Below are positions 1-32,000 of a stretch of DNA of 32,000 bases, piece by piece. The stretch's first letter is position 1. Each line of letters opens with the position of its first letter. The notes beneath the pieces are model-generated. The model saw only the letters and a list, made by a program, of their open reading frames with translations. It ran no database searches and was not told the DNA's origin. Both the position numbers and the translations under genes were made by a program. The stretch comes from Candidatus Scalinduaceae bacterium. Its GTDB lineage: Bacteria > Planctomycetota > Brocadiia > Brocadiales > Scalinduaceae. The stretch covers positions 1,837,302-1,869,301 of the forward strand of contig CBDCUS010000013.1 in assembly GCA_965222815.1 (NCBI GenBank), given 5' to 3'.

Positions 1-658
1 ATCTTTGTAATGCCCACAAACAATAATCAATAATTTGCAGACAAGGTTCGTTGGATGGATAGTTCGAAGCAACTTTATGAGATGAGCTCACAACTTTCCC
101 TGATGTTTTTTCAAAATTTGTTGTTGCCTTTAATAGCTCATTAAAAAGCGTTTTGTTTCTATCAGATTTTCCTCTTCTGGCAAATGTAACATGATTCTCT
201 TCAGCCGAATGTAACCGGTCCTTAAAAACCCTCTTTACACAAGAGTCATATATTTTGTTTTGACTATATCTCCAAGTTTTATCACGTTGGTTTTGCTTTT
301 TAACATCTTCTAGAATGCTCATTTTCCTTCTGACTATACAGTAGACTTTTATATCCAAGGAAGAGATTAATTTATAAACTTCCCTTCGAACCTCTGGGCA
401 ATCGTCTTTTGCATGAAATGACAACTTTGTTTTTGAGTGAACGGAAGGGATATCTTTAAGGTAAGGATCCGACAATATTTGTTCTCTTAAGTTGTCGAGC
501 TTATTTCTTACTTCATGAGGTTCTACAATATGAACAAGTCCCAATATAAAATAACTGGAACAACCCTCCTGCCCGATCAACACTCTTCCTCTTTTGTTGA
601 ATAAAGTCAAATCTCCGGCTTCATCCACAAAATAATATCTTTTTGTTTCTTTCACCAT
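1..658 (-). CDS. DUF3800-like protein (partial; C-terminus beyond window edge)
   Basis: Open - strand frame from ATG 658-656 to position 1; absent from the ORF track because it has no stop in the window. My translation: MVKETKRYYFVDEAGDLTLFNKRGRV...NEPCLQIIDYCLWALQR. The N-terminal YFVDExG and C-terminal LQxxD are the two acidic hallmark motifs I associate with DUF3800. Confidence 0.55.
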   Translation of the reverse strand, partial: MVKETKRYYFVDEAGDLTLFNKRGRVLIGQEGCSSYFILGLVHIVEPHEVRNKLDNLREQILSDPYLKDIPSVHSKTKLSFHAKDDCPEVRREVYKLISSLDIKVYCIVRRKMSILEDVKKQNQRDKTWRYSQNKIYDSCVKRVFKDRLHSAEENHVTFARRGKSDRNKTLFNELLKATTNFEKTSGKVVSSSHKVASNYPSNEPCLQIIDYCLWALQR

Positions 659-669
659 AATTTAAACTT

Positions 670-777
670 TTATAACAGTTAAATATACAGATACCGCATA
701 CTCCCCACTCCTTTAATTTTGACCACACATCATTGAAGTTAGGATGAGATTTGATCCGTTTCATAATTCTCTTATAC
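670..777 (-). repeat. attC-like cassette-junction repeat, copy a
   Basis: Core 701-727 (+: CTCCCCACTCCTTTAATTTTGACCACA). On the - strand it ends ...ATTTAACTG|TTATAA (GTT box at 670-676). The 5' arm GTATAAGAGAATTAT (777-763) is complementary to the 3' arm, but reads AAG where AAC is expected. It abuts the stop codon of ORF 778-963. Confidence 0.45.
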
Positions 778-963
778 CTATAAACCGTGTTCTTTCCTCC
801 CCTTAATAATAAGAGCGAATCCTATTATCATCATAAGCATACAAATTACTCCTATGGAAAATGAATTGGTATTGAGGAAATCGTCTCCAAAAATACCAAA
901 CAACATAAGAGCCATGCCAACATAACTTATTGGCTTAAAAGTATACCATTTTTTTTCAAACAC
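778..963 (-). CDS. Small membrane protein, 61 aa, two predicted TM helices (GTG start)
   Basis: ORF track. GGAG lies 8 nt upstream of the GTG. Two hydrophobic stretches: VGMALMLFGIFG and IGVICMLMMIIGFALII. It is the sole ORF between junction repeats b and a. Confidence 0.4.
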   Translation of the reverse strand: MFEKKWYTFKPISYVGMALMLFGIFGDDFLNTNSFSIGVICMLMMIIGFALIIKGRKEHGL

Positions 964-1034
964 AGTGTCTACTCCAAATAAGATTCGATAAAAGGTTAAA
1001 TTTATTGTTTCATGTTATTTTTAAATATTCTTAG

Positions 1035-1151
1035 TTTCTACAGTTAAATTCACAGACACTTTGATGTCCAAAAACCCTTCAATTTTGACCACTGCTTTTC
1101 TTGGGTGTGCTCTTTCCGTTGGTGTAAAAGTCTGCAAACCAGCTGTTTTCC
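1035..1151 (-). repeat. attC-like cassette-junction repeat, copy b
   Basis: Core 1075-1109 (+: CCCTTCAATTTTGACCACTGCTTTTCTTGGGTGTG). On the - strand GGAAAACAG (1151-1143) ... CTGTAGAAA (1043-1035). The outer arms are partly complementary (ACAG, CAGAC, TTT, CCAA blocks). The 3' end ATTTAACTG is shared with copy a. Confidence 0.45.
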
Positions 1152-1262
1152 TATTTTACGTAGAGACATTTTGTTTTAATTTTTATGTGTTAATTTGTTT
1201 TTAAAGTTAACGGCCAGTCAACCGCCATGGATAGCGGTCTGTTGGATTGCCTGGATATGGGC

Positions 1263-1916
1263 TCAACCACCCGTTTGCTTTTTGAGCATTTCTAAAAGCA
1301 ATGGAAGTGCAATGTTCTCATAAACGGACTTACCCATCGACTTGAGTGCTTCAAGTGGTTTTGCAAGGATCGGCCAACGTTGCTCCCCTTGGGATTCTTT
1401 TGCTAGTTCTTGGGCATATGTCTTCGCCTGGGAAAGTTGATCTGGTGATAGGCCGAGCGAGTCTAGATTAGAGAGAACTTGGCTCAGTTCAACATGTGTA
1501 GTTTGAGATAGCACGTTGGTAACATTCACAATGATTGGGGGCCGCGTGGATGGTATACTGGTTTCAGTAGGTCCCACTTGAATGGGAAGAACAGGAAATT
1601 CTTCTAAAGCATCTTTAAGGATAACATTAGCACAGTCGAGATCATTCTCAAGAATGGCTTGATCTTGCCGAGACCACTCTTGACTACTACCGCGATGCTT
1701 GATAACTTTAACTCGCACTTGCCAGAACTGGAGAGACGAAAAGCGGCGTACATAGTTGTGGTCTTTACCAAATAGTTCGCTAAGACTTTGGCGGGTGCGT
1801 TCCCTCCATGATCGAAAGTCGGAATCAAAGGCGTTGACTATGTTGTCGCGAAAGACTTTTATGGCATCACGGCTGTCGTTAAGTCTGTTAAGGTGAAGAC
1901 TATTTTGATCGTTCAT
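1263..1916 (-). CDS. Hypothetical protein, 217 aa (cassette ORF, no recognisable family)
   Basis: ORF track. GGAGAG lies 6 nt upstream of the ATG. It looks visibly more G+C-rich than neighbouring cassettes. I recognise no motifs. Confidence 0.6.
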   Translation of the reverse strand: MNDQNSLHLNRLNDSRDAIKVFRDNIVNAFDSDFRSWRERTRQSLSELFGKDHNYVRRFSSLQFWQVRVKVIKHRGSSQEWSRQDQAILENDLDCANVILKDALEEFPVLPIQVGPTETSIPSTRPPIIVNVTNVLSQTTHVELSQVLSNLDSLGLSPDQLSQAKTYAQELAKESQGEQRWPILAKPLEALKSMGKSVYENIALPLLLEMLKKQTGG

Positions 1917-2037
1917 ATCAGCTCTCCATTAGATTCGGGGGTTCTATCCATAGAGTTAAAAATACAATCACTATGAAATTGTAAATATGCGGCGTCTGTA
2001 TATTTCCAATATCATGACAAAGTTTTGAACAATTTCT

Positions 2038-2118
2038 GAATAACAAAAAACCTTTTCACCTACTCCCCACCCCTTCATTTTGACCACTGGCTTTCTTGGG
2101 TGGTTGGGAGTGTTGTCC
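2038..2118 (-). repeat. attC-like cassette-junction repeat, copy c
   Basis: + strand TACTCCCCACCCCTTCATTTTGACCACTGGCTTTCTTGGGTGGTTGGGAGTGTTGTCC. It forms an imperfect hairpin: CACTCCC(AA)CCACCC pairs with GGGTGG-GGAGT, with a bulged AA. A GTTATTC box on the - strand sits at 2044-2038. No convincing R'' box found. Confidence 0.4.
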
Positions 2119-2189
2119 GAACTTGGCCAATGCACCAAGAAATAAGCCCTCTCTTACTTTTTATGGTGAGCACTACCCATCAAACTTGG

Positions 2190-2666
2190 CTACAGCATGA
2201 TAAAAAGCAGCGAGATGATAATAATACCTACTAATACACAACCAAATACTGACTTACCCCATACCCAGAACCCTCTTTGTCCCCACAATTTTTCTGGTTC
2301 TGGTAAAAGTGTTTCTTTGTGTAAATAAACGTTTTTTTCAAAAAGACCAAGAGATTCTTCTATCCTTACTAGAAATTGTTTTAATACATTCAAACTGGAT
2401 GCAAACCAACCTAGTGTGATAGATGCAAATCCAACAAACACAAATAGTATAATTGCTAGCTTTAATTTAAGAGTAATATCAACTGTCTTTCCTCCATATT
2501 TTGTTATAATCCATCCTATAAATGATGTCAAAAAAGCCAAGAAGGCACCGCTAACTAGTACTCTTGTACGATGTAAAAATCGCCAATCTTCGCGGAAAGA
2601 TTTTTCGAAGTGTAGAAGAATTTCGATCTTTTTGTCAGTTTCTTTTAAATGCTCCATTTTTAACAT
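2190..2666 (-). CDS. Membrane protein, 158 aa (soluble N-terminal helix + 3 TM helices); third gene of the 3-gene cassette
   Basis: ORF track. TM stretches: VLVSGAFLAFLTSFIGWII, LAIILFVFVGFASITLGWFA and VFGCVLVGIIIISLLFIML. It starts 21 nt after the deaminase stop. Confidence 0.6.
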   Translation of the reverse strand: MLKMEHLKETDKKIEILLHFEKSFREDWRFLHRTRVLVSGAFLAFLTSFIGWIITKYGGKTVDITLKLKLAIILFVFVGFASITLGWFASSLNVLKQFLVRIEESLGLFEKNVYLHKETLLPEPEKLWGQRGFWVWGKSVFGCVLVGIIIISLLFIML

Positions 2667-2687
2667 AACATATGGTGCAATCTTTGG

Positions 2688-3134
2688 TTAGTGACTTGGT
2701 TCACCTATGTCTTCATGCCAGAGTTTTGGATTTTCCACAATAAATTGTTGCATTAAATCAATGCATTCTTTGCTGTTAACAACATTAACTAAAATCCCCC
2801 GAGACCGAAGATAGGCTTCAGGGCCTCGAAAAGTGATATTTTCCCCAACAACGATTCTTGGTATTTTGTATAGTAAAGAGGCACCGCTACACATATCGCA
2901 GGGAGATAACGTGGAATAAATAGTAGCGCGTGCAAAGTCTTTTGCTTTGAGGCGGCCCGCATTTTCCAGACAATCCATCTCCGCATGCAGGATTGCACTA
3001 TCTTGCTGTACCCTTTTGTTGTGCCCTCGGCTAACAACACGGCCTTCGATTACCAACACAGAACCGATAGGAATCCCGCCTTCTCTTAACCCAATTTTCG
3101 CTTCCTCGATAGCAATCTCTAAAAATTCATCCAT
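2688..3134 (-). CDS. Zn-dependent cytosine deaminase, CDA fold, yeast Fcy1-type
   Basis: It has the HAE...PCDMC zinc motifs. It is near-colinear with my remembered S. cerevisiae Fcy1: GGIPIGSVL, GHNKRVQ..SAILHAEMDCLENAGRL, YSTLSPCDMCSGA, PRIVVGEN, QQFIVENPKLWHEDIGE. I chose the start at ATG 3134 (AAAGGA 8 nt upstream). The ORF track extends to a TTG at 3170. Confidence 0.85.
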   Translation of the reverse strand: MDEFLEIAIEEAKIGLREGGIPIGSVLVIEGRVVSRGHNKRVQQDSAILHAEMDCLENAGRLKAKDFARATIYSTLSPCDMCSGASLLYKIPRIVVGENITFRGPEAYLRSRGILVNVVNSKECIDLMQQFIVENPKLWHEDIGEPSH

Positions 3135-3159
3135 AAATTTGTCCTTTAGTGTTAAATCT

Positions 3160-3774
3160 TTACCATCCAAAAAGAGTTTTTACAGTCTGTGTGTTGATTT
3201 CTTTTAACAATTTTTTTATTATTATACGGCGGTCCTGAATGCTTGAAGAGCGTAGGCTGCGTTTGAAAATTTTCGAGACAGTTTCAAATCTTACCATGCG
3301 AGTGTTACGAGCCTTTGCTTCTGATAGATCTTGGAAATACCCACTTTTCACTTTCCAGCTTCCATTTTGATTTTTTTGGTGGAGAAAGATGCAACCAAAA
3401 CCTTCATCCTTAATGAGTTCATTAACATTTTGAGTTTCGTAAATATATGAAATTCTATGTTTTCTATCATCGACATGCATAACAATTGACCACCAATCAT
3501 AATACTCGTTTCCATTATTGTCGAAGCTTTGACCTTTGAACTGGAGTTTTCCATTGGGTAAGAGAGTGAATTCGCAGATAGAGAACGGACGGTCTTTTAG
3601 CAAGCTATTTGCTTCGATCCACACACCTTGAAGAGAATGATAAATTTTCCAACGTTTCGTTGTTCTCCACTTTTGAAATATAAGCGATGCTACAAGGCTT
3701 GCGATTACTCCCACTACAAAGCCTATGAAATGAGAAGAAAAAAATGATACTACACCACTATTTGCTAGTTCCAT
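3160..3774 (-). CDS. N-terminally TM-anchored protein with beta-rich soluble domain and basic C-terminal tail, 204 aa; first gene of the 3-gene cassette
   Basis: ORF track. TM helix: FIGFVVGVIASLVASLIF. It is followed by an alternating beta-like pattern (GVWIEAN...FTLLPNGKLQFKGQSF...WWSIVMHV...ISYIYE...GCIFLH...SWKVKSGYF). I recognise no family. Confidence 0.6.
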   Translation of the reverse strand: MELANSGVVSFFSSHFIGFVVGVIASLVASLIFQKWRTTKRWKIYHSLQGVWIEANSLLKDRPFSICEFTLLPNGKLQFKGQSFDNNGNEYYDWWSIVMHVDDRKHRISYIYETQNVNELIKDEGFGCIFLHQKNQNGSWKVKSGYFQDLSEAKARNTRMVRFETVSKIFKRSLRSSSIQDRRIIIKKLLKEINTQTVKTLFGW

Positions 3775-3821
3775 GATAAATTATTTTGAAAAAATTCCTG
3801 TAATTCTAAATGATCTAATCA

Positions 3822-3912
3822 GTTGTCCCCCACCCCTTCAATTTTGACCACTGGTTTTTTTGGGAGGTGTTTTACAACTTGATCCGTTCTCAACATTTTA
3901 GCTTTGTTAGAC
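3822..3912 (-). repeat. attC-like cassette-junction repeat, copy d
   Basis: + strand GTTGTCCCCCACCCCTTCAATTTTGACCACTGGTTTTTTTGGGAGGTGTTTTACAAC (3822-3878), a hairpin with GTTGT/ACAAC outer pairs. A - strand GTCTAAC (3912-3906) lies 42 nt upstream of the core, at the same offset as the R''-like box of copy b. No GTT box found on the 3' side. Confidence 0.4.
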
Positions 3913-3973
3913 ATCAATATATTTGTCTTTTTCAGTCATGGTGAGTCTGACCACTATTTCATGATACTTCTCC

Positions 3974-4095
3974 TTGTAACGTTCCGCATAAGTAACCACC
4001 ACCTGTCGTATGCTTCATGAGAGGCTTTGAGCTGCAGTCTCAAAAAATATTAAATCGCAAATAATCAGGTGGTTGGCTTCATGCGTTTGTTATAT
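3974..4095 (-). other. attC site of cassette 2 (canonical)
   Basis: On the - strand: R'' ATATAAC (4095-4089) ... R' GTTACAA (3980-3974). The arms ATATAACAAACGCATGAAGCCAACCACCTG and CAGGTGGTGGTTACTTATGCGGAACGTTACAA are complementary, with a few mismatches and bulges. R'' is the exact complement of this cassette's first bases, G|TTATAT (4917-4911). Confidence 0.65.
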
Positions 4096-4190
4096 GTTTT
4101 AATCTTAACCATCTTATTCTTGGAATTTCCAAGGATTTTCTTTTTTTAATAATTTGATTAAAACTCTATCTTTTGGCTGTTTTTGTATTG

Positions 4191-4457
4191 TTAGATGCCT
4201 TTATCATTAACAGGTGACAATTTAAAGTTCATAAATTGATCTGAGCCGAATCTCTCCTTACCCTCAGCAAACTTCTCTAGTGGTACTTCCAAGCTATGAA
4301 GCATTTCAGATAGATGCTGAATAACATCTGACAGCATTAGCAAACGATTAGCCAACTCAAGTCGAACTCGATGGATTTCTCCGTCAGGTAATCGCTCTAG
4401 TAGATCTACCACAGGTCCTACAACCCGGCCATAGGCTGTTCCAAGATTCAACATCAT
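4191..4457 (-). CDS. Hypothetical 88-aa ORF; probably the C-terminal part of the upstream HEPN-like gene in the -1 frame
   Basis: ORF track. Its frame stays open upstream through the 41-nt gap and into ORF 4499-4888 (...CEKNQGAYGTLSWVVGAGEEHVTKPMMLNLGTAYGRVVGPVV). There is no separate Shine-Dalgarno sequence. Confidence 0.45.
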   Translation of the reverse strand: MMLNLGTAYGRVVGPVVDLLERLPDGEIHRVRLELANRLLMLSDVIQHLSEMLHSLEVPLEKFAEGKERFGSDQFMNFKLSPVNDKGI

Positions 4458-4498
4458 TGGCTTAGTGACATGCTCCTCTCCTGCACCGACAACCCAAC

Positions 4499-4888
4499 TT
4501 AGAGTTCCATAAGCACCTTGGTTTTTTTCGCAATACCAGCTAATTCCTGATCGAGGTGTTGAGCAGAATTACGCATATCTGTAACCACTTCAGTACGACG
4601 AATAAAAAGTTTGTAGACATGATTGTGTTTAATACCAGGCGCCATGCGAAGTACAGACCTAAATCTATGAACAGCGTCAATAAATGTCCAGGTGTGTCGT
4701 ATTGTTTTGACGAATTCTCTTGGTTGGTCAGCCTCCTTATCTTTTGAGAGTAAATGTAGCTCACTAATAAGATCGGAATATGCTTGTCCAGCCATTTCTG
4801 CAGAAAGTCGCAAAGCGTCTAAAAACACTATTTGCTTTCGGCTCAAACCATGGGGGAGACGTCTTAGAACGGAATCCGGTTTAATCAT
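4499..4888 (-). CDS. HEPN-like protein (Rx4H motif RNSAQH), 129 aa as annotated
   Basis: ORF track. R106-N-S-A-Q-H111, encoded at 4573-4556, fits the HEPN R[NHQD]xxxH ribonuclease motif and lies late in an all-helical ~125-aa region. The assignment rests on this motif and its position only. Confidence 0.5.
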   Translation of the reverse strand: MIKPDSVLRRLPHGLSRKQIVFLDALRLSAEMAGQAYSDLISELHLLSKDKEADQPREFVKTIRHTWTFIDAVHRFRSVLRMAPGIKHNHVYKLFIRRTEVVTDMRNSAQHLDQELAGIAKKTKVLMEL

Positions 4889-4910
4889 CTTTTATACGTA
4901 TTGTTGAGAC

Positions 4911-5037
4911 ATATAACGACTAAAGTGAGGTGCGCCGTATAGCAAATAAAACAAACAACATAAATAAAATAAGAAAAGAATCTGACAACGTAGAAACCGC
5001 ACGTGATAAAGGCGTCAACTCCAGTTACTCGTTAGGC
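4911..5037 (-). other. attC site of cassette 1 (canonical)
   Basis: On the - strand: R'' GCCTAAC (5037-5031) ... R' GTTATAT (4917-4911). The arms GCCTAACGAGTAACTGGAGTTGACGCCTTTAT and ATACGGCGCACCTCACTTTAGTCGTTATAT pair at about 24 of 32 positions, with single-base bulges. R'' is the exact complement of the cassette start G|TTAGGC at attI. Confidence 0.7.
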
Positions 5038-5078
5038 ATTTAATCATTGCTACTTCTATTGTTCTTTGATTGAAATTA

Positions 5079-5348
5079 TTATGAAAAATATTTTATTTTT
5101 ACTCCTGTACCGTTGCAAGAAGTGCAATTATCGCTTACAGTTTCACCAGTTGCATAGCCAGTGTTGTTGCAAACCTCACAATTTACACTGATCATTTCAT
5201 GTTCTGAAGCACCTCCAGATCCAGCAATTGCCCCATTATATCCACCCCATCCTTTACACCTAGGGCAAGTATCCCCGTTATTACCAAAAAAAGTTATTTC
5301 TCCAGTACCATTACAATCATCGCATTGGTTATCTGTCTCGTTACTCAT
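5079..5348 (-). CDS. Cysteine-rich miniprotein, 89 aa, four CxxCxGxG motifs (DnaJ zinc-finger-like); first cassette
   Basis: ORF track. Motifs: CDDCNGTG, CPRCKGWG, CEVCNNTG, CTSCNGTG. GGGAGGTGG lies 4 nt upstream of the ATG. Confidence 0.7.
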   Translation of the reverse strand: MSNETDNQCDDCNGTGEITFFGNNGDTCPRCKGWGGYNGAIAGSGGASEHEMISVNCEVCNNTGYATGETVSDNCTSCNGTGVKIKYFS

Positions 5349-5581
5349 TTTCCACCTCCCAACAAATGGTTAATTAGTTTTGGTAAATCAGAAATAAGTA
5401 TGATTTAGAAAAAATTGTAGTAACAATGAAAGCAAAAAGTCTTTAATGTTGCTACAAATATCAAGACCCTAATTTCCGTACATCAAGGAAGCACACAAAG
5501 AATCTGTTAAATTTATTTTCCATGCTATGCTCTCTGATTTTATGCCTAACAAGTTATTCTATAGTTTCCGTATAGTCACGA

Positions 5582-5609
5582 ATATTACAAAATATTTGAC
5601 TTTTTACAA
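5582..5609 (-). promoter_or_regulatory. Candidate cassette promoter Pc (TTGTAA-16-TAATAT)
   Basis: Sigma70-like hexamers on the - strand, upstream of the attI core and reading into cassette 1. It overlaps the intI promoter face to face. Confidence 0.35.
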
Positions 5610-5624
5610 GTATTTTCTTATACT
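5596..5624 (+). promoter_or_regulatory. Candidate intI promoter (TTGACT-17-TATACT)
   Basis: Near-consensus -35/-10 hexamers with a 17-nt spacer. The -10 ends 40 nt upstream of the intI ATG. Confidence 0.5.
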
Positions 5625-5664
5625 TATCTAACCGTATAGTATCTTTTTGTAATGCTATTCATCA

Positions 5665-6984
5665 ATGATAAGTATTCCATCTGAAATTTCTGTTTGTTTT
5701 AATTCTGCTTTGGCCAAAAACAGGATTCCCAAAGAGTATCAGAACCATTATAGAAAATGGTTACGATATTATCTTGATTTTTGCATAAAGTATAATTTCG
5801 AAAGCATTCATCCAGAAAGCCTACAGAACTTTTTGAGAAAGTTGGGGGAAAAACGCCAGACAAGGGAGCAGCAAAAGCAGGCTTCTCATGCAATATCTTT
5901 ATATTACAAAATAGCTCCTACCAGAACGATACCTGATCAGAAGATAAGGTCGGGTGGGTTTCAGAGTGAACAAAATGCTTCAGAAAAAGAAAAATTGTCA
6001 GGCGAAAGTCAGGCATGGCAATCAGCTCTTGATAATCTTACTTCAGAAATCAAGATACGACACTATTCACCCAAAACACTGAAGACGTATACTCTGTGGG
6101 TCAAGAAATTTCAGGCCTTTACACGATGCAAAGATACGTTGTTATTGTCTTCAAACGACGTAAAAGAGTTTTTAACTTTTCTGGCTATTAAGCGGAAGGT
6201 ATCCGCCTCAACCCAAAATCAGGCTTTTAACGCCCTTTTGTTTTTTTACCGGCATGTCATCAAAAAGGATTTTGAGAATTTAAAGGATACTCCAAGGGCT
6301 AAGAGAAAACGTTATATACCCGTTGTTTTATCACGGGAAGAGATAGATGCAATTTTTGAAAATCTTTTATATCCGTATGATTTAGTCGCCAAGCTTTTGT
6401 ATGGATGTGGATTGAGATTGTTTGAATGCGTTAACCTCCGTGTTAACAATTTTAATTTTGATGCATGTATATTAACTGTACATGACGGCAAGGGAAAAAA
6501 GGATAGAACGGTTCCTCTGCCGGAGGCAATCCTGCCGGAGCTGAAAGCACATATGAAGCGGGTAAAAAATCTCCATCAAATAGACCTGGATGCAAATTAT
6601 TCCGGTGCTTTCCTGATTGACATGTTGGATAAGAAGTACAAGAATTGTGCTAAAGAGTTGGTTTGGCAGTGGTTTTTCCCTGCAAAGACATTAACCTTAG
6701 TTCCGGAGACAGGTGAATATCGACGGTATCATCTGCATGAATCTCATGTGCAGAAAGCCATAAAACGTGCTGTTGGTAAGTCAAAGATATGTAAGCGCGC
6801 TTCTTGCCATACGTTTCGCCATAGCTTCGCCTCTCATCTGTTGAAAGCCAACTATGACATACGTACTATTCAGGAACTGCTGGGGCATAGCGATGTCAGG
6901 ACTACAATGATTTATACCCATACGATAAAGAGTCAGACAGTAAAAGAGGCAAAGAGTCCACTTGATTTCTCATCTGAAGTGTAG
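5665..6984 (+). CDS. intI: Integron integrase IntI with an extra ~118-aa N-terminal domain
   Basis: The tyrosine-recombinase catalytic set is visible: R in GCGLRLFE, K in DGKGKKDR, HxxR in HTFRHSFASHLL, H in LLGHSDV, Y in MIYTH. It carries the IntI-specific insertion GAFLIDMLDKKYKNCAKELVWQWFFPAK...YRRYHLHESHVQKAIKRAV. That insertion is colinear with my remembered IntI1 segment [27 protein letters not shown]...RRHHMYDQTFQRAFKRAV. The C-terminal SPLD is also present. Confidence 0.9.
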   Translation: MISIPSEISVCFNSALAKNRIPKEYQNHYRKWLRYYLDFCIKYNFESIHPESLQNFLRKLGEKRQTREQQKQASHAISLYYKIAPTRTIPDQKIRSGGFQSEQNASEKEKLSGESQAWQSALDNLTSEIKIRHYSPKTLKTYTLWVKKFQAFTRCKDTLLLSSNDVKEFLTFLAIKRKVSASTQNQAFNALLFFYRHVIKKDFENLKDTPRAKRKRYIPVVLSREEIDAIFENLLYPYDLVAKLLYGCGLRLFECVNLRVNNFNFDACILTVHDGKGKKDRTVPLPEAILPELKAHMKRVKNLHQIDLDANYSGAFLIDMLDKKYKNCAKELVWQWFFPAKTLTLVPETGEYRRYHLHESHVQKAIKRAVGKSKICKRASCHTFRHSFASHLLKANYDIRTIQELLGHSDVRTTMIYTHTIKSQTVKEAKSPLDFSSEV

Positions 6985-6992
6985 TTAAATAG

Positions 6993-7207
6993 CGGTTGAA
7001 CGAAAACTGACCAGATATACCCATTACAAAATGATTTTTGGAATTTCTGGGCAGGAGTTTGCGTGAAATAGGGTTCTGAAAACTAAAAATCAATTTGTGA
7101 TGGGTATTAAAGGCGCGTAGATATTTTGTAACCGGAGCGTACTCAAGTACGTGAGGATTGCGAAATTTCTACAGCAACGCAGTAGGTGGTCAGTTTTCGT
7201 TCAACCG
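6993..7207 (-). repeat. Palindromic TIR element, copy R1 (215 bp, contains nested insertion)
   Basis: Perfect 21-bp terminal inverted repeats CGGTTGAACGAAAACTGACCA (6993-7013 / 7187-7207). The interior 7110-7186 is colinear, as reverse complement, with R2 and R3. It ends 5 nt after the stop of the - strand radical SAM gene. Confidence 0.75.
7017..7107. repeat. Nested small TIR element inside R1
   Basis: ~91 bp bounded by ATACCCATTACAAA / TTTGTGATGGGTAT (13 of 14 complementary). It occupies the position where R2 and R3 have only GTAC. Confidence 0.5.
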
Positions 7208-7212
7208 GTTGG

Positions 7213-8694
7213 TTACATGACATGCAGTTCGCTCACCTTGCGAAAATGGTAACCGTAAATGGCAAGCCTTACCGACAGGGGAAACAGTTTTCTATGATGA
7301 ATAAACGTCCATAACAGAAGATCCCAAAATTGTACACGTTCCTTGCCGATGATTCCAAGATGAAAGAAAGAACGAACCAAGCCTAGGATATGATCTAGCT
7401 CTACTTTAACCTTAATCTTCGGTGCCTTGTACTCTCTCAAGAATGTTTTTACTCGCTGGTAGTAGTTTTCGGGAGAATAGATGTGTCTTAAGATACTCTT
7501 ATAGCCATCTCTGCAGGTATCAATATCCATTTTGTTAGGGATAATGTTTGTAGTTCCATCAATGTTATCACCTGACATCCGCCCAAGCAGACGTCCCTCC
7601 TTCTTTAAACGGTCGTAGAGTTTTGTACCATATGGTGCTTGCAGGAGGCCAATCATGGCCATTACGACACCGCTCTTCTGGATAAAATCAATTTGACGTT
7701 GAAAGATGGAAGGTGTATCGCTGTCAAAACCGACAATGAAACCTGCCTGTACCTGTAAGCCCGCTCGCTGAATCCGTTGTACGTCTTTAACGAGTTCACG
7801 GTTATTATTCTGTTTTTTGCCACACTCAACCAAACTATCTGTATCAGGGGTTTCTATTCCCACAAAAACCGCGTCAAAACCCGCATCGGACATCATCTGC
7901 ATCAGCGGTTCGTCATCAGCTAGATTGATTGAGACCTCTGTATGAAAGGGCAGAGGAACGTGTTCTGCTTGCCACTTAATCAGTGCAGGTAACAGCTCCT
8001 TCTTGAGGGCCCTTTTGTTTCCAATGAGATTGTCATCAACAAAGAAGACTGGGCCACGCCACCCCAGATCATAAAAACTATTTAACTCGTTGATAATTTG
8101 TTCAACAGTTTTTGTGCGTGTTCGTTGTCCAAAGAGGGCAGTTACATCGCAAAATTCACATTGGTAGGGGCAACCCCGCGTATACTGTATACTCAATGAT
8201 GCGTACCGTTTCATATCAATCAGATCCCATTGAGGAGCAGGTGTTTCACGAATGTCAGGATATTGGGTCGTCGTATAAATCCGTTTAGGACAACCATTTT
8301 CCAAGTCTTCCAGAAACCCTGGAAGTGTCAACTCTGCTTCATTGAGGATAAAGTGATCAACGTCCTCAAATTGGTTATGTTCACTCGTAAATAGTGGTCC
8401 TCCGGCAACCACCGTAACACCCGCTTTTTTGCACCTTTCAATTAATTGGCGGGCCGAAGTTCGTTGTATGACCATACTCCCAATAAAGACATAATCCGCC
8501 CATGCAAGATCTTGATCCATAAGCTTCGAAACGTTGACATCAATAAGACGTTTTGACCAACTTGACGGAAGCATTGCAGCAACAGTCAGCAATCCCAATG
8601 GAGGGAAGGAAGCCTTTTTTCGGGTAAACTTGAGGGCGTGTTTGAAACTCCAAAATGTATCGGGAAACTCTGGGTATAGAAATAGTATGTTCAT
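7213..8694 (-). CDS. B12-binding-domain radical SAM protein (DUF4070-type C-terminus)
   Basis: It has an N-terminal cobalamin-binding-like region (ILFLYPEFP...PPLGLLTVAAML), the CxxxCxxC cluster motif in YTRGCPYQCEFCD, and is 493 aa long. Confidence 0.75.
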   Translation of the reverse strand: MNILFLYPEFPDTFWSFKHALKFTRKKASFPPLGLLTVAAMLPSSWSKRLIDVNVSKLMDQDLAWADYVFIGSMVIQRTSARQLIERCKKAGVTVVAGGPLFTSEHNQFEDVDHFILNEAELTLPGFLEDLENGCPKRIYTTTQYPDIRETPAPQWDLIDMKRYASLSIQYTRGCPYQCEFCDVTALFGQRTRTKTVEQIINELNSFYDLGWRGPVFFVDDNLIGNKRALKKELLPALIKWQAEHVPLPFHTEVSINLADDEPLMQMMSDAGFDAVFVGIETPDTDSLVECGKKQNNNRELVKDVQRIQRAGLQVQAGFIVGFDSDTPSIFQRQIDFIQKSGVVMAMIGLLQAPYGTKLYDRLKKEGRLLGRMSGDNIDGTTNIIPNKMDIDTCRDGYKSILRHIYSPENYYQRVKTFLREYKAPKIKVKVELDHILGLVRSFFHLGIIGKERVQFWDLLLWTFIHHRKLFPLSVRLAIYGYHFRKVSELHVM

Positions 8695-9107
8695 TGTTTT
8701 ACTTTCCTCGTTTTACATACACATGCGGGAATTATTACAAAAACAGTGGGAAAAATACACCAAATCAGGTTTCCTTTGCGTTCCTGAAAAATATACTTTG
8801 GTATCCTTATAACATAATTAGCGAACATATAAAAGCGAAAAAATGTCATGGGAAAGGCCCGTTTCGTAAAATACCATTTCAGATGTTTAACGGTTTTTGT
8901 CTATAACTCTCTGACTTAAGATTTGGTCTATCAATTCCAGGAAACACAGTTTAAGTTGACGGTAAGAAAGTTTGTTCTCTCTTTTGTATTACGCATTAGC
9001 CAAATGAAACAAAAGAGTACCTACATCACAGACAGTTCCACAAGTTTTTACTCACGATATCAACCCCAATCCCAATATAATAACCCATCCGCATCAAAGA
9101 TCTAGCT

Positions 9108-9181
9108 TGGTTACCCGGGGAGGACTCGAACCTCCAATGAGAGAATCAAAATCTCTAGTGTTGCCATTACACTACCGGGTA
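9108..9181 (-). tRNA. tRNA-Gln (anticodon UUG), CCA encoded
   Basis: Cloverleaf folded by hand: acceptor TACCCGG/CCGGGTA, D arm GTGT-AATGGCA-ACAC, anticodon arm AGAGA-TTTTGAT-TCTCT, T arm GGAGG-TTCGAGT-CCTCC. 74 nt. Confidence 0.9.
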
Positions 9182-9534
9182 ATATTCTGTGATCTTGAGT
9201 CCCATTTTCTGTACGGTATTAATGATTCATAGAGCACCTATGTATCATGTGATACGGGACCTAAATCCTGGAAATAGTGCTATTAGGGGTAAGATTTAAA
9301 TTATATCCAAAGGTTTGATGTTGTCAATTCTAAACTAGTATATCGAAGCACGAACTACGAAAATTCATGGAAATATTTACCTTGATTTCGTCTTTGTCCT
9401 CAGTAGAATACGCTACATATTTAGTTCAGACACAGGATTCAAATTCAAGTACCAAATTGGTACAGCGAAAATAAGCAAATATCACTAATCGTAGTACATC
9501 TTTTTTGTAAAGAAGAGGTTTTTAAGGTTTCTTG

Positions 9535-12189
9535 ATGCAGACGAATGAGATTCGGCAAAGATATTTGAGTTTTTTTGAAAGAAAAGGGCATGCAATACTT
9601 CCCAGTGATTCGCTCGTCCCGGAAGATGATCCTACCCTCTTATTTACCGGTGCAGGGATGAACCAGTTTAAAGATATGTTTTTGGGAAAGGGAAAACTCA
9701 ACATTAAAAGGGCTACAACATGTCAAAAATGTCTCAGGACTGGTGATATTGAGAATGTAGGCAGGACGCCAAGGCATCACACCTTTTTTGAAATGTTGGG
9801 AAACTTCTCTTTTGGAGATTATTTTAAGAGCGAGGCGATTGAGCTCGCATGGGAATTTATGCTTCACGAGATGAAAATTCCGATTGAAAAGTTGGTAGTA
9901 AGTGTCTTTATTGACGATGATGAATCGTATAACATTTGGTCAGAGAAGATCGGTGTTCCAAAAGACAAAATATATCGGTTCGATGAGAAAGACAATTTTT
10001 GGCCTGCCAGTGCACCTTCTCAAGGGCCAAACGGCCCTTGCGGTCCTTGCTCAGAAATCTATTACGACCGAGGTCGAGAAATCGGATGTAAACGGAAGGA
10101 GTGTGCTCCTGATTGTGACTGCGAACGTTTCGTTGAAATTTGGAATCTTGTCTTTACGCAGTTTGATAGAAAAGAGACTGGTATCCTCGATCCTTTACCA
10201 AATAAAAATGTTGATACGGGCATGGGCTTAGAAAGAATGGCCAGCGTAATGCAAGGAACCGATACGAATTTTGGCATTGATATCTTTCAACCAATTATTC
10301 GGGATATTTCTGAGTGTGTTGATCTTCCCTATGACGGGCAAACAGAACAGAGTAAAATGATGAACAAGATAGCCGACCACATAAGGGCTATCATTTTTTG
10401 TATTGCTGATGGTGTCCTCCCGAGTAACGAAGGAAGAGGGTATATTGAAAGAAGGCTGCTCCGAAAAGCTGTTCGTGATGGCCTTAATTTAGGAAAGGAA
10501 GAGAGTTTTCTTTACAAGCTTGTTCCAGTTGTGGCTGACGTGATGCATACCCAGTACCCTGATATCAAGAATCGCCAGGAGAATATCGCAAGAATAATTA
10601 AGAACGAGGAAGAGCGATTTCACGAAACTCTCTATTTGGGGAGCAAAAGATTGAGAGAACTTATGGAAAATCTCCACAAAAATGGGCAAAAAGAGTTAAC
10701 AGGATCAGACGCTTTCCTTCTGTACGACACGTATGGCTTCCCCTTTGAAATGACAGAATCAATCTTGCGTGAAAAAAACCTGAAGATAGACAGGGATGGT
10801 TTTGAAAAAGAGATGGACTTGCAGCGGCAGAGAGCAAAGGAGTCGTCAAGTATGAAGGGGAACATTTTTGACGAAGGGCCGTTGGATAGAATTAAGGAAC
10901 AGAGCAGCGAGACGCTTTTTCTTGGTTATAACGATCATGAAGCTGAAGGAAAAGTGATAGGATTGATAGTTGATGATCATTTGGTTCCCTCTGCTGAAAC
11001 CGGTCAAGATGTGCACATTGTACTGGACAAAACCCCTTTCTATGGAGAGTCTGGAGGACAAATCGGGGATACGGGTACCATACAGACAAAAGAGGCAGAG
11101 ATTGAGATTAAGGATACCAAGATCATTAATGATATTATCGTACATATTGGCAGAGTTGTAAATGGTAAGATTGCGGTACATGAAAAAGTTGTTTCAAAGA
11201 TTGACAAAGGGCGCAGAGTTGCAATAAAACGTAATCACTCGGCCACACACCTACTTCATCATGTCCTACAGAAGGTGATAGGAGAACATGCTGAACAATC
11301 TGGATCTCTCGTTGCTGCCCACAGGTTTCGCTTCGACTTTCACCATTTTACCGGTGTCACAAAAGATGAACTTGCGAGAATTGAAGAGTTGATGAATGAA
11401 AAGATTATGGAAAATTGGCATGTTACTATTCAAGAGATGGCCTTAAACGATGCAAAAGCGATAGGAGCTGTTGCTTTATTTGGTGAAAAATACCGTGAAA
11501 ATGTGAGAGTTGTCGATATTGGAGGATTTAGTCGGGAGCTCTGCGGAGGCACCCATGTAGTTTCAACGGGTGAAATTGGCCTATTTAAGATTACGCATGA
11601 ATCTTCTGTTGCTGCGGGTATTCGGAGAATAGAAGCCGTTACAGGCCAAGATGCAATGAAGAGAACAAGAGAGAAAGAGGAGACTCTGGGAACGCTCTGT
11701 AGTATTCTCGATTCCCATGAAAATTCTGTTATTGAACGTGCCGAAGAGCTGATACAAAAGATAAAAGAGTTAAAAAAGGAGGTGCAAAAGGCAAAAAGGC
11801 AAAGTTCTCAGGAAAACATTGCAAATATTATTGCAAATGCCAAGAAGGTTGGGAATGTAACTATCGTAACAGAAATAGTGGAGGGTAGTGATAAGGGAGA
11901 CTTAAGAAAAATTGCTGATGTATTGAGGAAAAACGTCAATTCAGTAGCAATAGTTTTAGGAGCCGTCGATGATGGACAGGTCACCATGGTGACAGCCTTC
12001 AGCAATGATTTGGTAAAATCAGGTCTGCATGCTGGCAATCTCGCCAAAGAGGTTGCAAAAATTGTTGGAGGGGGTGGAGGTGGAAAAGCGGATATGGCAC
12101 AAGCTGGTGGCAGATTCCCTAATAAGGTAAATGAGGCTTTTGATTATGCGTTTAGGTTTTTGTGCAATGCAATTAAAGAGAACCGATGA
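9535..12189 (+). CDS. alaS: Alanine--tRNA ligase
   Basis: About 884 aa. Class II AlaRS N-terminus (RYLSFFERKGH...LLFTGAGMNQFK), editing-domain HSATHLLH and CGGTH motifs, and a C-terminal GGGGGK DHHA1-type tail. I chose ATG 9535 over the TTG at 9532. Confidence 0.95.
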   Translation: MQTNEIRQRYLSFFERKGHAILPSDSLVPEDDPTLLFTGAGMNQFKDMFLGKGKLNIKRATTCQKCLRTGDIENVGRTPRHHTFFEMLGNFSFGDYFKSEAIELAWEFMLHEMKIPIEKLVVSVFIDDDESYNIWSEKIGVPKDKIYRFDEKDNFWPASAPSQGPNGPCGPCSEIYYDRGREIGCKRKECAPDCDCERFVEIWNLVFTQFDRKETGILDPLPNKNVDTGMGLERMASVMQGTDTNFGIDIFQPIIRDISECVDLPYDGQTEQSKMMNKIADHIRAIIFCIADGVLPSNEGRGYIERRLLRKAVRDGLNLGKEESFLYKLVPVVADVMHTQYPDIKNRQENIARIIKNEEERFHETLYLGSKRLRELMENLHKNGQKELTGSDAFLLYDTYGFPFEMTESILREKNLKIDRDGFEKEMDLQRQRAKESSSMKGNIFDEGPLDRIKEQSSETLFLGYNDHEAEGKVIGLIVDDHLVPSAETGQDVHIVLDKTPFYGESGGQIGDTGTIQTKEAEIEIKDTKIINDIIVHIGRVVNGKIAVHEKVVSKIDKGRRVAIKRNHSATHLLHHVLQKVIGEHAEQSGSLVAAHRFRFDFHHFTGVTKDELARIEELMNEKIMENWHVTIQEMALNDAKAIGAVALFGEKYRENVRVVDIGGFSRELCGGTHVVSTGEIGLFKITHESSVAAGIRRIEAVTGQDAMKRTREKEETLGTLCSILDSHENSVIERAEELIQKIKELKKEVQKAKRQSSQENIANIIANAKKVGNVTIVTEIVEGSDKGDLRKIADVLRKNVNSVAIVLGAVDDGQVTMVTAFSNDLVKSGLHAGNLAKEVAKIVGGGGGGKADMAQAGGRFPNKVNEAFDYAFRFLCNAIKENR

Positions 12190-12206
12190 AGGTTCTCTTG
12201 TTTTTT
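12178..12206 (+). terminator. Rho-independent terminator overlapping the alaS stop
   Basis: GAGAACC-GATGAA-GGTTCTC followed by TTGTTTTTT. Confidence 0.6.
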
Positions 12207-12208
12207 GC

Positions 12209-12237
12209 TTGACAAGAATAGGGGACAAATATACAAT
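12209..12237 (+). promoter_or_regulatory. Promoter of the rpmF-plsX-fab operon (TTGACA-17-TACAAT)
   Basis: Consensus -35 and near-consensus -10 with a 17-nt spacer, about 170 nt upstream of rpmF. Confidence 0.55.
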
Positions 12238-12288
12238 ATGATTTTTCTGAGGCACATGTAACTTTCTAATATTTAAAGGGATAGGTAG

Positions 12289-12378
12289 AAAAAGGGAAGA
12301 ATAAGAAAGCATGAGAGGCTCAGTAATTATGGAGATAATTCCTAATAATTCCCCTTTCTTTCTTTTTCTTCCCTTTTT
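12289..12378 (+). promoter_or_regulatory. Long purine/pyrimidine hairpin in the rpmF 5' leader
   Basis: AAAAAGGGAAGAATAAGAAAG (12289-12309) pairs with CTTTCTTTCTTTTTCTTCCCTTTTT (12354-12378; 12358-12378 paired). Base pairs form at 20 of 21 positions around a 48-nt loop. Confidence 0.5.
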
Positions 12379-12410
12379 GTTTGTGAGTCCCAATACACGA
12401 GTAAGACAAA

Positions 12411-12641
12411 ATGGCTAATCCGAAAAGGAAACATTCTCATACGAGAACACGAAAAAGGCGTGCACATGATGCGCTGACGCCTCCAAATATTCCAAACTTT
12501 GAGTCTACAAAAAAGGCTTCTGGCTATCAAACAAACAAATTTATTTGTCCAAATTGTAAACAGATAAAATTGCCACATACAGTCTGCCATAATTGTGGCT
12601 ATTACCGCGGTCGTCAAGTGATTGCTATAGAGAGAGTTTGA
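12411..12641 (+). CDS. rpmF: 50S ribosomal protein L32
   Basis: MANPKRKHSHTRTRKRRAH N-terminus and a CPNC...CHNC zinc ribbon. It lies upstream of plsX, as in many bacteria. Confidence 0.9.
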   Translation: MANPKRKHSHTRTRKRRAHDALTPPNIPNFESTKKASGYQTNKFICPNCKQIKLPHTVCHNCGYYRGRQVIAIERV

Positions 12642-12643
12642 TC

Positions 12644-13660
12644 ATGCGTATTGCTGTTGATGCCATGGGTGGTGATGCAGCCCCTTCCGCGATTGTACAG
12701 GGAGCTGTAAATGCTGCCAATAAATTTTCTGATCATGAGATTGTGCTGGTAGGTGATAGTGACCAAATCCGTGATGAGCTAAGCAAGGCCGATTCATATT
12801 CAAGCAATATTTCCGTTGTGCACACTTCACAAGTGGTTGGCATGAACGAATCTGCAACTGTTGCTTTGCGGAAAAAGATTGACTCCTCAATAACGAGAAG
12901 TGTTGAGCTTGTGGCAAAGAATAAGGCTGACGCAATAGTAAGTGCGGGCAATACTGGTGCAACGGTAGCGGCAGCTGCTATGTTTTTACGCACTTTGGAG
13001 GGAGTGAAGCGACCTGGAATAGCTGTTACAATTCCGACTCTTCATGGTGTTTGTCTCGTAATTGATGCTGGTGCAAACATAAAATGCAAACCAATACATC
13101 TTTTACAGAATGCAATAATGGCTTCGGTTTTTTGCAAATGTATTTTAAATATCAAAAAACCAAAAGTTGGCCTTTTAAATATAGGTGAGGAAGATGCGAA
13201 AGGTAATGATCTTGTTAAGGAGACGTATTCCCTCCTTTCAAGTTCCCATTTAAATTTTGTTGGAAATGCTGAAGGGCGCGATGTTTTTGATGGGAATTAT
13301 GATATAGTGGTTTGCGAAGGTTTTATCGGCAATGTGCTGTTAAAATTTGCAGAAGGTCTTTCTATTAGTCTCTTAACCGCTCTCGTGTCCGAAGCAAAAA
13401 AACGCCTTTTATCTAAATTTGGTGTGTGGCTCTGCAAACCGGCACTAAAACATCTTGTCAGTAGCATGGACTATTCTGAATATGGTGGTGTACCGCTCCT
13501 TGGTGTCGATGGGATATGTGTTATTTCGCATGGGAGATCAGATTCAAAGGCAATTCAAAACGCAATAAGAGAAGCGATACAGTTTAGAAAATACCAAGTA
13601 AACAAGCATATTATTTCTGAACTAAAAAACTCCTCTTCTTCTCTGGTAACTGCAACGTAA
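12644..13660 (+). CDS. plsX: Phosphate acyltransferase PlsX
   Basis: MRIAVDAMGGD start and SAGNTGA motif. I chose ATG 12644, 2 nt after the rpmF stop, rather than the track's upstream 12593. Confidence 0.9.
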   Translation: MRIAVDAMGGDAAPSAIVQGAVNAANKFSDHEIVLVGDSDQIRDELSKADSYSSNISVVHTSQVVGMNESATVALRKKIDSSITRSVELVAKNKADAIVSAGNTGATVAAAAMFLRTLEGVKRPGIAVTIPTLHGVCLVIDAGANIKCKPIHLLQNAIMASVFCKCILNIKKPKVGLLNIGEEDAKGNDLVKETYSLLSSSHLNFVGNAEGRDVFDGNYDIVVCEGFIGNVLLKFAEGLSISLLTALVSEAKKRLLSKFGVWLCKPALKHLVSSMDYSEYGGVPLLGVDGICVISHGRSDSKAIQNAIREAIQFRKYQVNKHIISELKNSSSSLVTAT

Positions 13661-13691
13661 GATATTTACCTAATTTTAATTAGGATGGTTA

Positions 13692-14681
13692 ATGGGAAAA
13701 GTATGTAATGCAGCAATCATCGGGATAGGATCTTTCTTGCCCGAAAAAATCCTCTCCAATGATGATCTGCTTAAGATGGTTGATACGAGTGATGAGTGGA
13801 TCACTAAACGTACGGGGATTAAAGAGAGACGTATTGTAGAGAATGGAACTGCGACCTCGGACTTAGCTGTTGAGGCATCTCTACGCGCTCTCGAAGATGC
13901 AAAAGTATCACCTTCTGAATTAGACCTTATCGTTACATCCACAATTACGCCTGATTGTCTGTTTCCGTCCACCTCTTGTTTTGTACAAGAAAAAATCGGT
14001 GCGTTGAAGGCTGGGGCCTTCGACATATTGGCCGCTTGTGCTGGGTTCATATATGCACTTTCAATTGCAAAGAATTTCGTCATTTCTGGCACGAGAGAAA
14101 CGGTTCTGGTTGTTGGTGCTGAGTGCCTGTCGAAGGTTACCGACTATACGGACAGGAGCACTTGTGTTCTTTTTGGTGATGGTGCCGGTGCTGCAGTCGT
14201 TCAAAAAAGTAGAGGTGAACGAGAAATCATTACAACTCTTTTAGGTGCGGATGGAAGCCAGGCAGATCTATTAATGCTTCCCGCAGGTGGATCGCGATTG
14301 CCCGCATCACATGAGACAGTTGATTCCCGTTCCCACTATATTAAACTTAAGGGAAAATGGCTGTTTAAGCTTGCCGTTAATAACATGGTAGAGGTAATCT
14401 TAAAGTCAGTTCAAGATAACAATCTTACCATGAATGATATAGATCTGATAATTCCTCATCAAAGTAATATTAGGATCATTGAAGCAGCAATGGAAAAGCT
14501 TAATTTGCCAAAGGACAAGGCTTATGTAAATATTGATAGGTTTGGTAATACTTCATCTGCATCAATTCCAATCGCAATAGATGAAATAGATAAAAATAAT
14601 GTACTTAAACCTGGCAATACGGTACTTTTAGTAGCTTTTGGTGGTGGGTTAACGTGGAGTTCTTCTATCATTAAGTGGTAA
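13692..14681 (+). CDS. fabH: 3-oxoacyl-ACP synthase III
   Basis: ACAGF active-site Cys region, HQSN and GNTSSASIP motifs. 329 aa. Confidence 0.9.
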   Translation: MGKVCNAAIIGIGSFLPEKILSNDDLLKMVDTSDEWITKRTGIKERRIVENGTATSDLAVEASLRALEDAKVSPSELDLIVTSTITPDCLFPSTSCFVQEKIGALKAGAFDILAACAGFIYALSIAKNFVISGTRETVLVVGAECLSKVTDYTDRSTCVLFGDGAGAAVVQKSRGEREIITTLLGADGSQADLLMLPAGGSRLPASHETVDSRSHYIKLKGKWLFKLAVNNMVEVILKSVQDNNLTMNDIDLIIPHQSNIRIIEAAMEKLNLPKDKAYVNIDRFGNTSSASIPIAIDEIDKNNVLKPGNTVLLVAFGGGLTWSSSIIKW

Positions 14682-14860
14682 CTTGATCTACTTTTTGCAC
14701 ACATGAGCATCATTATCTATCATGCTTTATGTCTGTTTCCTGTTTTGGAAATATGTGACGCCACATTAACACAAGAAATTAAAGGAACGAAGATTTCGAA
14801 AGTTGTATTTTATGGTTACAGTTGAACTTCAGAAAAATTTGACTTAAAGGAGGGATAACC

Positions 14861-15106
14861 TTGTCCACACAGGAAGGTTCAATAGAAGAGAGAGTAAAAG
14901 AGATTATTACGAAACAGATGGATATAAGCAAAGAGCAAGTAACTCTGGAAACATCCTTTGTCAACGATTTAGGTGCTGATTCTCTTGATACCGTAGAGCT
15001 TGTTATGGAGTTCGAGGATGCATTCAACATTAATATCCCTGATGAAGAAGCGGAAAAGATTCAGACGGTAGGGGATGCAGTCAAATATATTGAGGAGCAC
15101 AAATAA
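14861..15106 (+). CDS. acpP: Acyl carrier protein
   Basis: [16 protein letters not shown] phosphopantetheine-attachment motif. TTG start with AAGGAGGG upstream. Confidence 0.9.
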
Positions 15107-15111
15107 CGGAA

Positions 15112-16356
15112 ATGGCACGTCGCGTAGTAATAACAGGTCTTGGCGCGATAACCCCTTTAGGTCAAGATAAGAAAGAGCTCTGGTCTGCTCTATGTAATGG
15201 TAAAAGTGGAATTGGTGACGTAACAGCTTTTGATACATCGCAACATGAAGTTCGCATTGCTGGTGAGATAAAGGATTTTGACCCAAGCCAATGGTTTAAC
15301 ATTAAACAAGAGCGAAGATTGGATAGGTTTGCTCAATTTGCAGGTGCAGCAGCAATCCTTGCTGTTAAGGACTCTGGAATTGATTTTGATAAGGCAGATC
15401 GTAACAGAGCAGGTACTATTATTGGCACAGGGATAGGAGGAATACTAGAAATAGAGACACAACACAAGGTTCTCCTATCTAAAGGACCTTCTCGTGTCTC
15501 CCCTTTCATGATTCCCAAGCTCATGGCAAACGCTGCTCCTGGCCAGATAGCGATACTGTTCGATATTCGTGCTACCAACTTTTCCATTATCACTGCATGC
15601 GCTTCCGGAACCCACGCAATAGCTGAAGCTTTCCGATCGATCAAAAGTGGAATAACAGATGTTATGATCACAGGTGGTACTGAAGCAACCATCACCCCTC
15701 TCTGTATGAGTGCCTTTCAAAATATGAAGGCACTATCCAAACAAAACGGCACACCGCAGAAGGCAAGCAGACCATTTGATAAGGAGAGAGACGGGTTTGT
15801 AATATCAGAAGGTTCTGGCATCATTGTACTAGAAGATCTCGAATTTGCAAAAAAGAGAAATGCTCATATTTATGCTGAGATGCTTGGATACGCTATGAGT
15901 GATGATGCATATCACATCGCAGCACCACACCCAAAGGGGAATGGTGCCTATATAGCGATGCAAAATGCCTTAAATGATGCACAACTAAACGCAGATCAGA
16001 TATCTTATATTAACGCTCACGCGACCTCTACGCCGATGGGAGACGAGATCGAAGTCGATGCTATCAAGAGGGTTTTTGGTGATTCTGCAAAAAACCTCTC
16101 CGTGAGTTCTACAAAATCAATGCTCGGCCACCAATTGGGAGCTGCAGGGGGTACCGAAACATTGATATCTGCTCTGGTAATTGAAAACGGCATTATCCCG
16201 CCAACGATCAATTATGAAAAACCTGATCCTTCATGTTGCGGTTTAGATTTCGTTCCAAATGTGGCGAAAGAGAAGGAGGTCGAGTATATCATGTCTAACT
16301 CTTTTGGTTTTGGGGGGCATAATATAAGTATTATCTTGGGAAAATTTTCAAGTTAA
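15112..16356 (+). CDS. fabF: 3-oxoacyl-ACP synthase II
   Basis: KAS I/II fold: ITACASG active-site Cys, NAHATST and GFGGHN motifs. 414 aa. Confidence 0.9.
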   Translation: MARRVVITGLGAITPLGQDKKELWSALCNGKSGIGDVTAFDTSQHEVRIAGEIKDFDPSQWFNIKQERRLDRFAQFAGAAAILAVKDSGIDFDKADRNRAGTIIGTGIGGILEIETQHKVLLSKGPSRVSPFMIPKLMANAAPGQIAILFDIRATNFSIITACASGTHAIAEAFRSIKSGITDVMITGGTEATITPLCMSAFQNMKALSKQNGTPQKASRPFDKERDGFVISEGSGIIVLEDLEFAKKRNAHIYAEMLGYAMSDDAYHIAAPHPKGNGAYIAMQNALNDAQLNADQISYINAHATSTPMGDEIEVDAIKRVFGDSAKNLSVSSTKSMLGHQLGAAGGTETLISALVIENGIIPPTINYEKPDPSCCGLDFVPNVAKEKEVEYIMSNSFGFGGHNISIILGKFSS

Positions 16357-16575
16357 CACTGTAGTTTTTTTTTAATTTAGACTCTTTCAGATACGAAAAA
16401 AAAATTGAGTCAATTACCTCTTTCGTTGCTTACCAGACCTTGAAGTTTTATCTGCAGGAAAATTTTCATCCTTTCATCCAAAAGCTTGAATTCCGGAAAA
16501 TTTGCAGGAGCAGCCCCTACCCAATTATTGCATTTAGGTGTAGGGAGACTACTCCTACGGGGGGAAGATGCTTTC

Positions 16576-18540
16576 CTATTTTTTGGAAGATGGTTTGTGG
16601 CTTAGCTCAATAACGCTCGATTCACTAGGTAGGATTTCCTCTATATTCTCAACATATGCTTTAACTTTATGTTTTACTCCGTATTTCGGCAATATCTCAC
16701 CGCGAAGAAAATCCAAAAGATGCTCGACATTAGTCGGTTCTGTCAAGATTTCTAAACGCAATCGTTTACTTGATACAGCTCCAACACCTCCGCACCCAAT
16801 GATCGTAAAATCATTTACCCCGTGGTAGATCAATTCATGTTCAAGAATGGCTTGTAGCTCTGAATTTGCAAAAACAAGGATGCGCTTTACCTTCAGAAAT
16901 CCCCGCTTGCGTGTAGAGAGAGGATGAGCAGACATCGCACTGTGACTCTCTAATCCAATAACTTCAAGTGTGAGATTGTTTTGCTTGAACATCTCTTCCA
17001 TTTCGTGAAGCTTCTCCATCACACTGTGATCTACCATACTGGTTTCTGACAACTCTACTATTACGTTTTTATTTTGAAATAATCCATACCGTTCTATTTG
17101 CCTCTTGAATGGGATCCAATTACTGAAAGCAACCGACTCTCTGGCTCTTATAGTGCAGGTCTTTTTATCTAAATTGCTGACACCAATATTCGGAATAAAG
17201 AGGGAGCGCATTGATGCCCCATTAATTATATGTGTGCCAAAATTGACTATAATACCGATAGCAATTCCAATAATCAAGTCGGTTGCCAATACGGCTATAA
17301 TGGTGACAACGAAAATGATCAATTGCTCCTTTCCTATCTTTAACACATCAGAATATTCGCGGGGCGCAGTCAATTGAAAACCGGTGTAGACAAGCATTGC
17401 AGCCAGGGCGGCAAGTGGAATCTGATTGAGTAAAAAGGGTACCAATGCAACAAAAATGAGCAAAAATAGCCCATGGTACATATCCGCAAAACGGGTCCTC
17501 GCACCATTGTCAATGTTTGCCTTGCTGCGAACAATCTCAGAGATCATGGGAAGGCCTCCAACAAAGGCACAAGTAGTATTTGCAATGCCAACGGCAAACA
17601 GGTCTCGATCAAGGTTGGTTTTTCTTTTCCATGGATCTATGGTATCAACAGCAGTTGCGCTGAGTAGAGACTCAAGGCTGCCAATTAGGGTGAACATGAT
17701 CACCCACTTCCACCCAGCGAAAGTCTGGAGTGACGAAAAATCTGGATGGGTAATAGCCGTGAACATATTGTTCGGAACGTTCACCAGGTACTCTTTACCC
17801 AGCTTGTATTCGTGCCCTTCAAAAGAGTACACGTGTTCGTGAGCGATACCAAAATAGAACCCCAATGGTACGGCAAACATCAACACTAACATAGGAGTAG
17901 GTACCATCTGTACGTATCTGTTTTTGATGAATGGTTTGCCAAACATAATGAATAGGCTGCCAAAACCAATTGCAGCTATGCACGGGTTCATATGGATAAT
18001 CTTTGCAGGAATAGAAACAAGGAGTTCCAACGGTTCGCCTTCGGCATGACTACCCATTGCAATGGGAAACTGTTTGAGAATAATAATTATGCCAATTGAG
18101 GCCAACATCCCATGCACCACCGAGAGAGGAAAAAACTCACCTAAAGAGCCAACACGAAACAGACCGAATAAAATCTGAATACATCCGGCGGCAACACCGA
18201 TTCCCAACACGAGTTGATATGCGTGGAGGTCAGCAGCGGGATCTTTGCCAGCGGTAAACCCAAATTCGGTAATTGCCCCGATGGCAATTACGATTAATCC
18301 GGCAGCTGGGCCCTTGATTGTGAGTTCTGAGTCGCTGAGAAAAGTAGTGAGAATAGCACCAATAATGGCGGTAAAAATACCCGCAATTGCTGGGTACCCA
18401 CATGCAAGGGAAATACCCAGACAGAGAGGGAGTGCAATTAGGAAAACCAGGAATCCTGAAATCAGGTCATTCCTAAAGTTCTCCTTTAAACCCGCGAATC
18501 CACTCTTAGGAACTTGTCGATCAAAATCTTCGTTTGTCAA
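16576..18540 (-). CDS. SulP-family anion transporter with STAS domain and an extra ~110-aa C-terminal domain
   Basis: SulP N-terminal signature (ISGFLVFLIALPLCLGISLA.GYP), multiple TM segments, then a STAS-like segment (TCTIRARESVAFSN...LTLEVIGL). An additional C-terminal region follows (KVKRILVFANSELQAILEHELIYHGVNDFTII...). TTG start. Confidence 0.75.
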   Translation of the reverse strand: MTNEDFDRQVPKSGFAGLKENFRNDLISGFLVFLIALPLCLGISLACGYPAIAGIFTAIIGAILTTFLSDSELTIKGPAAGLIVIAIGAITEFGFTAGKDPAADLHAYQLVLGIGVAAGCIQILFGLFRVGSLGEFFPLSVVHGMLASIGIIIILKQFPIAMGSHAEGEPLELLVSIPAKIIHMNPCIAAIGFGSLFIMFGKPFIKNRYVQMVPTPMLVLMFAVPLGFYFGIAHEHVYSFEGHEYKLGKEYLVNVPNNMFTAITHPDFSSLQTFAGWKWVIMFTLIGSLESLLSATAVDTIDPWKRKTNLDRDLFAVGIANTTCAFVGGLPMISEIVRSKANIDNGARTRFADMYHGLFLLIFVALVPFLLNQIPLAALAAMLVYTGFQLTAPREYSDVLKIGKEQLIIFVVTIIAVLATDLIIGIAIGIIVNFGTHIINGASMRSLFIPNIGVSNLDKKTCTIRARESVAFSNWIPFKRQIERYGLFQNKNVIVELSETSMVDHSVMEKLHEMEEMFKQNNLTLEVIGLESHSAMSAHPLSTRKRGFLKVKRILVFANSELQAILEHELIYHGVNDFTIIGCGGVGAVSSKRLRLEILTEPTNVEHLLDFLRGEILPKYGVKHKVKAYVENIEEILPSESSVIELSHKPSSKK

Positions 18541-19098
18541 TTAAGCACCTATCTTTCGTACATACGTAAGTCCACACTGTTTTTCAAAAAACCTTTTCAT
18601 ATGGGTCATTCTATCAGTATAAATTTAAGTGTCTTTTATTCACCATTAACTACCGTTACTTACCCTTTAAGACTCTAAAATAACGATAATTACCGAGATT
18701 CACGGTAGTGAGATTCTAGCCATTTTCAGTGTAATCCCGGAGGATTTCTATGAGTATTTGGAAGAACGCAATTTATGTACCCAATTATCTTGCTCAAATG
18801 CTAGAAATTAGTAAGTATCTTTAAAATTAACACTTATGTAAAGTATAGTAATTGAAGGAAAAATATTTTATTTCGCGCACTTCTGGAGTACGAAAAATTT
18901 TCTCATTTCAAAAGTTTAGAAAGAAAATTGGTGAAAGATTTTCTGCATGAGATATTAATGATAAAAACAACGAGCATAAATAATCATAGTAAAAGAGTTG
19001 TTTAACCTATTAACGTTATTATGAAAAAAGTAATCGTTGTTTTTTAAAATAATGAAAAAAAGTTCTTTTCAACCGCTAAATAAGGTTTCTCTATCCAT

Positions 19099-19114
19099 TG
19101 TGATAGATATCACA
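19099..19114. promoter_or_regulatory. Palindrome TGTGATA-GA-TATCACA, possible operator
   Basis: Perfect 7-bp arms, 82 nt upstream of the 19196 start, in a 655-bp AT-rich divergent intergenic region. Confidence 0.25.
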
Positions 19115-19195
19115 TACAGGGTCTGAAAAAAATGCTATTTTCACTCTGCTACTCAAGCCTGTTTAAAAGAGTCATCTTTTTGAAAGGAGTTAAAA

Positions 19196-20740
19196 ATGCA
19201 AGAAATTATTAATAAAATAATTGATCCGATAACTAACTTGGTAGGTGGCTATCTCCCCAGTATCGGTGCCGCCATTGCTATCTTAATTATTGGGTGGTTT
19301 GTCGCATTTATCGCATCAAAGATAATCCGTGGAATTTTTCGTCGAACAAAGCTAGATAGTAAGCTAACTGAGTGGCTGGGTGGAAAAGAGAGAGGGAAGG
19401 GCATCAATATAGCTAATGGAGTTTCCAAAGGGGTATTTTACCTCATAATGATCTTCGTTCTGGTTGCATTCTTTCAGACTCTTGGTATAACGCAAATTAC
19501 AGAACCACTCAACAATTTTTTGAACCAACTGTTTGAGTATGCCCCTAAGCTGTTAGGTGCTGGCGGATTATTACTGGTTGCATGGATTGTCGCTACGGTT
19601 CTTCGAGCGATCGTTTCAAAACTTCTCGGTGCTACAAAAATTGATGAACACTTTGGAGGGAAGGCCGGGTTTGAGGAGGAGAAGGCTATTCCCCTTACTA
19701 AGTCTCTTTCAGATGCAGTGTATTGGCTGGTTTTTCTTTTTTTCCTTCCCGCAATTTTAAGTGCTCTTGAACTTGTAGGGATTCTTGAACCTGTCCAGGG
19801 AATGCTTGATAAGATTCTTGGATTTTTACCTAATATATTATCAGCAGCTATCATCTTTCTAGTTGGCTGGTTTGTTGCCCGTATTATCCAGAAAGTTGTA
19901 ACAAATTTGCTAATTGCTATCGGTACGGACAAACTTCCTGAGAAGGTGGGAATAACGAATATCCTTGGAAAACAGGGATTATCTGGGACCATAGGTATGA
20001 TACTCTATATTTTTATCTTAATACCTGTTTTAGTAGCTGCTTTGAATGCCCTGAATATTGAGGCTGTCGCGCGACCTGCCAGCGATATGTTGAACTCAAT
20101 CCTTTTGGCGCTCCCCAATATCTTCGCAGCTGGTATTGTACTAGCAATTAGCTATATGGTGGGACGTATTGTAGCAAGTTTGATTACCGATCTGCTCTCC
20201 GGAGTCGGTTTCAACTCTCTCTTTGTTTGGTTGGGCTTAAGAACGGAGCCTACCGAGGGTGGAAAGTCTCCATCATCCATGGCTGGATATTTGGTACTAG
20301 TAATTATTATGTTTTTTGCGGTCATTGAAGCTACCGGACTGCTTGGGTTTAATGAATTATCTGATCTGATATCACAGCTCACGGTCTTTGTCAGTCATAT
20401 CACCTTTGGTATCGTTATATTTGCCATTGGGCTCTTTTTAGCAAATTTTATATCGAAGACCGTGAAAGAGACTGGTGTTGTTCAAGCAGAATTGCTGGCC
20501 ATGGTTGCAAAAATAGGAACTATTGTCTTGGTTGGAGCCATCGCCTTAAGGCAAATGGGACTGGCTAACGAGATTATCGTTTTAGCATTTGGTCTCATCC
20601 TTGGTGCACTGGCAATAGCAGTTGCAATCGCTATAGGCGTTGGAGGGCGTGGAATAGCTGCACGAGAATTGGAAGAGTGGGTAAGCTCATTTAAAACGAA
20701 AAAGTCGACCAAGCGTAAAGGGGAAATCCATGCATCTTAA
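19196..20740 (+). CDS. Conserved-TM-helix repeat membrane protein (MscS N-terminal-type helices, about five repeats)
   Basis: A helix motif of the form xxIIxxIGWFVAxxxxKxxxxxL recurs. Examples: ILIIGWFVAFIASKIIRGIF, LLVAWIVATVLRAIVSKLL, IFLVGWFVARIIQKVVTNLL, ISYMVGRIVASLITDLL, FAIGLFLANFISKTVKE. AAAGGAG Shine-Dalgarno sequence. Confidence 0.6.
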   Translation: MQEIINKIIDPITNLVGGYLPSIGAAIAILIIGWFVAFIASKIIRGIFRRTKLDSKLTEWLGGKERGKGINIANGVSKGVFYLIMIFVLVAFFQTLGITQITEPLNNFLNQLFEYAPKLLGAGGLLLVAWIVATVLRAIVSKLLGATKIDEHFGGKAGFEEEKAIPLTKSLSDAVYWLVFLFFLPAILSALELVGILEPVQGMLDKILGFLPNILSAAIIFLVGWFVARIIQKVVTNLLIAIGTDKLPEKVGITNILGKQGLSGTIGMILYIFILIPVLVAALNALNIEAVARPASDMLNSILLALPNIFAAGIVLAISYMVGRIVASLITDLLSGVGFNSLFVWLGLRTEPTEGGKSPSSMAGYLVLVIIMFFAVIEATGLLGFNELSDLISQLTVFVSHITFGIVIFAIGLFLANFISKTVKETGVVQAELLAMVAKIGTIVLVGAIALRQMGLANEIIVLAFGLILGALAIAVAIAIGVGGRGIAARELEEWVSSFKTKKSTKRKGEIHAS

Positions 20741-20983
20741 TATATTGAAAGATAAAGTGAAATAGGCCAATAAATGGAATTTCTATGCTTGAGCAATTTA
20801 ATGTCAAAAATAAAAAAAATATGTGTATAATATTTGGAGGAAAGGAATCGATATCAAAAGTACCAAAACTCGTTTGGGCTATTAAGCCGAATGAGTAAAT
20901 GCAAAGAGTATCCTAGGGCGCCAGAATAGTGCATTAGGAGACTCTTAATTAGAGCAACTTTTTAGAAAAAGGAGGGTAGTTTT

Positions 20984-21067
20984 ATGAGCTTACGGAGAAT
21001 TATTATCATTGCAATCTGTGTTTGTATCTTTCCCATAGGACTGATCTCACTCTTTTGGTGGAGATAA
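20984..21067 (+). CDS. Possible 27-aa hydrophobic peptide (MSLRRIIIIAICVCIFPIGLISLFWWR)
   Basis: Below the ORF-track size cutoff. A strong AAAGGAGGG lies 7 nt upstream of the ATG. It has a single TM-like helix. Confidence 0.35.
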   Translation: MSLRRIIIIAICVCIFPIGLISLFWWR

Positions 21068-21392
21068 AAATTGTGGGAATTGGCCCTTTATTCGTTTGCT
21101 GTTAAGAGGAAACAGTCCGAGGCTGGTATAAGTGACTCTGCTTATGCCAGCCTACATATATAGTAAGGTCCATTATGGATATTGCTCTCTTCCTAACCTG
21201 TAACATGGGGAAGAGAACATCGGCCAAGATTGCATCAACAATTTAGTCTATCCACATTCAGCAATGAGAGACGCTCCAACACCCATAGTTGGCTACCATT
21301 TGCGTACCTTGTGCTCGGTTTCGGAACCAGTTCTCTATAACTCCCGTTGGATTCTGACGTGGAGAGGTGTGGACCTTATCAAATAGTTGCAA

Positions 21393-22220
21393 TTACTCAT
21401 CCAGATTCTGAAACATTTTTTTCATGCTCTCAAAAGCTTCCATAGCTTTTTCCATATCGGGCATTTCATCAGCCATTACCCCTGGATCGAGCTCGTTATT
21501 TGGCTGCCTGCCACTCCCTTCATCACCCTCCCGGTTTTCAGCCATATTTTTCTGTGCATTTATCTGTCCCATAATATTTCCTATATCGGGAGCATCGACT
21601 ATTTTCACCCCTTTTGGTAATCTGATATCTTTTTCCGCAAATGAGACACCCTCCTCAAAGCGCACCGCTTCGGTCTTCACCTTCATTGCTCCCATGTTTG
21701 TCTCCGATTTTACCGGAAATTTTTTGTGAAACCAAACGGTAGTAAAAAGTTGGGCAAACTCTATTACATCACACTTAAATCCTAAAAAATCTTCTGCTCG
21801 AACCTTTTTACCACCCCACTTCTTAAGTGCTTCCTCACTATACACATACTGTTTGTTCCCTTTATTCATGCCCTCTAAAACTTCCGAAATATCTATTTTT
21901 GTCGCCTGATTCGCCTTAGGATCATAATTGTAGACAACATTTTCATTACGATCGGTATATGTGATACTCTCATGTTTCTGTTCAATACCCAGCATCTTAA
22001 TGGTACTGGAGCTGTGGCGTGCCTCATACTCACCCCACTTATCAATACGTACGATCTCCGTGATCACATTGCTCATCGGGTCTACTGTCCTCAGCTCTAC
22101 CTCTGCAGATTTAAAGCCGTAAATCTTCTGAGCCGAGTAGACCCTCTCACTCATTCCAGTTACCAAGAGAGCAATAATTGTCACGGATAGAACACTCAAC
22201 ACTCCTCCTCTTCTTTTCAT
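21393..22220 (-). CDS. Exported hypothetical protein, 275 aa, acidic C-terminal tail
   Basis: Signal-peptide-like N-terminus (MKRRGGVLSVLSVTIIALLVTG). AAGGAGGAGGGG Shine-Dalgarno sequence. I recognise no family. Confidence 0.65.
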   Translation of the reverse strand: MKRRGGVLSVLSVTIIALLVTGMSERVYSAQKIYGFKSAEVELRTVDPMSNVITEIVRIDKWGEYEARHSSSTIKMLGIEQKHESITYTDRNENVVYNYDPKANQATKIDISEVLEGMNKGNKQYVYSEEALKKWGGKKVRAEDFLGFKCDVIEFAQLFTTVWFHKKFPVKSETNMGAMKVKTEAVRFEEGVSFAEKDIRLPKGVKIVDAPDIGNIMGQINAQKNMAENREGDEGSGRQPNNELDPGVMADEMPDMEKAMEAFESMKKMFQNLDE

Positions 22221-22427
22221 CCCCTCCTCCTTTCTTGAAAAAAGTTTCGAAATAAGATCGGCTCAAACGAAATAGTCTCACCGAAAAAGCTATCCACACG
22301 CAGTAATCTTTACATAAATTTTCTTCTTTTACCATGTTTTTGTCTTATAATCAATTGTTTTACCAGGAGTTATTGTAATGTTGTTTGTGACTATTGTAAG
22401 AGAGACAGACCTGAAAGGGGTTATTTA

Positions 22428-23000
22428 ATGATTGCATATTCGAGGAAGAGGCTATTAATACTGATAGTTCTCACAGAGGGTTTTGTGCTCCTTTTGGCCA
22501 TAATCCTTTCGCATCTCTTTGGCATTCGGTTGCTCCCACTGACAGTTGATATTACGGGAGATTTGGTATTGGGCACCATTGGGGCACTCTTCCCACTAGC
22601 ACTCTTTGCTCTTCTCCTTACAAAAAAGGCTGAAAAACTTCACCTATTTAGCTCTCTCAGAAAAATCATCATTAATGATATTAAGGTACTCTTTACCAAT
22701 ACACACCTCCTGGATATTTTTCTCATTTCTGCTCTAGCAGGTATTGCTGAAGAGCTCCTGTTTCGGGGATTCATTCAGCCAAAGATTGGGATTCTTTGGG
22801 CAAGTGTAATTTTTGGAGTCTTACACTGTTTATCTCCTGCCTATTTTGTAATTGCCACAATTATGGGATTCTATTTAGGATTTTTATGCGATTATTACCA
22901 GAGTCTCCTTATTCCTATTCAACTCCATTTTATGTATGATTTGGGAGTATTGGCTCTCCTCAAATATTGTGTAAACGGCAATTTTGTAAAAAGCAGTTGA
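22428..23000 (+). CDS. CPBP-family intramembrane glutamic endopeptidase (CAAX protease-like)
   Basis: EExxxR motif in GIAEELLFRGF, FxxxH motif in IFGVLH, and multiple TM helices. Confidence 0.8.
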   Translation: MIAYSRKRLLILIVLTEGFVLLLAIILSHLFGIRLLPLTVDITGDLVLGTIGALFPLALFALLLTKKAEKLHLFSSLRKIIINDIKVLFTNTHLLDIFLISALAGIAEELLFRGFIQPKIGILWASVIFGVLHCLSPAYFVIATIMGFYLGFLCDYYQSLLIPIQLHFMYDLGVLALLKYCVNGNFVKSS

Positions 23001-23045
23001 TAGTTTTCGCGTTGGTCTATATAATTGCAACTTTTACTATAATTA

Positions 23046-23170
23046 GTGTTTATCGAAAATCACCCATCTACCGCGTTGCTGTAACAATTTCGTAATCCTC
23101 AAGTACTATGGTACGATCCGGTTACGAATTTGTTACGCATCTTGTACCTGGCTAGTTTTGGTTCAAACAC
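23046..23170 (+). repeat. Palindromic TIR element, copy R2 (125 bp)
   Basis: Colinear with R3 across its whole length. The termini are degenerate: GTGTTTATCGAAAATCACCCA / TGGCTAGTTTTGGTTCAAACAC. It starts 45 nt after the CPBP stop. Confidence 0.7.
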
Positions 23171-23244
23171 AGGGTTTTCATTCAAGCACTAATTAGTTAA
23201 AAGGTTACCTTTTTAGCATTTCATGAAAAATTGATGAGGATCAT

Positions 23245-24948
23245 ATGGCTGCAACGAATTGGTTTCGAAGGAACCAGAAAAAACTCCTTGGTGGTTTAGT
23301 GGTATTCTTAATGGCAATTTGGGGGATTGGGCCTGGAATTAACTATTTGGTCCCAAAACCTTCAATGGGAAGAATTTTTGGTGAAAAAATTTCTCAGGAA
23401 GAGTTTAATGATACCGTTGTCCGCTGGGCGCGAGTATTCTTTAGAGATTCTAAGGAGCAGATTTCCCAGGAGGTGTGGCAACAAATGGCACTTGTACACC
23501 TTTCTGAAAAAATGGGTGTTTACGTGACAAATGAGGAGCTTGCACAGGAAATTCAGCGGTTGTTTCCCTTCGGCCAAGAGATGTTCTCCAACCGTGAGGG
23601 GTATCAGCGTATGATCGGATCGATATTCCGTATGACCGAATATCAGTTTGAGAAAACCATTAGAGAGTTTTTATTGGCCCAAAAGTTAAGATATCTACTC
23701 AAGGATTCGATCAAAATTACCAAGGAAGAGGCTTTTCAACGATATGCAAAGGAGCACGAACAGGTTAAGATTAAGTATGTCACCCTACCGGCAAAAGATT
23801 TTGTGAATTCTGTGGAGATAGACCCGGAAGAGGTTAAATCTTTCTATGAAAAGCATAGCGGCAATTTCCCCAATAAAGAGGAAGGGGTTTGGGGATATAA
23901 AGAGCCTGAGAAGGTCAAACTAGAATATGTTATTGCAAGTTATGATGCGATACAAAACGAGATTACCATTCCAGATGAAGAACTTCTCAAGTACTATGAG
24001 GAAAATAAAGTTGAGTTGTTCAAGGAGGTTGTTTCTGATGTAGAAGAGCCGGGTGATACTTCTGATACTGAAGAGCAAAACACAACTTCAGAACCAAAGT
24101 TTAGGCCTTTTGATGATGTGAAGGGACAAATACTTATCACCCTGAAGCGACAGAAAAGTGAAGCTCTTGCAAATAAGAAGATAGGGGATGCTGATAACGA
24201 AATATACGATATGATCGATAATAACGAGTTTATAGGTTTTGCCAAGCTTGCAGAGAAGTTCGGATTATCATACGTGTTACCTACAAACCCAAACGATGGA
24301 ACTAATTACTTTGCCAGAGAAGATCTGGATACGGTAGTCCTTGGTCTTATTCAACTCCCACAGCTCGTCTTTGAAAGGGATGTAAATGACCCTTCACCCC
24401 CGATTAGTTCTCCAGAGGGACCGCTTATGTTTCGGGTTATAGAAAAAATTGAACCTGAAATACCGCCATTTGAAGAGATTAAAGATAAGGTCTTAGAAGA
24501 TCTTAAGCAAGAGAAGGCCCATAAAATTGCCCAAGAGCTCGCAGAAAAATGTATTGAAAAGATCAATCAATCAACATTTGAGGATGGTGTGAAATCTATT
24601 GAGGATAAGACTGGGGAGCTAAAAATAGTAGAAACTGACTATTTTAAGAGACCCGGTATCATTGGTGAAAATAGCTATATGAGTGTTGTCGGTCAGGACA
24701 AACCGGAACTTGCCACTATGGTTTTCGGTCTTGAAGTTGGAGAGTCAGCTACAGCAGTTAAAGATAAAGGAGAACGTACCTGTTACCTCGTAACCTTAGT
24801 CGATAGGAAGAAGAGCGATCCTGCTGAATTTGAGAAAGAGAAAGAGTCGATAATGGCAAAGTATCTGACAGAGAAGCAATATACCTTTTTGTTGGAATGG
24901 GAACCGTGGTTAAGTCAGAAGACTCAATTAGGGAAAGATAAAAGCTAA
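23245..24948 (+). CDS. PpiD/SurA-N-like periplasmic chaperone, membrane-anchored
   Basis: N-terminal anchor (KKLLGGLVVFLMAIWGIGPGINYL) followed by a long helical/acidic region, as in PpiD-type proteins. I cannot see a clear parvulin signature. Confidence 0.5.
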   Translation: MAATNWFRRNQKKLLGGLVVFLMAIWGIGPGINYLVPKPSMGRIFGEKISQEEFNDTVVRWARVFFRDSKEQISQEVWQQMALVHLSEKMGVYVTNEELAQEIQRLFPFGQEMFSNREGYQRMIGSIFRMTEYQFEKTIREFLLAQKLRYLLKDSIKITKEEAFQRYAKEHEQVKIKYVTLPAKDFVNSVEIDPEEVKSFYEKHSGNFPNKEEGVWGYKEPEKVKLEYVIASYDAIQNEITIPDEELLKYYEENKVELFKEVVSDVEEPGDTSDTEEQNTTSEPKFRPFDDVKGQILITLKRQKSEALANKKIGDADNEIYDMIDNNEFIGFAKLAEKFGLSYVLPTNPNDGTNYFAREDLDTVVLGLIQLPQLVFERDVNDPSPPISSPEGPLMFRVIEKIEPEIPPFEEIKDKVLEDLKQEKAHKIAQELAEKCIEKINQSTFEDGVKSIEDKTGELKIVETDYFKRPGIIGENSYMSVVGQDKPELATMVFGLEVGESATAVKDKGERTCYLVTLVDRKKSDPAEFEKEKESIMAKYLTEKQYTFLLEWEPWLSQKTQLGKDKS

Positions 24949-24968
24949 ATTCAGACAGAGAGGATACT

Positions 24969-32000: not shown

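What the first reader, a model, noticed from the sequence alone, without database searches (positions are those of the whole stretch)
1..6984. Complete chromosomal integron with at least six cassettes, next to core genes
The 439-aa recombinase has the IntI-only insertion between the conserved patches, plus all catalytic residues, so it looks functional. The layout is canonical: intI on +, divergent promoters, an attI-like site, then nine ORFs all on -. Those ORFs are separated by structured junction sites. Base composition differs visibly between cassettes; 1263-1916 looks more GC-rich than 2190-3774, which fits independent acquisition. The array continues past position 1, so the true size is unknown. 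None of the cargo is a known resistance gene.
Basis: partly seen in the sequence, partly recalled or inferred. Interest (0 to 1): 0.7.

Follow-up and report, generated by a model that had tools for sequence, protein, structure and literature searches.

The report
Small two-cassette chromosomal integron in Scalindua
This is a real but ordinary chromosomal integron in an anammox (Scalindua-like) bacterium, with an intact integrase, a well-defined insertion site and only two demonstrable gene cassettes; the remaining genes are separated by a different, unexplained repeat.

Summary
The integrase call is right. ORF 5665-6984 passes the IntI-specific model TIGR02249 (390.8 bits, cutoff 265). It has the IntI-only insertion and all six catalytic residues. 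The attI site is pinned precisely: six Scalindua intI platforms are homologous up to the G|TT of GTTAGGC (5550..5544, minus strand) and unrelated beyond it.

Only two junctions are canonical attC sites: attC1 (5037..4911) and attC2 (4095..3974). Both have the standard R''/L''/L'/R' layout with two extrahelical bases. Both have homologues in other intI-linked Scalindua arrays. In both cassettes the first six bases are complementary to that cassette's own R''. This gives two cassettes, of 633 bp (one ORF) and 937 bp (two ORFs).

Left of 3974, six more same-strand ORFs are separated by a lineage-specific repeat of about 155 nt, or by nothing. That repeat fails every attC test I could run. It is absent from other intI-linked arrays. 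It carries remnants of the 5' end of a Xer-like integrase gene.

By the IntegronFinder definition this is a "complete integron next to core genes". "At least six cassettes" and "array continues past position 1" are not supported. It is a new member of a known kind.

The parts
5665..6984 (+). intI, an integron integrase of 439 aa. It has an N-terminal extension of about 120 aa that looks like a diverged second SAM-like domain.
   Evidence: TIGR02249 scores 390.8 bits against a cutoff of 265, covering profile positions 2-313 of 315. Pfam finds Phage_integrase plus two stretches of Phage_int_SAM_4. R251, K276, H382, R385, H408 and Y417 are invariant in the alignment with IntI1, and the IntI-specific insertion around residues 296-345 aligns with IntI1. 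Identity is 82-88% to proteins that sources name integron integrase of Candidatus Scalindua. The N-terminal part against the SAM-like domain gives 24% identity, E 0.012.
5596..5624 (+). Candidate intI promoter (TTGACT-17-TATACT), 40 nt upstream of the intI ATG.
   Evidence: Consensus scan, 10 of 12 matches. TTGAC and TATA(C/A)T are conserved in all six Scalindua platforms. Function is inferred, and the scan overall is at chance level.
5544..5664 (-). attI region. The core GTTAGGC lies at 5550..5544 on the minus strand, with the crossover between G5550 and T5549. The simple site reads GAATAAC-TT-GTTAGGC. Two conserved direct repeats CCGTATAG (5568-5575 and 5632-5639, plus strand) are candidate accessory binding sites.
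   Evidence: In a six-way alignment of Scalindua intI platforms, conservation runs up to AAC (5548-5550) and stops there. The four bases beyond vary, and further out the sequences are unrelated. BLAST homology to L001, L003, L015 and L017 ends at 5538-5548.
4917..5549 (-). Cassette 1 (633 bp). It holds ORF 5079-5348 (89 aa, a zinc-ribbon protein with DnaJ-like CXXCXGXG repeats) plus attC1.
   Evidence: The cassette starts TTAGGC, which is complementary to its own R'' GCCTAAC. Pfam gives sub-threshold DnaJ_CXXCXGXG and Anti-TRAP hits.
4911..5037 (-). attC1, 127 nt. R'' is GCCTAAC and R' is G|TTATAT. Layout: R''(7)-3-5-G-6-A-4 ... 4-6-5-4-R'(7).
   Evidence: It has the modal architecture (3,4,1,1) shared with class 1, Thiodictyon and Scalindua attCs, with 16 Watson-Crick and 1 G-U pair out of 22. 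The MFE fold gives the same long imperfect hairpin. Homologous attCs lie in intI-linked arrays L015 (85%, E 5e-34 by BLAST) and L003. The structure alone is not significant: it ranks 15th of 2038 candidates, and folding z is 0.47.
3980..4916 (-). Cassette 2 (937 bp). It holds ORFs 4499-4888 (129 aa) and 4191-4457 (88 aa), both without family assignment, plus attC2.
   Evidence: The cassette starts TTATAT, which is complementary to its own R'' ATATAAC. An alternative split at 4564..4492 is rejected by the cassette rule and by its architecture score of 5.9.
3974..4095 (-). attC2, 122 nt. R'' is ATATAAC and R' is G|TTACAA. It is the last demonstrable attC.
   Evidence: Architecture (3,4,1,1) with 18 of 22 Watson-Crick pairs. 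It ranks 2nd of 2038 AAC..GTT candidates in the window. The constrained fold gives -15.2 kcal/mol with 31 nested pairs. Homologues lie in intI-linked arrays L001 (86%), L015 and L003.
1..3973 (-). Distal accessory region without demonstrable attC. ORFs: 3160-3774, 2688-3170 (cytidine/dCMP-type deaminase), 2190-2666, 1263-1916 (weak PDC-S35 match), 778-963, and 2-658 (DUF3800, cut by the window edge).
   Evidence: No canonical attC was found by the rule-based, architecture-based or homology searches. No R'' complementary to the TTACAA start at 3979 exists. Homologues of the 217-aa ORF sit in non-integron contexts; the one informative case, L032, lies beside two tandem tRNA-like sequences that I identified by eye.
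1952..2121 (-). Full-length copy of the roughly 155-nt Scalindua repeat. It comprises the core GTGGTCAAAA(T)TGAAGGGGTGGGG, a spacer, an 18-7-18 palindrome (TCATGATATTGGAAATATAC AGACGCC GCATATTTACAATTTCATAG) and the terminus ..TTTTTAAC.
   Evidence: Iterated nhmmer gives E 1e-43, and the copies are aligned. The same repeat occurs in Scalindua sp. SCAELEC01 contigs L007-L010. It is absent from intI-linked arrays L001, L003, L006 and L015-L017.
3715..3868 (-). Partial copy of the repeat. The core is intact and the 3' part is replaced by the start of ORF 3160-3774.
   Evidence: nhmmer E 1.7e-25; alignment.
1075..1162 (-). Short copy of the repeat (1075-1108), preceded by a remnant of the promoter and first 27 or so codons of a Xer-like tyrosine integrase gene (1088-1162).
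   Evidence: BLASTN of window 1097-1171 against the L008 int 5' end gives 85%. tblastn with the L008 integrase matches residues 8-27 at 75% identity, E 3.7e-4. Alignment.
684..748 (-). Short copy of the repeat (subtype 2), with the terminus TATATTTAAC-T-GTTATAA.
   Evidence: nhmmer E 3.6e-9; sequence.
6989..7206 (.). MITE-like repeat with terminal inverted repeats, lying immediately 3' of intI. It marks the right-hand edge of the conserved platform and is not part of the integron mechanism.
   Evidence: It is 85-91% identical to copies 3' of intI in L001 and L002. Other copies lie at window 23040-23198 and 29602-29727 and in L010.

Best explanation
The window holds a small chromosomal integron of a Candidatus Scalindua-like anammox planctomycete. 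It consists of intact intI (5665-6984, +), an attI site whose crossover point is G|TT at 5550/5549 on the minus strand, and two cassettes read on the minus strand.

The inferred mechanism is the standard integron one. IntI recombines the folded bottom strand of a circular cassette's attC with attI, so new cassettes enter next to intI. They are presumably transcribed from a promoter in or near the attI/intI region. attC x attC or attI x attC recombination excises them.

- Shown here: the integrase family and catalytic residues, the exact platform/cassette boundary, two canonical attC sites, and the complementarity between each cassette's first six bases and its own R''.
- Inferred: current activity, the cassette promoter, and the role of the CCGTATAG repeats.

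The array ends at attC2 (3974). The six further minus-strand ORFs (1-3973) are not demonstrable cassettes. They form an adjacent accessory, defence-like region (DUF3800, deaminase, PDC-S35-like). It is punctuated by a lineage-specific repeat of about 155 nt that carries remnants of a Xer-like integrase gene 5' end. This region is most likely debris or accretion from other mobile elements beside the integron.
For: - **Integrase.** It passes TIGR02249 at 390.8 bits against a cutoff of 265. All catalytic residues and the IntI insertion align with IntI1. Sources name its 82-88% relatives integron integrase of Scalindua.
- **attI.** Six platforms align up to AAC/GTT and diverge completely beyond it (BLAST endpoints).
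- **attC1 and attC2.** Both show the architecture (3,4,1,1) of known attCs from class 1 integrons, Thiodictyon pTs485 and other Scalindua arrays, with bulged G and A. attCs from other intI-linked arrays find them by homology (nhmmer E 1e-13 and 7e-7). The cassette rule holds 7/7 for both cassettes and also holds in L015.
- **No further attC.** Rule-based scan, architecture scan to 230 nt, attC-family nhmmer, explicit tests of the best junction candidates and the search for an R'' matching TTACAA all found none.
- **The repeat.** It occurs only in the window and in four SCAELEC01 contigs. Its 5' half is homologous to the 5' end of a Xer-like int gene that sits next to a sequence I identified by eye as a tRNA gene in L008.
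- **Cargo context.** Homologues of the 217-aa ORF lie in non-integron contexts; in L032 they sit beside two tandem tRNA-like sequences, with no attC detected by my scan.
Against: - I could not run IntegronFinder's attC covariance model. My surrogate tests require exact AAC and GTT and a near-canonical layout, so strongly atypical attC sites would be missed.
- My own covariance model, built from trimmed attCs, lacked the power to recover even attC1 and attC2.
- attC1 is not statistically distinguishable by structure alone (rank 15 of 2038).
- The left ORFs are cassette-like in size and are all co-oriented.
- In SCAELEC01 locus L010 the same repeat is interspersed with a canonical 60-nt attC. 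In L008 an attC-like site lies nearby. The repeat may therefore live inside cassette arrays.
- The repeat's 3' terminus TTTAAC-T-GTTRRRR resembles the attI simple site.
Confidence: 0.7

Rival explanations
1. One reading: all of 1-5550 is one cassette array with six or more cassettes. The 155-nt repeats, or sites within them, would act as atypical attC or attI-like recombination sites for IntI, and the array would continue beyond the window.
For: - There are nine co-oriented small ORFs with varied GC content.
- The repeats sit exactly in the junctions, only in this region of the window.
- The repeat terminus TATATTTAAC-T-GTTRRRR resembles the attI core GAATAAC-TT-GTTAGGC.
- In L010 repeat copies flank a cassette that has a canonical attC.
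Against: - No junction left of 3974 has the R''..R' order or the paired arms. Architecture scores are 4.0 or below for the repeat-based candidates, against 7-19.5 for known attCs.
- Repeat conservation is in primary sequence, including the would-be loop, not in pairing.
- The repeat is absent from six other intI-linked Scalindua arrays.
- No R'' complementary to the TTACAA start exists.
- Similarity of the repeat to the attI platform is not significant.
Confidence: 0.15
2. The region left of 3974 is the remains of one or more integrative elements driven by a Xer-like tyrosine integrase of the type found next to a tRNA-like sequence in SCAELEC01. The 155-nt repeats would be att-site or integrase-5'-end remnants left by successive integrations and deletions. 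This would be unrelated to IntI and merely adjacent to the integron.
For: - The repeat's 5' half is homologous to the promoter and first 30 or so codons of the L008 integrase gene.
- That integrase is a generic Xer-like recombinase, not IntI (63 bits on TIGR02249 against a cutoff of 265). It abuts a sequence I read by eye as a tRNA gene and carries repeated arm-like motifs.
- The 18-7-18 palindrome has the shape of a tyrosine-recombinase core site and shows compensatory changes between copies (TTGGAAA/TTTCCAA against TTCGAAA/TTTCGAA).
- The cargo is typical of defence islands, and a homologue of the 217-aa ORF lies beside tRNA-like sequences in L032.
Against: - No integrase C-terminal remnant, tRNA gene or intact Xer-like integrase lies in 1-5550.
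- Repeat copies have ragged 5' ends rather than a fixed crossover point.
- Relatives of the L008 integrase in metagenomes are 30% identical or less, so no comparative context was obtained.
- The left boundary is outside the window.
Confidence: 0.3
3. The integron is a fossil: intI is intact by sequence, but the array is static and no longer recombines.
For: - There are only two cassettes.
- R''/R' complementarity in situ is only 5 of 7 for both attCs.
- No cassette promoter was identified.
- A MITE abuts intI.
Against: - All catalytic residues are intact and the ORF is full length.
- Six related platforms carry six different first cassettes, joined exactly at G|TT, which indicates recent activity in the lineage.
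- Both cassettes keep perfect complementarity between their 5' ends and R''.
Confidence: 0.2

Closest known systems
Chromosomal integrons of environmental bacteria, as catalogued by IntegronFinder (Cury et al. 2016, PMC4889954), and the Planctomycetes attC class (Ghaly et al. 2021, PMC8352920)
   Same: The IntI carries the IntI-specific domain. intI and the cassettes are divergent. The attI core is GTTRRRY. The attCs have R''/L''/L'/R' and two extrahelical bases. Cassettes are promoterless and of unknown function. The location is chromosomal.
   Different: There are only two cassettes, with two dissimilar attC types, rather than a long homogeneous array. The IntI has an N-terminal extension of about 120 aa. 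Membership by IntegronFinder's own covariance model could not be tested here.
Class 1 integron (IntI1/attI1/attC) on enterobacterial plasmids
   Same: The catalytic residues and IntI insertion are shared (42.5% identity). The attC architecture matches that of the aacA4, catB3 and dfrA14 attCs. The attI crossover is at G|TT.
   Different: This integron is not on a transposon or plasmid. It carries no resistance genes and lacks the 3' conserved segment. Its attCs are longer and AT-rich (122-127 nt).
Integron on Candidatus Thiodictyon syntrophicum plasmid pTs485 (L014)
   Same: Its IntI is the long form (454 aa) with the same N-terminal extension (45% identity). It has a divergent array of hypothetical genes with canonical attCs.
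   Different: The Thiodictyon array has at least four near-identical 97-nt GC-rich attCs (GCCTAAC...GTTAGGC), as is typical of sedentary arrays. The window has two unlike attCs.
Repeat-bounded gene modules moved by Xer-type recombinases (Acinetobacter pdif modules), and split-integrase remnants of SSV-type elements. From my own knowledge; relevant to the region left of 3974 only.
   Same: Small gene modules are separated by a recurring site that contains an inverted-repeat core (18-7-18). Integrase N-terminal remnants lie at the repeats.
   Different: No XerC/D-type 11-6-11 site, no alternating site orientation and no integrase C-terminal half were found. No mobility of the modules is shown. 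This is a resemblance only.

Membership tests
Integron (complete integron in the IntegronFinder sense) | Tyrosine recombinase that carries the IntI-specific additional domain | tested here: met
   TIGR02249 scores 390.8 bits against a cutoff of 265, full length. The insertion aligns with IntI1.
Integron (complete integron in the IntegronFinder sense) | Catalytic residues R-K-H-R-H-Y intact | tested here: met
   R251, K276, H382, R385, H408 and Y417 are invariant in the alignment with IntI1, Thiodictyon and Scalindua IntIs.
Integron (complete integron in the IntegronFinder sense) | attI next to intI, with a GTTRRRY core at the platform/cassette boundary | tested here: met
   GTTAGGC lies at 5550..5544. 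Homology among six platforms ends exactly at G|TT.
Integron (complete integron in the IntegronFinder sense) | At least one attC: R'' RYYYAAC ... R' GTTRRRY, imperfect hairpin with L boxes and extrahelical bases | tested here: met
   Two sites, 5037..4911 and 4095..3974, have the canonical architecture and have homologues in other intI-linked arrays.
Integron (complete integron in the IntegronFinder sense) | attC sites score with IntegronFinder's attC covariance model | not testable with these tools
   The model is not available and Rfam has no attC family. My own trimmed-attC model R1 lacked power.
Integron (complete integron in the IntegronFinder sense) | Cassette unit: the first six bases (TTRRRY) are complementary to the cassette's own R'' | tested here: met
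   TTAGGC pairs with GCCTAAC, and TTATAT pairs with ATATAAC.
Integron (complete integron in the IntegronFinder sense) | IntI-dependent excision or integration of cassettes | not testable with these tools
   This needs experiment. The only indirect support is that related platforms carry different first cassettes.
   Junctions 3775-3973, 1917-2189, 964-1262 and 657-777 have no canonical attC. Three ORF pairs have no junction at all.
Sedentary chromosomal integron (large array type, e.g. Vibrio) | Long array with highly similar, species-specific attC sites | tested here: not met
   There are two cassettes, and attC1 and attC2 belong to different sequence families.
Sedentary chromosomal integron (large array type, e.g. 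Vibrio) | Chromosomal location beside core genes | tested here: met
   alaS, plsX, fabH, fabF, ribF and tRNAs lie to the right. However, related platforms sit in six different contexts.
Integrative element with a Xer-like integrase (considered for region 1-3973) | Integrase gene, or remnants of it, at the repeat boundaries | tested here: inconclusive
   N-terminal remnants are present. No C-terminal part, intact integrase or tRNA target lies in 1-5550.

The most novel reading that the evidence does not exclude
The roughly 155-nt repeats would be functional recombination sites that bound a second kind of cassette-like gene module. Each repeat comprises a conserved core, an 18-7-18 palindrome and a terminus TTTAAC-T-GTTRRRR that resembles the attI simple site. 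The modules would be moved either by a Xer-like integrase or by IntI acting on attI-like double-stranded sites. Scalindua arrays would then mix two cassette systems side by side, as the interleaving with a canonical attC in L010 hints.
Probability: 0.1. Interest if true: 0.6.

Novelty: new member of a known kind. Interest (0 to 1): 0.3.

Why it matters
The window adds a well-delimited integron from an uncultured anammox planctomycete, with an exact attI crossover and two attC types shared across Scalindua genomes. This is useful for annotating Scalindua MAGs and for taxon-specific attC models. It does not change what is known about integrons.

The practical lesson is that co-oriented small ORFs next to intI should not be counted as cassettes without attC evidence. 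Here two thirds of them are bounded by another repeat.

That repeat, and the very common IntI form with a duplicated N-terminal SAM-like domain, are the only parts that might reward further work.

Tried and rejected
- **Rfam.** Searches at gathering and permissive thresholds found only two tRNAs and nothing in 1-5700.
- **Simple attC scans.** A plain AAC..GTT arm-alignment scan was too noisy. A strict RYYYAAC/GTTRRRY scan missed the real sites.
- **My own covariance model.** It was built from 13 trimmed attCs, none from the window. Covariation support was good. It could not span the 60-70-nt central regions and recovered neither attC1 nor attC2. I do not use it as evidence either way.
- **Published Planctomycetes attC model.** The supplement of PMC8352920 holds covariance models only, cut when stored, and the sandbox has no Infernal.
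- **Repeat as a peptide.** I considered a conserved ..WSKLKGWG reading. I rejected it because there is no consistent start codon, copies differ by frame-shifting indels, and the core is invariant at the nucleotide level.
- **Repeat as an attC.** Rejected: its pairing arms run GTT..AAC rather than AAC..GTT, and architecture scores are 4.0 or below.
- **Candidate attC at 4564..4492.** It has perfect R boxes. I rejected it because the architecture score is 5.9 and the cassette rule fails.
- **43-nt hairpin at 1247..1205.** It is too short and lacks L boxes.
- **Repeat versus attI platform.** Similarity is not significant.
- **Collection scans.** The metagenome scan for the repeat core found nothing. 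The scan for the Xer-like integrase found only relatives at 30% identity or less.
- **Leftward extension.** Exact-protein look-ups failed, although the 217-aa protein is recorded on a 2.28-Mb contig.

Full report
**What is in the sequence.** The window has one large ORF on the plus strand at 5665-6984 (439 aa). To its left are nine minus-strand ORFs: 5079-5348, 4499-4888, 4191-4457, 3160-3774, 2688-3170, 2190-2666, 1263-1916, 778-963, and a DUF3800 ORF starting at 658 that runs off the left edge. To the right lie a B12-binding radical SAM gene, alaS, plsX, fabH, fabF, a sulfate permease, ribF, a C-terminal protease and two tRNA genes. The context is therefore chromosomal.

**The integrase.**
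- The 439-aa protein scores 390.8 bits on the integron-integrase model TIGR02249 (cutoff 265), over essentially the whole profile.
- In an alignment with IntI1, a Thiodictyon IntI and Scalindua IntIs, R251, K276, H382, R385, H408 and Y417 are invariant. The IntI-specific insertion is present.
- Its closest relatives (82-88% identity) are proteins that sources name integron integrase of Candidatus Scalindua. Thousands of 420-460-aa relatives exist in environmental bacteria.
- The extra 120 or so N-terminal residues give a second Phage_int_SAM_4 match. They align weakly with the protein's own SAM-like domain (24% identity, E 0.012).

**attI.** I fetched intI loci from five other Scalindua assemblies. 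All have divergent runs of small ORFs, including toxin-antitoxin pairs, but each sits in a different chromosomal neighbourhood. Aligned with the window, the six platforms are conserved from intI through a shared TTGAC..TATA(C/A)T motif and two CNGTATAG repeats. Conservation runs up to ...CTATAGAATAACTTG|TT on the minus strand and stops there. The next four bases vary (AGGC, CGCC, AGGC, AGAA, ATGC, TATC), and beyond them the sequences are unrelated. BLAST endpoints at 5538-5548 agree. This fixes the attI crossover at G5550|T5549 and shows that the lineage has inserted different first cassettes.

**attC sites.** A rule-based scan used AAC..GTT pairs and a constrained fold. It recovered the known attCs of aacA4 and catB3, and four 96-97-nt attCs of the Thiodictyon plasmid integron. 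The dfrA14 attC was recovered later with relaxed thresholds. In the window the scan picks out 5037..4911 and 4095..3974.

I trimmed 13 attCs from class 1 integrons, Thiodictyon and other Scalindua arrays to their arms. They align into one architecture: R''(7), 3 unpaired, 5 bp, a bulge, 6 bp, a bulge, 4 bp, and the mirror arm with 4-5 unpaired before R'. Covariation is strong: 75.5% of cells are paired against 27-48% when the partners are slid, and 0 of 500 shuffles reach the observed score. Both window sites have exactly this modal layout:
- attC1: GCCTAAC GAG TAACT G GAGTTG A CGCC ... GGCG CACCTC ACTTT AGTC GTTATAT
- attC2: ATATAAC AAA CGCAT G AAGCCA A CCAC ... GTGG TTACTT ATGCG GAAC GTTACAA

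On an architecture score, known attCs reach 7-19.5. attC2 scores 13.5 (2nd of 2038 candidates in the window) and attC1 scores 10.8 (15th). Structure alone is thus convincing for attC2 and only moderate for attC1. Two independent lines support both sites:
- attCs from intI-linked arrays of other genomes find them by sequence. L015 and L001 hit attC2 at E 1e-13 or better, and L015 hits attC1 at 7e-7 to 5e-34. In those arrays they stand behind unrelated ORFs.
- Each cassette's first six bases are the exact complement of its own R''. TTAGGC at 5549 pairs with GCCTAAC, and TTATAT at 4916 pairs with ATATAAC. The same rule holds in L015.

This gives cassette 1 (4917-5549, 633 bp, a zinc-ribbon protein) and cassette 2 (3980-4916, 937 bp, two unassigned ORFs). 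A tempting site at 4564..4492 with perfect R boxes would split cassette 2. It has a poor architecture score (5.9) and violates the cassette rule.

**Left of attC2.** The sequence after attC2 begins TTACAA, but no R'' complementary to it exists anywhere to the left. No junction there scores as an attC by any of these tests:
- the fold-based scan;
- the architecture scan extended to 230 nt;
- explicit tests of the best candidates;
- nhmmer with ten Scalindua attCs.

Three ORF pairs have no spacer at all. The four real junctions instead carry copies of a repeat whose full form is about 155 nt. Its parts are:
- a core, GTGGTCAAAATTGAAGGGGTGGGG, that is almost invariant between copies;
- a spacer;
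- an 18-7-18 palindrome with compensatory changes between copies;
- a terminus, TATATTTAAC-T-GTTRRRR.

Copies lie at 3868..3715, 2121..1952 (full length), 1108..1075 and 748..684. The copies do not fold better than shuffled sequence and match no Rfam family.

An exact-pattern scan of 185,579 species genomes found the core only in Candidatus Scalindua sp. SCAELEC01, on four contigs. The JGI metagenome collection had none. There too the repeat lies between co-oriented small ORFs, including BrnT/CopG and HicA-like genes. It is absent from the other six intI-linked arrays.

The repeat's 5' half is homologous to the promoter and first 30 or so codons of a 331-aa Xer-like integrase gene in L008. That protein is not an IntI (63 bits on TIGR02249). 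It abuts a sequence I read by eye as a tRNA gene. The window keeps such a remnant at 1162..1088 (75% identity over 20 residues). No C-terminal integrase fragment is present.

Homologues of the 217-aa ORF elsewhere lie in non-integron contexts. The one informative case, L032, sits beside two tandem tRNA-like sequences, with no attC detected by my scan.

**Interpretation.** The best-supported reading is a small, intact chromosomal integron with two cassettes, working as integrons do. It is followed by an accessory, defence-like region that is not demonstrably part of the array.

I cannot exclude that the repeat takes part in recombination. In L010 its copies flank a cassette with a textbook 60-nt attC. 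In L008 an attC-like site (R'' GCCCAAT, R' GTTAAAC) precedes the Xer-like integrase gene. The repeat's terminus also resembles the attI simple site, although overall similarity to the platform is not significant.

**Known or new.** Integrons are documented well beyond Proteobacteria, and a Planctomycetes-specific attC model has been published (PMC4889954 and PMC8352920). Scalindua proteins of this family are already named integron integrase in public records. This locus is a new member of a known kind.

**Limits.** I could not run IntegronFinder's attC model. My own covariance model was underpowered. The contig could not be extended. Activity is untested.

Noticed in passing
window 6989-7206, 23040-23198, 29602-29727; L001 1517-1674, 11407-11486, 12500-12806; L010 1974-2104, 3493-3649: A MITE-like repeat of about 150 nt with terminal inverted repeats (TAGTGTTTGAACGAAAACT ... 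AGTTTTCGTTCAAACACTA). One long variant sits directly after the intI stop codon in both the window and L001. In L001 a HicAB pair lies between two copies.
   Followed up: partly
window 27591-27736: Another interspersed repeat, matching L001 1194-1366 and 13630-13741 at 72-75% identity.
   Followed up: no
window 5665-6030 (IntI residues 1-120): The N-terminal extension looks like a diverged duplicate of the SAM-like core-binding domain. It is shared by thousands of 420-460-aa environmental IntIs and by the Thiodictyon plasmid IntI, and is absent from IntI1. It might bind the conserved CNGTATAG repeats in attI.
   Followed up: partly
window 5568-5575 and 5632-5639; same columns in L001, L003, L006, L015, L017: Two conserved direct repeats C(C/T)GTATAG in the attI/promoter region of all six Scalindua integron platforms. 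They are candidate accessory IntI sites or repressor sites.
   Followed up: no
L001, L003, L006, L015, L017 versus the window: Closely related intI platforms (81-85% DNA identity) sit in six different chromosomal neighbourhoods. This suggests that the platform itself moves, or that there are several integrons per genome.
   Followed up: partly
L008 4575-5570 and 4305-4380; L008 5693-5758: In Scalindua sp. SCAELEC01 a Xer-like integrase lies next to a sequence I read by eye as a tRNA-Arg(CCT)-like gene, with three CCCGTATTCTGCC repeats downstream. Immediately upstream is an attC-like site whose R'' reads GCCCAAT, behind an Mrr-like ORF.
   Followed up: partly
L010 5047-5106 and 6385-6545: A textbook 60-nt attC (TGATAAC...GTTAGAG) follows a BrnT/CopG pair and lies between copies of the 155-nt repeat. 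Separately, a 20-bp perfect inverted repeat (GGAAAAACTAACTTGTTGTT / AACAACAAGTTAGTTTTTCC) encloses about 120 nt.
   Followed up: no
window 2190-3774: Three tightly packed minus-strand ORFs form a possible defence-type operon: a 204-aa protein with an N-terminal hydrophobic segment, a 160-aa cytidine/dCMP-type deaminase, and a 158-aa membrane-like protein. The flanking DUF3800 ORF (2-658) matches a PADLOC DUF3800 model, and ORF 1263-1916 weakly matches PDC-S35.
   Followed up: partly
L003 20933-21041: An attC2-type site lies about 10 kb on the other side of intI, near a PIN-domain gene. It is a possible solitary attC or a second attC cluster.
   Followed up: no

What the first reader, a model, noticed from the sequence alone, without database searches (positions are those of the whole stretch)
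2190..3774. Three-gene cassette: TM-anchored beta-rich protein + Fcy1-type cytosine deaminase + 3-TM protein
One uninterrupted - strand block lies between junction repeats d and c. There is no junction repeat inside it.

- The stop of gene 1 (3160-3162) is 25 nt before the deaminase ATG, and overlaps the alternative TTG start.
- The gap between genes 2 and 3 is 21 nt.
- At about 1.7 kb with three co-oriented, tightly packed genes, it is far larger than a typical single-ORF cassette.
- The deaminase is a soluble salvage-type enzyme (HAE/PCDMC, close to yeast Fcy1 by eye). It is sandwiched between two membrane proteins with no family I can recognise.

Inference: this may be a functional module rather than chance neighbours. 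One option is a defence or abortive-infection system that couples a membrane sensor or effector to base/nucleotide deamination. The other is a detoxification module for a cytosine-analogue antimetabolite. Multi-gene integron cassettes are known to be enriched for toxin-antitoxin and antiphage systems, and cytidine-family deaminases are used in nucleotide-depletion defence. This particular architecture is not one I know.
Basis: partly seen in the sequence, partly recalled or inferred. Interest (0 to 1): 0.75.

Follow-up and report, generated by a model that had tools for sequence, protein, structure and literature searches.

The report
Membrane barrel effector plus cytosine deaminase
Two of the three genes, a membrane-anchored beta-barrel protein built like the Cap15/OptE cell-killing effectors and a yeast-type cytosine deaminase, travel together across at least four bacterial phyla and look like an undescribed candidate phage-defence pair, while the third gene is an unrelated hitch-hiker.

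Summary
They lie in a chromosomal integron next to a true integron integrase.

The functional unit is two genes, not three.
- Gene 1 (204 aa) is followed directly by a full-length Fcy1-type cytosine deaminase in 8 independent places besides the window. These include Gammaproteobacteria, Planctomycetota and Acidobacteriota, and the flanks differ each time.
- Gene 3 is absent from all of them, apart from a 14-codon stump in the closest relative. Its only homolog sits alone in a canonical single-gene cassette.
- A collapsed attC remnant lies between genes 2 and 3.

The AlphaFold model of gene 1 has one transmembrane helix and an eight-stranded barrel. Its only significant fold match is a protein annotated as an S-2TMbeta (Cap15/OptE-type) effector. 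Relatives replace the membrane helix with TIR, EAD11 or HTH domains. One TIR version keeps the deaminase partner. Other relatives replace the deaminase with a roughly 80-aa CBU_0592-family membrane protein, in defence islands. No PADLOC model matches.

Best reading: a small-molecule-gated abortive-infection pair in which the deaminase sets the level of a pyrimidine ligand. The pairing is shown; the function and mechanism are inferred.

The parts
3160..3774 (-). Gene 1: a 204-aa membrane-anchored beta-barrel protein. It has one N-terminal transmembrane helix, an eight-stranded up-and-down barrel (about residues 50-162) and C-terminal helices. It is S-2TMbeta/Cap15-like by fold.
   Evidence: - AlphaFold2 model: pLDDT 83.6, pTM 0.74.
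- Foldseek against BFVD: the top and only significant hit is a protein annotated 'SMODS-associating 2TM beta-strand rich effector domain', E 5e-8, TM-score 0.55/0.51.
- No Pfam, NCBIfam, PADLOC or PHROGs hit.
- The basic residues KWRTTKRWK follow the helix, so the barrel is inferred to be cytoplasmic (positive-inside rule).
2688..3134 (-). Gene 2: a 148-aa Fcy1-type (yeast-type, CDA-fold) cytosine deaminase
   Evidence: - PDB 1ysd/1uaq match at E 2e-44 over the full length.
- 53% identity to yeast Fcy1.
- PF00383 match at 7.8e-21.
- The zinc, catalytic and base-binding residues are invariant in all 8 paired orthologs: H50, E52, C79, C82, N39, I23, F102, W139, D142.
2663..2693 (-). Collapsed attC-like remnant between genes 2 and 3: CACTAAC, 17 nt, GTTATGT. 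It overlaps the gene 2 stop codon and the first ATG of gene 3.
   Evidence: - Read directly from the sequence.
- The same GTTATGT box opens the stand-alone cassette of the gene 3 homolog in L006. There, the attC R'' box ACATAAC is its perfect complement.
- The remnant is too short to fold (z +1.4).
- That it is a remnant of an attC is an inference.
2190..2666 (-). Gene 3: a 158-aa (probably 155-aa, starting at 2657) three-helix membrane protein of unknown family. It is a formerly independent cassette gene and is not part of the conserved pair.
   Evidence: - Its only homolog, P0007 (56% identity), sits alone on L006-L008 with no deaminase upstream.
- It is absent from all other gene 1 loci.
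- It is truncated after 14 codons in L002.
- It is unrelated to the CBU_0592 family (hhalign probability 0.2%).
- The AlphaFold2 model is poor (pLDDT 64.5).
2116..2166 (-). Possible degenerate attC of the gene 3 cassette (CCATAAA ... GTTCGGA)
   Evidence: - The window sequence CTCACCATAAAAAGT aligns with CTCACATAACAAGT, the start of the L006 attC.
- The R'' box matches the complement of GTTATGT at 5 of 7 positions.
- The fold is not significant (z -0.79), so this is inconclusive.
3824..3864 (-). Junction repeat d, a sequence-conserved element upstream of gene 1
   Evidence: - Repeat family D1/D3.
- It forms no stable hairpin (z -0.2).
- Its function is unknown.
2060..2100 (-). Junction repeat c, downstream of gene 3
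   Evidence: - Repeat family D1/D3.
- It forms no stable hairpin (z 0.0 to +0.7).
5665..6984 (+). Integron integrase IntI (439 aa), divergent from the cassette array
   Evidence: - TIGR02249: 390.8 bits against a cutoff of 265.
- Pfam domains Phage_int_SAM_4 and Phage_integrase.
3974..4095 (-). attC-like hairpin (ATATAAC ... GTTACAA) that closes the preceding two-gene cassette
   Evidence: - Fold z-score -2.0.
- Its R'' box is the perfect complement of the R' box GTTATAT (4917-4911) of the attC-like site at 4911-5037.

Best explanation
**The unit.** The real unit is a two-gene operon carried as integron cargo.
- Gene 1 encodes a cytoplasmic eight-stranded beta-barrel tethered to the inner membrane by one N-terminal helix. 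This is the build of the S-2TMbeta effectors Cap15 (CBASS) and OptE (Panoptes), which bind a small nucleotide-derived ligand in the barrel and disrupt the membrane.
- Gene 2 is a catalytically intact, minimal Fcy1-type cytosine deaminase. It takes the place that a nucleotide cyclase or mCpol holds in those systems.

**Proposed mechanism (inferred).**
- The barrel reads a small pyrimidine ligand of the cytosine/uracil type.
- The constitutive deaminase sets the level of that ligand, either by removing an activator or by making an inhibitor, as in the inverse signalling of Panoptes.
- Infection, or a phage counter-measure, shifts the ligand level. The N-terminal module then kills or arrests the cell: the membrane helix here, a TIR domain in one relative.

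**Gene 3.** It is an unrelated membrane-protein cassette. It became welded to the pair when the attC between them collapsed.

**Shown.** Pair conservation, independence of gene 3, the fold of gene 1, the identity of the enzyme, and the swapping of domains and partners.

**Inferred.** The defence function, the ligand, and the direction of control.
For: **1. The pair is conserved.** Gene 1 homologs at 45-76% identity are followed by the deaminase (61-91% identity). The spacing runs from an 8-nt overlap to a 27-nt gap.
- The loci are L002/L003, L001 (Simiduia), L004, L005, L009 (Planctomycetota MAG), L010 (Acidobacteriota MAG) and L012.
- The flanks are unrelated in each place.
- The G+C content of the pair is below that of its flanks in every locus tested (0.51 against 0.68 in L009).

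**2. Both genes are under purifying selection.** Between the window and L002, dN/dS is 0.33 for gene 1 and 0.13 for gene 2, even though gene 3 is lost in L002.

**3. The fold of gene 1.** Its only significant structural match is an annotated S-2TMbeta protein (E 5e-8). Distant family members have two transmembrane helices plus the barrel.

**4. The N-terminal module is swapped, as expected of an effector.**
- The barrel is fused to TIR_2 in P0010/L012, which still has the deaminase downstream.
- It is fused to EAD11 in P0025, P0026, P0031, P0033, P0068, P0146 and P0147.
- It is fused to HTH_3 in P0051.

**5. The partner is swapped.** P0157 (54% identity) and P0017, P0158 and P0162 carry a CBU_0592-family three-helix membrane protein instead of the deaminase. 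These loci lie beside SIR2-HerA, Mrr, nSTAND-TIR, toxin-antitoxin and restriction-modification genes, and beside an IntI-like integrase in L013.

**6. The deaminase active site is intact.** All Fcy1 catalytic and base-binding residues are invariant in the paired enzymes.

**7. There are precedents.**
- A two-gene operon of a minimal enzyme plus an S-2TMbeta effector with inhibitory signalling (Panoptes, PMC12657218).
- A deaminase that makes an immune signal (Kongming, doi 10.1101/2024.12.20.629578).
- Integron cassettes that encode defence systems (doi 10.1101/2024.07.02.601719).
Against: - There is no experimental phenotype.
- No PADLOC model hits either protein convincingly.
- There is no Pfam S_2TMBeta sequence match for gene 1 or for 30 relatives tested.
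- The link to S-2TMbeta rests on one Foldseek hit to a predicted structure. The 50 best PDB matches shown were all weak hits, mostly to generic calycin-type barrels (best E 0.01). I did not recognise a Cap15 entry among them.
- Gene 1 has one transmembrane helix, not two.
- The Fcy1 active site is closed by a C-terminal lid and takes free bases. No immune signal made of a free pyrimidine base is known.
- Several contexts of the pair (L001, L005, L010) are not obvious defence islands.
- Outside the closest pair, divergence of gene 1 and gene 2 is not correlated (r = 0.04). Co-evolution is therefore not demonstrated.
- The TIR-barrel ORF in L012 has an in-frame stop.
Confidence: 0.45

Rival explanations
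1. Pyrimidine salvage or antimetabolite detoxification. The deaminase converts cytosine, or a toxic cytosine analogue, to the uracil form. Gene 1 is a membrane-tethered lipocalin-like binding protein that captures or hands over the base. In relatives, the CBU_0592 three-helix partner is a semiSWEET-like transporter for the same compound.
For: - The enzyme is 53% identical to the yeast salvage enzyme Fcy1, and every free-base-binding residue is kept.
- The barrel resembles ligand-binding calycins.
- The best PDB sequence match of the three-helix partner is a SemiSWEET transporter, though the match is not significant (E 1.1).
- Integron cassettes often carry resistance functions.
- Some contexts have TetR, MarR or isochorismatase neighbours (L005).
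Against: - The same barrel is fused to TIR, EAD11 and HTH domains in relatives. A passive binding protein gives no reason for these fusions.
- The only significant fold hit is an S-2TMbeta effector.
- The three-helix-partner versions sit in defence islands.
- The barrel is predicted to be cytoplasmic, not periplasmic.
Confidence: 0.2
2. Toxin-antitoxin-like addiction pair. Gene 1 is a membrane toxin. The deaminase (or the three-helix protein in relatives) neutralises it by direct binding. This stabilises the cassette in the array and has no role in phage sensing.
For: - The two genes form a tight operon, with overlapping ORFs in L005 and L009.
- Integron arrays are rich in toxin-antitoxin cassettes, and toxin-antitoxin genes neighbour the pair in L009 and L017.
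- The partner is replaceable.
Against: - The complete catalytic and substrate-binding apparatus of the deaminase is invariant, and gene 2 has dN/dS 0.13. This points to selection on enzyme activity, not only on binding.
- The order toxin-first, antitoxin-second is unusual.
Confidence: 0.15
3. A three-gene functional module: gene 3 works together with gene 1 and the deaminase.
For: - The three genes are tightly packed and co-oriented.
- The stump of gene 3 in L002 shows that the triple arrangement predates the split between the window and L002.
- Relatives of gene 1 are often partnered with a three-helix membrane protein.
Against: - Gene 3 is absent downstream of the pair in L001, L004, L005, L009, L010 and L012.
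- Its homolog is a stand-alone attC-bounded cassette.
- Gene 3 is unrelated to the CBU_0592 partners.
- Genes 1 and 2 stay intact and under purifying selection after gene 3 was lost in L002.
- A collapsed attC remnant lies at the junction between genes 2 and 3.
Confidence: 0.08
4. The deaminase is itself the effector, giving nucleotide-depletion defence like the anti-phage dCTP deaminases, and gene 1 is the sensor.
For: There is a weak local hit to the PADLOC dCTPase model and to NCBIfam anti-phage dCTP deaminase. It covers only the zinc motif (E about 7e-7).
Against: - The score is 28.5 bits against a cutoff of 400.
- The enzyme is a 148-aa free-base deaminase with a lid that closes the active site (W139 and D142 conserved).
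- Depleting free cytosine would not starve a phage of nucleotides (established pyrimidine metabolism).
- The swapping of transmembrane and TIR modules on the barrel protein marks that protein as the effector.
Confidence: 0.05

Closest known systems
S-2TMbeta effectors: Cap15 (CBASS) and OptE (Panoptes)
   Same: - An N-terminal membrane helix or helices joined to a small cytoplasmic beta-barrel of about 200 aa in total.
- Encoded in a compact operon with one small enzyme (Panoptes is a two-gene operon, PMC12657218).
- The gene 1 model's only significant fold match is a protein annotated with this domain.
- The wider family includes forms with two transmembrane helices.
   Different: - There is no sequence match to the Pfam S_2TMBeta family.
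- Gene 1 has one helix, not two.
- The partner is a cytosine deaminase or a CBU_0592 membrane protein, not a CD-NTase or mCpol.
- No cyclase was recorded among the called neighbours of the gene-1-family loci looked up with precomputed Pfam tables (L001-L005 and L013-L022).
- The ligand is unknown.
Yeast Fcy1 / fungal-type cytosine deaminase (CDA fold, EC 3.5.4.1)
   Same: - 53% identity over the whole length.
- The same zinc ligands, catalytic Glu, base-binding Asn, Ile and Phe, and C-terminal Trp/Asp lid.
   Different: Here the enzyme is operon-coupled to a membrane effector-like protein and carried on mobile DNA. Fcy1 is a stand-alone salvage enzyme.
Kongming defence system (deaminase-made dITP signal)
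   Same: A system-encoded nucleobase deaminase takes part in making or controlling an immune signal that activates a cell-killing effector (doi 10.1101/2024.12.20.629578).
   Different: - Kongming uses an adenosine deaminase acting on dAMP, together with phage kinases and a SIR2 NADase complex.
- Here the deaminase is a free-base cytosine deaminase and the effector is a membrane- or TIR-linked barrel.
- No homology was tested or claimed.
Multi-gene and fused integron cassettes that carry defence systems
   Same: - The block lies in a cassette array next to IntI.
- Several genes sit in it with no working attC between them.
- Integron cassettes are known to carry anti-phage systems (doi 10.1101/2024.07.02.601719; PMC12614218).
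   Different: - The outer boundaries of the block are not canonical attC hairpins.
- The third gene appears to have been joined by attC decay rather than by function.

Membership tests
Fcy1-type cytosine deaminase (CDA fold) | H-x-E and P-C-x-x-C zinc and catalytic motifs | tested here: met
   The motifs LHAEMD and SPCDMC are present. PF00383 matches at 7.8e-21. The residues are invariant in 8 paired orthologs.
Fcy1-type cytosine deaminase (CDA fold) | Full-length similarity, including the C-terminal lid helix (yeast W152 and D155) and the base-binding residues N51, I33 and F114 | tested here: met
   The match to 1ysd/1uaq is E 2e-44 over residues 5-145, with 53% identity. N39, I23, F102, W139 and D142 are conserved.
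Fcy1-type cytosine deaminase (CDA fold) | Deaminates free cytosine or 5-fluorocytosine | not testable with these tools
   This needs an enzyme assay.
S-2TMbeta (Cap15/OptE) effectors | Sequence match to the S-2TMbeta domain family (Pfam S_2TMBeta) | tested here: not met
   There is no Pfam hit at E <= 0.1 for gene 1 or for 30 family members. There is no PADLOC hit.
S-2TMbeta (Cap15/OptE) effectors | Fold: transmembrane segment plus a small beta-barrel | tested here: met
   - AlphaFold2 model of gene 1.
- Foldseek against BFVD: E 5e-8, TM-score 0.55/0.51, to an annotated S-2TMbeta protein.
- Caveat: the PDB search gave only weak hits, mostly to calycin-type barrels.
S-2TMbeta (Cap15/OptE) effectors | Two N-terminal transmembrane helices | tested here: not met
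   Gene 1 has a single hydrophobic helix, residues about 8-33. Distant relatives P0061, P0063, P0072 and P0094 have two.
S-2TMbeta (Cap15/OptE) effectors | Operon with a nucleotide second-messenger synthase (CD-NTase/SMODS or mCpol) | tested here: not met
   The downstream partner is a deaminase, a CBU_0592 protein or DUF3253. No cyclase was recorded among the called neighbours of L001-L005 and L013-L022. The neighbours in L009, L010 and L012 were screened only for homologs of the three genes.
S-2TMbeta (Cap15/OptE) effectors | The barrel binds a cyclic nucleotide and the protein disrupts the membrane | not testable with these tools
   This needs binding and toxicity assays.
Integron gene cassette | Array adjacent to, and divergent from, an integron integrase | tested here: met
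   TIGR02249 scores 390.8 bits against a cutoff of 265 for the ORF at 5665-6984. The cassette genes are all on the opposite strand.
Integron gene cassette | Bounded by attC sites (R''-L''...L'-R' imperfect hairpins) | tested here: inconclusive
   - The junction repeats that flank the block do not fold (z from -0.19 to +1.77).
- attC-like hairpins with matching R'/R'' boxes exist at 4911-5037 and 3974-4095.
- Around the block there are only remnants: 2663-2693 and 2116-2166.
- A dedicated attC covariance model (IntegronFinder) could not be run.
Anti-phage dCTP deaminase (NF041025 / PADLOC dCTPase) | Full-length match above the curated cutoff | tested here: not met
   The score is 28.5 bits against a cutoff of 400, and only 45 residues around the zinc motif align. 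The PADLOC hit covers 38 residues.
CBU_0592 family membrane protein (the usual partner of gene 1 relatives) | Gene 3 belongs to this family | tested here: not met
   - There is no NCBIfam hit for gene 3 above noise.
- hhalign of the gene 3 alignment against the CBU_0592 partner alignment gives probability 0.2%.
- The partners themselves score 32-45 bits against a cutoff of 25.

The most novel reading that the evidence does not exclude
This is a new kind of immune signalling that uses a free pyrimidine base rather than a cyclic nucleotide. A housekeeping-type cytosine deaminase continuously sets the cytosine/uracil signal that gates a Cap15/OptE-like barrel effector. The design would be a Panoptes-style guard. 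Interchangeable killing modules (transmembrane helix, TIR, EAD11) and interchangeable ligand-control partners (a deaminase or a CBU_0592 semiSWEET-like membrane protein) would define a whole undescribed family of two-gene defence systems.
Probability: 0.2. Interest if true: 0.85.

Novelty: new variant of a known kind. Interest (0 to 1): 0.7.

Why it matters
**A new partnership for a known effector type.** If the pair is a defence system, it would join a Cap15/OptE-type effector to a nucleobase deaminase for the first time. The chemical language of bacterial immune signalling would then extend beyond cyclic nucleotides, ADPR derivatives and dITP.

**A possible new family.** The wider family has 167 cluster representatives. 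Most are transmembrane-barrel proteins, and several sampled members are paired with a roughly 80-aa CBU_0592 membrane protein in defence islands. This family has no model in PADLOC 2.0. It may be an unrecognised and very compact defence family.

**A lesson for integron cargo.** Tight packing and the absence of repeats inside a block do not define a functional unit. Decay of an attC can weld unrelated cassettes together.

**Practical interest.** The deaminase is a bacterial homolog, 53% identical, of the enzyme used in 5-fluorocytosine prodrug therapy.

Tried and rejected
**attC structure**
- A strict regex scan for canonical attC sites (RYYYAAC...GTTRRRY) found only a probably spurious site at 4446-4564, inside coding sequence.
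- The junction repeats as attC sites: rejected, because they form no hairpin and fail the R'/R'' complementarity test.
- A sliding-window hairpin scan and relaxed R-box scans gave only partial attC candidates.

**RNA and regulatory signals**
- Rfam: no RNA family in 1-7000, and only two tRNAs in the whole window.
- Promoter and terminator scans gave counts at chance level.

**Family libraries**
- PADLOC, PHROGs and NCBIfam gave nothing for gene 1, gene 3 or their relatives.
- A PDB sequence-profile search with the gene 1 family found no hit, even at E 10.

**Structure tools**
- The gene 3 model is too poor (pLDDT 64.5) to justify a fold search.

**Other searches**
- The broad 19-sequence alignment was too diverse for a locus search.
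- No relatives were found in IMG/VR viral contigs.
- The test for correlated divergence of gene 1 and gene 2 was uninformative: the phylogeny is star-like, with r = 0.04 once the closest pair is excluded.
- The source organism could not be named. The window's proteins are in the collection without accessions, and the genome is not a GTDB representative.
- A literature search found no paper linking cytosine deaminase or S-2TMbeta proteins in this way. Nothing was found on CBU_0592.
Full report
**1. What is in the sequence**

- Gene 1 is 3160-3774 (204 aa).
- Gene 2 is 2688-3134 from its ATG (148 aa). An AAGGA sequence lies 8 nt upstream. An alternative TTG start at 3170 overlaps the end of gene 1.
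- Gene 3 is 2190-2666 (158 aa).
- The gaps are 25 nt and 21 nt.

A roughly 40-nt repeat flanks the block at 3824-3864 and 2060-2100. Two more copies lie further along the array, at 1065-1105 and 703-726. The repeat occurs nowhere else in the window, and no copies are expected by chance.

The ORF at 5665-6984 on the opposite strand is a genuine integron integrase (TIGR02249, 390.8 bits against a cutoff of 265). The rest of the window holds core genes: alaS, plsX, fabH, fabF, a sulfate permease and two tRNAs. The block is therefore cargo of a chromosomal integron.

**2. Are the junction repeats cassette boundaries?**

This is not shown.
- None of the four copies folds better than shuffled sequence on either strand (z from -0.19 to +1.77). 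A true attC from locus L006 gives z = -5.2.
- attC-like hairpins do exist in the array, at 4911-5037 (GCCTAAC...GTTATAT) and 3974-4095 (ATATAAC...GTTACAA, z about -2).
- The R' box of the first hairpin is the perfect reverse complement of the R'' box of the second. A cassette recombines through its own attC, so this is what is expected if 3980-4916 is one cassette. That cassette holds two genes.
- The junction repeats fail the same complementarity test.
- The outer boundaries of the block remain unresolved. I could not run a dedicated attC covariance model.

**3. The unit is two genes**

Gene 1 has few close relatives: five were found in 5.8 billion clusters, and a few more by locus scans. In every locus where a relative at 45-76% identity keeps the same architecture, an Fcy1-type deaminase follows directly. 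The spacing ranges from an 8-nt overlap to a 27-nt gap.

| Locus | Source |
|---|---|
| L002, L003 | Two metagenome assemblies |
| L001 | Simiduia curdlanivorans |
| L004 | JGI metagenome |
| L005 | Logan assembly |
| L009 | Planctomycetota MAG |
| L010 | Acidobacteriota MAG |
| L012 | Soil metagenome |

- The flanks are unrelated in each place.
- The pair has lower G+C than its surroundings in each locus tested (0.51 against 0.68 in L009). This fits horizontal spread as a unit.
- Between the window and L002, both genes are under purifying selection (dN/dS 0.33 and 0.13).

**4. Gene 3 is a hitch-hiker**

- tblastn finds gene 3 in none of the other pair-bearing loci.
- In the nearest relative, L002, only its first 14 codons remain after the deaminase. 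The sequence then diverges, and an IS3-like transposase fragment lies further on.
- Its only homolog, P0007 (56% identity), sits alone on three short contigs with no deaminase upstream.
- In L006 that homolog is a textbook single-gene cassette. It opens with G|TTATGT (378-384) and ends with a 58-nt attC (865-922). The R'' box of that attC, ACATAAC, is the exact complement of GTTATGT.
- The same GTTATGT box lies at 2663-2669 in the window. It is preceded, 17 nt upstream, by CACTAAC, which overlaps the deaminase stop codon. I read this 31-nt stretch as a collapsed attC that fused two cassettes (inference).
- Downstream of gene 3, the sequence CTCACCATAAAAAGT aligns with the start of the L006 attC. 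The fold there is not significant.
- Gene 3 probably starts at the ATG at 2657, because its homolog aligns from M4.
- Its AlphaFold2 model is poor (pLDDT 64.5) and shows three long helices. It matches no family.

**5. The deaminase**

- It matches solved yeast cytosine deaminase over its whole length (E 2e-44) at 53% identity.
- The zinc ligands, the catalytic Glu, the base-contacting Asn, Ile and Phe, and the Trp/Asp of the C-terminal lid are invariant in all eight paired orthologs.
- From what is established about Fcy1 structures, this lid closes the site around a free base. The enzyme most likely acts on cytosine or a close free-base analogue, not on nucleotides or nucleic acids.
- Its resemblance to anti-phage dCTP deaminases is limited to the zinc motif (28.5 bits against a cutoff of 400).

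**6. Gene 1**

- The AlphaFold2 model (pLDDT 83.6, pTM 0.74) has a long N-terminal helix, eight antiparallel strands and C-terminal helices.
- The cluster of basic residues after the helix puts the barrel in the cytoplasm (positive-inside rule; inference).
- Against solved structures there are only weak matches, mostly to calycin-type barrels such as lipocalins and avidins (best E 0.01).
- Against predicted viral structures there is one significant match: a protein annotated as a 'SMODS-associating 2TM beta-strand rich effector domain' protein. The values are E 5e-8, TM-score 0.55/0.51 and rmsd 3.8 Å over 157 columns.
- This is the family of Cap15 (CBASS) and OptE (Panoptes). Their barrel binds a cyclic nucleotide and they disrupt the inner membrane (PMC12657218).
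- At sequence level there is no match to that family, or to any other, for gene 1 or 30 relatives.

**7. The wider family**

A profile search of 1.84 billion representatives found 167 relatives.
- Most are proteins of about 190-230 aa with one or two transmembrane helices before the barrel.
- In others, a different domain replaces the membrane segment:
  - EAD11, an adaptor domain of NTPase-based conflict systems (PMC7159879), in seven proteins tested.
  - HTH_3 in P0051.
  - TIR_2 in P0010 (31.7 bits against a cutoff of 28).
- P0010 is encoded in L012. There the TIR-barrel gene is still followed by the same deaminase, although the ORF carries one in-frame stop.
- Swapping a membrane helix for TIR while keeping the barrel and the partner is the pattern seen for effector modules in CBASS, Pycsar and Thoeris. 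It marks the barrel as the regulatory part and the N-terminus as the killing part (inference).

**8. The partner also swaps**

- P0157 is 54% identical to gene 1, as close as the deaminase-linked homologs. Yet it is followed by a roughly 80-aa three-helix protein of the CBU_0592 family (NF047864, 32-45 bits against a cutoff of 25). The distant relatives P0017, P0158 and P0162 have the same partner.
- An EAD11-barrel gene, P0033, is also followed by such a protein.
- These loci are defence-island-like:
  - SIR2 plus a HerA-like ATPase lies just upstream in two unrelated loci.
  - Mrr nucleases, an nSTAND-TIR protein, toxin-antitoxin pairs and a type I methylase also occur.
  - In L013 there is an IntI-like integrase.
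- In L013, attC-like boxes flank the pair and none lies between the two genes. The fold support is uneven (z -2.5 and -0.3).
- The only PDB sequence match of the three-helix protein is a SemiSWEET transporter, and it is not significant (E 1.1).
- Gene 3 is unrelated to this family (hhalign probability 0.2%).

**9. Interpretation**

The evidence shows the following.
- A mobile two-gene operon pairs an S-2TMbeta-like barrel protein with a catalytically intact cytosine deaminase.
- The family behind it has interchangeable N-terminal modules and interchangeable partners.
- That family is often found in defence contexts.

I infer that the pair is a ligand-gated abortive-infection system.
- The deaminase is minimal and has no sensor domain. 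A constitutive role therefore seems more likely than infection-triggered synthesis. It would keep an activating base low, or make an inhibitory one.
- This resembles the inverse signalling of Panoptes (PMC12657218).
- Kongming shows that a deaminase can take part in immune signalling (doi 10.1101/2024.12.20.629578).
- Integron cassettes are known carriers of defence systems (doi 10.1101/2024.07.02.601719).

Confidence by step:
- The pair being the unit: about 0.9.
- Gene 1 being S-2TMbeta-like: about 0.6.
- A defence function: about 0.5.
- The ligand-control mechanism: about 0.3.

**10. Rivals and weaknesses**

- A salvage or detoxification role is the main rival. It fits the enzyme and the calycin-like barrel. 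It does not explain the TIR, EAD11 and HTH fusions.
- A toxin-antitoxin-like pair with a binding-only antitoxin fits poorly with the invariant active site.
- The structural link rests on one hit to a predicted structure.
- No PADLOC model matches.
- Some contexts of the pair are not defence islands.
- No free-base immune signal is known.
- No paper in the held library describes this pairing.

Noticed in passing
window 5665-6984: The integron integrase is 439 aa, but the TIGR02249 match covers only residues 122-434. That leaves an N-terminal extension of about 120 aa of unknown nature. The IntI-like gene in L013 is similarly long (449 aa).
   Followed up: no
window 3980-4916: This is a second multi-gene cassette. 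It holds a 129-aa ORF (4499-4888) and an 88-aa ORF (4191-4457), neither with a significant family match. It is bounded by attC-like sites whose R' box (GTTATAT, 4911-4917) and R'' box (ATATAAC, 4089-4095) are perfect complements.
   Followed up: partly
window 703-726, 1065-1105, 2060-2100, 3824-3864: The junction repeats have the core AGTGGTCAAAATTGAAGGGGTGGGGAG in the direction of the genes. They are conserved in sequence, form no hairpin, have no Rfam match, occur only in the cassette array, and are absent from the 22 other loci fetched. Their function is unknown. They are not demonstrably attC sites.
   Followed up: partly
window 7140-7215, 23054-23171, 29614-29732: An intergenic repeat is present in three copies. 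Two copies of about 120 nt are about 78-84% alike. A shorter third copy lies next to the radical-SAM gene. The repeat contains GTAC...GTAC palindromes and has no Rfam match.
   Followed up: no
window 1263-1916 and 7213-8694: The 217-aa cassette protein has a weak PADLOC hit to the candidate family PDC-S35 (E 3.5e-6). The B12-binding radical-SAM/DUF4070 gene beside intI hits PDC-M51A (E 2.7e-12).
   Followed up: no
window 2-655: The cassette at the left edge of the window encodes a DUF3800 protein. It runs off the end of the window.
   Followed up: no
L013 1903-4802 and L016 262-3856: A SIR2_2 gene plus a DUF87/HerA-like ATPase lies just upstream of the gene-1-like plus CBU_0592 pair in two loci. 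Their barrel proteins are only distantly related (54% and 28% identity to gene 1). This is either a coincidence of defence islands or a functional link.
   Followed up: no
L012 191-1102: The TIR-barrel gene that precedes a deaminase has an in-frame stop at 914-916. The barrel reading frame continues after it. This could be a pseudogene, a sequencing error or recoding.
   Followed up: no
L002 1575-2670: In the closest relative, gene 3 is cut after 14 codons. An IS3-family transposase C-terminal fragment lies about 600 nt further on. This suggests an IS-mediated deletion.
   Followed up: partly
window 3887-3913: A second short R''-R' pair, GTCTAAC, 11 nt, GTTGAGA, resembles the collapsed site between genes 2 and 3. 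Both begin CTAAC(C)AAAG. It may be another decayed attC in the 416-nt gap upstream of gene 1.
   Followed up: no

Follow-up and report, generated by a model that had tools for sequence, protein, structure and literature searches.

The 129-aa open reading frame on the minus strand at 4499-4888 of the window (the whole stretch of 32,000 nucleotides analysed here) very probably represents the 5' portion of a gene that was broken recently, a frameshifted fragment whose intact homologues make up a large and unannotated protein family. Judged from alignments and structural models, the intact family is probably HEPN-like in its sequence signature and in the layout of its elements, with membership in the HEPN superfamily unproven. 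The copy carried by the host genome would be, probably and with the same proviso, a broken version of a HEPN-like single-gene cassette effector. For this explanation taken as a whole, comprising both the broken gene and a HEPN-type RNase effector with the mechanism proposed for it below, we estimate a probability of roughly 0.45.

A gene split between two frames and its family

The 129-aa frame from ATG to TAA, and within it the sequence RNSAQH at residues 106-111 (4573-4556, minus strand), were both confirmed by direct reading and are as the original prediction described them. The assumption that this frame constitutes the gene could not be maintained, since homologues continue past the region of its stop codon into the frame of the neighbouring ORF at 4191-4457. 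An initial homology search returned six relatives, three of which run past the stop region into the sequence of that next ORF, and the window sequence that continues them consists of ORF 4191-4457 together with the open frame upstream of it. When the family profile was searched against the host genome, a single locus was recovered in two abutting pieces, corresponding to profile positions 1-124 and 115-227; the translation of the C-terminal part (P0002) aligns to the latter family positions. With the missing base allowed for, the whole frameshifted gene, as spanned by its homologues across both frames, occupies 4191-4888 on the minus strand and comprises about 233 codons, the intact product having a length of about 232-237 aa. 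Its N-terminal, helical part is the 129-aa ORF, composed of gene residues 1-123 followed by six out-of-frame residues and a stop, and its C-terminal part (4191-4522, minus strand), which aligns to the family and now lies in the -1 frame, would encode a beta-sheet module, a long C-terminal helix and a tail. On direct reading, the ATG at 4457 is not preceded by anything resembling a Shine-Dalgarno sequence, which fits with ORF 4191-4457 not being a separate gene.

The family to which this gene belongs is extensive. The cluster representatives recovered by an exhaustive profile search number 1002 at E<=1e-3, of which 474 remain at E<=1e-10; most are 230-250 aa in length and cover the whole profile. 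Those members that bear a name are without exception annotated as hypothetical and lack Pfam domains, and scans of both halves of the gene and of family members against Pfam, NCBIfam, PADLOC and PHROGs identified no significant family. One high-scoring sequence (P0010; 1045 aa, 15 repeat matches) was rejected as a repetitive, motif-less false positive. The closest members derive from sediment metagenomes, and one close relative from a Thermodesulfobacteriota MAG. The distribution of the family is sporadic: one copy is present in the host genome, four of the 401 genomes sampled from the phylum carry the family, and it was not found in any of 27 further genomes from the host's taxonomic family.

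Conservation was counted in an alignment of 119 family sequences, in which the motif spanning R106 to H111 is the best-conserved feature. R106 is invariant (119/119), H111 is present in 118 members and Q110 in 106, and position 107 is occupied by N (82), H (28) or D (6), that is, by one of these three residues in 116 sequences, giving a HEPN-like consensus R-[N/H/D]-x-x-Q-H. A second conserved element, the charged pair D71-x3-R75 (4664-4678, minus strand), lies in predicted helix 2 (residues 55-82), with D71 retained in 118 and R75 in all 119 members; G128 is likewise invariant (119/119), and S6, P12, W67, W132, G150 and E201 are, with it, further near-invariant positions. From the host genome's own ORFs of at least 200 aa, 0.023 occurrences of R[NHQD]xxxH and 0.13 of Rx4H would be expected in a stretch of 129 aa; a single instance of the motif therefore counts for little, and it is its conservation throughout the family that carries weight.

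Predicted fold and relation to the HEPN superfamily

A full-length model was obtained with AF2 from the 119-sequence alignment, with the relative P0009 as target, at high confidence (pLDDT 94.8, pTM 0.90). Predicted helices 17-48 and 55-82 form a long hairpin, followed by a loop and a short helix (90-98); the next helix (100-110) ends in the R...H motif and is succeeded by helix 112-121, by four strands within residues 129-185 and by a long helix (186-208). The intact protein as modelled is accordingly an alpha+beta fold and no plain four-helix bundle. The 129-aa product, when modelled by itself on the family alignment, is all-helical (helices 17-49, 55-82, 90-98 and 100-128; pLDDT 90.5), in agreement with what had been anticipated for it.

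The protein is also predicted to pair with itself. Homodimer predictions scored ipSAE values of 0.85, 0.85 and 0.86, compared with 0.00 for three controls; this mark was attained by 20 of 30 proteins whose solved structures are pairs of one chain, and by 1 of 23 with single-chain structures. The predicted interface includes D24, R27, W67, D71-72, R75, residues 109-110 and 112-113, and the segments 125-161 and 214-224. R106 and H111 themselves are absent from the list of predicted contacts, on which the residues flanking H111 (109-110 and 112-113) appear, and any closeness of the two R...H motifs in the dimer is deduced from this contact list only. In known HEPN dimers, including those of Csm6, RNase L, Ire1 and HepT, two such motifs are brought together; the RNase activity typical of the superfamily is metal-independent and leaves 2',3'-cyclic phosphate ends.

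The mechanism that we propose draws on these models. The intact protein would begin with a helical hairpin (H1/H2) and a short insert, continue through a third helix ending in the invariant R-[N/H/D]-x-x-Q-H, and then run through a short helix and a beta module of four strands into a long helix at the C-terminus. It would assemble as a symmetric homodimer in which the flanks of H111 together with D24, R27, W67, D71 and R75 contribute to the interface, and in which the two R...H motifs may create a HEPN-type, metal-independent RNase site at that interface. Encoded by a one-gene cassette, such a protein could serve as a self-contained toxin or an abortive-infection-type effector, with the beta module possibly regulating or sensing; the copy in the host genome would be inactive.

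How far this likeness extends can be judged from the published definition of the superfamily, which specifies two alpha-hairpins with frequent inserts between helices 2 and 3, an R-x4-6-H motif at the end of helix 3 with a polar N, D or H after the R, and, within helix 2, a further acidic residue that is usually part of E-x3-[KR] (Anantharaman et al. 2013, PMC3710099). The family has the motif in this form (R in 119, N/H/D in 116 and H in 118 of 119 members), and the helix-2 pair in a variant form, D71-x3-R75 having D and not E. The predicted order of its elements also parallels HEPN, with a hairpin, an insert containing helix 90-98 and a helix (100-110) ending in the motif; the fourth helix (112-121) is short and gives way to the beta module, a part not present in canonical HEPN domains.

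Searches of profiles and folds gave a different picture. No HEPN family was found by Pfam hmmscan among the 119 members at E<=5. Profile-profile comparison by hhalign, covering three HEPN families represented by thin alignments built from genome hits (HEPN_AbiU2, 7 sequences; HepT, 29; HEPN_LA2681, 2), returned probabilities of 0.09%, about 1% and 1.1%, respectively, with a maximum of 1.3% overall and with the motifs unaligned; among HEPN families, HHpred probabilities of 75-98% were reported in the defining paper (PMC3710099). HEPN_LA2681 was included because one member, P0132, shares with LA2681 proteins a fusion to TPR repeats, and at 1.1% this lead gained no support. A sequence search of the PDB with both family profiles returned noise only, and Foldseek comparisons of the full model and of its helical part against the PDB, and against BFVD, gave no significant match (none at E<0.3). 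Three faint leads towards HEPN fall short of significance. The sole HEPN protein among the top 50 Foldseek matches of the helical part was 3jrt at rank 21, with values (E 1.2, TM 0.43, 109 aligned columns, 16% identity) that fall within helical-bundle noise. In the ESM-Atlas, HEPN_AbiU2 accounts for 52 of the 100 nearest named clusters, at scores near 0.70 that the tool grades as leads only, and the nearest structure clusters overall are all unnamed. Among PADLOC models, only tm_HEPN (four members, best E 0.0016) and Csx28 (three members) matched more than one family member, and neither match recurred when ten sampled members were rechecked; at the level of genomes, the tm_HEPN model matched none of the four that carry the family and did match three control genomes at E<=10, and the PADLOC matches were therefore treated as near noise.

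The original prediction of a HEPN-like protein is thus borne out in part. [quoted passage not shown] It is quite possible that the family is not HEPN at all, and represents instead an undescribed alpha+beta dimeric fold whose conserved R, H, D and R serve to bind a ligand, to catalyse some other reaction or to stabilize the dimer, with an R-x4-H spacing that is convergent or coincidental. Such a view would account for the HMM and profile-profile searches without a HEPN match, for a very confident model that finds no significant structural neighbour in the PDB or BFVD, and for nearest ESM-Atlas structure clusters that are without exception unnamed. It is also consistent with the placement of D24, R27, W67, D71 and R75 in the predicted interface, where D71 and R75 may be conserved for pairing rather than for catalysis, and with the near-invariance of S6, P12, G128, W132, G150 and E201, residues that have no counterpart in the HEPN definition. 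It leaves to coincidence, however, the joint occurrence of the full HEPN signature, namely R-[N/H/D]...H at the end of a third helix after a hairpin and insert, along with an acidic-x3-basic pair in helix 2, and has against it the predicted dimer with its motif-flanking residues in the interface and an ecology characteristic of mobile single-gene toxin or defence elements. A broader formulation is possible, if less likely than not: the approximately 1000 clusters (at 50% identity) may constitute an undescribed alpha+beta dimeric enzyme fold without a solved relative, having a composite R/H site and forming a new cassette-borne toxin or defence class. This class could have no relation to HEPN, or could descend from HEPN and have been altered so far, through insertion of the beta module ahead of the last helix, as to amount to a separate architecture.

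The break in the present copy

Whichever superfamily the intact protein belongs to, the disruption of the gene in this genome can be localized. The frame shifts after residue 123 at a run of seven A residues (4528-4522, minus strand), which comparison with intact alleles marks as the site of a one-nucleotide deletion. The window reads GCG AAA AAA ACC at 4531-4520. Two metagenomes contain a near-identical intact allele of 232 aa (P0172, contigs L063 and L064), which on L063 has GCG GGA AAA AGC CAG GGT at the equivalent site, and the relative on L005 reads GCA AAA AGA AGT CAG GGT; one base is missing from the window relative to the intact alleles, and G-to-A changes made the A7 run. Estimates of dN/dS against the L005 relative (0.10 for the N-terminal and 0.13 for the C-terminal part) indicate that both halves of the gene evolved under purifying selection, and since both appear to have been selected for most of their history, the break is likely to be recent. 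Logan contigs assembled independently from four public runs (two samples of one study) match the window exactly over 4100-5000, without a single mismatch or gap, and the break is therefore in the reads, these four runs being from one study that may have supplied the source data of the assembly itself.

This last qualification bears on the idea that the organism itself has an intact gene, the missing base being a homopolymer sequencing or consensus error. Homopolymer indels are the commonest assembly error, and the gene shows no other damage and otherwise matches the intact allele at about 96% identity. We consider such an error improbable, the contigs of all four runs from the two samples having A7, although a platform error shared within one study, perhaps the source of the assembly, could produce the same agreement.

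Distinctly improbable, too, is a functional split, in which ribosomal -1 slippage, transcriptional slippage or phase variation between A7 and A8 yields some full-length protein at low or switchable levels. A homopolymers are known to slip, as in IS elements and dnaX, and the seven-A run belongs to this slippage-prone class; moreover, the downstream frame continues undisturbed to its natural stop, no stop codon interrupts the -1 frame at the junction, and the C-terminal part bears the mark of purifying selection. Yet the run has no equivalent in intact relatives (GGAAAAAGCC in L063, AAAAAGAAGT in L005), which argues that it arose with the deletion and is no conserved recoding site. Its zero-frame phase, G-AAA-AAA-C, differs from the canonical X-XXY-YYZ heptamer, and a very recent break would also give low dN/dS.

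The proposal that the 129-aa ORF is a complete, stand-alone minimal HEPN toxin, as first put forward, can invoke its possession of H1-H3, the motif and the start of H4 and its confident folding by AF2 on the family alignment, and is nevertheless highly improbable in view of full-length members of 230-250 aa that extend through both frames, the six out-of-frame residues at its end, the absence from it of the contact segments 125-161 and 214-224, which amount to about a third of the interface, and its homodimer score of 0.00, at a pLDDT of 52-58 in the complex predictor. Because that share of the interface is gone and no dimer is predicted, the truncated product of the host genome is probably inactive; what had been taken for an intact orphan toxin is a truncated fragment of the frameshifted gene, and the local biology of this copy is therefore modest.

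Damage to this gene is not confined to the window. Other copies are disrupted by an internal deletion that takes out the motif (P0007 on L001), by an IS66 insertion (L062) or by a split, the latter on a low-coverage contig (L061). Inactivation of several copies independently is compatible either with disused cassettes falling into decay or with a harmful gene being selected against.

Cassette context and known systems

The gene is located in a cassette array beside a bona fide integron integrase, and the integron carriage originally predicted is thereby substantiated. The integrase gene (5665-6984, plus strand), which diverges from the array, encodes 439 aa including an N-terminal extension of ~120 aa; its product matches TIGR02249 at 390.8 bits, against a cut-off of 265, over residues 122-434, and also matches Pfam Phage_integrase and Phage_int_SAM_4. 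Every ORF from 5348 to 2 reads on the minus strand. The interval that separates intI from the first cassette contains a candidate core site on the attI side, GTTAGGC (5543-5549, minus strand), an inverted match to GCCTAAC; the latter sequence, an R''-type box forming a repeat pair with GTTAGGC, marks the end of cassette 1, on the upstream side of the cassette in which the gene lies (5031-5037, minus strand). Another box, ATCTAAC (4196-4190, minus strand), is by reading of the sequence, like GCCTAAC, of RYYYAAC type and overlaps the stop of the gene. Around the two junctions, predicted attC hairpins were no more stable than those of shuffled sequence (z-scores -0.34 to +0.40). Pairwise DNA alignment with L063 delineates a block of ~96% nucleotide identity (4155-4918, minus strand), which begins at CGTTATATG, about 30 nt before the ATG (with GTTATAT at 4917-4911), and ends about 36 nt past the stop. 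Sequences flanking this block are unrelated on both sides, which argues that it is a shared mobile unit; both L063 and L064 carry the gene unit with unrelated flanks.

Close relatives, at 60-70% identity, also reside in cassette arrays. In one (L058), which also carries HTH and BrnT/CopG toxin-antitoxin cassettes, the homologue occupies the fourth ORF position counted from an IntI-type integrase; another array (L055-57) includes an integrase fragment, Mrr_cat and HicB, and a third locus (L059) presents a run of small same-strand ORFs. More distant members are found beside toxin-antitoxin and restriction-modification genes (L022, L023) or a RadC gene (L021). No neighbour is conserved among these settings: the ORFs directly downstream in L055, L058 and L059 are mutually unrelated, and the upstream ORFs of relatives have no Pfam domain. 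A nucleotidyltransferase neighbour is absent from the window and from L005-9, L023-24 and L055-59, and only L022 has one adjacent (DUF6036, 243 nt downstream). A two-gene system was rejected on the grounds that no partner is constant across loci. The description of the gene as an orphan, with no MNT-type or other known partner adjacent, holds for the whole window, within which none is recognizable, and extends to its relatives in other arrays, which are also without a constant neighbour.

A large stock of genes without known function is carried by integron cassettes, and phage defence has lately been demonstrated for several single-gene cassettes of HEPN type. A large unannotated family that combines a confident but neighbour-less model with a HEPN signature and a predicted dimer offers a clean and cheap candidate for activity tests. 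If the family is HEPN, the superfamily would extend to an architecture that is missed by standard profile and fold searches.

Compared with the HEPN superfamily as defined (PMC3710099), the family shares the invariant R-x4-H with N, H or D after the R, the position of this motif at the end of the third helix, the preceding hairpin and insert, the acidic-x3-basic pair in helix 2, and a motif region that lies in the predicted dimer interface; like HEPN proteins, it is found on mobile elements among toxin-antitoxin and restriction genes. It differs in lacking a profile or fold match to the superfamily, in having D instead of E in helix 2, in the ~65 residues of beta sheet that follow a short helix 4 and precede a long helix, and in its invariant W67, G128, W132, G150 and E201, which are without counterparts. 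The HEPN-MNT pair (HepT-MntA) resembles it in having a small, dimeric toxin of HEPN type that bears R-x4-H, and is set apart by its nucleotidyltransferase, which has no adjacent equivalent in the window or beside most relatives, as well as by an hhalign probability against HepT of about 1%.

Close parallels are also found among other products of single-gene cassettes. Vpc_cass2 (3jrt), named as an integron-cassette HEPN in 2013 (PMC3710099), is likewise a single-gene cassette protein with a HEPN-type motif; it comes from Vibrio (Gammaproteobacteria) and is all-helical with 166 residues, whereas the present family has about 235 residues and a beta module. Esos and Taranis are single-gene HEPN-type defence cassettes of Vibrio chromosomal integrons (bioRxiv 10.1101/2024.07.02.601686), and a HEPN AbiU2 cassette protein of V. 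mimicus has been reported as a dimer (bioRxiv 10.64898/2026.03.17.712381); for all three, anti-phage phenotypes were measured and abortive infection was proposed (bioRxiv 10.1101/2024.07.02.601686; 10.64898/2026.03.17.712381). In common with them, the family has a one-gene cassette organization and a HEPN-like domain as its sole recognizable feature, but theirs are recognizable HEPN, Abi_C or AbiU2 domains, whereas the family is known from sequence and models. With cassette-borne HEPN proteins already represented by 3jrt, Esos and Taranis, the integron setting can no longer be regarded, as it originally was, as a novel context for HEPN; the novelty lies rather in the family itself, probably a new and unannotated addition to the known single-gene HEPN cassettes, or possibly a new fold.

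Disrupted copies of the family

Four copies of the cassette-borne family with the HEPN-like R-x4-H motif are disrupted, one of them being the frameshifted gene of the window. The copy designated P0208 is interrupted by an IS66 insertion (L062:6001-8229), P0007 has lost the motif region through an internal deletion (L001:8001-8408), and a further copy is represented by two overlapping ORFs, P0213 and P0012 (L061:5712-6429), on a contig with a coverage of 3x. The breaks in these last three loci are independent of one another. The occurrence of several broken copies is consistent with cassette decay and also with selection against a harmful gene.

Genes adjoining or fused to family members

In genome G394 the family member (7862-8626) belongs to a defence-type island (L022:5978-11893). 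A Gp49/HigB-like toxin lies upstream of it together with an HI1420-type antitoxin; on the downstream side, 243 nt separate it from a DUF6036 nucleotidyltransferase, beyond which come genes for an N6/N4 DNA methylase and for a PD-(D/E)XK nuclease. Directly downstream of the member P0013 is a 215-aa ORF, P0160 (L008:910-1557), which found no match in a Pfam search and which carries an R-x4-H of its own (RSTLVH) and might therefore represent another HEPN-like orphan beside the family member. An 89-aa ORF, P0214 (L055:10717-10986), begins 3 nt past the stop codon of the member P0186 on three contigs (L055, L056 and L057) and could represent a local partner of that protein; it was not found beside other family members. 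Downstream of the member P0009, also on three contigs (L005, L006 and L007), is a 176-aa ORF (L005:4752-5282) that weakly matches an IS200-like Y1 transposase and may be a gene of the REP-associated tyrosine transposase type.

One family member, the 495-aa metagenome protein P0132, has TPR repeats fused C-terminally. Such fusions have also been reported for the HEPN_LA2681 family. A link between the two families, prompted by this fusion, was sought by hhalign and none was found.

Integrase, first cassette and array repeats of the window

The integron integrase comprises 439 aa, of which only the portion from residue 122 onward matches TIGR02249, implying about 120 additional N-terminal residues (window 5665-6020) before the usual IntI core. 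The first cassette encodes, on the minus strand (5079-5348), an 89-aa protein that consists of CxxCxGxG zinc-finger repeats and matches Anti-TRAP and the DnaJ central domain, in both cases below threshold.

Within 4155-4196 on the minus strand, an RYYYAAC-type box, ATCTAAC, overlaps the stop codon of the frameshifted family gene. Homology with L063, a metagenome contig bearing an intact, near-identical allele, stops just 36 nt past that stop, a distance too short for a whole attC to account for where the shared unit ends on its 3' side. Each gene block of the array contains a single copy of a four-copy direct repeat (703-726, 1065-1105, 2060-2100 and 3824-3864; minus-strand core CCAGTGGTCAAAATTGAAGGGGTGGGG), which is conserved at its centre rather than its ends and in this respect differs from typical attC sites.
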